Shown here: piece after piece, positions 1-64,000 of the stretch
Layout: each line of letters begins with the position of its first letter
How positions within the stretch are numbered: position 1 is the stretch's first letter
From: Lysobacterales bacterium
GTDB taxonomy: Bacteria; Pseudomonadota; Gammaproteobacteria; Xanthomonadales; SZUA-5
Assembly (NCBI GenBank): GCA_022844165.1
Contig: JALHMH010000013.1
Coordinates: 54,045 to 118,044 of the forward strand
DNA: 64,000 bases
Direction of reading: 5' to 3'
Notes under the pieces: model-generated
What the model saw: only the letters and a program-made list of their open reading frames with translations
What the model was told of the DNA's origin: nothing
Databases searched by the model: none
Translations under genes and position numbers: made by a program

Positions 1-2533
1 AGCCATCATTCGCAGCGATGGCAAAGAAGCCGTCGAAATAGCACTCTACAAGGAAGGAGATGCGAACACGGTGACGGTGGCGGACGGCGTAGAGCGGGCG
101 CTGGAACGGCTCAAGGATCAGATCCCCGCAGGTGCCACGCTGGTCAAGATCGACGACCAGTCTTTGTTCATTCGCAGTTCGATCAAAGAGGTGGTTGAAG
201 CCGCATTGATCGGCGGGCTGCTGTCGATTCTGCTGATTTATCTGTTCCTGGGACAGGCGTGGGCAACCTTCGTGATCGCGTTGTCGCTGCCAGTTTCGAT
301 CATTACGACTTTCTTCTTCATGCTGCAGTTCGATATCAATTTGAACGTGATGTCGCTGGGTGGCATCGCGCTGGCCACCGGCATGGTTGTCGACAACGCC
401 ATTGTCGTGCTCGAGAACATTCGCCGGTTACGCGAAGAGGGATTGAGCGCGCTGGACGCCACGGTGCAAGGCACCAGTCAAGTCGGCATGGCCATCAGCG
501 CCTCGACGTTCACGCATATTGCCGTGTTCTTACCCTTGGTCTTCGTGGAAGGCATCGCTGGCCAGTTGTTTGGCGACCAGGCTTTGACCATCACCTTTGC
601 GATGCTGATCTCGCTGATGGTCGCGATCACACTCATTCCGATGTTGTCTTCGCTCGGCGAACCCGGCGAGCGCGCTGTAAAAATCGAAGAGCCAGCGGCG
701 ACGACAGCACACACGCCACATTGGTTGCTGGCAAACACGCCAGTTGTGAACGATATGCGGCTGCTTTTGTTCCCGCTGTGGCTGCTGCTGTTCGTCCTAC
801 GTTTGATCTTCATGATCGTACGTCGAGTCGCGTTTGCGGTTGCGAAGTTCGCGCACGTACTCTGGCGGCTATTGGCAGCGGTCGCAACTCGTGTGCTGCA
901 GCCGCTGGCCAAAATCACCATGACCGGGTTCGAACGTATCACTCGCGGCTACAACTGGCTGTTACCCTGGTCACTCCGAAATCCGGCAACCGTTCTGGGC
1001 ATCGCGTTGCTCAGTGGCGCTCTGAGCGTAGCGATCGTGCCGCGCCTTGGGCTTGAGCTGATTCCGGAATTTGCGCAGGGCCAGTTGCAGGTCGATATCA
1101 AATTGCCAGTCGGTACGCCGCTCGCTCGTACCGACCAGGTCATCACCGATTTACAAACTCAGGCGCTGACCGTTTCAGGTGTGAAGCAGATCTTCGCAAC
1201 GGCCGGCACCGGTGCGCGACTGGACGCTAACCCAACCGAATCGGGCGAAAACATCGGCAAACTCCTGGTTTCGCTGAACCCAGGCACACCGCGCTCGGCA
1301 GAACCCGGAATTATCGAAGGCTTACGCGCGTTCACTGACCGTCTGCCCGGTTCCGAGACCAAATTCAGCCGCCCGCAGTTGTTTGCTTTCGACACGCCGC
1401 TCGAAGTTGAGATCGTCGGCTACGACTTGGCACAACTGAAAATTGCAAGCGAGCGCATCGCTTCCAAAATGCGCCAAGACCCCATTTTCGCAGACGTCAA
1501 GAACTCGCAAGAACAAGGTGCGCCAGAGCTGCGCGTGTACTTCGATCAAGACAAAATCGCAGCGCTCGGCCTGACCACCCGGCAGGTGGCCGACCAGGTT
1601 GTGCGCAAAGTGCGTGGCGAAGTTGCGACGCGCTTTTCGCTGCGAGATCGGAAAATCGATGTCCTGGTGCGCGCAACCGAAACCGACCGCGATTCTGTCG
1701 AAGCTGTCCGGCGTCTGATCGTTAATCCAACCAGTACCAATCCAGTACCTCTCGATGCCGTTGCGCGCATCGACATTACCCAAGGCCCGGCTGAAATCCG
1801 ACGCAGCGACCAGGAGCGCGTTGCGGTGATTTCTGCAAGTTTGCGTGGCGATTTGGGCAGCGCGGCGCGCGCCGCGCAGGCGATTGTCGATGCCGAAAAC
1901 CTGCCGCCGGGCACTGCGGCCAAAGTTGCTGGCCAAAGTGAAGATCTCGACACTTCCTTTCGTTCTTTGTTGTTGGCCCTGGCACTGGCGGTGTTCATGG
2001 TGTACCTCGTGATGGCCTCACAATTCGAGTCGCTGCTGCATCCGTTCATCATCTTGTTTTCAGTGCCTTTGGCGCTGGTTGGCGCCATTTTGAGCCTTTG
2101 GGTCACGGGCACCGCGCTGTCGATCATCGTCTTCATTGGCCTGATCATGCTGGTCGGCATCGTGGTCAGCAATGCGATCGTACTGATCGACCGAGTAAAC
2201 CAACTGCGAGCGAGCGGGCGCAGCAAACACCAAGCGCTGCTGGAAGGCGGCCGCACGCGATTAAGACCCATCGTGATGACCACACTGACGACCTTAATCG
2301 GGTTCATGCCAATGGCTCTGGGTCTGGGCGATGGCGCGGAGCTGCGGCAGCCGCTGGCGATCACCGTGATCGGCGGGCTGGCATTTTCGACGCTGCTGAC
2401 TCTGGTCGTCATTCCGGTGCTATACGACCAAATCGATCGGCGCGAACACTATCGCCAACCGGCGGCAGTGGCAGGCGCTGTCGAGAATCATCAGAAGTCG
2501 GCTTCGACCGCCGTGAAGCTGCAGGAGTCTTAG
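1..2533 (+). CDS. RND efflux permease (AcrB/AcrD/AcrF family), 5'-truncated by window edge
   Basis: ORF 71..2533 is open upstream to the window edge; RND motifs GMVVDNAIVVLENI, MASQFES, RLRPIVMT; multiple TM helices. Confidence 0.93.
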   Translation, partial: AIIRSDGKEAVEIALYKEGDANTVTVADGVERALERLKDQIPAGATLVKIDDQSLFIRSSIKEVVEAALIGGLLSILLIYLFLGQAWATFVIALSLPVSIITTFFFMLQFDINLNVMSLGGIALATGMVVDNAIVVLENIRRLREEGLSALDATVQGTSQVGMAISASTFTHIAVFLPLVFVEGIAGQLFGDQALTITFAMLISLMVAITLIPMLSSLGEPGERAVKIEEPAATTAHTPHWLLANTPVVNDMRLLLFPLWLLLFVLRLIFMIVRRVAFAVAKFAHVLWRLLAAVATRVLQPLAKITMTGFERITRGYNWLLPWSLRNPATVLGIALLSGALSVAIVPRLGLELIPEFAQGQLQVDIKLPVGTPLARTDQVITDLQTQALTVSGVKQIFATAGTGARLDANPTESGENIGKLLVSLNPGTPRSAEPGIIEGLRAFTDRLPGSETKFSRPQLFAFDTPLEVEIVGYDLAQLKIASERIASKMRQDPIFADVKNSQEQGAPELRVYFDQDKIAALGLTTRQVADQVVRKVRGEVATRFSLRDRKIDVLVRATETDRDSVEAVRRLIVNPTSTNPVPLDAVARIDITQGPAEIRRSDQERVAVISASLRGDLGSAARAAQAIVDAENLPPGTAAKVAGQSEDLDTSFRSLLLALALAVFMVYLVMASQFESLLHPFIILFSVPLALVGAILSLWVTGTALSIIVFIGLIMLVGIVVSNAIVLIDRVNQLRASGRSKHQALLEGGRTRLRPIVMTTLTTLIGFMPMALGLGDGAELRQPLAITVIGGLAFSTLLTLVVIPVLYDQIDRREHYRQPAAVAGAVENHQKSASTAVKLQES

Positions 2534-2535
2534 CC

Positions 2536-5500
2536 ATGACACTCGCCGAGATTGCGCTCAAGCGTCCTGTGACGACGATCATGCTGTTCCTGAGTTGTGT
2601 TGTGTTCGGGATGCTCAGCGCGCGGCTGCTCAAATTGGAGTTTTTCCCTGAGCTGGACGCGCCGTTTATCCTGGTCAGCGTGCCCTACCCCGGCGCAACA
2701 CCGAAGGAGGTGGAGCGCGAAATCGTCCGGCCGCTGGAGGAGTCGCTGGCGACGATTTCTGGCATCGACCGCATGTTTGCCAATGCCGATGAGAATGGCG
2801 CGACCTTTTTCATGATTTTCGACTGGGGCAGAAACCTCAAGGTCAAGTTGAGTGAAGTCCGAGAACGCGTCGACGCCGCACGCAGCGAACTTCCGGACGA
2901 CATCCAACGCATCCAGGTGCTGAAATTCTCGACGAACGATCAGCCGGTTTTGCAAATCCGACTATCCAGCACCACGGGCAATTTGCTGGACGCCTACGAT
3001 TTGTTGGAACGTCGCATCAAAAGGCCGCTGGAGCGGATCCCTGGCGTCGCCTCGGTGGACCTGTCTGGCGTGCAACCTAACGAGGTCCGAATCGATTTGC
3101 TTCCCGAACGCATCGCTTCGCACAGCGTCGACCTCAACAACGTCGCGCAGCGATTGCAGGCCGCTAACTTCTCGACGTCGGCGGGCCTGATCCACGATGG
3201 CGAGTTTCGCTACCGGGTGCAGCCCGTGGGCGAAATTCGCTCACTCGAAGAGTATGGCGCGCTGTTGATCAACGACAACGGCTTGCGTCTGCGCGATGTC
3301 GCCGAGGTGCGTTTCATGCAGCGAGAGGTCGAGTTCAAGCGCATTCTGAACGGCAACTATGCGGTAGGTGTCGATATCCGCCGCGAACGCGGCGCCAATC
3401 TGGTCGACGTTTGCCAGCGCGTCATGGAGGAAGTGCGCAAGATCGAAGCCAGTGGCGCCCTGGCTGGCATCGAGATCTATCTGATTGGAAACCAGGGCGA
3501 AGGCGTGCAGACCTCGCTGCTCGAACTGGTGAACGCTGGTTGGTTGGGCATGCTCTTTTCGCTAGTGGTTCTGTACTTTTTCCTACGCCATTGGCCCAGT
3601 ACCTTGATGGTTTCGCTGTCGGTTCCGATCTGCATCGCGATCAGCCTCGGTGCGATCAATTTCGTGGGACTGACGCTCAACGTACTCACCATGATGGGCC
3701 TGTTGCTCGGTGTTGGCATGCTGGTCGACAACGCAGTCGTGGTCACCGAAAGCATTTTTCAGCAGCGCGAGAAGAATCCCCGGGACCGTGTTGGCACGGC
3801 TATCGAAGGTACGCGCATGGTGCAACTTGCGGTCAGTGCGGGCACGTTGACCAGCATTATTGTGTTCTTGCCCAATGTCTTCGGCAGCACAACCCAAGTC
3901 GGGCTATTTTTGTATTTCGTTGCGGTGCCCTTCTCTATTGCGCTGCTGGCATCCTGGTTCGTTGCCGTCACGATTATCCCCATGCTCGCCGCGCGCATCG
4001 ACCCACCGCGCGGTCTGGAGCGCGTTGCGATCGTCGAACGTTGGAAAGATCGGTATGAACAGATTTTGCATTGGACGCTGGCGCATCGCGGCATCACGCT
4101 GTCGCTCATCGTCTTGTTGTTTGCGAGCATCGCGTTGCCGTTGAACCAGGTGAAAACCGACTTTTTCGGCGGCGACGAGGATCGCGACTTTGAGATCGGC
4201 TATGAATTGAATGGCCGTTATAGCCTGGACCAGCTGGAAACCGCAGCGCGCGAAGTGGAAGCCTACCTGTTAGCGAACAAAGAGAAGTTCGAAATCGAAT
4301 CGGTATACAGCTGGATTTCGCGCGACCAGGGTATGCAAACCCGATTGCAGATTGTTGCGGGCGACGAAGCAAAACGCTCTGCCAAAGAGCTTCAAGACAT
4401 GGTGCGCGAGGGTATGCCGAAGCTCGCCATCGGCGAAGCCATCGTCGGGCTGGACAACGATGGTCCACCTGGGGCGGGCAGCGGCGGCGGTGGCGGTGAG
4501 GCGTTGACGATCAATGTCACCGGGGACTCCACTGAAGTCTTGATTGAACTGGCGAACGAGATTCAGCGCCTGCTGGACAAACGCGACGAGTTCGTCGAAG
4601 TGCGCGTCGACAATGCCCAGGAACAGCAGGAGATCCAGGTACGCGTCGACCGCGAGCGCGCCGCCAGCCTTGGATTCGAGCCTTCGCAAATCGCACGGCT
4701 GATTCAGGTCGCGATGCGCGGCACACCGTTGCGCGAGTTCCGCCAGGGCGACACGGAAGTTCCGGTGTGGCTGCGGTTCAAGGACGCTCAGAAGCTGTCT
4801 CTGGACGATCTGAAAGAGATACGCCTGACGCGTCCGGACGGCGCCAGCATCCCATTATCGGCGGTGGTGGACATCGATATGGCGCCAGAAGCGACTTTGA
4901 TCAGCCGGCAGGATCGCAGCACCAATCGTTCGATTCGGCTGGAACTGGAAAAAGACGGCGATATGGAAAAGGCCCGGCAAGCCATCGAGTCGACCTTGAA
5001 GGATTTTCCGTTTCCCGCCGGGTATGGCTACAACCTTGGTGCGCGATTCGAGGATGAACAAAAGGCGGCGCAGGAGATGGTGTTCCTGTTGGTTCTATCG
5101 ATTGTGCTGATTTATATGCTGATGGCCGCATTGTTCGAATCGCTCCTGTACCCGCTGGCTGTCATGGTGTCTATCCCCATGGCCGTGGTGGGTGTGTATT
5201 GGACGTTTCTGATCTGGCCGACCACGTTTTCGGTGATGGCCTTTATCGGCATCATGATCTTGGTGGGCGTGGTGGTGAACAACGGCATTGTGCTGGTCGA
5301 GCACGTCAACACGCTTCGCCGCCAGGGATTCGACAGGACCACCGCGCTGACGCTGGGCGGCAAAGAGCGTCTGCGCCCGATTTTGATCACCACGGGAACA
5401 ACGGTGTTGGGATTGCTGCCGCTTTGTATCAGCGATGTAGGCATTGGCAGCAACGGCCCACCCTACTATCCGATGGCACGCGCGATTGCGGGCGGCCTGG

Positions 5501-5637
5501 TTTTTTCGACTTTCATCACGCTCCTGGTGCTGCCGACGGTGTATGCAACACTTGAGGATGTTTCGAATAACCTTGGAAAACACTGGCGTGCCGCAGGGCG
5601 TCAAACAAAGACTCTCACCAAAGTCGCTACTTCTTGA
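2536..5637 (+). CDS. Second RND efflux permease subunit (AcrB/AcrD/AcrF family)
   Basis: ATG at 2536, 2 nt after upstream stop (MTLAEIALKRPVTT); motifs FFPELDAP, GMLVDNAVVV, RLRPILIT. Confidence 0.93.
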   Translation: MTLAEIALKRPVTTIMLFLSCVVFGMLSARLLKLEFFPELDAPFILVSVPYPGATPKEVEREIVRPLEESLATISGIDRMFANADENGATFFMIFDWGRNLKVKLSEVRERVDAARSELPDDIQRIQVLKFSTNDQPVLQIRLSSTTGNLLDAYDLLERRIKRPLERIPGVASVDLSGVQPNEVRIDLLPERIASHSVDLNNVAQRLQAANFSTSAGLIHDGEFRYRVQPVGEIRSLEEYGALLINDNGLRLRDVAEVRFMQREVEFKRILNGNYAVGVDIRRERGANLVDVCQRVMEEVRKIEASGALAGIEIYLIGNQGEGVQTSLLELVNAGWLGMLFSLVVLYFFLRHWPSTLMVSLSVPICIAISLGAINFVGLTLNVLTMMGLLLGVGMLVDNAVVVTESIFQQREKNPRDRVGTAIEGTRMVQLAVSAGTLTSIIVFLPNVFGSTTQVGLFLYFVAVPFSIALLASWFVAVTIIPMLAARIDPPRGLERVAIVERWKDRYEQILHWTLAHRGITLSLIVLLFASIALPLNQVKTDFFGGDEDRDFEIGYELNGRYSLDQLETAAREVEAYLLANKEKFEIESVYSWISRDQGMQTRLQIVAGDEAKRSAKELQDMVREGMPKLAIGEAIVGLDNDGPPGAGSGGGGGEALTINVTGDSTEVLIELANEIQRLLDKRDEFVEVRVDNAQEQQEIQVRVDRERAASLGFEPSQIARLIQVAMRGTPLREFRQGDTEVPVWLRFKDAQKLSLDDLKEIRLTRPDGASIPLSAVVDIDMAPEATLISRQDRSTNRSIRLELEKDGDMEKARQAIESTLKDFPFPAGYGYNLGARFEDEQKAAQEMVFLLVLSIVLIYMLMAALFESLLYPLAVMVSIPMAVVGVYWTFLIWPTTFSVMAFIGIMILVGVVVNNGIVLVEHVNTLRRQGFDRTTALTLGGKERLRPILITTGTTVLGLLPLCISDVGIGSNGPPYYPMARAIAGGLVFSTFITLLVLPTVYATLEDVSNNLGKHWRAAGRQTKTLTKVATS

Positions 5638-5986
5638 TCAACCCAGCCAGCGCGGCGAACGGATTGTGCGTCGCCGCCACCGGCACATTGACGCCGGTGA
5701 GGCTGCCGTGATCGTGATCGAGGTATCGCTGGTGCTCGTTGTCGTGGCAATAAAGGCATAACAGCTCCCAGTTGCTGCCATCGCTGGGGTTGTCGTCGTG
5801 GTTGTGGTTACGGTGATGCACCGTCAACTCGGCAACATTCGCGCGGGTGAAACTGCGTGCACACCGCCCGCATACCCACGGATACATCTTTAGCGCCTGT
5901 TCGCGGTACCCGTGACCACGCATTTCTGAGGCGCGCCTGCTGGCGGCTACAATGGCATCGAGCTTGTTGTTATCGATCGATTTCAT
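5627..5986 (-). CDS. YajD-family HNH nuclease
   Basis: GYREQALKMYPWVCGRC...LTVHHRNHNHDDNPSDGSNWELLCLYCHDNEH is typical of YajD; ATG at 5986. Confidence 0.88.
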   Translation of the reverse strand: MKSIDNNKLDAIVAASRRASEMRGHGYREQALKMYPWVCGRCARSFTRANVAELTVHHRNHNHDDNPSDGSNWELLCLYCHDNEHQRYLDHDHGSLTGVNVPVAATHNPFAALAGLIKK

Positions 5987-6052
5987 GCGGCGATTGTACC
6001 TGTGCGCGATCTTTATGCAACGGCGCCCGCCGATGCCGCTATTCTCCCGCAC

Positions 6053-7219
6053 ATGAATACCCCTGCCCTGCCGCTCGTGCGGCTCAAGACTGAACGGCGC
6101 TCGAACCATCCCTGGATTTTCCAGAAGATGGTCGAGAAGCCAGATCCAAAACCCAAGCCCGGTTCGATCGTCGACATCGAAGACCGCACCGGTGCCTTTG
6201 TTGGCCGCGGCTTCTACAACGGGCACTCACGCATCGCCCTGCGTGTTCTCACTCCGCACAACGAAGCCGTCGACCAGGCGTTTTTTGAACGCCGCATCGT
6301 ACACGCGATCGGATTGCGCCTGGATGTGCTTAAGCTCGATCAAATCACTGATGCGTATCGCTTGATCCACTCCGAAGGCGACGATTTAAGCGGCCTCGTG
6401 GTCGATCGTTTCGCCGACACGTTGATCATCGAGTACTTCAGTGCCGGCATGTGGCGCATCCGCGACCAGATCCGACGCGCGCTGGTCGCGCAATTCCCGG
6501 AGGCAAAACTGTATTGGTTTGCCGAGGAGCACGTGGCGAAACAAGAGAGCTTTGACTGTTCCACACCAGATCCACCGGCGCCCACGCAAATTATCGAGCA
6601 CGGGCTGAAGTTCAAAGTCGCACCAGGCCTCAAACACAAGACCGGATTTTTTGCCGATCAACGCGACAACCGGCGCTCGCTCGGCAGTTTTTCGCCTGGG
6701 AAACGCGTGCTGGACCTGTGCTGCAACTCGGGTGGGTTTGCGATTTACGCCAAAGCTGCGGGTGCCGACGAGGTCATCGCGATCGACCTCGATGAAGAAG
6801 TGCTGGAGATCGCGCAAGCGAATGCCAAACTCAACCGCACGCCGGTCAAGTTCAAACAGGCCGACATTTTCCATTGGCTGCGCGATGCGGCAATCAATCG
6901 CGAGCAGTTCGATGTGGTTGTGCTCGATCCGGCGAAAATGACGCGCGATCGCGAACAGGTGATCCCCGCGCTAAAGAAGTATCTGGACATGAACAAGCTG
7001 GCGATGGGCGTCACCAAACCCGGCGGCATCCTGCTGACATGCTCATGCACGGGACTGGTGTCCGAGGAGCAGTTCCTGGACATGATCCGCCGCGCCGCGT
7101 TTTATGCCAACCGCAGCGTACAGATCCTCGATGTTCGCGGCGCGGGAGCCGATCATCCGTGGCTGGCGCACGTCCCCGAATCACGGTACTTAAAGGCCGT
7201 GTTTTGCCGTGTCATGTGA
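6053..7219 (+). CDS. rlmI: 23S rRNA m5C1962 methyltransferase (RlmI family)
   Basis: HPWIF PUA start, SEGDDLSGLVVDRF, KTGFFADQRDNR, VLDLCCNSGGF, VVLDP, YLK. Confidence 0.85.
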   Translation: MNTPALPLVRLKTERRSNHPWIFQKMVEKPDPKPKPGSIVDIEDRTGAFVGRGFYNGHSRIALRVLTPHNEAVDQAFFERRIVHAIGLRLDVLKLDQITDAYRLIHSEGDDLSGLVVDRFADTLIIEYFSAGMWRIRDQIRRALVAQFPEAKLYWFAEEHVAKQESFDCSTPDPPAPTQIIEHGLKFKVAPGLKHKTGFFADQRDNRRSLGSFSPGKRVLDLCCNSGGFAIYAKAAGADEVIAIDLDEEVLEIAQANAKLNRTPVKFKQADIFHWLRDAAINREQFDVVVLDPAKMTRDREQVIPALKKYLDMNKLAMGVTKPGGILLTCSCTGLVSEEQFLDMIRRAAFYANRSVQILDVRGAGADHPWLAHVPESRYLKAVFCRVM

Positions 7220-7388
7220 TGCGCTCGGCGATTGCGCTGCGCCTGCTCCGACATTAGACCTGGAACCCTCAGTTGGACGGGCGCTCATTGGGACAAAGCG
7301 CAATGAGAAGGAATAGCGGTCAACTGAAGTTGTCAGTTTTAAATACCGCCGACAAAAGCACACTTTCGACTTTGACCAAACGGCACAA

Positions 7389-8687
7389 ATGACCATCAGC
7401 GCTACGAACACCACCAACCATCAAGCGTTTCTCGCCGCGCAGGCGGTCACCCCCGGCGGCGTCAATTCACCAGTGCGGGCCTTCAAACAGGTTGGCGGCG
7501 AGCCCTTCTTTGTTGCCCGCGCGCAAGGACCGTATCTGTGGGATGTCGAAGGAAAGCGTTACATCGACTACATTGGCTCTTGGGGCCCGATGATTGCCGG
7601 GCATGCGCATCCGGCGGTGATTGAGGCTGTGCAGCGCACTGCGATCAACGGCTTGAGCTATGGCTGCCCGAATCCGCTCGAAACCGAACTGGCAGCGGAG
7701 ATCATCAGGCTGGTCCCCGCCGTTGATCTGGTCCGTTTCGTTTCCTCAGGCACCGAAGCGTGCCTTTCGGCGATCCGACTTGCGCGTGGTTACACTCGCC
7801 GCAACCGCATCCTGAAGTTCGCCGGTTGTTACCATGGACATGCAGACTCGTTTCTGGTCAAAGCTGGCAGCGGCGTCCTCACCCTCGGGCTGCCCAATTC
7901 GCCTGGCGTTCCGAGTGCGCTGGCGGACTTGACGATCACAGCTGAGTTCAACGATCTCGATCAGGTACGCGATGTTTTTGCGCAGGTCGGAAGCGATATC
8001 GCCGCGGTGATCGTAGAACCAATTGCAGGCAACATGAACATGATTGCCCCCTCACCCGGTTTCCTTGAGGGCTTGCGCGAGCTTTGCGACGCCCACGGCA
8101 GCCTGTTGATTTTCGACGAAGTGATGACCGGGTTCCGCGTTGCGCTGGGTGGCGCACAAGCGCTGTATGGCATTGTCCCCGACTTGACGACGTTCGGCAA
8201 AGTCATCGGTGCGGGCATGCCGGTTGGCGCTTACGGCGGCAAGCGCGCCGTCATGGAGAACATCGCGCCGCTTGGCCCGGTCTATCAGGCGGGCACGCTG
8301 TCCGGTAATCCAGTGGCGATGGCAGCTGGTCTCGCCAACCTCTCGCTGATTCAGGCGCCAGGTTTTTACGAGGCTCTGGGCGCCCGAACGCTGGAGCTAT
8401 GCACAGGCCTTAGGAACGCGGCTCACGCTGCCGGAATTCCGTTGCAGACTGTCGCCATCGGCGGCATGTTCGGGTTCTTTTTTGCGGATGCCCCCGTGAC
8501 GTCGTTTGCCGATGCGCAGCGTTGCGATATCGAGCGCTTCAAGCGCTTCTTCCATGCCTGCCTCGAGCGCGGTGTGTATTTCGCGCCAAGCGCGTACGAG
8601 GCAGGGTTCACATCAATGGCCCACGACGCGGCGGTCATTGAAACAACGCTTCAAGTTGCCCGCGAAGCGTTCGCCGCCGTTGCGTAA
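7389..8687 (+). CDS. hemL: Glutamate-1-semialdehyde 2,1-aminomutase
   Basis: [49 protein letters not shown]. Confidence 0.97.
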
Positions 8688-9462
8688 CGATGTTCGACCG
8701 TTGATCTTTGGCGCCTCGTCTGCGATCGGGGCCTCGCTGTTGCCGCAGTTTGCCAGCTACACCGCTGTATCGCGATTCACGCAGCGCGACCCTCGCTGGT
8801 GGTTGAGCGGCCTCGAAGTCGCGCCCGCTGCACCCGCAGCAACGACACACATCTTGAGTCTCGGACCGTTGGACGCCTTCGCCGCATGGTTGTCGCGACA
8901 CCCGTTGCCAAGCTCGGTGCGGCAGATCATTGCCATGAGCTCTACCAGCGCGCAGACCAAAATCGCAAGCAGCGCAAGCGGCGAGGCCCAGATTGCGCAA
9001 CGCCTTGTCGATAGCGAGACGCGGGTGCGCCACCGGAGTGCAGAGTTCGGCATTGCGTCAACGCTGCTGCGCGCATCCATGCTCTATGGCGGAGAACAGC
9101 ATCTGGTAGCGCGAATCCAGCGCATGGTTCGACGCTTCTATACATACCCATTTCTCATTGGACCAGGCGCCAGCGCGCTACGCCAGCCCGTACATGTTGC
9201 CGATATCGCGTCCGCCGTTTTGTTGTGCATAGATCAACCACAGGCTTTCGACCGTCAGCTTGTCGTTGCGGGCGCCGAGAGGCTCTCGCTACGCGAGCTG
9301 ATTATCCGCAGCGCGCGAGCTACGCAACGGCTTGCGATACCCATTCCCACACCAACTCATTTGATCGGTCGGATCTCGTTGGAACGCCTTGCCCAGGATC
9401 AGGTGTTCGACGTCGGAACAGCCAGAGATCTGGGCTTCACACCGCGGTGTTTTTTGCCGTAG
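8680..9462 (+). CDS. NAD-dependent epimerase/dehydratase-like (atypical SDR) protein
   Basis: [10 protein letters not shown] Rossmann start, [19 protein letters not shown]; probable TTG start overlapping the hemL stop (start uncertain). Confidence 0.7.
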
Positions 9463-9474
9463 GCCTTGCCCGGA

Positions 9475-9936
9475 TCAACGTTTCTGCTTTTCTTCTGGCC
9501 CAAGTATCTCCAGGATGTCAGTCCATTGACGCGGTGCTTGCGAATACGGCAGCTGCAGCTGACGCACCCGCATTTCCAGAATGGCGTTTGAGCTGTCGAC
9601 CATGGCGCGTCTATGCAAGCCGGACCGCACGAACGCATTCCGATCGGCGCTGCTTCGCCAAACGGTGTAGGTCCAAACCTGATCACCCCAGATCTCCCGA
9701 CGCAATGAATGACCCACGATACCCGGCTGGTCGTCCATCACCCTCCGGAGCTTGTCGACATAGTTGTCGAAAGCCTGCCGATGGTCCGGGTCCAATCTCG
9801 CGTGAGTGATCGAAACTTCAACCAATTCCTCGTTCGCCAGCGGTTTCCACTGCATCGGCGTGGAGAAGGCACACCCGGCGCTCCACGCGCAGAGACTCGT
9901 CATGACCGCAGCACCAATCAAACGTATCGAAACCAT
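9475..9936 (-). CDS. Exported DUF3291/ABM-like (dimeric alpha-beta barrel) protein
   Basis: Signal peptide with possible lipobox (SAGC); QPGIVGHSLR...WTYTVWRS...AFVRSGLHRRAM resembles ABM/DUF3291. Confidence 0.6.
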   Translation of the reverse strand: MVSIRLIGAAVMTSLCAWSAGCAFSTPMQWKPLANEELVEVSITHARLDPDHRQAFDNYVDKLRRVMDDQPGIVGHSLRREIWGDQVWTYTVWRSSADRNAFVRSGLHRRAMVDSSNAILEMRVRQLQLPYSQAPRQWTDILEILGPEEKQKR

Positions 9937-9949
9937 GGAATACCTCTCA

Positions 9950-9995
9950 GTTGACAGTGTCAACAGTATCAGGGTCTAATGTAGACACTGTCAAC
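9950..9995. promoter_or_regulatory. Twin palindromic operators overlapping divergent sigma70-like promoters (probable TetR sites)
   Basis: GTTGACAGTGTCAAC (9950-9964) and GTAGACACTGTCAAC (9981-9995); plus strand TTGACA-18-TCTAAT; minus strand TTGACA-18-GATACT. Confidence 0.75.
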
Positions 9996-10011
9996 AACGT
10001 CGAGCAAAGAA

Positions 10012-10431
10012 ATGAGGAAATCGCTGGCGGTTTTTGTAGTGTGTTGTTTGGCGTCGCACGCTTCGGGCGAGACCATAACCGTCGATGTTCAAGGCATATC
10101 CAATCCAACCGGCACTATCCGCTGCGGGCTGTTCGAATCGCCCGCTGGATTCCCGGACGAGCCGACCCAAGATCGCGTCATCGTGATTCCTGCGTCGCGC
10201 GACCAGAATTTCTGCAGGTTCGAAGCCGTTTCGAGCGGTCGTGTTGCTCTCGCCATCAGCCACGATGCGAACAACAATGGCGAACTCGACAAGAACTTCT
10301 TGGGCATGCCAAAGGAATCCTGGGGCGTGTCCCGTGGCGCGAGGCCGTCGTTAAGACCACCGCGCTTCGACGAGGCAGCACTGGATTACGACGGTAAGCC
10401 TCTCGAGATCATCGTGGAGATCGACCGATGA
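10012..10431 (+). CDS. DUF2141 domain secreted protein
   Basis: Signal peptide; HDANNNGELDKNFLGMPKESWGVS...PPRFDEA is the DUF2141 signature. Confidence 0.88.
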   Translation: MRKSLAVFVVCCLASHASGETITVDVQGISNPTGTIRCGLFESPAGFPDEPTQDRVIVIPASRDQNFCRFEAVSSGRVALAISHDANNNGELDKNFLGMPKESWGVSRGARPSLRPPRFDEAALDYDGKPLEIIVEIDR

Positions 10432-11228
10432 GGACCTCTCAATTTCTCGACCGCTACGGCCCATGGGCATTGGTGACCGGCGCATCGGATGGTATTGGCA
10501 GAGCGTTCGCTTCAGACTTGGCAAATCGGGGCCTGAATTTGATTCTGGTCGCACGGCGCGCGGGAATTCTGAGCGAGTTTGCGCGAGATTTGCGTTTACG
10601 CAGCAACATCGAGTGCGAGGTTCGGGCACTCGACCTGGGCGACTCAAAAGCGCTCCTGGATTTATGCAAGGAGATGAGCGATCGGCCGATCGGACTGCTC
10701 GTCGCGGCGGCCGGATTCGGTACATCGGGCGCATTCCTGCAAACCAGCACAATGGACGAGCTGGACCAGATCGACGTAAATTGCCGGGCTGTGATGGCTC
10801 TGTGCAAAACGTGCGCGCCGGGCATGGCTCAACGTGGTCGCGGAGGAATGGTCCTTCTGAGTTCCATCGTTGCCTTCCAGGGCGTTCCCAGGGCGAGCAA
10901 TTACGCCGCCACCAAAGCCTATGTTCAAACACTGGCAGAAGGGCTCGCGCACGAACTTTCAGTGCAGGGTATCGATGTTCTGGCTTGCGCCCCGGGCCCG
11001 GTATCCAGCGGTTTCGCAGACCGGGCTGGCATGCGCCTGGGCGCTACAGTAAGCACATCCATCGTCGCCCAGGAGACATTGCATGCCTTGGGCAAAAGGT
11101 CCTTGGTTCGTCCTGGATTTCTCTCGAAACTTCTGGGCTACTCGCTAATGACCGCGCCACGCTCGCTGCGCGTGCGCATCATGACGCAAATAATGAGCGG
11201 GATGACAGCGCATCGGCGATCATCGTAG
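10428..11228 (+). CDS. SDR family oxidoreductase
   Basis: YGPWALVTGASDGIG, LSS, YAATK catalytic motif; ATGA overlap with upstream gene. Confidence 0.93.
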   Translation: MRTSQFLDRYGPWALVTGASDGIGRAFASDLANRGLNLILVARRAGILSEFARDLRLRSNIECEVRALDLGDSKALLDLCKEMSDRPIGLLVAAAGFGTSGAFLQTSTMDELDQIDVNCRAVMALCKTCAPGMAQRGRGGMVLLSSIVAFQGVPRASNYAATKAYVQTLAEGLAHELSVQGIDVLACAPGPVSSGFADRAGMRLGATVSTSIVAQETLHALGKRSLVRPGFLSKLLGYSLMTAPRSLRVRIMTQIMSGMTAHRRSS

Positions 11229-11256
11229 GTTGCCATGACACCTCGAAGCCCGTCGA

Positions 11257-11850
11257 ATGAGCAAGAAAGCTCCCATTCCGCTCAAGGACTCGTGCGTCGA
11301 AGCCGCGCGCGAAGTGATTGCAGAAAAGGGGCTGGAGGCTCTCAGCCTTCGCGAAGTAGCGCGTAAGCTGGGCGTCTCGCATCAGGCGCCTTATCGACAC
11401 TACCCCTCGCGAGATCACTTACTCGCCGCTGTCATGGCCCGATGTTTCGAGGACTTCCGTATGCATCTGGAATCGCGTCCCACGTCGGTGGACGCGGAAC
11501 ATGACCTTGGCGAACTTGGCCGAGCGTATCTGCAGTACGCCAACGACCACCCGCTCGAGTATCGATTGATGTTCAGCACACCATGGCCAGCACCGGCCGA
11601 ACATCCCGATCTCGTTCGCAATGCGGTATTTGCGTTCGATGTGCTGCGCAACGTGCTGCGGCTGCTCGCCGGGACAATGCCACCTGAAGAGATCGATCAG
11701 CGCGCGCTGTTCATCTGGTCTTGCGTACACGGCTTGTGCGGCATTCGAACAGGCGACGTGATGCAGCATTTAGCGATCGCACCATCGGTCACGGATCTGC
11801 CCGGCGAACAGGTCCTGGCAATGATCAGCCTCGCGATGCGGCCCGTTTAG
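11257..11850 (+). CDS. TetR/AcrR family transcriptional regulator (WHG-type C-terminus)
   Basis: LSLREVARKLGVSHQAPYRHY HTH; WSCVHG in the C-terminal domain. Confidence 0.93.
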   Translation: MSKKAPIPLKDSCVEAAREVIAEKGLEALSLREVARKLGVSHQAPYRHYPSRDHLLAAVMARCFEDFRMHLESRPTSVDAEHDLGELGRAYLQYANDHPLEYRLMFSTPWPAPAEHPDLVRNAVFAFDVLRNVLRLLAGTMPPEEIDQRALFIWSCVHGLCGIRTGDVMQHLAIAPSVTDLPGEQVLAMISLAMRPV

Positions 11851-11871
11851 GCTGGTATGGTGTTCCGCAGA

Positions 11872-11925
11872 GGCATCAAAAGCCAAAGCTTCTCCGAGCA
11901 ACAAAATCCGGCTCCGTCAAGGCTC
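11872..11925 (-). repeat. Truncated copy (D) of dispersed intergenic element
   Basis: Reverse complement reads CCTTGACGGAGCCGGAT...GGAGAAGCTTTGGCTTTTG, matching the 5' end of copies at 31243, 49928 and 54098 with an internal deletion. Confidence 0.6.
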
Positions 11926-11994
11926 CAACAGCTGCGAAAGTTCGATACCTCTCTTTAGATGCGATCATCACAGCTCGCCACACGAATCAAAAAA

Positions 11995-12798
11995 ATGACC
12001 GACCCTCGCTCTCTCGCGTACGAATGCCTGACCGAGATGTCGCCAGCCTCGAAATGCGCAAGAACCCTCGCTTCAGAAATGGCGATTCGCTCAAACCACC
12101 TGTCGATCACGGCGACTCAGGCGAAACCACTTCTGGTACCCGGTCGGCCATTGCGTCCACGGCTGGTCGAACCTCGACAGCTCAAGCAGCGCAAGTTGAA
12201 TACTGCACAAGGGCGTGCGGCATTGGTGCACGCCATCGCACACATCGAGTTCAACGCCATCAACCTGGCTTGGGATGCTGTGTATCGCTTTGCCGGAATG
12301 CCGGATGCCTTTTACCGCGACTGGGCGAGCGTTGCCGCCGATGAAGCCCGACATTTCTTGATGCTTCAGTCACGACTCGGGGAGCTTGGCTTTGCCTACG
12401 GAGATTTCCCAGCGCATAACGGGCTATGGCAGATGGCTATCGACACCGCAGATGACATTGTTGCGCGAATGGCCCTCGTGCCCCGAGTGCTTGAGGCGCG
12501 TGGGCTGGATGTTACGCCTGGAATGATCCAGCGCCTGTCAGCAGCAGGCGATATGGACACGGTAGCGAAACTGTGCGTCATCCTCAATGAGGAGGTGCGG
12601 CACGTGGCGATCGGCTCGCTCTGGTTCAAGTTCGCGTGTCAGCAGCGCAACCTCGAACCCAAGTCCACCTTCCGATCCCTGCTCAAACACTACTCGATGG
12701 AACGCCTCCGCGGCCCGTTCAATGTGTCGGCGCGCCTGGATGCAGGTTTCGATGCTGAGGAGATCGCAATGCTCGAGTCGCTGTGCACCTCGCAATAG
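11995..12798 (+). CDS. Ferritin-like domain protein (DUF455)
   Basis: PGRP, HAIAHIEFNAINLAWD, DEARHF, HNGLW, EARGLD, EEVRHV. Confidence 0.9.
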   Translation: MTDPRSLAYECLTEMSPASKCARTLASEMAIRSNHLSITATQAKPLLVPGRPLRPRLVEPRQLKQRKLNTAQGRAALVHAIAHIEFNAINLAWDAVYRFAGMPDAFYRDWASVAADEARHFLMLQSRLGELGFAYGDFPAHNGLWQMAIDTADDIVARMALVPRVLEARGLDVTPGMIQRLSAAGDMDTVAKLCVILNEEVRHVAIGSLWFKFACQQRNLEPKSTFRSLLKHYSMERLRGPFNVSARLDAGFDAEEIAMLESLCTSQ

Positions 12799-12874
12799 CG
12801 TAGGCTAATGCTGCGGTTCGCTCCTCGCTTTGACCGCTCCAAAAGAATGGCGGAAGTCGCCGCGACGGCGCAGA

Positions 12875-13348
12875 TTAACTGCCGCGGTGGTAAGGATGGT
12901 TCCCCAATTGGCTTAGCGCGCGAAACAACTGCTCGGCGAGCACGATGCGCACGAGGGCATGGGGCAGAGTGAGCGGACCCAAACTCCATCTTTGATGGGC
13001 CGCCGTCAAACACTGAGTTGCAAGCCCATCCGGCCCGCCGATCAGAAAACACAAATCACGACCGTCCATCATCCATGCCGTGAGTTGCTTGGCCAATGCC
13101 TCAGACGACCAGGCTTCGCCACGACCATCCAGAGCAATCACACGGTGCAGTTTGGGTATCGCCGCAAACATGCGCTGGCCTTCATCGAGCACGGCGCGAT
13201 TGGGATCCATCGATTTGCCTCGCGGACCAAGGGGCAACTCGGTCAATGTCAATGGCAGCGAGCGCTCCAGGCGCATGGCATAGTCCTCGAAACCCTGTTT
13301 GATCCACACTGGCGCACGTTCGGCAATCGAAAGAATCCGCGCGCGCAT
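12875..13348 (-). CDS. rlmH: 23S rRNA pseudouridine1915 N3-methyltransferase
   Basis: LDGRG, FLIGGPDG, SLGPLTLPHALVR, HPYHR; ATG at 13348. Confidence 0.95.
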   Translation of the reverse strand: MRARILSIAERAPVWIKQGFEDYAMRLERSLPLTLTELPLGPRGKSMDPNRAVLDEGQRMFAAIPKLHRVIALDGRGEAWSSEALAKQLTAWMMDGRDLCFLIGGPDGLATQCLTAAHQRWSLGPLTLPHALVRIVLAEQLFRALSQLGNHPYHRGS

Positions 13349-13353
13349 AGCGA

Positions 13354-13908
13354 TCAGAGCGCGGCCGCTGCGCGCGATTCCTCGACGATTCCCCACATGC
13401 GTTCGAGCTGATAAAACTCGCGGGTGCGCGGCAGCATGACGTGAATGACCGTGTCGCCAAGATCGACGAGAATCCACTCGGCGTCTTTTTCGCCTTCAAC
13501 CCCAAGCGGCGAGTAACCGAATTTCTTTGCCGTCACAACCACCTCATCGCCCATCGATTTGACGTGGCGTGTAGACGTGCCGCTGGCGATGACGATGAAG
13601 TCGCAAACGCTGGTTTTTCCGCGCACATCGATGATTCGAAGATCGTTGGCCTTCATCGAATCCAAGCGCGCCACGACAGCTTCGCGGACCACCTCATCAA
13701 TGGTTTTTTGCGGCACGGTTTTTTGCGCTTTGCGCGCTCGCTTGATCGTACCACCCTCAGCGCTCGCAAACTCACTCGCAACCGTCTGACGCGGCGAAGC
13801 GCGTTTGCGTACCTTTGGGGCCGTCTCGATCGTGCTTCCAGCAGGCTGCTTCACTGCTGGTTTTGCCTTCATTCGTTTGCGCGGCGGATGATCTGTTTCG
13901 GTGGTCAA
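13354..13908 (-). CDS. rsfS: Ribosome silencing factor with long basic N-terminal extension
   Basis: KANDLRIIDV...IASGTSTRHV...WILVDLGDTVIHVM...REFYQLERMW; start uncertain (TTG 13908 or ATG 13872). Confidence 0.9.
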   Translation of the reverse strand: MTTETDHPPRKRMKAKPAVKQPAGSTIETAPKVRKRASPRQTVASEFASAEGGTIKRARKAQKTVPQKTIDEVVREAVVARLDSMKANDLRIIDVRGKTSVCDFIVIASGTSTRHVKSMGDEVVVTAKKFGYSPLGVEGEKDAEWILVDLGDTVIHVMLPRTREFYQLERMWGIVEESRAAAAL

Positions 13909-13939
13909 AGTTCTCGTTTCTCTTGTTGGACAGGTGGAA

Positions 13940-14581
13940 TTATAAGTGGCGATACCAGCGCCGATCATCAATCATCTGGCGCACAGGTTCAGGAACCAGA
14001 TGCATGATCGATCGACGGGCCATGATGCGCTCGCGAATCATGGTCGAGGAAATTGGCAACAACGGAATCTGTAGTCGAAGAATCTTACCGCCGCTCGCTG
14101 ACCGCAATTCGGCGGGATCAGACGTCGATCGATGCGCGAGCTCCAGTTCAAGACGCGGGTCAATCAGCCCATTGGCATCTGGCCTCGTCAGCACAACCAG
14201 ATGCGCAAGCTCAAACAGTTGCTGCCAACGATGCCAGAGCGCTAGGCCAGAGAATGCATCGGCGCCAACGATCCAGATCACTGAAGCATCGCAACCCAAT
14301 TCATGTCGAATCGAACCCAGGGTGTCGACTGAGTACGACGGCCCCTGCCGCTCCAATTCGCGACAATCGCAGCGAAATCTGGGTTCGGCACTAATGGCAG
14401 CCTTGACCATCGATGCCCGATCGCTCGCAGAAATCCCCGGCACGACCCGATGCGCAGGCATTGCGCATGGTACAAAGCTCAGCTCTGCCAAGCCCAAAGC
14501 CTCAATCGTCTCGATACCAGCGCGAAGGTGACCGATGTGAGGTGGATCGAATGTCCCGCCCAGGAATGCTGCAGTCCTCAC
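13940..14581 (-). CDS. nadD: Nicotinate-nucleotide adenylyltransferase
   Basis: GGTFDPPHIGH, SYSVDTL, GADAF, ISSTMIR; GTG start overlapping the holA stop (GTGA). Confidence 0.93.
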   Translation of the reverse strand: MRTAAFLGGTFDPPHIGHLRAGIETIEALGLAELSFVPCAMPAHRVVPGISASDRASMVKAAISAEPRFRCDCRELERQGPSYSVDTLGSIRHELGCDASVIWIVGADAFSGLALWHRWQQLFELAHLVVLTRPDANGLIDPRLELELAHRSTSDPAELRSASGGKILRLQIPLLPISSTMIRERIMARRSIMHLVPEPVRQMIDDRRWYRHL

Positions 14582-15582
14582 GCTGCAAATCGCTCTGCCT
14601 GCGTCGGAATTGCTGCTCGCAAAAGCCAACGTTCCATAAGCACCCAAGAATCTCCAGCCTCGCGGCCTTTCGCCGCGCCATCCACGATGCGTGCCTCTCG
14701 AAAGAGTTGTGCCCAAGGCCGATCAAGCGCTCGCTGATACAAGGCCATTCGCGATCCAAACACACCACGCGTAGGCCAGAAGTTCGACAGATTCCCTTGC
14801 ATCGCCGAAGCCATCATCAAGGTCTGCATCTGTCCGATCGGATACCAAAGAAGCCCTGCCGGTTCCTCGCCTTCAGCACGGAGCGCATGCAATATGTGGC
14901 GAACACGCTCAGGATCGCCGCGCAGTACGGCCTCCCAAAGCGTCTGCACATCGTAGCGCGCGTGATCCGCCACAAGATCCACCAGGGTCAGAACATCGAC
15001 GACCTGCCCGGATGTCAGCAGGGCGAGTTTCGCAAGCTCCTGATCAGCGGCCAACAGGTTCCCTTCGGCGCGTGCGTTCAGCTCTTCCATGGCGTCATGG
15101 GTCAATTGCACTTTGTGTCGAGCCGCTCGGCGCTGCAACCACGGGAGGAAATCGTCACGATTCATGGGTGGGATCGACACCACTACTCCTGTGGCGTCGA
15201 TTGCTTGAACCCAGTCCTGACGTTCGAGTGTTTTGTTCCATTCAGGTAGTGTCACGAGCAAGATATCCAGCCCAGGATCACGCGCGAATTCCCCGATCGC
15301 CTCTGCCGCACCTTGTGTGATCTTGAGGTTCGAAAAACGCACCTCAATCAACCGTGTCTGCGCGAAAAGCCCAAGGGAACGAACATCGATTCGCCATTCG
15401 TCCCAATCGAATCCCGAACCGACGTCGAAAACGAGACGATCCGTTGCACCAGAATTTCGCGCAGCCTGCCGTAGCGCGTCTGCAGCCTCAATGGCGAGCA
15501 AGGGTTCGCTGCCGGCTATCAGATAACTCGACCTTAACCCGTTACGCAGTTGCCCATCGAGTTGATCGGCACGAACGCGCAT
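14578..15582 (-). CDS. holA: DNA polymerase III subunit delta
   Basis: YLIAGSEPLL, SLGLFA, EGNLLAADQELAKL; upstream of nadD-rsfS-rlmH. Confidence 0.92.
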   Translation of the reverse strand: MRVRADQLDGQLRNGLRSSYLIAGSEPLLAIEAADALRQAARNSGATDRLVFDVGSGFDWDEWRIDVRSLGLFAQTRLIEVRFSNLKITQGAAEAIGEFARDPGLDILLVTLPEWNKTLERQDWVQAIDATGVVVSIPPMNRDDFLPWLQRRAARHKVQLTHDAMEELNARAEGNLLAADQELAKLALLTSGQVVDVLTLVDLVADHARYDVQTLWEAVLRGDPERVRHILHALRAEGEEPAGLLWYPIGQMQTLMMASAMQGNLSNFWPTRGVFGSRMALYQRALDRPWAQLFREARIVDGAAKGREAGDSWVLMERWLLRAAIPTQAERFAA

Positions 15583-16049
15583 CAGGCTGCGGCAAGCAGC
15601 GACTGGTTGATCAAAAGTTCGATCTGCCCGAGATCTGGAATCACCGCCTGATCATCCCGAACGAGCACGTTCATCAGTACGCCAGGGCGAGTTGGTACGG
15701 AATCGGAAGCGGAGACAAGCACCTCCGGCGACAGCGTCGTCAGTCGAGGAAATCCCTGCGCCAACATCGCCAGAAACGGCATTCTTTGGTACCCACCAAG
15801 CGCTTTCAGAACTGTCACACGAGTACCGCGCGCACCCTCATCCAACGCCATGCCAGCGAGGAGGGAGAAAGAAAACAGAGGAATGCGCCACCCACGCCAC
15901 GCCACGCGCCCCAGGAGCCATGCGGGCGCATTGGCGATCTTTTCCGGTGTCGAGAGTGTAATCACCTCGGCGACGCTTGCATTCGGCAAAAGAACGCGTC
16001 CATTGGTGACCGGGATCATGAGGCCGCGAATTTCGCGCTGATCAATCAT
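15582..16049 (-). CDS. chpC: CheW-like protein of the Pil-Chp system
   Basis: LLPNASVAEVI, WLLGRVAWRGWRIPL, QGFPRL; last gene of the Pil-Chp cluster. Confidence 0.85.
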   Translation of the reverse strand: MIDQREIRGLMIPVTNGRVLLPNASVAEVITLSTPEKIANAPAWLLGRVAWRGWRIPLFSFSLLAGMALDEGARGTRVTVLKALGGYQRMPFLAMLAQGFPRLTTLSPEVLVSASDSVPTRPGVLMNVLVRDDQAVIPDLGQIELLINQSLLAAA

Positions 16050-16112
16050 TTTATTTCCCCACGTTCACTTAGCCACTTGCCATTCACCGAACCAGTTCGC
16101 TCACCCAGAAAC

Positions 16113-18125
16113 TCAGCTCAGCACACTGTTAACTCGTTCGGCCAGCTCATCAGCCGAACCCTCGAATCGAACCACACCCTGTGCCTTCGCTGCGTCGATC
16201 ATGGATGCAATAACACAACTCTTTCGGTCTTGCACCCACGTCTCGCCACCGCGCTGACCAAGATAGCGCGCCCCTTCGACGGCGTCTCCACCCATTCCGC
16301 TGAAGAGGACCAATGTTGCTTGATCGCCAAATCGATCTGCAGCGTCGCGAACAATTTGATCGATCGACGGACTATAGGGAGAGTTGGACTGAATGGGCGA
16401 CAGTCGAATACAACCGCTATCGTCGATTCTTAACTCCTCACCTGCCGGTGCGACCACGACCTCGCCATGTTTCAGTCGCTCACCATTCTTCGGATAGCGA
16501 ACGCTCAGTGGTGTGGCGGCATCAAGTTGCATCGCCATCATCTCCAAAAATTCAGCGCCCATATGCTGTGCGACCACAAAGGCCGCCGCCGTATTGGCAG
16601 TGAGTTTGGCCAAGAACGCCTTGATGGCCTCAGGACCTCCAATCGAAGCGCCAAGTACGAAAACACGGTTCAAGTCAGGCAGCGAAAGACCTAGAACCGG
16701 CGTTGGAGAGTTGCTCGCAAACAGCCCGTCGAAATCGTCGACCAGCGCAAGGTCGCCCGCGTTCGGTTCGTCGGCAGAAAAGTCCAGTGCGAAGTCGAGG
16801 TCAGACAATGCCAGATCGTCACCATTCGTTGGCGCTGGCTTTACGGAACCAGACTCCGCTTTGGTGTCAAAGTCGAAGTCGGCGGAAAAATCCAGCGTAT
16901 CAATACTGAATTGCGCTTCGCTCTCCACCACCGACGCAGTGTTTTTTTCCGGTTCATCGAACAACTTCAAATCGGCCAACGCCAGTGATTCCTCAAACTG
17001 AGGAGGCAGAGTCTTCTCGATCGGCTTAGCGGGCGGCTTCGGGCTTTGGCTCATCTCGCTAACAAGCGGCTTCGAAGGCGCATCCAGCCGCCACTCAGCT
17101 ACTGTCTTCCCCACATTCGTTTTGGGCAGCTCTTCGGGCATCTCTACCGGTTCGAGCGACCACTCAATAGGCGCTTCAACGGCTTTAGGTTCAGTGCGTG
17201 TTGCTTTGGACTCGGAAATCGCTATTGGCGTTGGCTCGCCAGACAATTCCGCAAACAGTGCGTCGAGATCCGCCAAATCGCTGCTGCCAGACCCTGACTG
17301 AGTGACATCCGCAAGCGAAGAAGGCGCATCGAACAATTCGACGTCGTTTGGCAGTGGATCCGACGCCGTCGCTGACACCTCAACCAAAGTCGGCTCAGCG
17401 AATAGCGCATCAAGCTCTGATAAATCATCCACGACCGAGGACTGCGCTGTGGTCGGTGCGGCCATCGGGCTCGGCCCAAACAAGAACTCATCCAATGGAA
17501 TTTCTGAGTCGCCCACCGTCTGAGCCGCGCTGATCACCGGCACCTCTCGGGTGATTGGCAATGCCAGGGCGGGTGCATCAAAATTGATGTCGGCCAAATT
17601 TGCGAACGTATCGTCGGAATCGGCGTTGCCAAGTGCACCCACCACGTTCAGCGGCCCCTTTGCGGGCACTTGTCGCTGAGTGACAGGCGGCGCCACAATC
17701 TCGTCGGCCAGCCTGGTCAATGTGGCTGTTGTGGCAACTGGCCGCTTCGGCTCCGGAATCGACTGAGCGTCAGGCGGCGGCGGCGGTGTAACGTTGCTCC
17801 CGCCCTTTAACTTTGCCGACAAGTGGCGGAGCCATCTCGCGCGATCCCAACCGCTTAAGTCACTGGAAGCTTCCGGATCGTTGAAAATCACCGGCTGACT
17901 TGCAGTTTCCAGAGCGTCAGTCACCAGATCGAGCAAATCGTCGAGTTCCGAATCGAGATTGACCACGATGGCATCGACACCGCTGCTTAGAATGCCCTGC
18001 GAATCAATGGAATCGGCCCGCGACTCAAAAGCAACGCGTACCCCGGCGTTGGCCAACGCCGCGCGCAAGGCAACCGAACTTTCAGCCTGTTGATAAACCA
18101 GGGCGACAGAAAATTCAGTGGACAT
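16113..18125 (-). CDS. chpB: CheB-like methylesterase with long acidic linker
   Basis: C-terminal GASIGGP, AQHM, YSPSID, SGMGGD; follows chpA. Confidence 0.85.
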   Translation of the reverse strand: MSTEFSVALVYQQAESSVALRAALANAGVRVAFESRADSIDSQGILSSGVDAIVVNLDSELDDLLDLVTDALETASQPVIFNDPEASSDLSGWDRARWLRHLSAKLKGGSNVTPPPPPDAQSIPEPKRPVATTATLTRLADEIVAPPVTQRQVPAKGPLNVVGALGNADSDDTFANLADINFDAPALALPITREVPVISAAQTVGDSEIPLDEFLFGPSPMAAPTTAQSSVVDDLSELDALFAEPTLVEVSATASDPLPNDVELFDAPSSLADVTQSGSGSSDLADLDALFAELSGEPTPIAISESKATRTEPKAVEAPIEWSLEPVEMPEELPKTNVGKTVAEWRLDAPSKPLVSEMSQSPKPPAKPIEKTLPPQFEESLALADLKLFDEPEKNTASVVESEAQFSIDTLDFSADFDFDTKAESGSVKPAPTNGDDLALSDLDFALDFSADEPNAGDLALVDDFDGLFASNSPTPVLGLSLPDLNRVFVLGASIGGPEAIKAFLAKLTANTAAAFVVAQHMGAEFLEMMAMQLDAATPLSVRYPKNGERLKHGEVVVAPAGEELRIDDSGCIRLSPIQSNSPYSPSIDQIVRDAADRFGDQATLVLFSGMGGDAVEGARYLGQRGGETWVQDRKSCVIASMIDAAKAQGVVRFEGSADELAERVNSVLS

Positions 18126-21100
18126 TGGCGTGGCCCGCGGTCAGTGCTTCTTGCACGTTCTTTAACAGATCACTTTCCTGGTAAGGCTTCCCGAGATAAC
18201 GATCAACTCCGATTTCCATCGCCCGCTGGCGATGCTTCTCGCCGGTTCGCGACGTAATCATGATAATTGGAATGTGCTTAAGTCGATGGTCATTACGGAT
18301 ATAAGTTGCGACTTCGTATCCATCCATACGCGGCATTTCGATATCCAGGAGGATAACGTCCGGCAAGCGATCTTGAAGCTGCTCTACCGCATCCAGGCCG
18401 TCCTTGGCGGTGAAGACATCAAAGTCAGCGCGTTCCAGTACGCGAGTGGTGACTTTGCGCATCGTGATCGAGTCATCCACCACCATCACCAATGGTTGCC
18501 GGCGAGTTGCCGGTTCCGGCAGCGGCTCAAGCAACTCGAGTGCTGCGGCCAGTTCCGGCGCCTGACGCAGCGCCACGCCATGGCGAACCAACGGCGCCAG
18601 ATCGAGAATGACGACTACTCGACCATCGCCCATGATTGTGGCGCCAAAAATGCCGGGAACCGAACTGAGCTGTGCCCCCGCCGACTTGACCACCACTTCC
18701 TTGGAACCGATGACGTGACTGACTCGAATCGCGGCACGCTGATCGCCCGTTCGGCTCATCAACATCGGCACCTGGGTTTCCTCTAACGAGTGATTCACCG
18801 GTGAGCGAAGCAGATCGCCTAAGTCGTAAATCTGGTACGTCTCGCCGCCATAAGCGATTTCCAACTGCTTTTGTTCAAGACGTCGGTCGAGTTCCTTTCG
18901 TGGCATTCGCGTGACGCCAGTGATGGACGTCATGGGTATGGCAAATGTCGCTTCTCCCAACCTCACCAAAACGGCCTGCGCAACTGCCAGCGTAAACGGC
19001 AACCGAATAGTGATGCGCGTGCCTTGTCCCGGATCAGAGTCAAGCTCCAGCGAGCCGCCCAGCTGTTTAACTTCGCTCGCGACGACGTCCATTCCAACAC
19101 CACGGCCCGCCACCTTGCTCACTTCATCGGCCGTCGAGAAACCCGCTTCCAGAACAAACTGATAAATGTCGCGGTCGCTCAATTGGGCTTCGGGATTCAT
19201 AAGCCCGCGCTCTATCGCTTTGCGTCGAATGGCATCGCGATTCATGCCGCCGCCATCGTCAACCACCTGAATCAATACCTCAGTCGCTTCGCGCGATACG
19301 CGGATGCTGACCGCACCCTCCTCGGCTTTGCCTCGCACACGCCGCACATCGGGCGACTCGATGCCGTGCGCTAACGAATTCCGCAACATGTGTTCGAAAG
19401 GAGCGGTCATTCGCTCGAGTACGGTGCGATCCATTTCGCCCTGAGTACCCTCAACTCGCAACTGCGCTTTCTTGCCGAGTTCTGTTGCCGTTTGGCGCAA
19501 AATACGACGCAGGCGCGGCACCAAACTCTCGAAGGGCACCATGCGAGTGCGCATCAAGCCTTCCTGGAGGTCAGAACTGACGCGCGACTGTTGCAAGAGC
19601 AACGTCTCCGACTGCCTTGCAATGTCGTCCAGCAAATTCTGAATCGAGACCAAGTCGGATACTGATTCTGCGAGTGCCCTTGAAAGCTGCTGCAAAGTCG
19701 AGAAACGATCCAATTCCAAAGGATCGAATTCGGTTCCGCCCGACTGTTCGGTTTCGCGCTGAAAACGCGACAAAATCTGCGCCTCAGTTTCCATTTCGAG
19801 CTTGCGCAACTGATCACGCAAACGGAGTACCGTCTGCTCGAACTCCACGAGGTTGAAGCGGAATCCGCCCATCTGCGCTTCAAGTCGGGAGCGATAAATC
19901 GACACCTCGCCTGCAAAGTTCACGAGATTGTCGAGCAAGTCGGCACGGACACGAATGAGTTCTTGCTGAGCAGCCCGCGCTGTGGCCTCGTCCTCGTCGA
20001 GCTGAGTCTTGCGTTTAGCGCTAGGGCGTGCTGCGGGCGGCGGTGCGACGCGCTCCGCTTCCGCCGTCTGCGCTGCCACCAATTTTGTTTCGGGAACAGC
20101 TGGCACCGAAACCGGCGTTGACACTTCCTGCGAAAGCAGCTCCGCCTCGCGACCTTCCAACACCATTTCGATACGGGCAATGATGTTCTCTGGCAAGGCA
20201 ATCGCTTGTCGAGCACGCACCCGCTGAACCATTCCGTGCAACCGATCGAAAGCACGCTCCAGGGATTCGATCGCAGGTCGCGTCGCTTTACGGTCACCTT
20301 GCGCAATGGCCTCGAACAATGATTCCATCGCATGACTAAGGTCACCGATTGGCGTCAGTCCGGCCATGCGGGCACCGCCCTTCAATGTATGAAGGTCGCG
20401 CTGCAATGCCGCCACGGTTTCTCTGTCCTCGGGCGATTCGCGTAACCGCGCCATCATGCCGTCGGCATGATCAAGAATATCCACTCCCTCTTCGACAAAG
20501 ATATCGAGCAATTCAAGATCAACGTCCGGCAGGTTCAAAGCCCCCGGTGGGTCGGTATCTCGATCGTCCCCGCCTTCCGGTTCTGCAGTTTCGCCAACGG
20601 CATCGCGGAGGTCTTGCGTCGTTTCCGCGTCCTTCAGGTGTTCCTCTTTGGCATCCCCGGAAACGCGGCTGAATTCGGGAACCGACGGATTGTCGCCAAG
20701 TGCTGCTTGCGCCAGTTCCATTGCCTCATCGGCTTCGACACCGTCGTGCTCAGATGCCAACTCGAAAATTGCGCCGCTGGAGGTTTCCGATTGCCCGGCA
20801 AAATCCGACAGCAGCTCGCCGGTTTCGCTCCCCGGGGCTTTGGCTAACGTGGAAAAATCGTCCTGTTCGTCTTCAGCCTCAGTGACCTCGATCGCGACGA
20901 CATCCAAGTTCGCGAGCGGCACGGCTTCAACATCGTCGACGGGTGTTGTGAGAGCCAACACGTCGTCCATCGAGACCGCATCAGGGCGCGCGCTGGAAAG
21001 CTCGCCGGAAGCAATCAGTTCACCGATTTCATCAGCGATCGCGAGCTCCGCTGGATCAAACGAGTCGTCGCTGAGCCAGCGGTCCAGTTCGACCTCGGCA

Positions 21101-24100
21101 TTGACAAATGACTCGGTCGAAATCACTGGCAGCTCGTTCAATAACGAACCTGTCGGTGCAACCGACGTTTGTGACAGCAGTTCCTGAAGGTCTGCGACTT
21201 CCAGCGGCACCGAACCATCCGGCTGCTCGTGAGCCGAAAACTCGACACCAATTGTCTCTTCCGTCGGCAGGGAGAATTCAAGATCCCCCTCGATCTGCGC
21301 CACCTCAGCCCGACCACCAGCATCCTCACCGACCTGCGCCGACGTCTGCCCCGCTGGCGAGTCGTCGGCGAGAAAAGCGTCTTCATCGAATGGAATAGCG
21401 ATGATTTCTGCGATCTGTCCGGCCTGGAGATCTGATTCCGTTGCGAGCTCGCCGGCGCCGCTATTTGGTTCTTCCTCCTGCCACGAACTGAAGCTGTCAA
21501 CAGGATCCACTGTTGCCGCGTCTGCGTCAGGCGAAACCATCGCACCATCGCCAGCGGCATTGTCCGCGTCGAACACCAACGCGACGTCTGGCTCTTCGAC
21601 GATATCCAGGATGGCCGGCTCCGACAAGGCTGACCGTGCCGGCTCGTCCGCCGCCGCCGATTCGACGGTGTCAACTTCGTACCAAGGCCTGGCAGACGTC
21701 TCAGGGTGCTGTTCATCCAGATCGTGTATGCCATAACCTTGGTAGGGATGGTCCGGCGCAGGCAAGCCATCGCGCAACGCCACCACGCGATCGGCCAAAA
21801 ATTCCGTGGAACTGACCGTCAGGTGGTTTTCCAACGAATGCATCGTCGCTTCAATGCAATTGGCGGAATCGCGCAGCGCCTCAACCCCTTCGAAACTCGG
21901 CTCGTGTCCTTGTGCGCGGAGCCGTTTCAAATAGCCCTCCAATGGCCCAACGAACCTTGTCAAAACAGGCAAGTCGACCATCGACAAAGCGCCATTCATC
22001 GTATGAACGGCTCGAAGCAACTCTTCAGTCACAGGCGGTGGTGACGCCAACAATTCCGCTTCAGCAAGAAAGCGACGCATCGTTGCCACATGAGACGTAA
22101 TCTCACTGCTTAGGATTTCCATCAGCATCGGATCAACATCTAAAGGCGATCCGGCCGAGGGCGTCAGCAAACTATGATGGTCTGCCTCGTAGGGAACTTG
22201 CTGTTCGAGTGCAGGTATGGCGGGCGACAAGGTGCCGACACCGACGGCAACCGGCTCTACGTCGCCATTCGCCATCGAGTGATCGGTTTCTGCCTCGAAC
22301 GCTGCCGACTGAATTTCGCCATCGAAAGCTCCCGCCGCAGCGACCGGCTTGTCAGCCTTGGCCACCGTGGCGGGCGAGGATTTTGGGAGCCAGACCTCCT
22401 GTCCCGACGCCAGCTGGTCCGAAACCCACATGATTGTGCCAATTTGCGGGTCAGGCCGACCCTCTCCCTTTAGTCCGGCCAACATGCTCGGCAACGCTGC
22501 GAGCGCATTGTCCAGAAGATCGAGTATTGCGGGTGTTGGCTGGATAGTCTTGTCGAGCACGCGATTCAACATGTTCTCGATCTTCCAGGCGAACTCTCCG
22601 ATCGCGAGTGCACCAACCAAACGACCACTTCCCTTCAAGGTATGGAATGAGCGTCGCACGGGTTTGAGCTTCTCGAAATCGCCCAAGTCAGACTTCCACT
22701 GAGGATATTGCCTGTTGAGATTGTTAAGCTCTTCCTCCACCTCTTCGACAAACACCTCACGAATCTCATCATCGATTTCGTCCGACGGCATCGCCTGGAA
22801 ACCGACATCCGGAATCGCGAATGTTGTGATAGCCGAATCGACGTTGACGCTGTCTTCGGGCAATGACACCGAAAGCTCGACCGTCTGGTCCGCCGCCGCG
22901 ACGGGCGGCTCCAGGTCCATCGTAAGTGCTGGCGCCTCCAGGTCCATCGTGAATGCCGGCGCCTCCAGGTCAAGTTCATCCACCTTGGCAGGCGCTCTTG
23001 CGTCGACCTCAAAGCTAAACTCAGGATCGGTCTGACCAAGATCCAGGCTCAGATGCTCGTGCTTTGGTGCCACATCGGCAATCAGATCATCCAAACTCAG
23101 AGCCGTGTCGTCTCTGATCGACGCATCGAAAGGCTGGGTCCCGCTTGATAGATCGATGAAGTCCAAATCACTGAGCAAGCTACTCGATCCGGGCGCTTCA
23201 AGCTCCGCAGTGGTCACGCGCAACCCAGACAGCTGGATGTCAGCCGGTTCGGTGGCCGGAGCGATATCGCCGATGAGCAGAGATTCCAGGTTGTCACCGG
23301 GAGCGATATCGACGGCGTCCAGAGCAGCCAATGGCGTGACATCGATGTCAGCAGAAGCAGCACTGGTCGAGGCTACGGTCTCGTCGATGACAGCAGACGC
23401 GGCACTGGGTAAGCGCGAGGGCTCGTCGGCGAAAACGGGCTCGTTCACGAAGGGGCCCATTCCGACTTGATCCCCCAACGAGGAATCGAACAAGGTGTCG
23501 ATATCGACCACCTCCGAGGAAGAGGCGATCATCGAGTCGATCGCAGAAGCATCTGGCAGACCCATCGAATCGTGCTCCGCCGTTGGTTCTGACGCCATCG
23601 GCGATTGGGTAGGGGGCGGGCTGCCAACGCGGTCCGTAGCAAATGCATCGGGAAATCTGGGGAAATCACTTGCTTCTGGCGCAACTTCGAGAATTTCGTC
23701 GCTATCGGCGGACAGGTCTGCGCCATCGACCGGCAATGGCCAGTAGCCGAGCGCCTCAAGACTGCGACGGGTCACGTCAAGAATCTTGTCGCGATTCCGA
23801 CGCCCCTCCTTTACAGCCTCCAAGTAAAATTCGATGGAAGCGATCGCATCGGCCATCAAGTCCAATTGATCGCCCGAAGGAACTCTGCGATGTTTTAACA
23901 GCTCGACTTCCGCGAAACGAACCACACCACTTAGAAGCTCGGCAGCGTCCGGGAGATTCAACATCCGCATTGCACCGCTAATTTCATCCAGTAGCCGCGG
24001 GATTTGTTCGATCTTGCTGTGATCCCATGGCGACTCAATGAACGCTACGATGTCTTGTTTGGCCTGTTGAATATTGGCAGACGCTTCCTTTGTGGTCGCA

Positions 24101-25437
24101 TCAAGAATCTTTCGAACCTCAGCTTGCGGCAGCTCAAAACCGCCAGGTGCAGCTGCCTCTGGTTTCTGCTCCGCACCCAGGCGCTCGATGTGGTCATCCA
24201 GCGAGCTTTCAACGTAGAGCAAGGATCCTGCGACATCCAGCAGCACGCTCTCGTCTGCAGACTGCCGACCCTGAACGATGCGTTCGAGAACTTCCTTTTG
24301 GTCGAGCACTACGCGTCTTGGAACACCCAATCCCAGCATGCCGAGCGTATCAGCCACGCGATGCAGCGCTTCACTCTGAGAGGCAAGTTCCTCTACGTTG
24401 GTACTGCCAGTCCGTAGGTAAAGATCGAAAGCATCCTTGATCCGCAACAAGTCTTCCTTAATTGCGGTGCCAACGGTGTCAAGGAGCGCACGATTGTGAC
24501 CGCTCAACGCGCCGCGTGCATGGTCAAGTTCAGATTGGCTCGGGATCAGCTTATCGAGTTGGTAAACCTGCTTGACTTCCGCAACTCGCGGGGCGCTCGA
24601 AGTCGATTGAGCAACGTAATACAACAGCCCTTTTGTGAGCTCCGTTGGTGGCTGAGCCGAAAAAGCCGGCTCCCCGGCATCAACGAGTCTCTTTATTTCG
24701 CGATCAACACGACCGATGAGCAGCTTCAGCGCCACCGAAGCGTCAACGCTCTTCAGGAGCACCGCTTCAAGTGCGGCACCAGCGACCCAGAACAGTCGAC
24801 GCGCGTCGAGCTGTACACACATCGTTCTGAGGCGATCAACTGAAGCAATCAATCGTGTCACATTCCCATCAATATCCTCGCCCTTAAACCACTTGAGCAG
24901 TCCAAACTGAAATGCAAGTCGAAGGCGACCTCCATTCGCTGCCAAAAGCGGTTGTGGCGTTGGCAATTTCGCACCAGCTGCACTGACCGGCAACGCCGCG
25001 CTGAGATCCGGCGAAAACAGAGCGGTTTCGCTGAGCAGCTTTTCGCCTCGGCAGGCTCTCAGATCATTCAGTAATGGCAAAAGAACAATCGGAATGTCGC
25101 GGTGCCCACTTTGCAAGCGCTCCAGGTAGTCCGGCAGCTGCACCATGCCACGCATCAGCACAGTGTATGCATCCTCAGCTTGTTTGATCTGGCCATCCAG
25201 CAAACCGAGCGCTAACCGCTCCATTTCCTCGACGACCATCGCGGCGCCGTACAATTCGACCATGCGCAAAGTGCCCTGCACCTGGTGCAGGTAACTGGCG
25301 CAGAAACGCATCTGGCTCTTGTCGGAAGTGTCTTCGACATAGGCTTCCAGAGCTTGCTGAGCTTGCTTGAGCGTGTCGTCCAGCTCCTGCTTAACCCAGG
25401 TCAGCGTGGTGAAATCGATGTCGTCTTGAAGCCTCAT
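18115..25437 (-). CDS. chpA: CheA-like multi-Hpt hybrid histidine kinase (ChpA/PilL)
   Basis: Several Hpt motifs (LHQVQGTL, FHTLKGSGR, LHTLKGGAR), HATPase (HMLRNSLAHG, GRGVGMDVV), CheW and C-terminal REC (VDDS, LLDIEMP). Confidence 0.95.
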   Translation of the reverse strand: MRLQDDIDFTTLTWVKQELDDTLKQAQQALEAYVEDTSDKSQMRFCASYLHQVQGTLRMVELYGAAMVVEEMERLALGLLDGQIKQAEDAYTVLMRGMVQLPDYLERLQSGHRDIPIVLLPLLNDLRACRGEKLLSETALFSPDLSAALPVSAAGAKLPTPQPLLAANGGRLRLAFQFGLLKWFKGEDIDGNVTRLIASVDRLRTMCVQLDARRLFWVAGAALEAVLLKSVDASVALKLLIGRVDREIKRLVDAGEPAFSAQPPTELTKGLLYYVAQSTSSAPRVAEVKQVYQLDKLIPSQSELDHARGALSGHNRALLDTVGTAIKEDLLRIKDAFDLYLRTGSTNVEELASQSEALHRVADTLGMLGLGVPRRVVLDQKEVLERIVQGRQSADESVLLDVAGSLLYVESSLDDHIERLGAEQKPEAAAPGGFELPQAEVRKILDATTKEASANIQQAKQDIVAFIESPWDHSKIEQIPRLLDEISGAMRMLNLPDAAELLSGVVRFAEVELLKHRRVPSGDQLDLMADAIASIEFYLEAVKEGRRNRDKILDVTRRSLEALGYWPLPVDGADLSADSDEILEVAPEASDFPRFPDAFATDRVGSPPPTQSPMASEPTAEHDSMGLPDASAIDSMIASSSEVVDIDTLFDSSLGDQVGMGPFVNEPVFADEPSRLPSAASAVIDETVASTSAASADIDVTPLAALDAVDIAPGDNLESLLIGDIAPATEPADIQLSGLRVTTAELEAPGSSSLLSDLDFIDLSSGTQPFDASIRDDTALSLDDLIADVAPKHEHLSLDLGQTDPEFSFEVDARAPAKVDELDLEAPAFTMDLEAPALTMDLEPPVAAADQTVELSVSLPEDSVNVDSAITTFAIPDVGFQAMPSDEIDDEIREVFVEEVEEELNNLNRQYPQWKSDLGDFEKLKPVRRSFHTLKGSGRLVGALAIGEFAWKIENMLNRVLDKTIQPTPAILDLLDNALAALPSMLAGLKGEGRPDPQIGTIMWVSDQLASGQEVWLPKSSPATVAKADKPVAAAGAFDGEIQSAAFEAETDHSMANGDVEPVAVGVGTLSPAIPALEQQVPYEADHHSLLTPSAGSPLDVDPMLMEILSSEITSHVATMRRFLAEAELLASPPPVTEELLRAVHTMNGALSMVDLPVLTRFVGPLEGYLKRLRAQGHEPSFEGVEALRDSANCIEATMHSLENHLTVSSTEFLADRVVALRDGLPAPDHPYQGYGIHDLDEQHPETSARPWYEVDTVESAAADEPARSALSEPAILDIVEEPDVALVFDADNAAGDGAMVSPDADAATVDPVDSFSSWQEEEPNSGAGELATESDLQAGQIAEIIAIPFDEDAFLADDSPAGQTSAQVGEDAGGRAEVAQIEGDLEFSLPTEETIGVEFSAHEQPDGSVPLEVADLQELLSQTSVAPTGSLLNELPVISTESFVNAEVELDRWLSDDSFDPAELAIADEIGELIASGELSSARPDAVSMDDVLALTTPVDDVEAVPLANLDVVAIEVTEAEDEQDDFSTLAKAPGSETGELLSDFAGQSETSSGAIFELASEHDGVEADEAMELAQAALGDNPSVPEFSRVSGDAKEEHLKDAETTQDLRDAVGETAEPEGGDDRDTDPPGALNLPDVDLELLDIFVEEGVDILDHADGMMARLRESPEDRETVAALQRDLHTLKGGARMAGLTPIGDLSHAMESLFEAIAQGDRKATRPAIESLERAFDRLHGMVQRVRARQAIALPENIIARIEMVLEGREAELLSQEVSTPVSVPAVPETKLVAAQTAEAERVAPPPAARPSAKRKTQLDEDEATARAAQQELIRVRADLLDNLVNFAGEVSIYRSRLEAQMGGFRFNLVEFEQTVLRLRDQLRKLEMETEAQILSRFQRETEQSGGTEFDPLELDRFSTLQQLSRALAESVSDLVSIQNLLDDIARQSETLLLQQSRVSSDLQEGLMRTRMVPFESLVPRLRRILRQTATELGKKAQLRVEGTQGEMDRTVLERMTAPFEHMLRNSLAHGIESPDVRRVRGKAEEGAVSIRVSREATEVLIQVVDDGGGMNRDAIRRKAIERGLMNPEAQLSDRDIYQFVLEAGFSTADEVSKVAGRGVGMDVVASEVKQLGGSLELDSDPGQGTRITIRLPFTLAVAQAVLVRLGEATFAIPMTSITGVTRMPRKELDRRLEQKQLEIAYGGETYQIYDLGDLLRSPVNHSLEETQVPMLMSRTGDQRAAIRVSHVIGSKEVVVKSAGAQLSSVPGIFGATIMGDGRVVVILDLAPLVRHGVALRQAPELAAALELLEPLPEPATRRQPLVMVVDDSITMRKVTTRVLERADFDVFTAKDGLDAVEQLQDRLPDVILLDIEMPRMDGYEVATYIRNDHRLKHIPIIMITSRTGEKHRQRAMEIGVDRYLGKPYQESDLLKNVQEALTAGHANVH
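22904..22971. repeat. In-frame 27-bp tandem repeat (about 2.5 copies) within the chpA linker
   Basis: GGCG(G/C)CTCCAGGTC recurs at 22904, 22931 and 22958; encodes DLEAPAFTM-DLEAPALTM-DLEPP. Confidence 0.8.
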
Positions 25438-25656
25438 CCGCGGACTCCTTTGTCCCGGCCAAGTTTAGGACGCCTCGAAAGTCGTCCGACAGACTGGCTG
25501 ATGGTCGTCGGTTGTTGACTGGCGCGAACCGGTGTTCGGTCGAACCGCGTCAACATGCCTGAACCTTCAACCCAAGCTTTCCATAGCTCTTTGTGCAACT
25601 AAACAACGTGTTGCGTTTCTTCCGTATTTCCAAGGGCAATTCACGAACCACTGCAC

Positions 25657-27693
25657 TCAGCTCGGCAGCTTGAAGTCGGCGACGGATCGACGAAGGTCAG
25701 CTGCCAATTGGGCCAGATTGCCGATCGATTCTGCCGTCTGGCTCGCACCAACGGAGGTCTGGGTGGTAATTTCCTGAATCACGTTCATCGTTGCTGAGAT
25801 GTTCGTCGCAGCTGCAGATTGCTGACGCGCCGCTTGCGAAATGTTCTGAATCAAATCCGCGAGATCGTTCGATACCTTTTCGATCTCACCCAGCGCCAAA
25901 CCGGCGTCTTCCGCAAGGCGAGCGCCCGCAACCACTTCTGCGGTGGTTTGCTCCATTGAGCTCACCGCTTCGTTGGTATCGGACTGAATGGTCTGGACCA
26001 GCGTTTCGATTCGCTTGGTCGCGTTTGAGGCGCGTTCCGCAAGGCGCTGAACTTCGTCCGCGACAACCGCGAACCCGCGACCAGCCTCGCCAGCGGAAGC
26101 CGCTTGAATAGCGGCATTGAGTGCCAGGATGTTGGTTTGCTCGGCGATGTCATTGATCAACTCGACGATCGACCCAATTTCCTGCGACGACTCACCGAGG
26201 CGTTTAATTCGCTTCGACGTCTCTTGAATCTGGTCGCGAATATTGTCCATTCCCTGGATCGTCTGGCGCACGATCGCCGCACCCTTACCGGCAATTTGCA
26301 CTGAGCGTTGCGCCACGTCCGCGCTTTCCGCCGAGTTGCGCGACACTTCGTCGATGGATACCGCAATTTCGTTGATTGCCGCTGAGGCAGAGGTGATCTG
26401 CTGGGCCTGGTGCTCTGCAGCTTCGGCAAGGTGCATCGCAGTCGCCTGCGTTTCCTGTGCGGCTGCAGCGACCTGGACAGCGGTTTCGTTAATCGTTGTC
26501 ACCAAGCTTCGCAGCGCTTCAACTGCGAAGTTAATGGAGTCAGCGATTGCCCCGGTGATGTCTTCGGTAACGGTCGCTTTGACGGTCAGGTCTCCCTCGG
26601 CGAGCGATCCCATCTCGTCCAGGAGGCGCAAAATGGCTTCCTGATTACGCTGATTGAGGTCGGCCGTAATCTTGTACCGTTTCGCCTGATCTCTATAGAT
26701 CAAAATTGCCAACAGGATGAGTGCAATAGCAGCGAGCGCGCCAAACACGATCGCTGCGCGAACCGATGGGAAGAGGCGCTGGTTGACCTGATCCGCATAG
26801 GCGGCCGAAAGAACTTCCGCATTTTCGAGGAGCGCTTCGCTGTCCAATGACACCGTGTTCGCTGCCTCGCGGACGTCGATCAAGTCAACCGAGCCTGTCG
26901 TGATGGCTTCCACAAACTGGCCCAGCTCCTGGAATGTCGTATAGATGTCTGCCAGCAAATTGCGGATTTGCGGCGCTTCGACCGGGCGGATCCCGGTATT
27001 CGCATCGCCGTTCTGCAGGCCGTCCAGGACCTGCCCGAACAACGCCGCATCACGATTGAAACCGTCCGCAGCTGTCGACGCCGTTTGACCACCTTGAAGA
27101 ACTTCGTTCAAGCGACGCAACATGCGGTCTGCCAGCGTCACCTGGCGTCCCGCGACATAAATCTGATCCTGAGTTGCGCCCCGGTCAGCGAGCAATTGTG
27201 CGACCTGATCTGAGCGCGATTGAAGCAACGGGATCTTGGTCTGAAATTCAGCCGCCGTCGCGTTCAACTGCTCAATCACATCGCGACGCGCCAAAATCAC
27301 GTCCGACGCTTCTTGGATCGGTGCCCAAGTTCCCTTGACCTGGTCGAGCGCGGTCTGTACGTCCGGATTCTTTCGAATCGACGGCACGCCCTCTTGCGGA
27401 TCGCCGTCCTCGAGCTTTTTCAAGTGCGACTGGATAGTCGCCTTGATATCGCTCAATTCGTCGAATGCCTCGTCGCGACCGCCCGCCGCTTCGGCCGCGA
27501 ATTTCGCCAACTGCTGCGAGAGCACGCGTATGTCAGTCGACAGACTGATTGCGGCGCGGTCTTCGTTGTTGTTTACGTTGGAGAAAATGAAATTCGCGAT
27601 CAAGCCGATGAGGCCGCCAAGCAAGACCACCACAAGGATGGCAAGCATGGTTGAAGATTCGCGCTGTTGGATTCCGCCGCCCGCCGCACTCAT
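25657..27693 (-). CDS. pilJ: Type IV pilus methyl-accepting chemotaxis protein
   Basis: Two TM helices, [45 protein letters not shown]. Confidence 0.95.
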
Positions 27694-27742
27694 CCTAAGC
27701 TCCCCTACTTCGTTACCGTGCAATACTCATGAACGCAGATCG

Positions 27743-28297
27743 TCAAGCCGACGCCTGCATGAAATCCGGCGCCCGCATCAGCTCCATGATGCTGAAAAGG
27801 CCCCAGACCGATTGTCCAACTCGATACTCATTCTCAATGAACCGGCTGACCGGCGAATCCGCGTACACATCCACACCACGCAACTGCTCATCGACGAAAC
27901 TGCGTTGCCCCAGGACCTCATCAACCACCAATCCCACTGCTCCGCTCGCCTGGCGAACAACAAGTACGCGAGTACGTTCGGTCACCCGAAACGGTTCGCC
28001 TTCCAAGAACCCGCGCAAGTGGACAACGGTCACGAGATTTCCGCGGACGTTTGCGATGCCCAGCATCCACGCCTTTGTCCCAGGGACCGTGGTGATCGAG
28101 GGAAACATCAAAATTTCGTTCACTTCATCGATCGCGCTGACGAGGAAGGCATCGCCCAGACGGTAGGCAATTCCTCGCCACAGGCCCGGTGCGTCGAGCT
28201 GCTCAGGCAACCCGGCGACATGGGCGAGCGAACGCCTTTCGTAATCGAGCAAGATCTCGAAGGGGTTCAGCGCAGCAATTTCAGGCAGATCGATCAC
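27743..28297 (-). CDS. pilI: CheW-like protein
   Basis: TVPGTKAWMLGIANVRG, GLVVDEVLGQR; between pilH and pilJ. Confidence 0.9.
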   Translation of the reverse strand: MIDLPEIAALNPFEILLDYERRSLAHVAGLPEQLDAPGLWRGIAYRLGDAFLVSAIDEVNEILMFPSITTVPGTKAWMLGIANVRGNLVTVVHLRGFLEGEPFRVTERTRVLVVRQASGAVGLVVDEVLGQRSFVDEQLRGVDVYADSPVSRFIENEYRVGQSVWGLFSIMELMRAPDFMQASA

Positions 28298-28327
28298 AGC
28301 TGATAGTCCCCTTGTCCCCTACAGCAA

Positions 28328-28696
28328 TCAGGCCGCGGCAATCAAATTTTGGATTCTCTGAACCAGATCGCGCTCAACCGGCGGTTTGGAAATAAAGTCC
28401 TTCGCGCCTTGACGCATGCCCCATATACGGTCCGTTTCCATGTTCTTTGTGGTGACAATAATGACAGGAATCATGGAAGTCTCCGGGTCCCGGCTCAGCG
28501 TCCGGGTCGCTTGAAATCCGTTTGTTCCTGGCATGATGACATCCATCAGGATCAGATCCGGCCGCTCCGAGCGCGCCTTTGCGATCCCTTCCTCGGCATT
28601 CGCCGCACTGATCGTATTAAAACCCGCTCGTTCAAGCATCGCACTCAGAACGCGCACGTCTGTTGGCGAATCATCTACGATCAGAATCCGAGCCAT
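28328..28696 (-). CDS. pilH: Single-domain response regulator
   Basis: MARILIVDDSPT, LMDVIMPGTNGFQATRTL, DRIWGMRQGA. Confidence 0.93.
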   Translation of the reverse strand: MARILIVDDSPTDVRVLSAMLERAGFNTISAANAEEGIAKARSERPDLILMDVIMPGTNGFQATRTLSRDPETSMIPVIIVTTKNMETDRIWGMRQGAKDFISKPPVERDLVQRIQNLIAAA

Positions 28697-28708
28697 ACCG
28701 CCTACTCC

Positions 28709-29140
28709 TTAGCTCACAGCAGCAGCGCGACCGTCAACATAGCGCCGAATGGCGCCCAGCAACTCTTCTCGCGTAAACGGTTTCGTCAGATATTGCTCGG
28801 ACCCGACAATTCGGCCTCTTGCCTTGTCAAACAGTCCATCTTTGCTCGACAACATGATGACCGGTGTGCCCTTGAAGACCTGATTATTCTTGATCAAAGC
28901 GCACGTCTGATACCCATCCAGGCGCGGCATCATGATGTCGACGAAAATGATCTGCGGGTGATGATCTGAGATTTTGGCCAGAGCCTCGAATCCGTCCGTC
29001 GCGGTCACGACGTCACAGCCCTCCTTCTTCAGCAAGGTTTCAGCGGTTCTTCGAATCGTCTTACTGTCGTCGATCACCATGACACGAAGGCCCGCGAGGC
29101 TGCCCTTGTTCTGCAATTCGTCCACATGCACCTCCGCCAA
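28709..29140 (-). CDS. pilG: Single-domain response regulator
   Basis: VMVIDDSKTIRRTAETLL, FVDIMMPRLDGYQTCALIK, DGLFDKARGRIVGS. Confidence 0.96.
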   Translation of the reverse strand: MAEVHVDELQNKGSLAGLRVMVIDDSKTIRRTAETLLKKEGCDVVTATDGFEALAKISDHHPQIIFVDIMMPRLDGYQTCALIKNNQVFKGTPVIMLSSKDGLFDKARGRIVGSEQYLTKPFTREELLGAIRRYVDGRAAAVS

Positions 29141-29219
29141 TCAAATAGCTCAATTCCGCAACCGAAGGCCTTGTTGCATGCACTTTCGGCTTCTTGCTGG
29201 TTGGTCCAACCCAAGAAGC

Positions 29220-29248
29220 TCTCTAGCCAAGCCTCAACCGGTTGTCAA
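29220..29248 (-). promoter_or_regulatory. Possible sigma70 promoter of pilG
   Basis: Minus strand TTGACA-17-TAGAGA; the -10 match is weak. Confidence 0.3.
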
Positions 29249-29380
29249 GTTTGTCTTGTAAGTATTTGTGTTCGCAAGGATTGCTAACGGCAATCAGCAC
29301 CGCTTAGCGCCAAAGCGCAACAGATGACGCATCATACATTGGACCATCGCCTAACCAACTACTTTTCTGAAGGGGTCTTT

Positions 29381-30328
29381 GTGCAAAAACGACTTGCGGT
29401 GCTCATGGACCCTATCGAGCACATCCTTCCATACAAAGACTCAACTTTCGCGATGATGCTGGAGGCTCAGCGCCGAAGCTACGCCGTGCATGTCGTAAAT
29501 CAGGGTGGCCTGTCGATGCGTAATGGTGATGTCTGGCTGCAATCCCGTGAAGTCCGCTTGTTCGACAGTACCCAACATTGGTTTGATGCAGGCGAGTTTG
29601 AAGATGCAGAGGCGATTTCGTTCGATTTTATCTTCCTGCGAAAAGACCCGCCGTTCGACGCAGACTATCTGTATGACACGCAGATCCTGGACCGCGCCGA
29701 AGCGCGTGGCGTTCGCGTTGTCAATCGCCCTGCGGCGCTGCGTGACGCCAATGAGAAGTTGTTCACCAGTTGCTTCCCTGCCCTTTGCCCGCCAACACTC
29801 GTCAGTCGCCGACCGGAGCAGCTGCGCGCCTTTGTTGCGGAACACAAAGCCTGCGTCGCCAAAGTGCTGGACGCGATGGGAGGCGCGTCTGTCTTTCGCG
29901 TTGATTTAGGCGACGCGAATACCAACGTCATCTTCGAAACCCTTACGCGCGAGGGCCGCCGAGCAACCATGATTCAACGCTTCATCCCCGAAATTGCCGC
30001 CGGAGACAAACGAATACTGATGATCAACGGCGACCCTGTAGACTTCGCGCTGGCACGAATCCCAGCAGAAGGCGAGTTCCGAGGCAACCTTGCGCGTGGC
30101 GGAACGGGACGAGGGCAGCCACTGACCGAATCGGACCGCAAGATTTGCGCTCTGGTTGGGCCAGAACTGCGTCGACGTGGCTTGTGGTTCGTTGGCCTTG
30201 ACGTCATCGGCGAATATCTGACGGAAGTCAACGTGACTTCGCCGACATGCATTCGAGAGTTGGACGCACAGTTCGGCCTGAATATCGCCGGCCTGCTCTT
30301 TGACTTCCTCGAACAGGAGCTAACGTGA
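29381..30328 (+). CDS. gshB: Glutathione synthetase
   Basis: MDPI...KDST, LRKDPPFD, NEKLF, GDKRI, RGNLARGG, EVNVTSPT; GTG start with RBS. Confidence 0.96.
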   Translation: MQKRLAVLMDPIEHILPYKDSTFAMMLEAQRRSYAVHVVNQGGLSMRNGDVWLQSREVRLFDSTQHWFDAGEFEDAEAISFDFIFLRKDPPFDADYLYDTQILDRAEARGVRVVNRPAALRDANEKLFTSCFPALCPPTLVSRRPEQLRAFVAEHKACVAKVLDAMGGASVFRVDLGDANTNVIFETLTREGRRATMIQRFIPEIAAGDKRILMINGDPVDFALARIPAEGEFRGNLARGGTGRGQPLTESDRKICALVGPELRRRGLWFVGLDVIGEYLTEVNVTSPTCIRELDAQFGLNIAGLLFDFLEQELT

Positions 30329-31179
30329 GTGATGTGGCAACGCATGATCGACTGTCGATGACACTGACGTTCGCGGCGATCCTCCACGCGATTGCAATTT
30401 TCGGCATCGGTTTTCGTACCGACCGGGACCCGGTTTCGGTACTGCCTTCATTAGATGTGATCCTGGTCCAATCGGCGACCTCAGAAACGCCAGACAAAGC
30501 GGATTTTCTGGCAAATGCTGTGCAGGCTGGCGGCGGTAACAGCGATGAAGCCAAGCGCCCAACGGAGGTGTTCTCATCGCCCCTGCCGAGACCTGAAGCA
30601 GGCGTTGCGCCTGTTCCGATCAAGGCCGGGGCACCGGATCCTATCACCGCGCCACACCGGACGCCGGTCCTGTCGACTTCGGACGCGGATGTGCAAGTTG
30701 CGCGTATCGAACCGGATGCGAACAAGCCCCGCCGAACGCTGCCAAAAGCCGACACACTGATGGAACGCAGTGCTGATGTGGCGCGTCTGGCAGCAGAACT
30801 CGATCGGCGTACCCAAGCCTATGCCAAGCGCCCTAAACGGAAGTTCATTTCGGTCAATACCCAAGAGTACGTGTATGCCAACTACATGGCAGCCTGGGAA
30901 GCGCTCGTCAAGCGGGTGGGAACACTCAATGCCGGGGAGTTGGATCGACGAAAGCTACGCGGCGACCTTGTTGTTACTGTCGCCATTCGCCGCGACGGTT
31001 CTTTGGACGGGATCGACATTATCCGCTCCTCAGGTCATCCACTCATCGACGAAACAGCGCTAAAGACGATCGAGCTGTCAGCGCCGTTCTCACCCTTGCC
31101 ACGGCTTGCGGACGAAGTGGATGTATTGCACATCACTCGAACCTACGTGTTCTCTGATGGCGATCTGACCATGAAGTGA
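30325..31179 (+). CDS. Energy transducer TonB (pilus-associated TonB3 type)
   Basis: N-terminal TM with LHA, ADFLA...GGG, C-terminal TonB domain (SSGHPLID, APFSPLP, HITRT); downstream of gshB. Confidence 0.85.
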   Translation: MSDVATHDRLSMTLTFAAILHAIAIFGIGFRTDRDPVSVLPSLDVILVQSATSETPDKADFLANAVQAGGGNSDEAKRPTEVFSSPLPRPEAGVAPVPIKAGAPDPITAPHRTPVLSTSDADVQVARIEPDANKPRRTLPKADTLMERSADVARLAAELDRRTQAYAKRPKRKFISVNTQEYVYANYMAAWEALVKRVGTLNAGELDRRKLRGDLVVTVAIRRDGSLDGIDIIRSSGHPLIDETALKTIELSAPFSPLPRLADEVDVLHITRTYVFSDGDLTMK

Positions 31180-31242
31180 CAACCGTAGAGTGATTGCGGA
31201 TGTTTGTCGATCTGGATCAGGCGCGTTTGGCCGGAATGCCGG

Positions 31243-31480
31243 CCAGAGTCCTTGACGGAGACTGATCTCGACAAATGAGTCAAATTTTCTTAGGAGCGGC
31301 TTTAGCTTTTGCAGCCCCTTAAGTTAAGGGGGTGAGACGCGGCGCTGACACGCCGCAGGCGTGTGCCGAGTCGAACGCCCGGCGGCTGCGCCGCTGGGCC
31401 GGAAATGCGAAGCCCGGGTTGTGGGAAATACGGTGTCTGGCGAAGCCAACAATGCGCGTCGGTCTGAGGCAAAGCCTCGC
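31243..31480 (+). repeat. Dispersed ~240-bp structured intergenic element, copy A
   Basis: About 88% identical by manual alignment to the reverse complement of 49690-49928; several hairpins. Confidence 0.9.
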
Positions 31481-31636
31481 CAGTGCTTTCGGTTCTTGCG
31501 GCTGGCTTTCAGCCGTGATCGTGTTTGTGGCGCTGGCGTTGTCGGACCAAACTCATATCGCTTTTCAGACTGAGGCGAAGTCGCTTCATCTTCGCCGCAG
31601 AACAACAAGTCCTGCGATGAGTGATCCACATCGTTC

Positions 31637-33040
31637 TCAGCGCAACCACATGCGCGCGGTCCTGGCCGGCAAGCTGAACGTGTAGTTTGACGATGTGATG
31701 CGAACGGTGTGAGCACTCAACACATCGCGATAATCCGTGTGCCACCAAAGTACGCTGTTGTCCATCCCAACGTTCGCATTGACTGTCGAGGCGCATTTGT
31801 TGATGCCGACAATGCCACGGCTGCCACGGCGAAAAATCAGGTGACAGTCGCCATATGACAGCACTTGCATATCGCTCCCCTGAGCCGCGTTATGAAAGCG
31901 GATCATTGGTGTCAGATCGCTACGCCGATACGCATCTACCCATCGATTGTCGCCGCTCTCGTTGTTATCCGAATACAGCAGCGGTACGCCACCGTTACGC
32001 CCAAGAACGAACGAATAGGCAAGTTTCTCGTCAACAGGATCGAGCAGCAGATATCGAAAACCGCTGTTGTTCGGGATGTCGTGCGTGATTGTGAAGGTGA
32101 TGGCACGCGAGCCGGCCAACGCCTGACCATAAGCCCCGGGGTCGACCAATCGGCTCATGCTGCCGCCAAAACCGAACGCGCCACGAATCTGCGCAAACAA
32201 TGGAAAATCATATGCGCCATGGTCGGTACCATCCAGGTAAGGCTTCAGGAAGCGCTCGTATTCGGATTCGCCAGAACCACCTCCAGTGATCACTTCACCG
32301 AAGACGTGCACGCCTGACTTGATCGTCGGCGTCAGCACGCTGTTGATGTGGCTCAGGGTCATGTGTTTGGCGGCGTCGATGCGAAAGCCTGAAACTCCCA
32401 GACCCTTAAGCGCACTCAGATATGCCTGCTGTTGTTGAATCACCCAGGAATTGGCAATCAAGTCCGGCAGTCCAGCATCTCCGCCACCGCCGCATAGACG
32501 CCAGTTCTGCACTTGCCATACGTTGTTGTAGTCAGCGATACATTGCGTCGGCCCAAAGTCCCATTGCGACAAAAAATTGTTCGTCAGCGCTCCGAAAAGT
32601 CGCTGGTTACCCCAATAGGACGTGTTGGCAGCATAGGTATTGAGCACGCGTTGACCCGGGTAGTTAAGGTCGGAACGCTGAGCTGCTTCGTTCGCCATAT
32701 GGTTCAAGACGATGTCGGCATAGACCTTAACGCCATGGGTACGAAGCGCATTTGCCATCGCTCGAAAACTGTCTGTGTTCCCAAGCGGATGATCGATCAC
32801 TCGGTAGTCTTGTGGTTGATATCGGGCCCACCACGCACTGCCCTCACTCTTCAACGGCGGAGCGACGAGTACGCTTGCATAGCCGAGCTGACGGATCTCT
32901 TGAGCTCGCGCTTGTATGCGCGCATACGGCCAATTGAACGCATGGAGTACGACTTCCGCCTGGGCCACGCAGCTGGCAACCAACAAATGCGCGGCAACAA
33001 GAACTCGTGACCGCAGCGCAGTCAACATTTTGAATGTCAT
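31637..33040 (-). CDS. Secreted alpha-amylase (GH13)
   Basis: Signal peptide; LHAFNW, WWARYQP, DIVLNHM, GFRIDAAKH, FGEVI, ITHD; ATG 33040 with GGGGA RBS. Confidence 0.93.
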   Translation of the reverse strand: MTFKMLTALRSRVLVAAHLLVASCVAQAEVVLHAFNWPYARIQARAQEIRQLGYASVLVAPPLKSEGSAWWARYQPQDYRVIDHPLGNTDSFRAMANALRTHGVKVYADIVLNHMANEAAQRSDLNYPGQRVLNTYAANTSYWGNQRLFGALTNNFLSQWDFGPTQCIADYNNVWQVQNWRLCGGGGDAGLPDLIANSWVIQQQQAYLSALKGLGVSGFRIDAAKHMTLSHINSVLTPTIKSGVHVFGEVITGGGSGESEYERFLKPYLDGTDHGAYDFPLFAQIRGAFGFGGSMSRLVDPGAYGQALAGSRAITFTITHDIPNNSGFRYLLLDPVDEKLAYSFVLGRNGGVPLLYSDNNESGDNRWVDAYRRSDLTPMIRFHNAAQGSDMQVLSYGDCHLIFRRGSRGIVGINKCASTVNANVGMDNSVLWWHTDYRDVLSAHTVRITSSNYTFSLPARTARMWLR

Positions 33041-33184
33041 GATTTTCCCCGGACGATGGCGCTGACGCGGCTGCGTAGCGCGCGTCGGCAAGCTCCCCAG
33101 CGACCAACGCGGTGCAAATCGTAGTCGCATTCCATCGCGCAACACGATAGGTTGCAATCGTATTCAGATGTTTCGCCTGATTAA

Positions 33185-33951
33185 CCCGCATATTTCATGA
33201 GGGAACGCGGAAGATCGCGAAGGGTGAGAGCGAGCAAGCTTGCGCCGCATGCGGCGCGCTCGCTCGAACGGGTGGCGGCTGTGCCGCCACACCGGACTGA
33301 AGGCTGGCAAGCTTGCGCCGCATGCGGCGCGCTCGCTCGAACGGGTGGCGGCTGTGCCGCCACACCGGACTGAAGGCTGACGAGCTTGCGCCGCATGCGG
33401 CGCGCACGCTCGAACGGGTGGCGGCTGTGCCGCCACACCGGACTGAAGGCTGGCGAGCTTGCGCCGCGCGAGCTGCGCGCCAGACTGAACGACTGGCGGC
33501 TGCGCCGCCAGGCCGGACCTTTGCGCCGGAATCGAGGCGCGAGAAGGGTGAGAGCGGGCAAACTTGCGCCGCATGCGGCGCGCCAGCTCGAACGGGCGGC
33601 GGCTGCGCCGTTGCACTGGGCGGAATGGTTGACCCGGCCCGTCAGCGTAGCTGCCGGGCGCTCTGAGCATCGCGCGCTGCGCGCGCAAGCGATGCTCCTC
33701 GCCCATTGCGACGACGAGCTTTGAGTCGTCCGGCGCAAAGAACGAGCGAGGGTGAGGCGGGATTTCCGCCGCATGCGGCGCGCCGCCGAACGCCAGCGCA
33801 TGGATGCGCTGGCCGGAGGGGCGAAGCAGGAAGCGCAGCCGTGCTAGCGAGGAAATGGCAGCGGACAGCCTGTCATTCCAACCAATTCGAAGGTTCCGCG
33901 CCGTTACAACGAAATGAGGCCATTTCATCGCGACCTCATGAAATATGCGGG
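33185..33951. mobile_element. Non-autonomous MITE-like element with IS1380/piggyBac-like ends and TTAA target duplication
   Basis: TTAA|CCCGCATATTTCATGAGG (33181-33202) and CCTCATGAAATATGCGGG|TTAA (33934-33955); no transposase inside. Confidence 0.8.
33234..33520 (+). repeat. 73-bp tandem repeat (3 near-identical units plus 1 degenerate) of double-hairpin units; further diverged units at ~33546 and ~33750
   Basis: Units start at 33234, 33307, 33380 and 33453; units 1-3 contain palindrome GCGCCGCATGCGGCGC and hairpin GTGGCGGC-TGT-GCCGCCAC. Confidence 0.92.
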
Positions 33952-34040
33952 TTAACGCACCCGCGATGATCATTGGCCGTTCCTGCGAACGCCTGGCCCA
34001 GGCTGGTCTGGACCACAGCCGCGCCAATTGAGGAACCGCA

Positions 34041-36824
34041 CTATGGCGTGAGTAAGCGTTGCAACTCTTCGGCCGCTCGCCGGAATTCAATGCTCGCTTG
34101 ACGTGCCATCCCGACAGTGTCGCGCAGCGTACCCGCACGCGCACCATGTTCGATCAACTTTGCCACGTCAGACAACGCCATCGCACCCAGGTTTGCGCTG
34201 GTCGATTTCAGCGAGTGCGCAGGTGCAATCATGGCCTGGACATCGCCTCGCTCCGCTGCTCCATTCAGGATCTTTAAGTTCGTTGGAGTGTCCTCAAGGT
34301 AGACCTTGACCAGCGACGTAAACTCGTTGCCCATCACATCGATCAGCTCATTGACGATTGCTTCGTTAATGGCGGGCGCTTGGGGCGTTAGCCGGACAGG
34401 CTCGCTTAGTCGCACTGGAACCGGCGCCGGCGAGGGGCCCGGAGCAGCCGGCGCAGGCTTAACCTCTTGCGCCGACACTCGCAACTCGGCCAGAACCGCA
34501 GGCTGCTCGATGGCTGCCGCAACGGTGGACCTGGTGGATTTTGGCATCCATTTGCGGATGGTTTGTTCGAGCAAGCCACGGTTAAGCGGTTTGCTCATGT
34601 AGTCGTCCATCCCAGAAGCGAGGCACTTCTCGCGATCCCCAGCCATCGCATTTGCAGTCATCGCGATGATCGGTATACGCGTCAGGCCCTTTTCCTGTTC
34701 AAGTGTGCGGCGCGATCGGGTCGAAGTGTAGCCGTCCATGACTGGCATTTGGCAATCCATGAGCACGACATCGAAACCGCCTCGACCCATCAGATCCAAT
34801 GCGTCTTTTCCGTTTTCAGCAATTTCGAACGTAATGCCGATCAACCCAAGCAGCCGTTGCGCAACCTGACGATTGACTGGATTGTCTTCAACCAGCAGGG
34901 CGTGACCACCCAGCTTACCGGTTTCAGTTCGCGCGCCGACATCAATCGGTGGCGCGGTATCTTGCCCCAGGCGCGCGGCCTCCTCCAGCAAGTTGAAGCG
35001 CCGCTCGCTACCTGCATCGACAAGCAGCGCCTTGTTTAATGCGCCCATGAGATCGGCATCGGTGAACTGCCGTTTGATCAACTGACTTCGGGCCGGGTCA
35101 TTGCCCAATTCAGCTGGCGGTGACTCCTCACCCTCGATATGAACCACCTTGAGCCGCTCAAGGACCGGCTCGCGACCGACGTTGCGATAGAGTGCCGGAG
35201 CTGTCGTGCGCATGCTGCCCAAATCAACAATGACCACATCGAATGCCCAGTTCTCGCCCAATGTGGCCGAAGACTTCAGTTTGCTCAATGCGTCTGCGGT
35301 GGTGTTCGTCGAAATCTGGCTCATGCCCCACATCTGGCATTGACCCGTGATTCGCTGCGTCAGCCGTTGATCTCCACTGACGATCAGCGCGCGGGCGCCG
35401 GCCAGATCTCGCCGATGGCTACTGACATCGCCCAGCGCTTTCAATAAGGGGACGCTGAACCAAAACACCGAACCCTTCCCGGGTTCGCTTTTCAGCCCAA
35501 TCTTCCCGCCCATGAGCTCAACGATTCGTTTGCAGATCACTAAGCCAAGGCCGGTGCCGCCGTAGTTGCGCGTGGTCGAAGTGTCGGCCTGCGAAAATGG
35601 CTGGAACAGCTTCTCGGCCTTCTCCGGCGAGATGCCAACCCCAGTGTCGCGGACTGCGAAAAGCACTTCGCTATGCGTTCGCGTTTCGCCGCGTTTGCTG
35701 ATTTGGATCGCGATAGAACCCTTGTCCGTGAACTTAACCCCATTGCTGACGAGATTTGACAGCACCTGACGCAAACGAACCGGGTCGCCACGGCACGCCA
35801 ATCGAACATTGGGATCGAAGCTGACTGAGATTTTCAGCCCTTTGTTCTCAGCGGAGCGCTCCATCAAGCGGAAGACCGAATCAACCACATCTTTGAGATT
35901 CAGTCCGACGCTCTCAAGCTCAAGCTTGTTGGCCTCAATCTTCGAGTAGTCGAGAATATCGTCGATGATCCTCAGCAGATGGCGAGCAGACGAGTACGCA
36001 GTATTCAAGTACTCACGTTGGTCGACTTCCAGTTTGGTATCACGCAGGATTTCGAGCAATGGAATGATGCCGTTGAGCGGCGTGCGCATTTCATGGCTCA
36101 TCGTTGCCAAAAATTCGCCCTTCGCCATGTTTGCGGCTTCTGCGGCCTGCCTGGCGCCTTCCATCTCCTTTTCGAGATTGCGCTGGCGTTCCAATTCACC
36201 GCGCAGCTGTGTCAGCTCCACAACGTCGATGGTGGTGGCCTGCACGACCCTCTCCACCGGCTGCGCGGATTCCACGATTTGGGGCGACTCTAAGACCGTT
36301 TCTCGGCTTACCAACCACCAATGGCCAGAGACGATCAGTGCTATCGCAGCGACGGCGATCAATCCACCTTCTGCGCCAAACAGCTGCCAGGCGCCAGGCA
36401 ATAGCAGCACGCTCAGAGCCGTGACCACAAGCCAAAGCTGCGAGTGAAACAACCAAATCACCGCCAATGCCAAACCCACCAATGCCAGATGCAAAGGCGA
36501 GTTGGCATGGACTTGACCAAGAACGAATGGAGCAGCGCCCCACTGCAGGGCGCCCGCTACCACCAACATCTGCGCAATCGAAGTGTTCGGTTCCGGCCCG
36601 CGCTCCGCCAGACGGCGCGCCCAGTAAGCCGCGCCAGCCGTGCCTAGCAGCAGAACACACCAAATCGCGATCCGTGTCGGTTCCGCAAAGCCAATCGACG
36701 CGTATGCCACCAGCAGCGACAAAACGCCAGAACAAAGACACCACCGGATCGCAGCATGCATCATGGTTTGACTGCGCTCATCAGGCTGAGCAGACCGCGA
36801 CTTCATTCGAAGCGCCAGCAACAT
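34041..36824 (-). CDS. Membrane hybrid sensor histidine kinase (TM-HisKA-HATPase-REC-REC-Hpt)
   Basis: [47 protein letters not shown]; start uncertain. Confidence 0.93.
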
Positions 36825-36849
36825 CGATGGTTCCACACATACCCCCGTT

Positions 36850-39558
36850 TTACAGTGCTGATGCGCTGAAGTCGAAACCGAGATCGGTTCCTGGTTGCTG
36901 AACAAAATTACCTTGAATGAGGTCTACACCCAAAGTCCAGAGTGTGGCTGCGCTCTGCGCATTTTCCACTTTCGCAGCAATCACATACTTACCGCCATCG
37001 TGTGCTGCACGAATGAGCGTCCGCAACTCATCGGACGCGTAATTACCGTTGCCCGTCGTGTACTTGTCTGCCAGTTTCAGAAAGTCTGCGCTAAGTACGC
37101 TCAACAACTGCAGAGCGGTCAGGCTGCCGTCGAACTCATCAACCACCACCCGCACGCCGAGCTTGCGAACCGACTCAAAAAACGCCAGCGCTTCGCGCAT
37201 ACTCGACAACACATCGCTCAATTTCACTTCGAGCACGACCGCATCCGGTGCAATGCGTCTGGTTTCCAGTTGCTGTCTGAGCCATGGAATGCGTTCGGCA
37301 TCCATCGTGCTTTCGACACACTGGTTAATGAACAAGCGCACTGGTCGTCCCTGGCGCTTGCGATCCTCGATAATTCGCAAACATTGCGCCAGGCACCATC
37401 GGTCGATAGCCACCACCAACCCTGCGGAACGAGCTGCATCAAGGACCTGCGCCGCGCCGATCATGTCGCCGCCTTCGGAGCGCATTCGCAGCAGCACCTC
37501 ATACTGTTCCTCACCGGTGGAATGCAACGAGACGATCGGTTGGAACAACAGTTGCAACTGATCGCCATCTAAGGCCGCGCGAACTGCATCTGCGAGCGTA
37601 GAACCCTCGCTCGCCTCATGCACATGAACCGCGACTCCTGTCGGTAACTGCCGGGCTCGCACGGATGCCCGTTCGGCCGCATTGAGCATATCGGCCGCGT
37701 CGGCAAGGTGCGTCGAGAACGGCGCGACGCCGATGCGCGCAGCAACACGCACGCTGTGCTGGTCGACTTCCACCATATCCTGAGCCAGCTTGGCGACGAT
37801 GGACGCTGCTAACGACTGAAGCGCCGGCAGCGCCCGCGCGCTGCTCAACAACACGAAACTCGAATCGCCATAACGCGTGGCCAGTTCGTTTTCTTGAGTA
37901 AAACTGGCGATCGTTGCGCCAAGTTGCCGCAGGACAGGCTCGTAGACGGCCAAGCCGCGTTGCTCCCGCAACTTCTGCATCCCTTCAATATCGATAAAGA
38001 GGATGCCGCCGTGTTGTTGGCTGCGATCATCAACATTGAGCAACTCGTTGAGTCGGTCAATGAGATAGGTTCGATAATACAAGCCGGTCGTGCTGTCGCG
38101 CGGATCGACGGTCTTTCGCCTTGCCATCTGACGCGCGCGTCTGGCACGGTTATTGACGGCTGAGATCAGGTGTTTGGGGCGAATCGGCTTCGCCAGGAAA
38201 TCGTCCCCTCCTGCGGAAAGTGCCTCGAAGTGCTTCTCGGAGTCTTGTTCGCCCGACAAAAAGACAATTGGCGTATTGATGAACTGTTCGCGCTCGCGAA
38301 TGATCGATGTCAGCTCCATGCCTGAGATATTGGGCATGTACAAATCCATCAAGATCAAATCGGGTTTGAAGCGTTCCAGTCGATCCAGCGTTTCGAGCGG
38401 ATCGGTGATCGCCAGAGTCTCGAACCCGGCTTTGCGCAGGACCGATTCGGCGAAGATCGCCTGACTGCGGTCGTCCTCAACAATCATGACCTTGAATGGA
38501 TCGGAGGTTGTCAGCTCCAACAACTCGCGAGCTCTTTTTGTTGCGTCTTTCGCGGAAATCGGCAAAGGGATGAAGAGATCCGCACCTGCGCGCATTGCCT
38601 TGAGCCTTGCAGCGAGATCGTTCTCGACCGAAAACGTCAGGAGCGGGATCTTAAGTTGAGTACTTGCGCGAACACGCTTGATAAACTCACCCAGGTGTTC
38701 GAGTTGCTCGAAGAAACTTGCATCGATGACCACTGCCTCTGCCGTCAACGACCCTAACGCTTCCTTGAGTTCCTCAGAAGAACTCAAGCGTTCCACCTGG
38801 AAATTCAGCTCCAGCAAATGGTGTGACAATTCTCTTGCAAACGGCGCGACATCCGAAAGATAGAAAATTCGACCGGCAACCGTCTGTCGCTCCGGCTTCT
38901 CGGAAATAGGATGAGGTGCGGCGTTCGCAGCCGCGGGCGCAACGTTGGCGTCGAGTCCGAACACGCTCGTTGCATTGACGATTTGTGCAGGCGCATCAAG
39001 TCGCAGCCCCGGCGGCTCGGGATCGCCCAAGACCCACTCTTTGGGCGGCGCGATGGTCAATCGCGCAGGCGCTGTCCCATGCGTTTCGCTGGTGATCAGC
39101 GAAATATCGCTTTGGCTGAAGCGACGCCAGCAATCCTCGGGTGGGCGCAGGAACAATGGGACGTTTGAGCCAGCCAGCTTGTCCGGCGGGGCAACGACGA
39201 AATCGCGCGGGTTGCGGATTTGCGGCGCTGGCGGGTTGGCGACTTCGATCAACCCATCGAGCAGCAGGGCAATCTGTTGCTTGTCGGCGCTCTCGGGCAA
39301 ACGCAGTTGTTTGATCAAGGGTTCGAGCGCCCGCTCGATCTGAAACAACTTTTCACTTCCGTCCACCAGACCGTAGCGTCCAGCAGCGCCCGCCAACCCC
39401 TGCACGTCCTGATACAACAGTGTGACCGTATTGACGTCCCAATCGCCCTTGCAAATCCGCAGTCCTCGCTTGCGAATGGCCTCTGCGCGGCGCGGCAAGT
39501 GCTTCAGGAACGCCTGACGCAATTCGGCATGGTGTTGGGATTCGTCCTTCGGCAGCAC
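36850..39558 (-). CDS. Response regulator with degenerate GGDEF and EAL domains (FimX-like c-di-GMP effector)
   Basis: Hpt-like N-terminus, two REC domains (second has VEDD/LMDLYMP/KP), YGDSS in place of GGDEF, EVLLR, DEFDGS, IQGNF. Confidence 0.85.
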   Translation of the reverse strand: MLPKDESQHHAELRQAFLKHLPRRAEAIRKRGLRICKGDWDVNTVTLLYQDVQGLAGAAGRYGLVDGSEKLFQIERALEPLIKQLRLPESADKQQIALLLDGLIEVANPPAPQIRNPRDFVVAPPDKLAGSNVPLFLRPPEDCWRRFSQSDISLITSETHGTAPARLTIAPPKEWVLGDPEPPGLRLDAPAQIVNATSVFGLDANVAPAAANAAPHPISEKPERQTVAGRIFYLSDVAPFARELSHHLLELNFQVERLSSSEELKEALGSLTAEAVVIDASFFEQLEHLGEFIKRVRASTQLKIPLLTFSVENDLAARLKAMRAGADLFIPLPISAKDATKRARELLELTTSDPFKVMIVEDDRSQAIFAESVLRKAGFETLAITDPLETLDRLERFKPDLILMDLYMPNISGMELTSIIREREQFINTPIVFLSGEQDSEKHFEALSAGGDDFLAKPIRPKHLISAVNNRARRARQMARRKTVDPRDSTTGLYYRTYLIDRLNELLNVDDRSQQHGGILFIDIEGMQKLREQRGLAVYEPVLRQLGATIASFTQENELATRYGDSSFVLLSSARALPALQSLAASIVAKLAQDMVEVDQHSVRVAARIGVAPFSTHLADAADMLNAAERASVRARQLPTGVAVHVHEASEGSTLADAVRAALDGDQLQLLFQPIVSLHSTGEEQYEVLLRMRSEGGDMIGAAQVLDAARSAGLVVAIDRWCLAQCLRIIEDRKRQGRPVRLFINQCVESTMDAERIPWLRQQLETRRIAPDAVVLEVKLSDVLSSMREALAFFESVRKLGVRVVVDEFDGSLTALQLLSVLSADFLKLADKYTTGNGNYASDELRTLIRAAHDGGKYVIAAKVENAQSAATLWTLGVDLIQGNFVQQPGTDLGFDFSASAL

Positions 39559-39718
39559 GGCGATCTCGATTCACGACCAAGCTCAAAACTATAACGCGAT
39601 GCACGCTTCATATGACTGCCCATCGCGATTGTTTGCCGATCTGGAACGACCCTCGAACACGGACCCCCATCGACCCGTTGCCAACGGCATACTCGCGCCT
39701 CTTTGAAAGGGCATCTAC

Positions 39719-40456
39719 ATGGCGGCAGCTGCGCCCAGGCTCATCGTTGTCGAAAATGACCCATCGCGGCTCTGGCGCGTCAGGATAGTCTTGGCGGCGA
39801 TCTGGATCGGCTCATTGCTTGCCGTGTACTACTGGGTGAGGGCGACCAGCACGCCGGGCCTGGCGACGGCACAGGCCGACCTGAGATCCGTGAAGTCCGA
39901 ACTGCGCGTGGCGCTTGAGCAAGTGGATCTGCTCAAGCAGGAAGTTGCCAGGCATCAACGGGGCGAGCAGGTGGCAGAGTCCGCACAATCCGAACTCCAG
40001 GCATCGCTGTCAGCCCGGCAGGATGAGATCGCTTCTTTGCGTGCCGACTTGAACTTCTTCGAGCGGCTTATGGAAGGTGGCCAGCAACGACCGGGGCTGG
40101 CCATCCATAGCCTGCAGATCGCGCGAGGCAACGATCCACGCGCATTTCAGTTTTCGCTGACGCTCAGCCAGAATCTCAAGCGCAACCGGCCGGCGGCGGG
40201 TATCGCGAGCATCAGCATTAGCGGCGCTCAAGGCGACAAGAGCGAGCGGCTGTCGTTGTCGCAGCTCGGGCACGAAGGCGATGCACTGAAATTCAGCTTC
40301 AAGTATTTTCAACAGCTGGCGGGTTTGGTCACGCTGCCCGAGAACTTTAGACCCATGGCTATTCGAGTGCGACTAAACCCTGAGGATGGGGTCGTCGTCG
40401 AACGCGAATTTGTTTGGGCGGACGTTTTGGATTCAGCCGAAAAAGAGGACATCTGA
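39719..40456 (+). CDS. DUF6776-like membrane-anchored coiled-coil protein
   Basis: TM helix, coiled coil, DLNFFERL, FSFKYFQ...LPENFRP; upstream of bactofilin. Confidence 0.7.
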   Translation: MAAAAPRLIVVENDPSRLWRVRIVLAAIWIGSLLAVYYWVRATSTPGLATAQADLRSVKSELRVALEQVDLLKQEVARHQRGEQVAESAQSELQASLSARQDEIASLRADLNFFERLMEGGQQRPGLAIHSLQIARGNDPRAFQFSLTLSQNLKRNRPAAGIASISISGAQGDKSERLSLSQLGHEGDALKFSFKYFQQLAGLVTLPENFRPMAIRVRLNPEDGVVVEREFVWADVLDSAEKEDI

Positions 40457-40863
40457 TGTTTGGGGACAAGAAAGCCGTTAAGTCGAGTGTGAGCCCAACA
40501 GCCATTGAGTGCCTGATCGGCGAGAGGATGTCGATTGTAGGTGACGTCACTTTTGCGGGCGGCCTGCAAATCGAGGGCAAGCTCAAAGGGACGCTACGGG
40601 CAGACGACAGCAATGACGCTTTCGTCAAATTGAATGATCGCGGTCGGGTCGAAGGCGAAATTCACGCGCCTCAGGCGGAAATTCATGGCGAATTAATCGG
40701 CGACGTAGTCGCCGATCGCTTGCAGCTTGGCAGTAGTGCGCGAGTCCGTGGCAACGTCTTCTATCGAGTCCTGGAGATGGCTGCCGGCGCCCAGGTCAAT
40801 GGCCAGATGGTTCACCAGGACGAACCACAGAAACAACTTCCCAAACCAGATCCATCGAACTAA
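40456..40863 (+). CDS. Bactofilin (polymer-forming cytoskeletal protein)
   Basis: LIGERMSIVGDVTFAGGLQIEGKLKG beta-helix repeats; TGATG overlap. Confidence 0.9.
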   Translation: MFGDKKAVKSSVSPTAIECLIGERMSIVGDVTFAGGLQIEGKLKGTLRADDSNDAFVKLNDRGRVEGEIHAPQAEIHGELIGDVVADRLQLGSSARVRGNVFYRVLEMAAGAQVNGQMVHQDEPQKQLPKPDPSN

Positions 40864-40874
40864 AGCGATGCCCG

Positions 40875-41207
40875 TCAAACCGAAAATGAGCTTCCGCAGC
40901 CGCATGTGCTCTTGGCATTCGGATTGCGGATCGTGAACTGCGCGCCGGTCAGCGACTCAGCGTAATCGACAGACGCGCCGGCCAGGTATTGCAGGCTGAT
41001 TGGGTCAACGAGCAACGTCACACCGTCGGTCTTGACAGCGATATCATCGTCAGCACCATCCTCCTCAAAACTAAAGCCGTATTGAAACCCAGAACATCCT
41101 CCCCCTTGGATGTACACGCGCAGCTTCAATTCGGCATTCCCCTCTTCCACCATCAATTCGCGCACTTTGCGAGCAGCGGCGGGTGTAAATTGCAAGTCGT
41201 CGGTCAT
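40875..41207 (-). CDS. erpA: Fe-S cluster insertion protein
   Basis: [31 protein letters not shown]. Confidence 0.95.
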
Positions 41208-41402
41208 GGCTGTCAGACCTTATGGCAGTGTCTTCAGTATAGCGCCCGCACGTCAATGAACTGCGTCCGTCAGCAAGTACAGCGCCGAATACGCAAAGTC
41301 ATGGCCGCATGCCGGCCCCAACGCAGCACTCAGGCCCAACCGTCTGGAAACTGCTCCAACAACTTTTGGGACACCACGCTCTGAACGCAATTCGATTGCC
41401 GA

Positions 41403-41432
41403 TTGACATCGAACGAGGCACTCGTCTAGCCT
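41403..41432 (+). promoter_or_regulatory. Sigma70 promoter of tRNA-Leu
   Basis: TTGACA-18-TAGCCT followed by GC-rich discriminator GCGCGGC. Confidence 0.6.
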
Positions 41433-41461
41433 GCGCGGCTCTTGACGGGAAGATTCGTCAA

Positions 41462-41546
<85 letters not shown>

Positions 41547-41557
41547 TGTTTGACTGG

Positions 41558-41588
41558 AAACCCGCGCTCGTCGCGGGTTTTTAGTTTT
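41558..41588 (+). terminator. Rho-independent terminator after tRNA-Leu
   Basis: AAACCCGCG-CTCGT-CGCGGGTTT followed by a T-rich tract. Confidence 0.85.
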
Positions 41589-41676
41589 CGCGCAGTGAAC
41601 GACGTCTAGCCACACGGGCTTGCGATCCGTGCTCAGGCAAAGCAATGCGCCTGCTTTCGAGTACGTACCTCTCAAA

Positions 41677-41707
41677 AACAAAACCCGCCGATAAGGCGGG
41701 TTTTGTT
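41677..41707 (-). terminator. Bidirectional intrinsic terminator after the cold-shock gene
   Basis: AACAAAACCCGCC-GATAA-GGCGGGTTTTGTT. Confidence 0.85.
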
Positions 41708-41732
41708 CAGAACTAAGGCGAAGCCGGAACGT

Positions 41733-41942
41733 TCAGACCGGCTGCACTTCCTCAGCCTGGAAGCCCTTCTGGCCCTTGACGACCTTGAAGCTCACCTTCT
41801 GGCCTTCCTTCAGGGTCTTGAAACCGTTGCCCTGGATGGCGCGGAAGTGCACGAACACGTCCTCACCGCCTTCGCGGCTGATAAATCCAAAGCCCTTGGC
41901 GTCATTGAACCACTTGACGGTGCCAACTGAACGATCCGACAT
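41733..41942 (-). CDS. Cold-shock protein (CspA family)
   Basis: [21 protein letters not shown]; ATG 41942 with GGAG RBS. Confidence 0.96.
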
Positions 41943-42178
41943 CTTGAAAATCTCCAAACTCAACTGAACTAAGGGAAGCGCATCTGCGCTACCGGGATTG
42001 ACTGGGCGTGCGGGGGAATTTGCAACGAGCGGATCGAACGGATCAGCAACGGGGCTAGCGGCCTGCAAACACAGCGCAAGAAGTGTAACGGATAAATCTT
42101 CTCCATAGCTAGCACTTTTTTGCGTCGACTTTCACTTCGTTTTGGCTAGCATCAGGCGACCTGATCCCGAGAACCAAC

Positions 42179-42919
42179 ATGCGCCGATCTTCGTTTGCCT
42201 GCATTCTGCTTGCTCTTACCGCGTGCCGAACAGCAGAAGAATCAGGAAAATCCCCTATGCCCGCGGCGCCCGTTGCTGAGCCCATTCCAACGTTGCCGCA
42301 GGATCCGACGTCGCCCGTTGGCATGCCTGAACGCGATCAGGAAGGACCATTGGCGCATGCAGCGATTCGTAAGTCGATCGACGGCACATGGTTTTGGACC
42401 GGCGCTCCCGGCGAGATGGTCGCGGAGCGTGAACGTTATTTCGTCAATATAGGAAACGACGGCGTGGAACTTCAGGCCGATTGCAACCGCGGCCGAGCGT
42501 CGATTGAGCGCGACAACGATTCAGTGCGATTTGGCGCCCCTGGGTTGTCCAAGATGGGCTGTCCAGCGGGAAGCTCAGACCAGCGCTTTCTCGGCAGTCT
42601 CTCGGGCACGCATACCATGATCGCGAACGACGCCTGGGCGCTCGCAAGCAACGACAAAGGCAGCGTTGTTGGCATTTACTCGCGCAAACCTGAAGCGACA
42701 CTCAAGACCTACACATGTACGGAAGGCAGCTTTCAAGTGGGTCTTGCCGAGAGCGAAATCGCGTTATTCCTAAGAGGGCAGCTTTACACGCTGATCAAAC
42801 TTCCCGACAACGTCGAAGAGCGATGGGGCGATGGCATCTTCGAATTTCGCGGTAAAGAGGGGGCCATCACCCTGGCCGGGCGAGGCCCGACGCTGAAAGG
42901 CTGCCGCTCAACGCCGTAA
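42179..42919 (+). CDS. META/HslJ-domain lipoprotein
   Basis: Lipobox LTAC; QADCNRG...SKMGCP is the META signature. Confidence 0.75.
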   Translation: MRRSSFACILLALTACRTAEESGKSPMPAAPVAEPIPTLPQDPTSPVGMPERDQEGPLAHAAIRKSIDGTWFWTGAPGEMVAERERYFVNIGNDGVELQADCNRGRASIERDNDSVRFGAPGLSKMGCPAGSSDQRFLGSLSGTHTMIANDAWALASNDKGSVVGIYSRKPEATLKTYTCTEGSFQVGLAESEIALFLRGQLYTLIKLPDNVEERWGDGIFEFRGKEGAITLAGRGPTLKGCRSTP

Positions 42920-44023
42920 CACCGAAGAGAGCGCAGTCAGCACGGCGTCTACCGCTTCAGGACGGCTGTTCGTACCCATCAAGCCGATGCGCCAGATTTT
43001 GCCTGCCAAAGGACCAAGCCCAGCACCAATTTCGATATTGAACTCATCCAGGAGGCGTTTTCGCACTGGCAAGTCTTCGATGCCCTCGGGTATCCGCACC
43101 GCATTGAGCTGGGGCAGCCGCGCGCTTTGCGCAACGAACAATTCCAGGCCTATCGCTTGCAGCCCCTCGCACAATCGCAAGTGGTTGGCGAAGTGTCGTG
43201 CCCAGGCCTGCTCCAGACCTTCTTCTGAAACCGCAGTCAGTGCTTCGTGAAGCGCGTAGAGCATGTTGATAGGCGCTGTGTGGTGATACGTTCGTGCACC
43301 CTCGCCTTGCCAGTACGCCATCACTAACCCCAGGTCAAGAAACCAACTCTGCACAGGTGTCTTGCGCGCCTTTAACGTCGCGACTGCGCGTTCGCCGAGA
43401 CTGACTGGCGACAGTCCGGCCGGCGCCGAGAGGCATTTTTGCGAGCCCGAGTAAATCGCGTCGCAACCCCAGTCATCGACGCGCAGTTCGATACCGGCCA
43501 GACTTGTCACTGCGTCGACAATCGACAGCGCGCCGAATTCTCGCGCCAGTGCACACAAAGCCTGCGCATCAGAGCGTGCGCCCGTCGAGGTTTCGGCGTG
43601 TACGAACGCCAGCGCTTTGGCGCCAGGGTTTGCCTTTAACGCAGCCCTTGCCTTGTCCAGATCTACCGGCTGACCGAAGTCGTCCTGCACCATCACAGGT
43701 GTAGCACCGAGCCGCAAAACGTTCTCTCTCATTCGCCCGCCAAAAACACCGTTTTGGCAAACGACAACGGTATCGCCTGGCTCAATCAAATTCACAAAAC
43801 AGGTTTCCATGCCGGCCGAACCAGGCGCCGACACAGGAACCGTGAGCGCGTTGTCGGTCAAAAACGTACGCCGCAACAGTGCCTTTGTCTCGTCCATCAT
43901 CGCCACGAACCGTGGGTCCAGATGCCCGATGGATGGTTGCGCCAAAGCCTCCAGTACTCGCTGGGCTACGTTGGACGGGCCTGGGCCGAGAAGCAGGCGC
44001 TGCGGCGGAATGAAGGCTGGCAT
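42908..44023 (-). CDS. Alanine-glyoxylate/serine-pyruvate aminotransferase (class V PLP)
   Basis: LLGPGPS, VHAETSTG, VDAVTS, SGSQKCL, YHHTAP, WRIGLMG. Confidence 0.93.
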   Translation of the reverse strand: MPAFIPPQRLLLGPGPSNVAQRVLEALAQPSIGHLDPRFVAMMDETKALLRRTFLTDNALTVPVSAPGSAGMETCFVNLIEPGDTVVVCQNGVFGGRMRENVLRLGATPVMVQDDFGQPVDLDKARAALKANPGAKALAFVHAETSTGARSDAQALCALAREFGALSIVDAVTSLAGIELRVDDWGCDAIYSGSQKCLSAPAGLSPVSLGERAVATLKARKTPVQSWFLDLGLVMAYWQGEGARTYHHTAPINMLYALHEALTAVSEEGLEQAWARHFANHLRLCEGLQAIGLELFVAQSARLPQLNAVRIPEGIEDLPVRKRLLDEFNIEIGAGLGPLAGKIWRIGLMGTNSRPEAVDAVLTALSSVLRR

Positions 44024-44158
44024 AAAGTTGAGTGTGAGATCAAAGCACTGAGCCTAACAAAGCTTGGCGGAGTATTCACAACCGTCCGAAGCGCAACTTG
44101 AGCGACACCACCGCTCATAGCGGCTAACATTTGGACACCTCGACTTCCGGTCGGTCCC

Positions 44159-44590
44159 GTGATCGCTTGGATCAAATCAGTATTGAGGAAGTTTGGACTC
44201 GGCAGACATCCGACCGACGACATCGATCCTGAGCTACTCGGAGTGTTCTTCGATGAGCTTCAGGACATAACGCTAACGCTGGAACGGGCCTTTGCGATCT
44301 GGCGGATTAACGCAGCCGACGAGCGATCGCTGAAGAACCTCCGCCGAGGTTTCCACACAATAAAAAGTTCGGCGAGGTTAGTGGGTGCTGCGGACTTGGG
44401 CGAGTTTTCTCGCCAGTTCGAACTTTTGGCAATCCGCCTTCTGGAGCAGCGGACGAAGGTCTCGCCAACGATCCTCGTCAGTTTCGATCAGGCGATCGCG
44501 CTGTTGCCGGTTTTCGCTAGATCGATGCGCGATCACAAAGCGCCCCCACCGCAAACATACGTGCTCTGCAAGCGGGTAGAGCGCTTGTGA
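44159..44590 (+). CDS. Stand-alone Hpt domain protein (ChpA-like Hpt)
   Basis: LRRGFHTIKSSARLVGA with conserved His; aligns with a ChpA Hpt domain in this window. Confidence 0.8.
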   Translation: MIAWIKSVLRKFGLGRHPTDDIDPELLGVFFDELQDITLTLERAFAIWRINAADERSLKNLRRGFHTIKSSARLVGAADLGEFSRQFELLAIRLLEQRTKVSPTILVSFDQAIALLPVFARSMRDHKAPPPQTYVLCKRVERL

Positions 44591-44608
44591 GGCTCTTAGG
44601 CGACTGGT

Positions 44609-45664
44609 TTACCGGAAGCTGGCGTTCAGTTTTTCCAGCACCTCGGCGCCCGGACACAGCGCTGCCGTTTCCAGCTGATTTAAAGGCATCTGCACCGTTG
44701 TCAGATGAGAATGGAAGTCGCGCGATTCAGGGTCGACAAACAACAGACCCGTCACCACCTCGCCTTTTGCGGCATGGTGCGCGATGAAATTCATCGCCCG
44801 CAATCGATCACGCGGATCGTAGTCGGCTTCAAGCTTGCGCAAACGAATCACGCTGCCGTCATGCTGCTCGACGTCGATGACGCCCTCATCGGGTTGAATC
44901 ACTTCAATTGCCGCGCGACCTTCGATGATGTCCAGCCGATTGACCGCATCATTGTGTTCGCGCACATAGTCGTAACTCTTGGTACTTCCGCCGTGGTTGT
45001 TGAAGGCAACGCACGGACTGATGACATCAATAAACGCCGCGCCGCGATGTTTCATCGCCGCCTTGATGAGCGGCACCAGCTGCGCCTTATCGCCGGAGAA
45101 ACTGCGAGCCACAAAACTTGCGCCGAGCTGCAGCGCGAGGCTCACCAGATCCACCGGGCTGTCCGTGTTTTCTGCGCCCTTCTTACTCCTGGAGCCTTGA
45201 TCGGCGGTGGCCGAGAACTGGCCTTTGGTCAGTCCATACACACCATTGTTTTCGACGATGTAGGTCATGTCTACGCCACGCCGCATTGCGTGCACAAACT
45301 GACCAATACCGATGGACGCCGAATCGCCATCGCCCGACACGCCCAGGTACAGTAGATCGCGATTTGCCAAATACGCTCCCGTCAATACCGACGGCATGCG
45401 GCCATGCACCGTGTTAAAGCCGTGCGACTGACCCAGAAAGTAGTCCGGCGTTTTCGACGAACAACCGATTCCCGAAAGTTTGGCCACGCGGTGCGGCTCG
45501 ACATCCAGCTCCCAACATGCCTGAACGATCGAAGCCGAAATCGAATCGTGCCCGCACCCGGCACACAACGTGGAGATCTTTCCCTCGTAGTCGCGGCGCG
45601 TGAACCCAACACGGTTGCGTGTCAACGAGGGGTGGTGAAGTTTGGGTTTGGCGATGTAGGTCAT
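44609..45664 (-). CDS. 2-oxoacid:ferredoxin oxidoreductase beta subunit
   Basis: LCAGCGH, SGIGCS, HGR, GDGD TPP motif, NNGVYGLTKGQ. Confidence 0.93.
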   Translation of the reverse strand: MTYIAKPKLHHPSLTRNRVGFTRRDYEGKISTLCAGCGHDSISASIVQACWELDVEPHRVAKLSGIGCSSKTPDYFLGQSHGFNTVHGRMPSVLTGAYLANRDLLYLGVSGDGDSASIGIGQFVHAMRRGVDMTYIVENNGVYGLTKGQFSATADQGSRSKKGAENTDSPVDLVSLALQLGASFVARSFSGDKAQLVPLIKAAMKHRGAAFIDVISPCVAFNNHGGSTKSYDYVREHNDAVNRLDIIEGRAAIEVIQPDEGVIDVEQHDGSVIRLRKLEADYDPRDRLRAMNFIAHHAAKGEVVTGLLFVDPESRDFHSHLTTVQMPLNQLETAALCPGAEVLEKLNASFR

Positions 45665-45702
45665 GCGTGGGACCCAAACGGAGGCAAGACGGCGACGGAA
45701 AT

Positions 45703-45816
45703 GCGGGGCACGGGACACGGGGCACGGGATATGGGAACTGGTGCCTGTGTCGGCTCGCCAGCCGACCAGAGGCACGACCACTTCCTGTGCCCCTTACCCC
45801 GCCCCCCGTGACCCGC
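45703..45816. repeat. Inverted heptamer-repeat hairpin (GGGGCAC)n...(GTGCCCC)n
   Basis: GGGGCAC-GGGACAC-GGGGCAC-GGGATAT, an internal stem, then the complementary C-rich arm. Confidence 0.75.
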
Positions 45817-45860
45817 TTTTCTGCAGGCTCTTGACCCGCACCGCGCTATTCGAACATCCA

Positions 45861-47678
45861 TCACGCCGCCACCTCCCTTATCGCAATCGCACCCAGGCGC
45901 TCCCGAATCGCACCGGCTATGAAGCGCGCGGTGATCGGCGTACCGTCGTAGTGAAGGATGGGCGTCACGCGTGCAGGGTCCACATCGAAACTGTGAACCA
46001 ACAACGTGCGCAATTGCGCGTCGCGATTCTGCTCAATCAGGAACACATGATCGTGCGCCAGCACAAAGTCGCGCACGGTGTCGGGAAACGGATACGCACG
46101 TATGCGCATCAGATTCAGCGCCAGACCGTCGACGGCAAGGCGCTGCGCGGCCTCATGCATTGATGGACTGGTCGAGCCAAAGTACAGCACGCCGAGCGAC
46201 GTCGGCCGATGCGCGCGCTCGATGATCGGTTGCGGCACCAGTCCCTTCGCTGTTTCGAACTTCCGCTTCAAGCGATGCACATTGTCGAGATAATCCGGGC
46301 CGCGTTCGGAATAGCGAGCGTCGGCATCTTTGGTAGTACCGCGAGTGAAATAGGCGCCGCGCACGGGATGCGTGCCCGGGTAGGTTCGCCACGCGATGCC
46401 GTCACCATCGACGTCACGATAGCGGCCGAAGGGCACACCGCCTTCGAGGGCTTCTGTGTCCAGCACTTTGCCGCGCTGGAGTGTACGCCCCGCATTCCAC
46501 TGTAGCGGCGCGCACAAGCGCTGATTCATACCGATATCGAGATCGAGCATCAGAAACACGGGCGTTTGCAATTTGTCCGCCAGATCCAGCGCATCGGCGG
46601 CGAACGCGAACGATTCGTGTGGATCCTCCGGAAACAGCAGCACGTGCTGAGTGTCACCGTGCGATGCCCATGCGCAGCTCAGAATATCGGCCTGTTGAGT
46701 ACGCGTTGGCATGCCGGTGGACGGCCCACCGCGCTGCACGTTGACAATCGTCGCCGGAATTTCGGCAAAATAGGCGAGGCCCAGGAACTCGGTCATTAAC
46801 GACACGCCCGGCCCACTGGTGGCTGTGAACGCACGCGCGCCATTCCATCCGGCACCGACAACCATGCCAATCGACGCGATCTCGTCCTCTGCCTGAACAA
46901 TCGCGAATTTGCGTTTGCCATCCGCGTCGATCCGGAACTTGTGGCAGTACTTCTCGAAGGCTTCTGCGACCGAGGTCGATGGCGTGATCGGATACCACGC
47001 ACAGACCGTCGCGCCGCCGTACACGCAGCCCAATCCAGCGGCACTGTTGCCATCGATGAAGATGCGGTCACCGACATTGTCCGCGCGGACGACGCCAAAC
47101 TTCAGCGGAAACTTGAGATTGTCCTGAGCCCAGGTGCGGCCCAATCGAAACGCGTCGATATTTGGTTGCGCAAGTTGCGGTTTTCCCTTGTACTGCTCGC
47201 TCAACAGTGCTTCGACCACGGCTGGCTCGATACCGAGCAGCATCGACAGGCCACCCAGATACAGAACGTTCTTCAACAGCTGGCGCTGGCGCGGGTCGTC
47301 GTAGTGTTTGACGCACAGTGCGGACAACGGCATGCCGATGATTTCGATATCGCCCCGCATGCCCTGCGGCAATGGCTTGGTCGAATCAAAAAATAGATAC
47401 CCGCCCGCCTCGATCTCGCGCACATCCGCGTCCCATGTCTGCGGGTTCATCGCCACCATCAAATCGACGCCGCCACGCCTCCCCAGGTGCCCGGCAGCAC
47501 TGACGCGCACTTCGTACCAGGTTGGTAGACCTTGGATATTCGAAGGAAAAATGTTCCGCGGACTCACTGGTACGCCCATGCGCAAAATCGCTTTAGCGAA
47601 TAGCTCATTCGCCGAAGCCGAGCCAGAGCCGTTGACGTTGGCGAACTTGATGACGAAGTCGTTGGTGGAAGCGGTCAT
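45861..47678 (-). CDS. 2-oxoacid:acceptor oxidoreductase alpha subunit
   Basis: NVNGSGSAS, WYPITP, QAEDEI, TATSGPG, QRGGPSTGMPT. Confidence 0.93.
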   Translation of the reverse strand: MTASTNDFVIKFANVNGSGSASANELFAKAILRMGVPVSPRNIFPSNIQGLPTWYEVRVSAAGHLGRRGGVDLMVAMNPQTWDADVREIEAGGYLFFDSTKPLPQGMRGDIEIIGMPLSALCVKHYDDPRQRQLLKNVLYLGGLSMLLGIEPAVVEALLSEQYKGKPQLAQPNIDAFRLGRTWAQDNLKFPLKFGVVRADNVGDRIFIDGNSAAGLGCVYGGATVCAWYPITPSTSVAEAFEKYCHKFRIDADGKRKFAIVQAEDEIASIGMVVGAGWNGARAFTATSGPGVSLMTEFLGLAYFAEIPATIVNVQRGGPSTGMPTRTQQADILSCAWASHGDTQHVLLFPEDPHESFAFAADALDLADKLQTPVFLMLDLDIGMNQRLCAPLQWNAGRTLQRGKVLDTEALEGGVPFGRYRDVDGDGIAWRTYPGTHPVRGAYFTRGTTKDADARYSERGPDYLDNVHRLKRKFETAKGLVPQPIIERAHRPTSLGVLYFGSTSPSMHEAAQRLAVDGLALNLMRIRAYPFPDTVRDFVLAHDHVFLIEQNRDAQLRTLLVHSFDVDPARVTPILHYDGTPITARFIAGAIRERLGAIAIREVAA

Positions 47679-47710
47679 GGCGCGGGCGCCTCCTGGGGCG
47701 CTTCAAAAGC

Positions 47711-47834
47711 GGGGCTCGGGGCACGGGGTACGGGGTACGGGAATTTGTGCAGCGCCTTCGCGCTCCGGGCATATGGCAAACGCACAGAGGCTAGAGCCAA
47801 ATTCTCGGGCCCCGCGCCCCGTGCCCCGTGCCCC
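47711..47834. repeat. Inverted heptamer-repeat hairpin (GGGGYAC)n...(GTGCCCC)n
   Basis: GGGGCTC-GGGGCAC-GGGGTAC-GGGGTAC-GGGAATTTG ... CAAATTCTC-GGGCCCC-GCGCCCC-GTGCCCC-GTGCCCC. Confidence 0.8.
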
Positions 47835-47837
47835 ACT

Positions 47838-49625
47838 TCACGCCGCATGCGTCATCTCCAACAAAAACTTCTGCATATCCCATGCCCCGGTCGGGCAGCG
47901 CTCTGCGCAGAGCCCGCAGTGCAGGCAAAGGTCCTCGTCCTTGATCATCGACCTGCCTGTCTTCAAACCATCGGCCACGTACAAATCCTGAGTGAGGTTC
48001 TTCGCCGGCGCCATCAGTCGTGCACGCAAATCCGACTCGTCGCCGTTGACCGTGAAAGTGATGCAATCCATCGGGCAGATATCGACACACGCGTCGCACT
48101 CAATGCACTTATTAAGCGTGAATACCGTTTGCACGTCGCAGTTCAGACAGCGCTGGGCTTCTTTGAACGCGAGCTTCGGATCGAAGCCGAGCTCTACTTC
48201 GGTCTTGATGTTGTTCAGTGTGATCTCACTCGGCGCCCATGGCACTTTGTTGCGCGCAGCATTGTTGATGTCGTTGTCGTAGCTCCATTCGTGGATGCCC
48301 ATCTTTTGCGACACCAAGGTCACGCCGGGCGCTGGACGCGGCAGCAGCGACTCACCGCGCACGAATCGATCGATGCTGATCGCCGCCTCGTGGCCGTGCG
48401 CCACGGCCCAAATGATGTTCTTCGGTCCGAACGCAGCATCACCACCAAAAAACACGTTGGGCAAAGTCGACTGGTGCGTTGCGGCATCGAGTACCGGCAA
48501 TCCCCAACGATCAAACTCCAGCCCGAGATCGCGCTCGATCCACGGGAAGGCGTTTTCCTGGCCGACCGCGATCAACACATCATCGCAATCGATCACCACA
48601 TCGCCCTCGCCCGTTGGCACCAACTGCCGCTGCCCACGCGCATCAAGTTCCGGCTTTACTGGCTGAAAACGCATGCCGATCAGACGCCCTTGGTCGTGCA
48701 GGAACTCCAGCGGAACAAGGAAATTGCGAATCGGGATGCCCTCATGGATCGCGTCCTCTTTTTCCCAGGGGCTGGCTTTCATTTCTTCGAAGCCCGAGCG
48801 CACCGCCACGGTCACCTCGAGCCCACCCAGGCGCCGCGCCGAGCGACAGCAGTCCATCGCCGTATTGCCGCCGCCAAGCACAATCACGCGGCGACCGATC
48901 TCTGCGATATGACCGAAGGAAACCGATGCCAGCCAGTCGATGCCGAGGTGAATATTCGCCTTGGCTTCGGCGCGTCCCGGTAGCAGCAAGTCTCGCCCAC
49001 GCGGAGCGCCACAGCCAATGAACACCGCATCAAAACCCTGATCGATCAACGCACCAAGCGAATCTATTCGTTGCCCGGCTATGAAGTGCACATGCCCACG
49101 CGTCGCGTAAGCGACTTCTTCATCGATGACACTCTCCGGCAGACGAAATCGCGGAATCTGGGAGCGAATAAAGCCGCCCGCCTTTGCTTCGGCATCGAAG
49201 ATCGTGATCTCGTATCCCAGCGGGGCCAGATCGCGCGCCACGGTCAAAGATGCGGGGCCCGCACCCACACAGGCAATACGCTTGCCGTTTGGTGGTACGT
49301 CAAGCGGCGGCATCAAAGACGAGATATCGCCCTTGTAGTCCGCGGCCACGCGTTTAAGCCGGCAAATCGCCACCGGCTCCGGTGCATGACCGGCGCTTTC
49401 TTCCACCCGTCCACGCCGACATGCCGGCTCGCACGGCCGATCGCAGGTGCGCCCCAGGATCCCCGGAAACACATTCGATTTCCAGTTCACCATGTACGCG
49501 TCCGCGTAACGCTCCGCAGCGATCAGGCGGATGTATTCCGGGACCGGCGTGTGCGCAGGACATGCCCACTGACAATCGACGACCTTATGGAAGTAATTCG
49601 GCGCACCGATATCCGTCGACTGCAT
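47838..49625 (-). CDS. GltD-like FAD/NAD(P) Fe-S oxidoreductase with C-terminal ferredoxin domain
   Basis: CQWACP, GRTCDRPCEPAC, GAGPA, GGGNTAMD, CIECDACVDICP, CLHCGLCAERCP; ATG 49625 with GGAGG RBS. Confidence 0.92.
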   Translation of the reverse strand: MQSTDIGAPNYFHKVVDCQWACPAHTPVPEYIRLIAAERYADAYMVNWKSNVFPGILGRTCDRPCEPACRRGRVEESAGHAPEPVAICRLKRVAADYKGDISSLMPPLDVPPNGKRIACVGAGPASLTVARDLAPLGYEITIFDAEAKAGGFIRSQIPRFRLPESVIDEEVAYATRGHVHFIAGQRIDSLGALIDQGFDAVFIGCGAPRGRDLLLPGRAEAKANIHLGIDWLASVSFGHIAEIGRRVIVLGGGNTAMDCCRSARRLGGLEVTVAVRSGFEEMKASPWEKEDAIHEGIPIRNFLVPLEFLHDQGRLIGMRFQPVKPELDARGQRQLVPTGEGDVVIDCDDVLIAVGQENAFPWIERDLGLEFDRWGLPVLDAATHQSTLPNVFFGGDAAFGPKNIIWAVAHGHEAAISIDRFVRGESLLPRPAPGVTLVSQKMGIHEWSYDNDINNAARNKVPWAPSEITLNNIKTEVELGFDPKLAFKEAQRCLNCDVQTVFTLNKCIECDACVDICPMDCITFTVNGDESDLRARLMAPAKNLTQDLYVADGLKTGRSMIKDEDLCLHCGLCAERCPTGAWDMQKFLLEMTHAA

Positions 49626-49689
49626 TGAGAGCCCTCCCGGCCCGGCTGTCACCGGCGTGCAATGTACGGGATTGGCCACAGAGATTCCA

Positions 49690-49928
49690 GCGAGGCTTCG
49701 CCTCAGACCGCCGAGCATTGCTGGCTTCGTCCGACAGCGTACTCGCCACAACCCCGCGCTTCGTATTTCCGGCCCAGCGGCGCAGCCGCCGGGCGTTCGA
49801 CTCGGCACACGCCTGCGGCGTGTCAGCGCCGAGTCTCACCCCCATGACTCAAGGGGCTGCAAAAGCCAAAGCCGCTCCGCAGCGAATTTGACTCAAATGT
49901 ACAGATCCGGCTCCGTCAAGGACGCTAG
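49690..49928 (-). repeat. Dispersed ~240-bp structured intergenic element, copy B
   Basis: Reverse complement aligns end to end with 31243-31480. Confidence 0.9.
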
Positions 49929-50075
49929 TGAGGTGCGTGTTGATTGGAAGCTGCATCTGGCTGGCGCGACGACACATGGCACTGACGTTTTTTGCCCAGA
50001 GAAATTGCTGTCGTTTCTCCCGCGTCCATACGAATCCGGAGTCGATGCATCCCGCATCGGCCATTGGAGACCACC

Positions 50076-51689
50076 ATGATGGACCAACGTCGCGAACGAC
50101 CGCGCGCGCGTTCCGGACTTCGTAGCAGCCTCTTCGCATGTGCGTTAGCTGCGGCAGGCAACGCGAGCTCGCAAATCGTCGGAATCGCAATTCCACCTGA
50201 CCCTTGCGTCGAAACAACGTTCAATCCGCCTCCTGTCGAGATCACCAACCTCCCTCCCCCTTCAGGTGCTGGAGACTTTTTCGCCGGCATTCGTGTGTAT
50301 GTGGATCCTGCGCAGCCACCGGCTCTTTCTGCCAGCGCTATGGTGCTGATCGTCAACGGCAACGGCTTTAACCAATCCGACTACACCAGCTATGCCACCT
50401 ATCTTGCCCGGCAAGGCTTCACAGTTGCAGTGGCACGCCGCCCAAGCGGCGTCGCCTACGACGTCGACGACTTCGTACTCGATTCGCTCGCACTGGTTTT
50501 TGAAGAACAAGATCTTGCGAACGATACGAAAATTGCACTGATCGGGCACAGCGTCGGCGGCAGCACGGTTCTGAATGCTGCGGTTCGCAACCGCACCATC
50601 GGGGCTGGCTTCAATATCGATGCAGTGGTGACACTTGCGCCGTCCATCAGCGCATCAACGGCCAACCTCACGCGCACGCACGCGGATGCGCTGTTGACCA
50701 TCTTCGGTTCGCAGGATCAAGACGTCGAAGGCCTGGGCAACCAGGCAAACGACGCCTTCGCGGTTTACGACCGCAGCGATCACGAAGGCAACAGCACTTG
50801 CCACGGTAACGGCTTCTGTTTTGCGACACCGACGATCGACAAACGCATGCTGTTCATACACGGGGCCGATCACGCGAGCCTCGTGAATGCCGTCAAACTC
50901 TGCAACTTCGGCGCGTGCGAGTTTCCGCAAAAGGCCTTTATCAGCAAGTCCAACCAGTACTGCATCGCGCGCGGTTACACCAACGCATTCCTGCGTCGAC
51001 ATTTGCGCGGCGAGACCATTTATCAGGGCATGCTCGAAGGCCGTTATCGACCGCCCTCGATCGCGGGTGTCACCTCGAACGCCATCGATGCACAAGCCAA
51101 CCCGATCGGCTCGGCGCTGCGAATGAGCCTGCAGCAGAGCCCCAAATTGCGCAGTGTGATCGAAAACTTCGAAGACGAAGCCTGGTCTCTGAGCCATCAT
51201 TCGCCCCAGGTGCAACTGCAGCTGCTGCAACCCGAACAACTCATCGGCGGCACCAGCAATGTACGTCATGTCAGTCACGCGCTGGCAGTCGGTTGGACAA
51301 ACAAACCGACGTGGCATTACCTTGGCTTCACTGTTCCAGCTGGTCGCCGCAACGTCGGCAATTTCGCACGAGTCGCGCTGCGTGTCGGACAACTACACCA
51401 GAACAGCGCTGCCACGGCCAACGTTGCGAACGTCGCAACGTCGATCATGCTTGGCATTCATGATGGCGACGACACCAGCTGGCGCTGGGCACAGGATTAC
51501 GCCGCGATCCCGGCCAACGATTTCCGGCCGGGCAACGACTACACGCACAGTGTCATGAACACCGTTGCCGTTCCGCTCAGTGCCTATATTGGCGTTGACA
51601 AGTCCGATATCCGCTCGGTCATCCTGGCCTTTCCGCCAAACACCAAAGGGACACTGATCATCGACAACCTGGAGTGGTTCAAGGAGTAA
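50076..51689 (+). CDS. Secreted alpha/beta hydrolase with C-terminal beta-sandwich (CBM-like) domain
   Basis: Signal-peptide-like N-terminus, GHSVGG nucleophile elbow, GSQDQDV, GADH; C-terminal TLIIDNLEW. Confidence 0.7.
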   Translation: MMDQRRERPRARSGLRSSLFACALAAAGNASSQIVGIAIPPDPCVETTFNPPPVEITNLPPPSGAGDFFAGIRVYVDPAQPPALSASAMVLIVNGNGFNQSDYTSYATYLARQGFTVAVARRPSGVAYDVDDFVLDSLALVFEEQDLANDTKIALIGHSVGGSTVLNAAVRNRTIGAGFNIDAVVTLAPSISASTANLTRTHADALLTIFGSQDQDVEGLGNQANDAFAVYDRSDHEGNSTCHGNGFCFATPTIDKRMLFIHGADHASLVNAVKLCNFGACEFPQKAFISKSNQYCIARGYTNAFLRRHLRGETIYQGMLEGRYRPPSIAGVTSNAIDAQANPIGSALRMSLQQSPKLRSVIENFEDEAWSLSHHSPQVQLQLLQPEQLIGGTSNVRHVSHALAVGWTNKPTWHYLGFTVPAGRRNVGNFARVALRVGQLHQNSAATANVANVATSIMLGIHDGDDTSWRWAQDYAAIPANDFRPGNDYTHSVMNTVAVPLSAYIGVDKSDIRSVILAFPPNTKGTLIIDNLEWFKE

Positions 51690-51908
51690 TCGGACGAACG
51701 GTTTCGACGAGTTCGTAGTGAGCCCAGGTTGATTCCTGGGACGACACACCGGCCGGCGCGCTGCACCTTCGCAGCGCGCCGGAACCTGGCGCGAAGATGT
51801 CAGAATCTGCGAGATTTGCGCGCTATCGAATTGCCCTATTTGATGGGAAGATCACAGTCGGCCGGAGCGCTTGCTCGGCCTTCAACCAATCATCGACAGG
51901 GGAAAGTC

Positions 51909-53015
51909 ATGACACGTATTTGCAGCGCGACCGCGGTCGCCTTCGCCACTGGTTTTTTCTGCAGTTCGGTAGCACTCGCCCAGAACGTACTGCCTCCCGG
52001 CCAGAGCGCCACGGGCGTGACAATCACGAACTCGTCGTCGGCTCCTGTGTACGCCAATTTGGTGCTGGGGCAACCGCCCGCAAGCCCGCCGGCGGGTTGC
52101 ACCAATCTCGGCATTCAGATCGACAGCCTTACGGATACCAATCTCGTCTTCACCTCTAGTACGGGTCAGAAAGTTGTTTTCACGCCGGTTCCTGGCGTGA
52201 CCGACAAGGGTTCCTACCAATTGGCCGCAGGCGAGACCATCACCTACGTGCCACAGACATTCGACTGCGGCAATTCCAACCAGTCGACATGCAGCCCGGC
52301 GGTCACGTTCAACTTCTTTTTTACGCCGCAGAACGTTGGCTTCAGCAACAACAATGGTTGCAGTAACAGTGTCTTCCCGAACGCAACCAATCTTGCCGAA
52401 GCATCGATCAACTTCGGCATCAACGGCGCAGTGGGCAGCACCTGTGCGAATGCGGACGATACCGACATCAGCGCCGTCAATGGCGTCAACGCCATTCTGC
52501 AAGTCAACACGGTCGGAACAGGTTGGCCGTCCGCCACAAGCTCCGCGCAAAACGGCGTGCTCGGGCAGAATGCCAACAAACCCGGTGTGTTCGGTTGGGC
52601 GGCCACCAATTGCTCAGGCAGCAATGCAAATGCAGGCTTCCCCAACCCGACCGCAAGCTGTGCAGCACCGGTGAACGCACCACGCGCACCCAGCGGGCCG
52701 AACCCGATCTGCACGACGCCCGGCGGTACCACCTACCAGCCAATCGTAGGACCCGATGGAACGAAATACTGCGATGAACGCAGCGATGCAGGCACGTGCA
52801 ACAACCAGCGGACAGCTCTCGTGACTGGCGGCAATGTCCAGATCAGCTATCTCAGTCAAGCGCCTGTTTGCACAGATGTCGATGCCGGCCCGATCTTCGA
52901 CAACCATCAAGCCCAAACCGTGTGCCCAAGTGCCTGCGGATCGCAGCAGTGGAATGGGCAATGGACAACAACTCAACCGGGCACCATGTCGGTTTGCGGG
53001 TGTTGTTCCGGCTGA
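51909..53015 (+). CDS. Secreted Cys-rich protein with C-terminal MVL (mannan-binding lectin) domain
   Basis: Signal peptide ALA-Q; DVDAGPIFDNHQAQTVCP...WNGQWTTTQPGTMSVCGC matches the MVL pattern. Confidence 0.75.
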   Translation: MTRICSATAVAFATGFFCSSVALAQNVLPPGQSATGVTITNSSSAPVYANLVLGQPPASPPAGCTNLGIQIDSLTDTNLVFTSSTGQKVVFTPVPGVTDKGSYQLAAGETITYVPQTFDCGNSNQSTCSPAVTFNFFFTPQNVGFSNNNGCSNSVFPNATNLAEASINFGINGAVGSTCANADDTDISAVNGVNAILQVNTVGTGWPSATSSAQNGVLGQNANKPGVFGWAATNCSGSNANAGFPNPTASCAAPVNAPRAPSGPNPICTTPGGTTYQPIVGPDGTKYCDERSDAGTCNNQRTALVTGGNVQISYLSQAPVCTDVDAGPIFDNHQAQTVCPSACGSQQWNGQWTTTQPGTMSVCGCCSG

Positions 53016-53443
53016 ACGGGCTGAACTGTTGCATTTGGTCCCAGTGCGCCTCGCCTGACCGAGCAGAGCTGAGTCGGTCAGGCGTCGCGAATGACCGCGC
53101 ACGAACGAGTTGCGCAGTTCGATTTCCTGCGTATTCAAATGACCAGCAAAATCCCGACAGAGATCGCTCAACCCCACGGCGGCGGGACCGCATGCGCGCC
53201 AAGCTAAATCTATAGGGGTTTTTTCCAATCACTCTGGGACACCAAACTCGTGTCCGGGCGAGGATGGCAACAACTCGAAGGTTCGACTTTGCGTAGACGT
53301 GCTGTCCGCAACAATGAGGGGGGTTGAATTCGCGTTTGGTGTCGAAGGGTTCGAAGCTCTAAACTACCAGCGTGACATCCAGCCGCCGCGTCGCCGCGAC
53401 ACGGCGCGTCTGATACCCCTACCCAATTGGAATCCCGACAGCC

Positions 53444-54022
53444 ATGCCCATCGAATTGCCAGCACTCCCATACGCCCGCGACGCGCTGATGCCGCATATT
53501 TCGCCAGAGACGATCGACTTTCATTACGGCAAGCACCACCAAGCCTACGTCACCAATCTCAATAACCTGATCAAAGGGACTGAGCTTGACAGCAAGTCCT
53601 TGGAAGACATCGTCAAAGCTTCGAGCGGCGGCGTGTTCAACAATGCGGCGCAAGTATGGAATCACACGTTCTACTGGAACGGTCTTAAGCCCGGTGGCGG
53701 CGGCGAGCCCAGCGGTAAAGTGGCAGACGCCATCCAGGCGGCATTTGGCAGCTTCGAGAAGTTCAAAGAGGAGTTCGCCAAAACGGCCATCGGTACCTTC
53801 GGCTCGGGCTGGGCCTGGTTGGTGCAAAAGAACGACGGCTCGTTGGGCCTGGCAAGCACCAGCAACGCACAAACACCACTGACGGGCGACGACACACCAC
53901 TGCTCACTTGCGATGTTTGGGAACATGCCTACTACATTGACTATCGCAATCTGCGTCCGAAGTACCTGGAGGCCTTCTGGAATCTTGTGAACTGGGATTT
54001 CGTTGCAGGCAATATGCGCTGA
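53444..54022 (+). CDS. sodB: Superoxide dismutase [Fe]
   Basis: [19 protein letters not shown] (Fe-type), [15 protein letters not shown]. Confidence 0.95.
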
Positions 54023-54047
54023 GCATCGATACGCCATGATGTTGCAC

Positions 54048-54083
54048 CCGCTAAAGCCGTTGCACCAGGCACGGCTTTGGCGG
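54048..54083 (+). terminator. Hairpin after sodB (possible terminator)
   Basis: CCGCTAAAGCCGT-N10-ACGGCTTTGGCGG; weak U tract. Confidence 0.4.
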
Positions 54084-54097
54084 TTACGGCGAAGGCG

Positions 54098-54261
54098 CCA
54101 GAGTCCTTGACTGAGCGGGATCTTGTCATTTGAGTCAAGTTTTCGTCGGAGCGGCTTTGGCTGTTGAAGCCCCCATTGAGTACAAGGGGGTGGAGGATCG
54201 GCGCTTACACGCCGCAAGGCGTGTGCCGAGCCGAACGACCGGCGGCTGTGCCGCCGGGCCG
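54098..54261 (+). repeat. Dispersed structured intergenic element, copy C (diverged 5' two-thirds)
   Basis: CCAGAGTCCTTGAC start shared with copy A; TGAGTCAA, GGAGCGGCTTTGGC, ACACGCC-GCAA-GGCGTGT, CCGGCGGC-TGT-GCCGCCGG. Confidence 0.85.
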
Positions 54262-54346
54262 AGCGGCATCGCGATAGCGACGACAAGCGCCACAGAATCG
54301 GGCCGAAGACCCAGCGAGAAAGGCGTGAAACTTCCGGCGGATCAGA

Positions 54347-55471
54347 CTAACGCTGCAAGTAGTTGTGTAGTAAACCCTTTGCCAGCTCCACCGGAGGCCC
54401 AGCCAAACCCGTCGTAGATCGCGCCTCCAGTATTTCAAGCAGCGCCCTGCAGCTCTGGTGCGTTAAAGTCACGTGACCGACTTTTCGCCCCGATCGCGCT
54501 TGTTTCCCATAGTCGTGCCAATGCGCGCCGGGAGTTCTCAGTGCCGCAGAACGATCAGGCAGCGACCCCACCCAATTCAACATGCACGAGTATCCGAGCG
54601 CCGCGCAATCTCCCAACGGCAATCCGGCAATCGCACGAATGTGATTCTGAAATTGGCTGGTGACCGCACCTTCGATGGTCCAATGGCCGCTGTTGTGAAC
54701 TCGTGGTGCCATCTCGTTGGCAACCAACTGGCCGTCCACATCGAAAAACTCGATTGCGAAGACGCCGACATATTCAAGAGCGTCCGCCAGCCGGTGCGCT
54801 ATTGCTTCGGCATGCCTTTGCTGTGCCGCGCTGACCCGGGCCGGTGCAATGCTGACCGCTAACACGCCACCTGCATGCACGTTTTCGGTCAGCGGATAAC
54901 AGCGGACCTCGCCATCGGTGCCACGTACAGCAATGATCGACAGCTCGCGATCGAACGGCACTTTGGATTCGAGCACGCAAGCAGCTTCATGCAGTGCTGC
55001 GTGCGCCTGAGTCAGTACCTGCCGCGTTGCAACGGTAACTTGTCCTTTGCCGTCGTAGCCAAATCGTGTTGTCTTCAAAATTGCTGGAAACCGAAAATCG
55101 CCTGGCACCTCGCCCGGAACGGCACAATGCGGCGCTACGGGCACACCGAGCATTGCGAACAGTGCCTTTTCTTTGAGCCGGTCTTGCGACGTGCTCAGTG
55201 CCAATGGCGGCGGAAACACTGGGCATCGCGAGGCCAGTTCAACCAATCCCGGCGCCGAGACATTTTCAAAATCGAAGGTCACTAAATCGCATTGTCTGGC
55301 GAAAGCTTTGAGAGCACCCAGGTCATCGAAATCTCCTTGGATCAGATCCGCCACAACGCCAGCGCAAGCGTCCGGCGCCGGGTCGTAAACAGAGAAGCGA
55401 ATGCCAAGCGGAATACCAGCAAGCGCCAACATGCGCGCGAGCTGTCCGCCACCGACAATGCCTATGCGCAT
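54347..55471 (-). CDS. purK: N5-carboxyaminoimidazole ribonucleotide synthase
   Basis: [40 protein letters not shown]. Confidence 0.95.
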
Positions 55472-55971
55472 GGCGGCACTCGAGGATCCGGGTCGTTCAG
55501 CACCTTGTCGGTAGCAGCTTGACGCCATTGGCGCAGACGCTGCTCGATGCGCTTGTCCGACAGCCCAAGTATTGCAGCTGCGCAAAGCCCGGCATTGCGC
55601 GCCCCAGCGATTCCAATCGCGAACGTGGGCACTGGCACACCCGCGGGCATTTGTACGATCGACAGCAGCGAATCAAGGCCGTTGAGCGATTTGGATTGTA
55701 CCGGCACACCGAGCACCGGCAACCAGGTCTTTGCCGCAATCATGCCCGGCAAGTGCGCAGCGCCGCCCGCCCCCGCAATGATCAGCCGCAAGCCACGCTC
55801 TGACGCCGTCTGCGCATACTCGAACAACAGATCCGGCGTTCGGTGAGCGGAGACCACACGCACCTCATGATCGATGCAAAGGGCCGTCAGCGATTCGCTG
55901 GCGCCAACCATCGTCTCCCAATCGGAGCGCGATCCCATCACGACGCCCACTAACGGCGATCCTGTTTCCAT
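55462..55971 (-). CDS. purE: N5-carboxyaminoimidazole ribonucleotide mutase
   Basis: [28 protein letters not shown]. Confidence 0.97.
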
Positions 55972-56033
55972 TTGTGCTTTGAGTGATTGGGCCGGCACGC
56001 TATGTTAGCGGGATTCTCAGCTGTGGAAATCCT

Positions 56034-56303
56034 ATGAGCATCGATAGACGCCTGCTCGATATCCTGGTCTGCCCTTCCTCGCGACGGCCGTTGCGGCCAC
56101 TGAGCCGCGATCAGCTCGCAGTGCTGAACAAGGCCATCGCCGCTGGCAGTGCGCTGCGCGTGGACGGCAGTGCAGAGAACACGATCCTGACGGAAGGTTT
56201 GATCACGGACGACCACAAAGTGGTCTATCGCATTGATGACGACATTCCGGTCCTACTGGTCGAAGCTGGCATCGGAACAACACAATTTGCAGATTTTCCT
56301 TAG
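56034..56303 (+). CDS. Trm112 family protein
   Basis: DRRLLDILVCP...YRIDDDIPVLL. Confidence 0.88.
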   Translation: MSIDRRLLDILVCPSSRRPLRPLSRDQLAVLNKAIAAGSALRVDGSAENTILTEGLITDDHKVVYRIDDDIPVLLVEAGIGTTQFADFP

Positions 56304-56328
56304 CTGGAGATCGTAACCGTCGATCGAT

Positions 56329-56367
56329 TGCGATATACGTCACACAAATTGTGTGAAACTGTTCAAA
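56329..56367. promoter_or_regulatory. Two tandem CRP/Clp-like boxes
   Basis: TGCGA-N6-TCACA (56329-56344) and TGTGA-N6-TCAAA (56352-56367), one mismatch each to TGTGA-N6-TCACA. Confidence 0.55.
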
Positions 56368-56457
56368 GTATGGCTAGATGTGACGTTCAGCGTCACTGGC
56401 ATTCGCTAACCTTTCAGACGTCCGCCAATGGCGCGGATTGCCCAGGGGTGTTCCATC

Positions 56458-58917
56458 GTGTCGACAAGTTCCGACAATAAGGTTGTTGACCTGCAACAGC
56501 GTCAGGCGGCTCAGTCTCAACAACTCGATCGGGTTGGCGAGTTGATCAAGCAATGCCGTGGTGTGACGCAGAAGCGCCTGGCATTGATGGTTGGCGCCTT
56601 GTTCGACGGCGTCGATGATGCCTTGTTCGATTTGGCGGAAAAGGCGGAGAACAATACCGTCCAAACCAAGTACTTCGACGGTATGCGCGAGGTGCGCAAG
56701 AAACGGCAGTTGATTGAACGTCTGTTCCAAGAGAACCTGACACGTGAATTCGCCCAGTACGGGTCCGGTGTCGTCCGCACGAGTGAGGACACTTCCGCGA
56801 CGCCCAAGGTCGGGCTCGCGCTCATCGACGATCGGGAGCTGGAAGAATCGCTTGCAGTTTCAGCGATGGCCGGAAAAGCCGAAAATCGAATGTCGCGAGC
56901 CTTGTACGCGCTCGACCAGCGTATGTCGGTGATGTCCGGCGGCATTAAGGTCGACGACACCAACAATCCGATCGCACCCAAACCGCTGTGCCTGGCCTTC
57001 CAAGCCACACTGTCCGAACTCGACGTCGATCTCCACGTCAAACTGCTGATCCTGAAGCTTTTCGATAAACACGTGATGGCGGGGCTGGATGGGCTCTACG
57101 ACGAACTCAATCAGTTGCTGGTGCAGGCCGGGGTGCTGCCGCAGCTCAAACACCAGCCGCTCATCCGTCGCCCAGGTCAAAGCCCTTCGGCGCCCGGCCC
57201 AGGCGGACTACCGGCAGCCGAGGCACCGCCCGATCAGTTCGATCCCGGCACTGTGCCGCATACATCTGATGGGGGCCCTCCCGGTCATGGGCACTACTAC
57301 GGAAGCGCAACCGCGGCAGCGGAGGCGGAGCTGCAAATAGAACTCTACAACACGGTACGTTCGCTGTTGGCGTCCCGGCGCGCCATTTCGCCAGCGCCCC
57401 CGGGCGCCTCTGGCATGTATACGGGCGCTCAACCCGGACCGCCAACGCCCGCATTCGCGACGAACGATCTGGTCAACGCTTTGACGATCCTGCAAAGCCA
57501 AACCATGGCGATGACTTCGCCGCATGCACCTGCCTACGCGACGATGACGGGGCTGGTTCCGGCCACACAGGTGAAAGAGGACCTCGTGGGCCAGCTGCAA
57601 AGACTCGGCAGCAGCGAGCAACACCGAGTCGCCGCTGCAGACGAAGACACCATCGATTTGGTAGGCATGCTGTTCGAGTTCATCCTGCAGGACAAGAACC
57701 TGCCGGTGCAAATACAGGCTTTGTTGGCGCGATTGCAGATTCCGTATCTGAAATGCGCGATTCTCGATAAAGCGCTGTTCGCCAAGAAGGAACACCCCGC
57801 GCGCCAGCTCCTGGACGAACTTGCGCAATCCAGTTTGACCTGGAGCGAGGAAAGCGATAAGGACAATCGCTTTTTCGACAAGGTACGCTCGGTTGTGGAG
57901 TCGCTGTTAAAGGACTTCGACGACGACGTAGGTATTTTTGAGCGCCAACTCCGCGAGTTCCGCGAATTTGCGGCGTCGACCAAGAAGCGAGCCGAGGTTG
58001 CTGAGCTGCGCGCGGCTGAAGCAGCACGTGGGCGCGAACGACTTCAGGGTGCCCGGAAGACGGCTGCGCGCGAGATTCTGTCGCGCATTGAAGGGCACAA
58101 ACTGCCGGAAGTGATTCGCCACATCTTGACGCGGCCTTGGGCGAATGTGTTGGTGTTGACAATTCTTCGTCAAGGCGAGGGCTCGCACCCATGGAAAACC
58201 TCGCTACGCGTTGCCGACGAGTTGCTCTGGGCGGCCTTACCCAAGCAAACTGACGCAGAACGCGCGCGGCTGCGTGCGCTCATGCCCGAAATGGAGAAGG
58301 CGCTCCGCCAGGGTTTGGCCATGGTGGCATACCATGAAAACGATATGCGCCAGTTGTTGGATGAGCTGAATCGGTTTTATTTATCGCAACTCGACCCGAT
58401 GGCGCCCAAACCGGACACTCCCGCGGCGCCGGAAGACACGCCGGCGCCGGTCGCGGTGAACGATGGCCTGGTGGTGGAAGTCAAACGACCGAGTGTTGTG
58501 CTGCCGGCAACTCAGGAAGAGAGTTTTGTCGAGGAAATCTCCCGCGCACCCGCGTCCGAACCGGAGGTTGAGCCTGACCATATCGACGATCACTGCGCGG
58601 AATTGGTCAAGGCGATGAAGGTTGGCACGTGGGTCGAGTTCCGCTACGACGACGGCCGCGCTGAGCGTGCCAAACTGTCCTGGATCAGTCCGATCAGTAC
58701 CAAGTTCCTGTTCGTCAACCGCAAGGGCCTCAAAGTCGCAGACAAAACCGCGTTGGTACTGGCGGCCGAACTTCGCGCCGGCAAGGCAATGCTGCTCGAA
58801 GACGTGCCGCTGTTCGACCGCGCGTTAGACGCCATTGTCGAGCGCCTGAAGAACACGGCACCCACTGACTCGACCGAAACCTTGGAGTCTCCGACGGGCG
58901 AACCCGCGCCAACGTGA
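56458..58917 (+). CDS. DUF1631 family protein
   Basis: DDALFDLAEKA, DTIDLVGMLFEFIL, RLQIPYLK, HPARQLL, GTWVEF, FVNRKG, LFDRAL; probable GTG start. Confidence 0.85.
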   Translation: MSTSSDNKVVDLQQRQAAQSQQLDRVGELIKQCRGVTQKRLALMVGALFDGVDDALFDLAEKAENNTVQTKYFDGMREVRKKRQLIERLFQENLTREFAQYGSGVVRTSEDTSATPKVGLALIDDRELEESLAVSAMAGKAENRMSRALYALDQRMSVMSGGIKVDDTNNPIAPKPLCLAFQATLSELDVDLHVKLLILKLFDKHVMAGLDGLYDELNQLLVQAGVLPQLKHQPLIRRPGQSPSAPGPGGLPAAEAPPDQFDPGTVPHTSDGGPPGHGHYYGSATAAAEAELQIELYNTVRSLLASRRAISPAPPGASGMYTGAQPGPPTPAFATNDLVNALTILQSQTMAMTSPHAPAYATMTGLVPATQVKEDLVGQLQRLGSSEQHRVAAADEDTIDLVGMLFEFILQDKNLPVQIQALLARLQIPYLKCAILDKALFAKKEHPARQLLDELAQSSLTWSEESDKDNRFFDKVRSVVESLLKDFDDDVGIFERQLREFREFAASTKKRAEVAELRAAEAARGRERLQGARKTAAREILSRIEGHKLPEVIRHILTRPWANVLVLTILRQGEGSHPWKTSLRVADELLWAALPKQTDAERARLRALMPEMEKALRQGLAMVAYHENDMRQLLDELNRFYLSQLDPMAPKPDTPAAPEDTPAPVAVNDGLVVEVKRPSVVLPATQEESFVEEISRAPASEPEVEPDHIDDHCAELVKAMKVGTWVEFRYDDGRAERAKLSWISPISTKFLFVNRKGLKVADKTALVLAAELRAGKAMLLEDVPLFDRALDAIVERLKNTAPTDSTETLESPTGEPAPT

Positions 58918-59747
58918 CAACGCTGGAAGTCAGTATTCGCGCGAACGTTTGCGCCGCCCTCGCCGAGGACGTCGGCTCGGGCGATGTTTCGGCGCAACTC
59001 GTCGATGCCTCTGGCCTGGGCACGGCGACCGTAGTCACGCGCGAGCCCTGTGTACTTGCAGGGCGACCCTGGTTCGACGCTACATTCGAGGCGCTGGGCA
59101 AAGTGGAGTCGAACTGGCACTATGACGATGGCGACGAGTTGCCGGCGGGAGTGGAAATCTGCTGCCTTCGCGGCTCTTTGCGGAATCTGCTGACCGGCGA
59201 GCGAACGGCGCTGAATTTCCTGCAACTATTGTCCGGCACGGCAACGACGACGCGCCGCTATGTACGTGCACTCGGACACACACGAACTCAAATTCTCGAT
59301 ACGCGAAAGACCGTCCCGGGATTGCGAATTGCGCAAAAGTACGCGGTCCGCATCGGTGGCGGCACAAATCATCGAATGGGTCTGTACGATGCCGTCTTGA
59401 TCAAGGAGAACCATATCGCGGCGTGCGGCGGAATCACTGCCGCCATCGAAGTCGCGCGCTCATTGCACCCAAATCTGACGATCGAAGTGGAAGTCGAGTC
59501 GCTTGCCGAGTTTCGACAGGCACAGGCCGCCCGGCCCGACCGCATTATGTTGGACGAATTGCCGCAGGATGAACTTCGCGCGGCGATTGCAGAACGAATG
59601 CCCGGCATCCAACTTGAGTTGTCAGGTGGACTGTCGATCGAATCGCTATCTGCGATCGCAGAGCTTGGCGTCGACTTCGTATCGATCGGCGCGCTGACTA
59701 AACACGTTCGCGCCATCGATTTATCGATGCGCATCGGCGGCGCATAA
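58914..59747 (+). CDS. nadC: Nicotinate-nucleotide diphosphorylase (carboxylating)
   Basis: ALAEDV, ERTALN, DTRKT, HRMGLYD, IKENH, EVEVE, SIGALT. Confidence 0.96.
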   Translation: MTTLEVSIRANVCAALAEDVGSGDVSAQLVDASGLGTATVVTREPCVLAGRPWFDATFEALGKVESNWHYDDGDELPAGVEICCLRGSLRNLLTGERTALNFLQLLSGTATTTRRYVRALGHTRTQILDTRKTVPGLRIAQKYAVRIGGGTNHRMGLYDAVLIKENHIAACGGITAAIEVARSLHPNLTIEVEVESLAEFRQAQAARPDRIMLDELPQDELRAAIAERMPGIQLELSGGLSIESLSAIAELGVDFVSIGALTKHVRAIDLSMRIGGA

Positions 59748-59783
59748 CGTCCACATTCGGTCACCTGAAGCGTGACCAGCCGT

Positions 59784-59811
59784 ACGGAGGCGAGCGGGTG
59801 CTCGCCTCCGT
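59784..59811. terminator. Perfect 12-bp hairpin between convergent nadC and acylase genes
   Basis: ACGGAGGCGAGC-GGGT-GCTCGCCTCCGT; no long U tract. Confidence 0.5.
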
Positions 59812-59818
59812 TCCAGAC

Positions 59819-62659
59819 TCAGGGCCGAAACTCGATCTTCTCGCGCTCCGCGGCCAATGCTGCATCGCGATCGATAATCAGAGGTTTGTATCGGTTTGTC
59901 AGCCAACGCCCCAGTTGGCTCGCGTAGGTCGGCGAACCCAACACCCCCGACTGACCGCCCGGATGAATATTCTCGGCCACCACCGGCGTCGTCATCTGGC
60001 CGATGAAGCGCCGCGCAGGCCCGGCGCCGAACATGAAGCCATTCACACTATTGGCACGTGTGCTATGGCCGGAAGCATCCAGCACTTCGTAGCCACCGGG
60101 GCGGGCAACGCCCGGTAATTGCGCCGACACGCTGGTAAATCCATAGGGATTGGCGCCCGGAAGGTTGAACGGTCCACCCAGCGGATGATCAAAAACGATA
60201 CGGTGCAAGCGTCCCCAACGGTAATCGTCGATGTTGGTCGAGTTCGCAAATGCCGCGGCGAAATCGGCGCCAGAAAGCGCATTCAGACCATCGCGCAAGG
60301 CTCGCAACAACAACAAATCGCGCGCGACGCTGGCGTCGCTGACACCTGTCACTTCAAAGAAATTCACACCGCTGGCGCCAATACCCCGAGCGGTTGCGTA
60401 GCGCTCAAGCAGATTGAGCAGAGTACGCACACTTTCTTCCGATCCGGGCAATTGCGTGCCCAAACCAACACGCGTCAAGGTGCCATCAACGATGCTGCGA
60501 ATTGCGAACGAACGCCAAATTGCGAACACCGTGGCGGCCGTTGAATGACGAATTTCTGTGGCACTCGGCGCAGGCAGATTGGCCGGATCGTCGCCCGGGT
60601 CGAAGCCCGCCTGGATGCCCGTGGGCGTCGAATAATCCCACTGCGTCAAACGCTCGATGGCGGCGGCAACGCGGGCATCATTGATCAACGCGCGCAAGTC
60701 TGCAGGTGCAGTCGCAGCGCGCGCATTGGCGGCCGCCGTCAGTAGGAATGGCGTCAGTTTTTCTGCGTCGAGCGGTTGATTATTCGCCTGGGCGCGTTTC
60801 AGGAACTCGGCATCGACCTGCCGATTGGCAGCCACTTCTGCTGCGAGAATTCGGTCGATCCGGCCCTGTCGGAACGCCGAATAACCTTTGTCCAGATAAT
60901 ACAAGCCGCCCCCGCGACGCACTTGGTTCAGTGCATTGTTGTCGAGCGTTACGCCCACCGGATCGTTATTGGCGTTCGCGATGTAACCGCTCGTCGGATT
61001 GATCACGAACGGCATTTCCGCTGGCGGCAAGATCTCAAAATTCAGAGCCTGATTCGGATAGTTGTTGGTCCGAGGCAGCCAGTCGTGTTGCAAAGTGCCA
61101 GTTCCGTTACGGATCAGGAACGGCGGAATGCCGCCATCGGGTCGCCCCAGGTTTTGCAGGTCGGTACGGAGAGGAGCCTCGGCCGACACAAAGTACGCGA
61201 TGTTCCCCTCGACATCGGCATAGGCGAAGTTCTGCGAACCGACATCGAAGAAGCTCAACGCGTCACGGAATTCCTGCATGTTGCGCGTTCGCGGCAAGCG
61301 CCTGAACGCCTCCAGTTCACTCGTCGCACCCCATCCGGTATAGGCCACGCTCAGCCCGGTATCGCCCAAAATCTGAAGCACTGGGCCGTTGTTGCGCCGA
61401 GGCACGATCACGGTTACGCCACCGTTGGTGTAGCCAATCGAATTCGTACGCGCGATGTTGTTTTGCACGCCATCGCCAACCGCGTTCACGAAATAACTCT
61501 GGAACACCCAAACCACAGGCTCTGCCACACCGCTGTGAATCGTGTGCGTGGGCAATCCATAGGGATTGAGACGGAAGCTCTCCTGATAGGTGTCGGTGAC
61601 ATCCATCGGGTTGGTCGTCAGGCCCCAGCACATCCGGTCCGTACAGCCGAGGAGCGAGCCCGGCACACCTGCGGGCGTGGAGCCACTGAATCGATAGGGC
61701 GTTGGGAAACGGCTGTCCGTAGAGAACAAACGATTTTCATAAAAGGTGGAGGGCGTGTCCATACCCAGATGCGGATCGTTGGCCAGAATCGGACGACCGT
61801 TGTTGGTCCGGTTGCCGGCGACCAACCACCAATTGCTCGCACCCCTGCCCTCGCGAAATTCGAGCGTGGGCCCGATGAGAGGATGGTCAGCAATTTTGTC
61901 TCGATACGCTTGCGCCAATTCCACGGTGATCGGATCGATGTCTGGCACTTCGTAGGAAACCTTATCGGCTTCGCCCGCAACGCCAATCGACGCCAGGAAT
62001 CCCGGGATCGAAACTCGGTTGTCGCCTGGCGCCACGCGATGGGTGTCTTCGAAAAACAGCCGTGTCCCGTCAAAACCTCGCGCTGTGCCCGCAGCCTGGT
62101 AGGCTTGCAGACGTAGTGTGTAGTCGATATCGAGATCGAACGAAAGTTGGAACGCGAGAATCTTGCCGATCACCAGTGAGTCGACTGGCGACCATGGTTC
62201 GGCGCGGGTGATCTCCAGCGCGGTGTATTCCGGCGGCAGCGGATTGTTACGCAACCAGAAATTCACCCCGTTGGCATAGGCCTGCAGGAATTCGCGCAAT
62301 TCGGAAGAGGCGCGAATGTACGACTCCCAGGCCGCACGCCGCAGACCCAAGGTCCGAATTTGCACGTCGTTCGCCAGTGCCGCAGCCCCCACAAGCTCGG
62401 CCGCAGTGCCGCTCGCGCCGCGGCGACTGAAGTCCATCTGAAAAAAACGATCACGCGCATGGATGTAACCCTGCAAAAACGCCATATCGACATCGTTACT
62501 GGCGACCACCGTCGGCACGCCTTCGGCGTCGATCGAAATTTGCGCATTGGCGATCAGGCCTGGTGCGGTAATTGGCGTACTCTGCGCGAGCGCTGGTTGA
62601 CTCACAAATGCTGCAACGGCGACCGCCAACGGTCGCCAGCTCAATGAAAACTGTTGCAT
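59819..62659 (-). CDS. Penicillin acylase family (Ntn hydrolase) protein
   Basis: Signal peptide, QGYIHARDRFFQMD, GASNWW with beta-chain Ser nucleophile, ANDPHL, QNFAYAD, NANN, PGGQSG. Confidence 0.92.
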   Translation of the reverse strand: MQQFSLSWRPLAVAVAAFVSQPALAQSTPITAPGLIANAQISIDAEGVPTVVASNDVDMAFLQGYIHARDRFFQMDFSRRGASGTAAELVGAAALANDVQIRTLGLRRAAWESYIRASSELREFLQAYANGVNFWLRNNPLPPEYTALEITRAEPWSPVDSLVIGKILAFQLSFDLDIDYTLRLQAYQAAGTARGFDGTRLFFEDTHRVAPGDNRVSIPGFLASIGVAGEADKVSYEVPDIDPITVELAQAYRDKIADHPLIGPTLEFREGRGASNWWLVAGNRTNNGRPILANDPHLGMDTPSTFYENRLFSTDSRFPTPYRFSGSTPAGVPGSLLGCTDRMCWGLTTNPMDVTDTYQESFRLNPYGLPTHTIHSGVAEPVVWVFQSYFVNAVGDGVQNNIARTNSIGYTNGGVTVIVPRRNNGPVLQILGDTGLSVAYTGWGATSELEAFRRLPRTRNMQEFRDALSFFDVGSQNFAYADVEGNIAYFVSAEAPLRTDLQNLGRPDGGIPPFLIRNGTGTLQHDWLPRTNNYPNQALNFEILPPAEMPFVINPTSGYIANANNDPVGVTLDNNALNQVRRGGGLYYLDKGYSAFRQGRIDRILAAEVAANRQVDAEFLKRAQANNQPLDAEKLTPFLLTAAANARAATAPADLRALINDARVAAAIERLTQWDYSTPTGIQAGFDPGDDPANLPAPSATEIRHSTAATVFAIWRSFAIRSIVDGTLTRVGLGTQLPGSEESVRTLLNLLERYATARGIGASGVNFFEVTGVSDASVARDLLLLRALRDGLNALSGADFAAAFANSTNIDDYRWGRLHRIVFDHPLGGPFNLPGANPYGFTSVSAQLPGVARPGGYEVLDASGHSTRANSVNGFMFGAGPARRFIGQMTTPVVAENIHPGGQSGVLGSPTYASQLGRWLTNRYKPLIIDRDAALAAEREKIEFRP

Positions 62660-62846
62660 GAATCCCTCCCGGATTGCGTTCGGCGACGGCGCCGGACGAT
62701 TCTTGATTATGCTCCGCTGCGAGCGCTTGTCGAGGGTCGCGATCGCGGGTTGTGACTTGCTGAAAACTCATCCCGAATTACGCCGACCCATGCCGCGGCG
62801 CTCAGCTTCGGCTATGGTTTCGGTCTTTGTCTCTACGGCAGTACTT

Positions 62847-64000
62847 ATGTCATCGACAACGTTTCTCATTGCGACCGCCTTGCTGGTCGCCGCGGCTTTG
62901 CTGCCGATATTGCTGCCTTTGTTGCGCAGACCGTCGCTCAAAACCGCCGAGCTTCGCGCACAATTACAGCGCCTCGAGGAAGCGCATTCGGCAGGGCTGA
63001 TCGATGATGCGACCTTCACTGAGCGCAAGGCTGCGCTCAGCGCCGAAGCGCTGGCCATGATCGATGGCAGCGCTCGCCAGCCGCGGTCCAAACTGGCTTT
63101 CTGGCTGGCCCTGGCGCTCGCCACCACTATACCGTTGGCGACCTACGCGCTCTACCAGAAGATCGGCAATCCGAACGCACTCGCATTTGCCGGCGTCGCA
63201 CCGGCGCCCACTGCCACAACCAACGACGGCACGGAACAAGCGACTGCCGCACCCGATCTTTCCGCCGCCGCCGATTCGCTCGCGGCACGCCTGCAAGACA
63301 ACCCGGAGGACGGCGAAGGCTGGCTGCTGCTGGGGCGCACCTATCGGCAAATCGAGCGCTTTACCGAAGCTCGCGATGCATTCGGGCGCGCAAAGCAACT
63401 GCTTCCCGAGAGCGCCGACTTGCTCGCTGAGTACGCGGAAGCCTTAGGCCTTGCCAGCGAACCCAGAGCACTCTTTGGCGAACCCGAAACACTGCTCGAC
63501 CGGGCGCTGGCGCTAGACGCCGATCACCAGCGTGCGCTGTGGCTCAAGGGTTTTGCGCGACGCCAGGATGGCGATGCGGCGGGCGCGGATGCGGCATGGA
63601 GCAGGCTGCTCGGTGGCATGGAACCCGGATCGCCCGTGCACACGGCCGTGATCGAACAACTCAACCTGGTGCGCAGTGAATTGGGTCAGCCTGCGATCAC
63701 CCCGGCAGCACCACCAGCGACTCCGCCACAAACTTCTGCCGCGCCGGGAGCCGCCGGCGGCGCAGGCGCAGCACCTGGCATTGATGTTGATGTGAGCCTC
63801 GATCCAGCCTTGGCAGCAAAGGTTGCGCCCGACGACACGCTCTTCGTCTTCGCGCGTGCACCAGGTGGCCCGCCGATGCCGCTGGCGATCGCGCGCCTGA
63901 GCGCCGGCCAACTGCCAACGCGTGTGCGCCTCGACACATCGATGGGAATGGTTGCGGGGGTCACGTTGGAACAATTTCCCACAGTCGTCGTTGGCGCGCG
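62847..64000 (+). CDS. CcmI/CycH-like TPR cytochrome c biogenesis protein, 3'-truncated by window edge
   Basis: Absent from the ORF track because it has no stop in the window; manual translation from ATG 62847 gives two TM helices, YQKIGNP, NPEDGEGWLLLGR, YAEAL, LFVFARA..GPPMPLA. Confidence 0.8.
   Translation, partial: MSSTTFLIATALLVAAALLPILLPLLRRPSLKTAELRAQLQRLEEAHSAGLIDDATFTERKAALSAEALAMIDGSARQPRSKLAFWLALALATTIPLATYALYQKIGNPNALAFAGVAPAPTATTNDGTEQATAAPDLSAAADSLAARLQDNPEDGEGWLLLGRTYRQIERFTEARDAFGRAKQLLPESADLLAEYAEALGLASEPRALFGEPETLLDRALALDADHQRALWLKGFARRQDGDAAGADAAWSRLLGGMEPGSPVHTAVIEQLNLVRSELGQPAITPAAPPATPPQTSAAPGAAGGAGAAPGIDVDVSLDPALAAKVAPDDTLFVFARAPGGPPMPLAIARLSAGQLPTRVRLDTSMGMVAGVTLEQFPTVVVGA

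Follow-up and report, generated by a model that had tools for sequence, protein, structure and literature searches.

A repeated two-hairpin module that looks like a new family of intergenic mosaic repeats in Xanthomonadales

What is a sequence of some 76 nucleotides that recurs, head to tail and dispersed, in the spacers of a bacterial genome, folds into two hairpins and changes the sequence of its stems while keeping them paired? It may be an RNA, a passive passenger of small transposable elements, a site used by the host or a piece of mobile DNA. The question is raised by the window, a stretch of 64,000 nucleotides from an uncultured water bacterium whose lineage consists mostly of uncultured Xanthomonadales. 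A preliminary description of the window took the module for an RNA or single-stranded DNA motif under structural selection, amplified in tandem, housed in two kinds of element and possibly representing an undescribed system.

The stem sequences quoted there are all present in the window as written, with units 1 to 6 at 33219-33821 (Table 1). The count of at least nine copies proved too modest. The window holds 10, including an inverted copy that had been missed, and the genome about 137 to 140. Three rounds of nhmmer yielded 140 matches in the genome, a covariance model at least 137; the latter figure may be a floor, since scoring was confined to 150 of some 7195 first-look candidates. Tandem amplification, also claimed before, is borne out by Tandem Repeats Finder, which at 33234-33467 reports 3.2 copies with a period of 73 and 97% matches; in general the module is amplified with periods of 69-73 nt. 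The array is enclosed by an element that we call shell 2, and for an inverted repeat of 22 nt like that at its ends the chance expectation is 0 matches. The pattern GAACGNNNNGCGGCTGYGCCGC (up to 2 mismatches) was found 8 times against 0.03 expected, a number reached in 0 of 100 shuffles, and GCCGCATGCGGCGC, with 0.19 matches expected, occurs at 5 palindromic sites, which makes 10 matches when both strands are counted. Long spurious open reading frames arise over the array.

Table 1. Module copies and their carriers in the window
Feature	Position	Strand	Remarks
Element A	31244..31484	+	shell 1 (L arm, module, R arm); module 31327-31407, 93.7 bits
Shell 2, left terminal inverted repeat	33181..33202	+	perfect, 22 nt; pairs with 33934-33955
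Unit 1	33219..33300	+	leader GGGTGAG, bipartite hairpin, GAAC, hairpin 2, CGGA; CM R1 85 bits
Unit 2	33292..33373	+	CTGAAGG in place of leader; CM match G000:C13:87336-87417; TRF period 73
Unit 3	33365..33446	+	CM match G000:C13:87409-87490
Unit 4	33438..33521	+	stems unlike those of units 1-3, still pairing; CM R1 76.5 bits
Unit 5	33543..33624	+	diverged tail; CM R1 76.1 bits
Inverted copy	33629..33707	-	tail-to-tail with unit 5, 4-nt gap; CM R1 57.8 bits, E 8.6e-11
Unit 6	33747..33821	+	hairpin 2 stem wholly different (GCCAGCGCAT/ATGCGCTGGC); CM R1 36.3 bits, E 5.5e-6
Shell 2, right terminal inverted repeat	33934..33955	-	perfect, 22 nt; pairs with 33181-33202
Element B	49690..49926	-	shell 1; module 49764-49844, 98.8 bits
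Element C	54097..54267	+	shell 1 L arm and module; module 54186-54267, 86.3 bits

The layout of two successive hairpins was described in the right order, but it needs refinement: hairpin 1 is bipartite and hairpin 2 is often mismatched. From 5' to 3' the module reads as a leader RGGGTGAR, helix P1 of 8 bp, a bulge, helix P2 of 6-7 bp, YGAAC, helix P3 and CGGR. P1 and P2 are the outer and inner stems of hairpin 1, separated by the bulge of 4-6 nt on the 5' side; the register of P2 varies from one subfamily to another. P3 is hairpin 2, a 10-bp stem with a loop of 3 nt, preceded by GAAC and followed by the CGGR tail; its second pair is a fixed mismatch (A.G or G.A) in many copies. In the copies housed in shell 1 the leader has the form GGGGTGAG. 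The minimum-free-energy fold of unit 1 contains both hairpins (z = -3.9).

The covariation claimed for a few copies holds in a larger alignment of 89 distinct sequences from this and other genomes. There 88.2% of the pairing cells are indeed paired, against 28-50.5% with slid partners, both sides vary in 23 of the 25 pairs, and 0 of 500 shuffles matched these values. Stems are replaced altogether across genera with pairing kept, as in GCCTGAAAGC/GCTTTCAGGC and GCCGGACAAC/GTTGTCCGGC, and the unpaired motifs RGGGTGAR, YGAAC and CGGR run through the whole alignment. Compensatory change thus maintains base pairing. Individual copies, nevertheless, decay by accumulating uncompensated mismatches. 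The private stem changes in this genome comprise 22 wobbles, 16 A.C pairs, 27 other mismatches and 5 compensated changes. Compensated private changes being so few, the covariation resides between subfamilies and lineages, which together with the decay of single copies is what one expects if intact copies alone propagate.

Structural covariation naturally brings RNA to mind. The DNA copies would then be genes of a functional structured RNA, be it a 3'-end element (an mRNA stabiliser, a terminator-like insulator or a processing site), a protein-binding RNA, a small RNA or a ribozyme; 3'-end roles of this kind have been shown for some REPs. The strong covariation in three helices, the conserved unpaired motifs and the conservation of the module across families of the order would all fit. 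So would solo copies in sense orientation that directly follow genes or lie within operons (guaB-guaA, sucA-sucB, trpB-trpA), and a cross-genome excess of wobbles, 73 G.U/U.G against 35 A.C/C.A, counted on related rows in an alignment fitted to the model. The preference for one strand, however, that G-T wobbles were said to reveal could not be established, as the private changes (22 against 16, p = 0.42) are not significantly skewed. Between co-directional genes of this genome the module lies 21 times in sense and 30 times in antisense, hence without any sense bias; its complementary strand, as DNA, folds equally well, and the mismatches in single copies go uncompensated. Nor does Rfam 15 know the module: nothing in the region matched at gathering thresholds, and up to E 10 the sole match was MIR810, whose 22 bits fall far short of its threshold of 170. 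Judged by eye against its consensus (CUGAUGA ... GAAA and the A-U pair 15.1-16.1), the hammerhead core is absent. Inspected in the same way, other ribozyme cores, the GAAC target of IS91 and, for the R arm, a sigma-54 promoter did not fit either. With the GGA motifs of its tail the module might conceivably act as a CsrA/RsmA sponge. An RNA nature of the module is not supported, and we consider a functional RNA improbable.

Of 149 genomes sampled from the order Xanthomonadales (Lysobacterales), 23 were found to contain the module; outside the order there was one marginal match. Complete genomes of one family (f2), e.g., G155, G149 and G053, have 1-6 copies and probably come from cultured organisms. 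Many contig ends lie within the module family; assemblies break there.

How does the module travel? In part, evidently, inside other elements: several short non-coding elements with CTAG or TA at their flanks carry it as cargo. It also occurs in tandem arrays and singly. Shell 1 exists in hundreds of partial or full copies (BLAST) and in variants with and without the module; a metagenome contig has a shell 1 that skips 75 nt and shows CGC where the module would be. The arms of shell 1 pair into a long stem that bears the module at its tip, its terminal inverted repeats are weak and its flanks are CTAG in most copies, which head-to-tail copies share, and CCAG in element A. Element C lacks the R arm, and its tail has diverged. 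Shells 2 and 3 have clear terminal inverted repeats flanked by TA/CTAG, and the ends of the two differ. The shells are different, as claimed, but two was too low a number: at least three non-coding shells house the module in this genome, and relatives add further shells and solo copies. Paired ends of shell 2 occur 7 times in the genome, spaced by 127-769 bp. A full-length parent insertion sequence with shell ends was not detected in the genome, the paired ends being no more than 769 bp apart. A genome of the same genus (G001) has neither element A nor shell 2 in its orthologous spacers, which indicates recent mobility of these carriers; their exact empty sites are not alignable in G001, the spacers being too diverged.

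One may ask, then, whether the module is more than the hairpin-rich inner segment of one old MITE superfamily, reshuffled by recombination and replication slippage, with palindromes kept by template switching or gene conversion and neither an enzyme nor a function involved. Around the module, shells 2 and 3 share extra internal sequence with several shells of relatives: GGCAAGGCGCGA precedes it, and a short hairpin and GACGAGCAACGC follow it. At least these shells are one family with changed ends. Paralogous contigs, moreover, have arrays of different copy number whose joints keep the register at GAAC, and single copies decay, both as expected of inert cargo. These contigs, from 4 DNA runs of one study, are short; none spans the whole stretch, parts of which they leave uncovered. 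Yet the bare module, which has no terminal inverted repeats of its own, is found with identical boundaries in shell 1 and at solo sites that lack the extra sequence of shells 2 and 3. Palindrome maintenance at the DNA level is also insufficient by itself, since replaced stems still pair across genera while GGGTGAR, GAAC and CGGR stay fixed. Finally, the body of the module abuts GGNTGA gene ends at two independent loci. Inert cargo is accordingly an explanation to which we attach a low probability.

These loci deserve a closer look. By crude gene calls, 98 of 120 module clusters are intergenic, 5 lie within a gene and 17 at contig edges. Solo copies are found in intergenic spacers, at the 3' ends of genes and directly behind stop codons. 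In one genome (G023) the module body begins immediately 3' of the guaB stop codon. The module is absent from guaB in 4 of 4 relatives compared, where the empty gene ends read ATGGGCTGA (G155), GCGGGTTGA (G108) or TGA without a preceding G-run (GCTTGA and GCCTGA in G034 and G149). A XerC/D-like gene provides the second pair of filled and empty loci, its native end being CGCGGNTGA or ..TAG in 5 of 5 relatives. To judge from these alignments, the module body at both loci directly follows native ...GGNTGA gene ends. The stop codon in the leader terminates five Pfam-confirmed genes: guaB, a GGDEF-EAL gene, an ABC permease, MoaA and an integrase-like gene.

Proximity to genes could also mean that the host has domesticated the module as a DNA site, either for a nucleoid or topology factor, gyrase and IHF binding having been proposed for BIMEs, or for recombination by a tyrosine recombinase. 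Arrays that border on tRNA genes and reiterate the 3' end of the tRNA point to the latter option. At two such loci (L105, L038) 16-17 nt of it recur before each module, and at L122 a similar stretch, seen as sequence alone, precedes two leaders. Convergent spacers, which make up about 19% of spacers, hold 26 of the 98 classified clusters, a mild enrichment. It speaks against a host site that no conserved neighbouring gene was found: in a first Pfam batch of the 196 ORFs listed and in 15 ORFs selected from a second batch of about 100, the neighbours are diverse housekeeping genes. Copy numbers, furthermore, span 0 to over 100 in close relatives, as is typical of selfish spread and not of a conserved host site. 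Integron attC boxes follow the scheme RYYYAAC ... GTTRRRY; the GTTRRRY partner is absent in and between the units, by eye against this consensus, and integron-type R and L boxes are thus missing. We regard domestication as very unlikely.

If the module is mobile, it should have an enzyme, and one candidate would be a Y1 transposase. This genome has a single Y1 gene (RAYT-like, PF01797), which is flanked by another hairpin, CCCAGGGCTTGCGCCCTGGG, present in 8 copies; a RAYT/REPtron partnership with the module was rejected for this genome on these grounds. None of 17 Y1 genes, taken from this genome and from 10 relatives, is flanked by the module; the closest copies are 2.2-2.6 kb distant and on one side only. 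The 17 loci, a set outside of which some weak Y1 matches of relatives lie, likewise showed no inverted modules around a long Y1 gene that encodes a C-terminal HTH. Y1 occurs in 29 and the module in 18 of 39 genomes, and the presence of one does not track that of the other. The RAYT genes examined in a relative (G003) have their own GTAG-type REPs. At L091 a sequence with the TIRYT motif discussed below, GGGGTCAG, stands upstream of a Y1 gene, with no module hairpins after it. TnpB-type (PF07282) and IS630-type DDE_3 (PF13358) genes gave no match in the genome. An IS200/IS605-derived element (PATE) should have a cognate TnpA/TnpB and matching IS ends in the genome; neither was found, PF07282 having no match and the sole Y1 gene being flanked by other sequence. 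Where two modules face each other in inverted orientation at a distance of about 1.4 kb in this genome, they enclose no transposase; the 7 ORFs between them comprise one that is polyketide-cyclase-like and others without a family.

Among known repeats, the REP/BIME class comes closest in behaviour. Like its members, the module is extragenic, GC-rich and hairpin-forming, has tens to hundreds of copies with strong variation between relatives, and appears as singletons, inverted dimers, tandem clusters and mosaics with other motifs. It also occupies sites behind genes and inside operons and has a short conserved unpaired motif at the hairpin foot. A REP, however, is a single imperfect palindrome of 20-40 bp, whereas the module has three helices, is often nested within other small elements and does not flank the RAYT gene of its genome. 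Modular MITE-like repeats such as the pneumococcal BOX, composed as boxA-(boxB)n-boxC, ERIC and Correia/NEMIS offer another parallel. Shell 1 is built like a BOX element, its L and R arms enclosing a middle module that may be absent or repeated, but this middle unit also occurs in other shells and alone, covaries and is conserved across families of an order. With the ends of IS200/IS605 elements and with PATEs the module has in common two different hairpins on one strand, the lack of obvious terminal inverted repeats and a short, apparently target-derived flanking motif kept in all copies; it differs from them in that this motif measures 6-7 instead of 4-5 nt, that no cognate TnpA/TnpB was found and that a replication-strand bias is not significant (31 against 47 with 42 undecided, p = 0.09, leaning to the C-rich strand).

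The described REP super-families are defined by GTAG or CGTC tags, according to Di Nocera et al. 2013 (PMC3733652). The module has neither tag in its unpaired motifs and no match in Rfam. A further likeness concerns the repeats associated with TIRYT, tyrosine-transposase genes of subclass 2.1 TnpA-Y1. In PMC3733652 and PMC6006769 the consensus of the inverted repeats around these genes is given as GGGG[AT][CG]A[CG]; the repeats are said to form dimers and clusters, some of them "double palindromic", and to be most numerous in Stenotrophomonas maltophilia, which is of the same order as our host. The leader of the shell 1 copies fits this 8-nt consensus, a short match seen post hoc and made with the published consensus; the module, as mentioned, flanks none of the 17 Y1 loci. 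In the literature on REPs in Xanthomonadaceae, SMAG, TIRYT and MITEs we found no description of the module, the published TIRYT repeat sequences being outside this comparison.

Because its behaviour matches that of known intergenic mosaic repeats (REP/BIME, BOX, MITE cargo), the module looks like a new family or variant within them and not like a new kind of element; the undescribed "system" of the preliminary description shrinks to this extent. As to its nature, we see about an even chance that it is a REP/BIME-like, non-autonomous mobile DNA module with a site preference and a putative trans-acting enzyme. The module would be a discrete unit, its hairpins and conserved unpaired motifs would serve as recognition features for that enzyme, and insertion would occur next to GGG(N)TGA-like sites. 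REP/RAYT and IS200/IS605 elements are likewise defined by a short flanking motif and hairpins in single-stranded DNA, and by analogy the module may move in a similar mode. Selection for the fold would then act at the propagation step and not on each inserted copy.

Several observations count against this reading of the module as mobile DNA. Most copies in this genome could stem purely from transposition of the carriers. No enzyme could be linked to the module: TnpB-type and DDE_3 genes were not found in this genome, the Y1 gene is flanked by another hairpin, and Y1 presence does not follow that of the module. Single-strand transposition would be expected to leave a replication-strand bias, which did not reach significance. 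Also, at the guaB, XerC/D-like and G001 loci the compared spacers are too diverged to define a 3' junction or a target duplication.

A bolder view, which we judge doubtful, sees an element type of its own: a two-hairpin single-stranded DNA cassette of about 70 nt that would be placed immediately 3' of GGG(N)TGA-like sites, often stop codons, would nest in MITEs and would be moved by a putative enzyme in trans, e.g., a divergent TIRYT-like HUH nuclease located elsewhere or lost; or else a new class of structured RNA that uses mobile carriers.

Whatever moves it, a well-defined structured repeat family, with a covariance model in hand, is added to what is known of a poorly studied, mostly uncultured lineage of Xanthomonadales, and the family could serve as a typing marker. 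With a unit of fixed boundaries in several unrelated carriers, covariation between lineages along with decay of single copies, and adjacency to GGNTGA, the module provides a test case for REP-like spread without an obvious transposase.

The repeat in question is a two-hairpin module of about 76 nt. The preliminary description had counted at least nine copies in the window, in an array (units 1–6) and in the dispersed elements A, B and C. The array sequence is as described there and all nine copies are present; the covariance model of the module, R1, adds a tenth, which is inverted and lies tail-to-tail with unit 5. Part of the array has a period of 73 nt (3.2 copies, 97% matches; Tandem Repeats Finder). 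One module pattern matched the window 8 times against 0.03 expected, a second one 10 times, counted strand-wise, against 0.19 expected; neither number was reached by any shuffle. Two spurious long ORFs (327 and 206 aa) run across the array, and automatic annotation may take them for genes.

From an alignment of 36 diverse copies a common layout can be read. The 5' leader RGGGTGAR is followed by an outer stem P1 of 8 bp, a bulge of 4–6 nt confined to the 5' side (GCTG, GCTT or AAGCTT), an inner stem P2 of 6–7 bp with a loop of 2–4 nt, and the 3' strand of P1. The linker YGAAC then leads to hairpin P3 (10 bp, 3-nt loop), whose second pair is often a fixed mismatch, A.G or G.A, and the tail is CGGR.

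Features and their positions (window positions unless a contig, C, or an extracted locus, L, is named)
Feature	Position	Strand	Basis or remark
Module array	33222-33817		sequence inspected
Array part, period 73 nt	33234-33467		Tandem Repeats Finder
Dispersed module copy	31327-31407	+	pattern match, sequence
Dispersed module copy	49764-49844	-	pattern match, sequence
Dispersed module copy	54186-54267	+	pattern match, sequence
Tenth, inverted module copy	33629-33707		covariance model
Perfect 22-nt terminal inverted repeats, shell 2	33181-33202 and 33934-33955		inverted-repeat search
Spurious ORF, 327 aa	33164-34147	-	
Spurious ORF, 206 aa	33181-33801	-	
cspA thermoregulator match	41675-41995	-	Rfam
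tRNA gene	41462-41543	+	
Heptamer tandem repeats	45704-45729, 47710-47741, 47809-47834		CGGGACA, CGGGGCA, GCCCCGT
Tandem repeat, 27 nt	22904-22971		2.5 copies
Tandem repeat, 42 nt	23342-23428		2.1 copies
Further module array	C45:18289-18981		period 69
Contig ends inside the repeat	C15:193-273, C24:140-220, C36:171-251		
Y1 gene of the window's genome	C48:21393-21728 (L001 1483-1932)		149 aa
Y1 genes with own GTAG-type REPs (relative G003)	L085 2150-4000, L086 3500-3950		
Module arrays abutting tRNA genes	L105 about 1300-1700, L038 about 1277-1700		
tRNA-3'-end-like sequence before two leaders	L122 1480-1640		likeness by sequence alone

The window holds other repeats and signals. The cspA thermoregulator match (79.9 bits, threshold 78) adjoins a tRNA gene. 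Short G-rich heptamers occur in tandem, and quadruplex-forming heptamer repeats are reportedly, in one paper, enriched in Xanthomonas. The 27-nt and 42-nt tandem repeats may be coding repeats.

That pairing is kept through stem changes, as had been claimed from the window's copies, holds in a larger set of 95 model-aligned matches (89 distinct) from the window's genome, relatives' loci and named contigs of metagenome-assembled genomes. Paired cells amount to 88.2%, against 28–50.5% with the 3' partners slid by 1–3 columns; the covariation score is 0.426, against 0.05–0.09; and 23 of the 25 stem pairs have changes on both sides. None of 500 shuffles reached the observed measures, which are to be read with the alignment being fitted to the model and its rows being related; the P2 register varies between subfamilies, which makes the paired percentage lower, not higher. 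Entire P3 stems are swapped with pairing kept: GCCTGAAAGC/GCTTTCAGGC, GCCGGACAAC/GTTGTCCGGC, GCACGGCCAT/ATGGCCGGGC. Covariation thus persists in the larger set, and no Rfam family matches the module.

The window's genome (4.68 Mb, 59 contigs, 60.5% G+C) contains 140 module copies by iterated nhmmer, 121 of them near full length. R1 finds at least 137, which may be a lower bound because only 150 first-look candidates were scored. Besides the array on C45, another with period 73 stands at the end of C2. Many contig ends of this genome and of G001, a genome of the same genus, are breaks inside shell 3 (see below) and the module; true copy numbers therefore probably exceed the counts. Matches occur in 18 of 39 genomes (the relatives and the window's genome), where copy numbers run from 1 to more than 100, and in 14 of 22 genomes of the window genome's own family. 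Of 149 genomes sampled evenly across the order, 23 have a match (E up to 1e-5): 10/15 in family f1, 7/18 in f2, 4/17 in f4 and 1/15 in f9, with none in f3 (8 genomes), f5 (4), f6 (2), f7 (17), f8 (17), f10 (17), f11 (1) and f12 (17). A class sample yielded one marginal match outside the order (E 9e-6), resembling a diverged module. Scanned with an exact pattern, 185,579 species genomes gave 32 loci, all from metagenome-assembled genomes labelled Lysobacterales, Lysobacteraceae, Xanthomonas, Lysobacter, Rhodanobacteraceae, Proteobacteria, Gammaproteobacteria or Cellvibrio (2 loci).

The module is housed in several non-coding carriers. Shell 1 (165–240 bp, usually bounded by CTAG) consists of a left arm, an optional module and a right arm; its arms give 156–196 matches in the window's genome, and copies frequently stand head-to-tail with one CTAG in common. 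By prediction, the two arms form a long stem that carries the module at its tip. In variants, CGC or another small hairpin replaces the module, and a metagenome contig with a 75-nt skip has CGC where the module would stand. Shell 2, the array's element, measures 776 bp in the window (terminal inverted repeat, TIR, ACCCGCATATTTCATGAGG); seven TIR pairs, spaced 127–769 bp, are found in the genome. Shell 3 (about 231 bp, TIR GTGTGGTGTTCCGTCATTA within CTAG) has ten complete TIR pairs (216–300 bp) and 35 single TIR matches, with many copies at contig ends. Relatives have further shells with different ends (CTAGAAACCTCAGTTGGAC; GGGAACCTCT; GGGAGAGGGG-type). Extra internal sequence around the module is common to shells 2, 3 and some of the relatives' shells, which therefore make one family with changed ends. 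Orthologous spacers of G001 lack element A and shell 2, measuring 97 and 76 bp versus 457 and 878 bp in the window's genome. Shell 1 and solo sites have just the module in common. That the module is inert cargo we regard as improbable.

Solo modules occur in relatives in the guaB-guaA and sucA-sucB spacers; between trpB and trpA the module sits within a shell, and others adjoin tRNA and tmRNA genes. The leader's stop codon ends a Pfam-confirmed gene in five cases (guaB, a GGDEF-EAL gene, an ABC permease, MoaA and an XerC/D-like integrase). The guaB-guaA spacer lacks the module in all four relatives compared. Two of these end guaB with a native G-run and TGA (...ATGGGCTGA in G155, ...GCGGGTTGA in G108), two with TGA and no G-run (...GCTTGA and ...GCCTGA in G034 and G149); the filled site in G023 reads ...ATGGGGTGA, with P1 directly next. 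The XerC/D-like gene ends in ...CGCGGNTGA or ...TAG in 5/5 relatives, and in ...CGGGGGTAA, then P1, at the filled site of G023. At least part of the leader therefore belongs to the target, and the module body starts directly 3' of the sequence GGG(N)T(G/A)A. Where arrays abut tRNA genes (L105, L038), the last 16–17 nt of the tRNA, on the reverse strand, are copied before each unit and run to a G-run, then (G)TGAR and the module; these repeats resemble integration sites of tyrosine-recombinase elements. At three f2 loci (L109, L112, L113) a hairpin stands about 60 nt upstream (loop region CATGGATG) and GGAGGG...GTGTCCCG follows the module, which suggests a larger conserved composite element in that family.

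Is the module a functional RNA? Single units folded as RNA adopt the common layout (z = −3.9); the complementary strand as DNA folds into its mirror image (z = −5.3). A crude gene caller (3296 calls over 84% of the genome) places 98 of the 120 module clusters between genes, 5 within calls and 17 at contig edges. Sense bias is absent: between co-directional genes, 21 clusters have sense and 30 antisense orientation, and 26 lie between convergent and 21 between divergent genes. Private stem changes against the subfamily consensus comprise 22 wobble and 16 A.C pairs (p = 0.42); a further 27 are mismatches of other kinds, and 5 are compensated. Hence individual copies decay, and the covariation is one between subfamilies and lineages. 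In replication-strand orientation, 31 clusters lie on the G-rich strand versus 47, with 42 undecided (p = 0.09). A functional RNA appears unlikely, and a host DNA site we consider very unlikely.

Full-length IS bearing shell ends, and IS630-type and TnpB-type genes, were not found in the window's genome. Its sole Y1 (RAYT-like) gene is flanked by another hairpin, CCCAGGGC-loop-GCCCTGGG, present in 8 copies, and adjoined by a VapC-like ORF. The module flanks none of 17 Y1 loci in this genome and ten relatives (scan with filters off), and across genomes having a Y1 gene does not go with having the module. The two RAYT-like genes read in G003 are surrounded by their own GTAG-tailed REP CCTGGGGCGCAGCCCCAGGTAG and GGGCTTTCAGCCC hairpins. 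According to two papers (PMC3733652; PMC6006769), inverted repeats around TIRYT genes share GGGG[AT][CG]A[CG], are in some cases double-palindromic and clustered, and reach their highest numbers in S. maltophilia. The module leader GGGGTGAG fits the consensus given there, a likeness in the 8-nt motif that offers a lead to a possible TIRYT link rather than a test of one.

Judged by what defines each class, the module does not qualify as a GTAG/CGTC REP, a REPtron, a PATE or an attC site, nor as a member of any Rfam family, and no description of it was found in the literature searched. Proposed at first as a candidate for an undescribed system, it shares its behaviour with mosaic repeats of the REP/BIME and BOX types. 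The orientation and decay results fit selection at propagation, as in a mobile element, better than function at every locus; function for some copies is compatible with them. The most likely mechanism, to which we give about even chances, is mobile DNA: a non-autonomous module with a site preference, its hairpins being features that a trans-acting enzyme would read.
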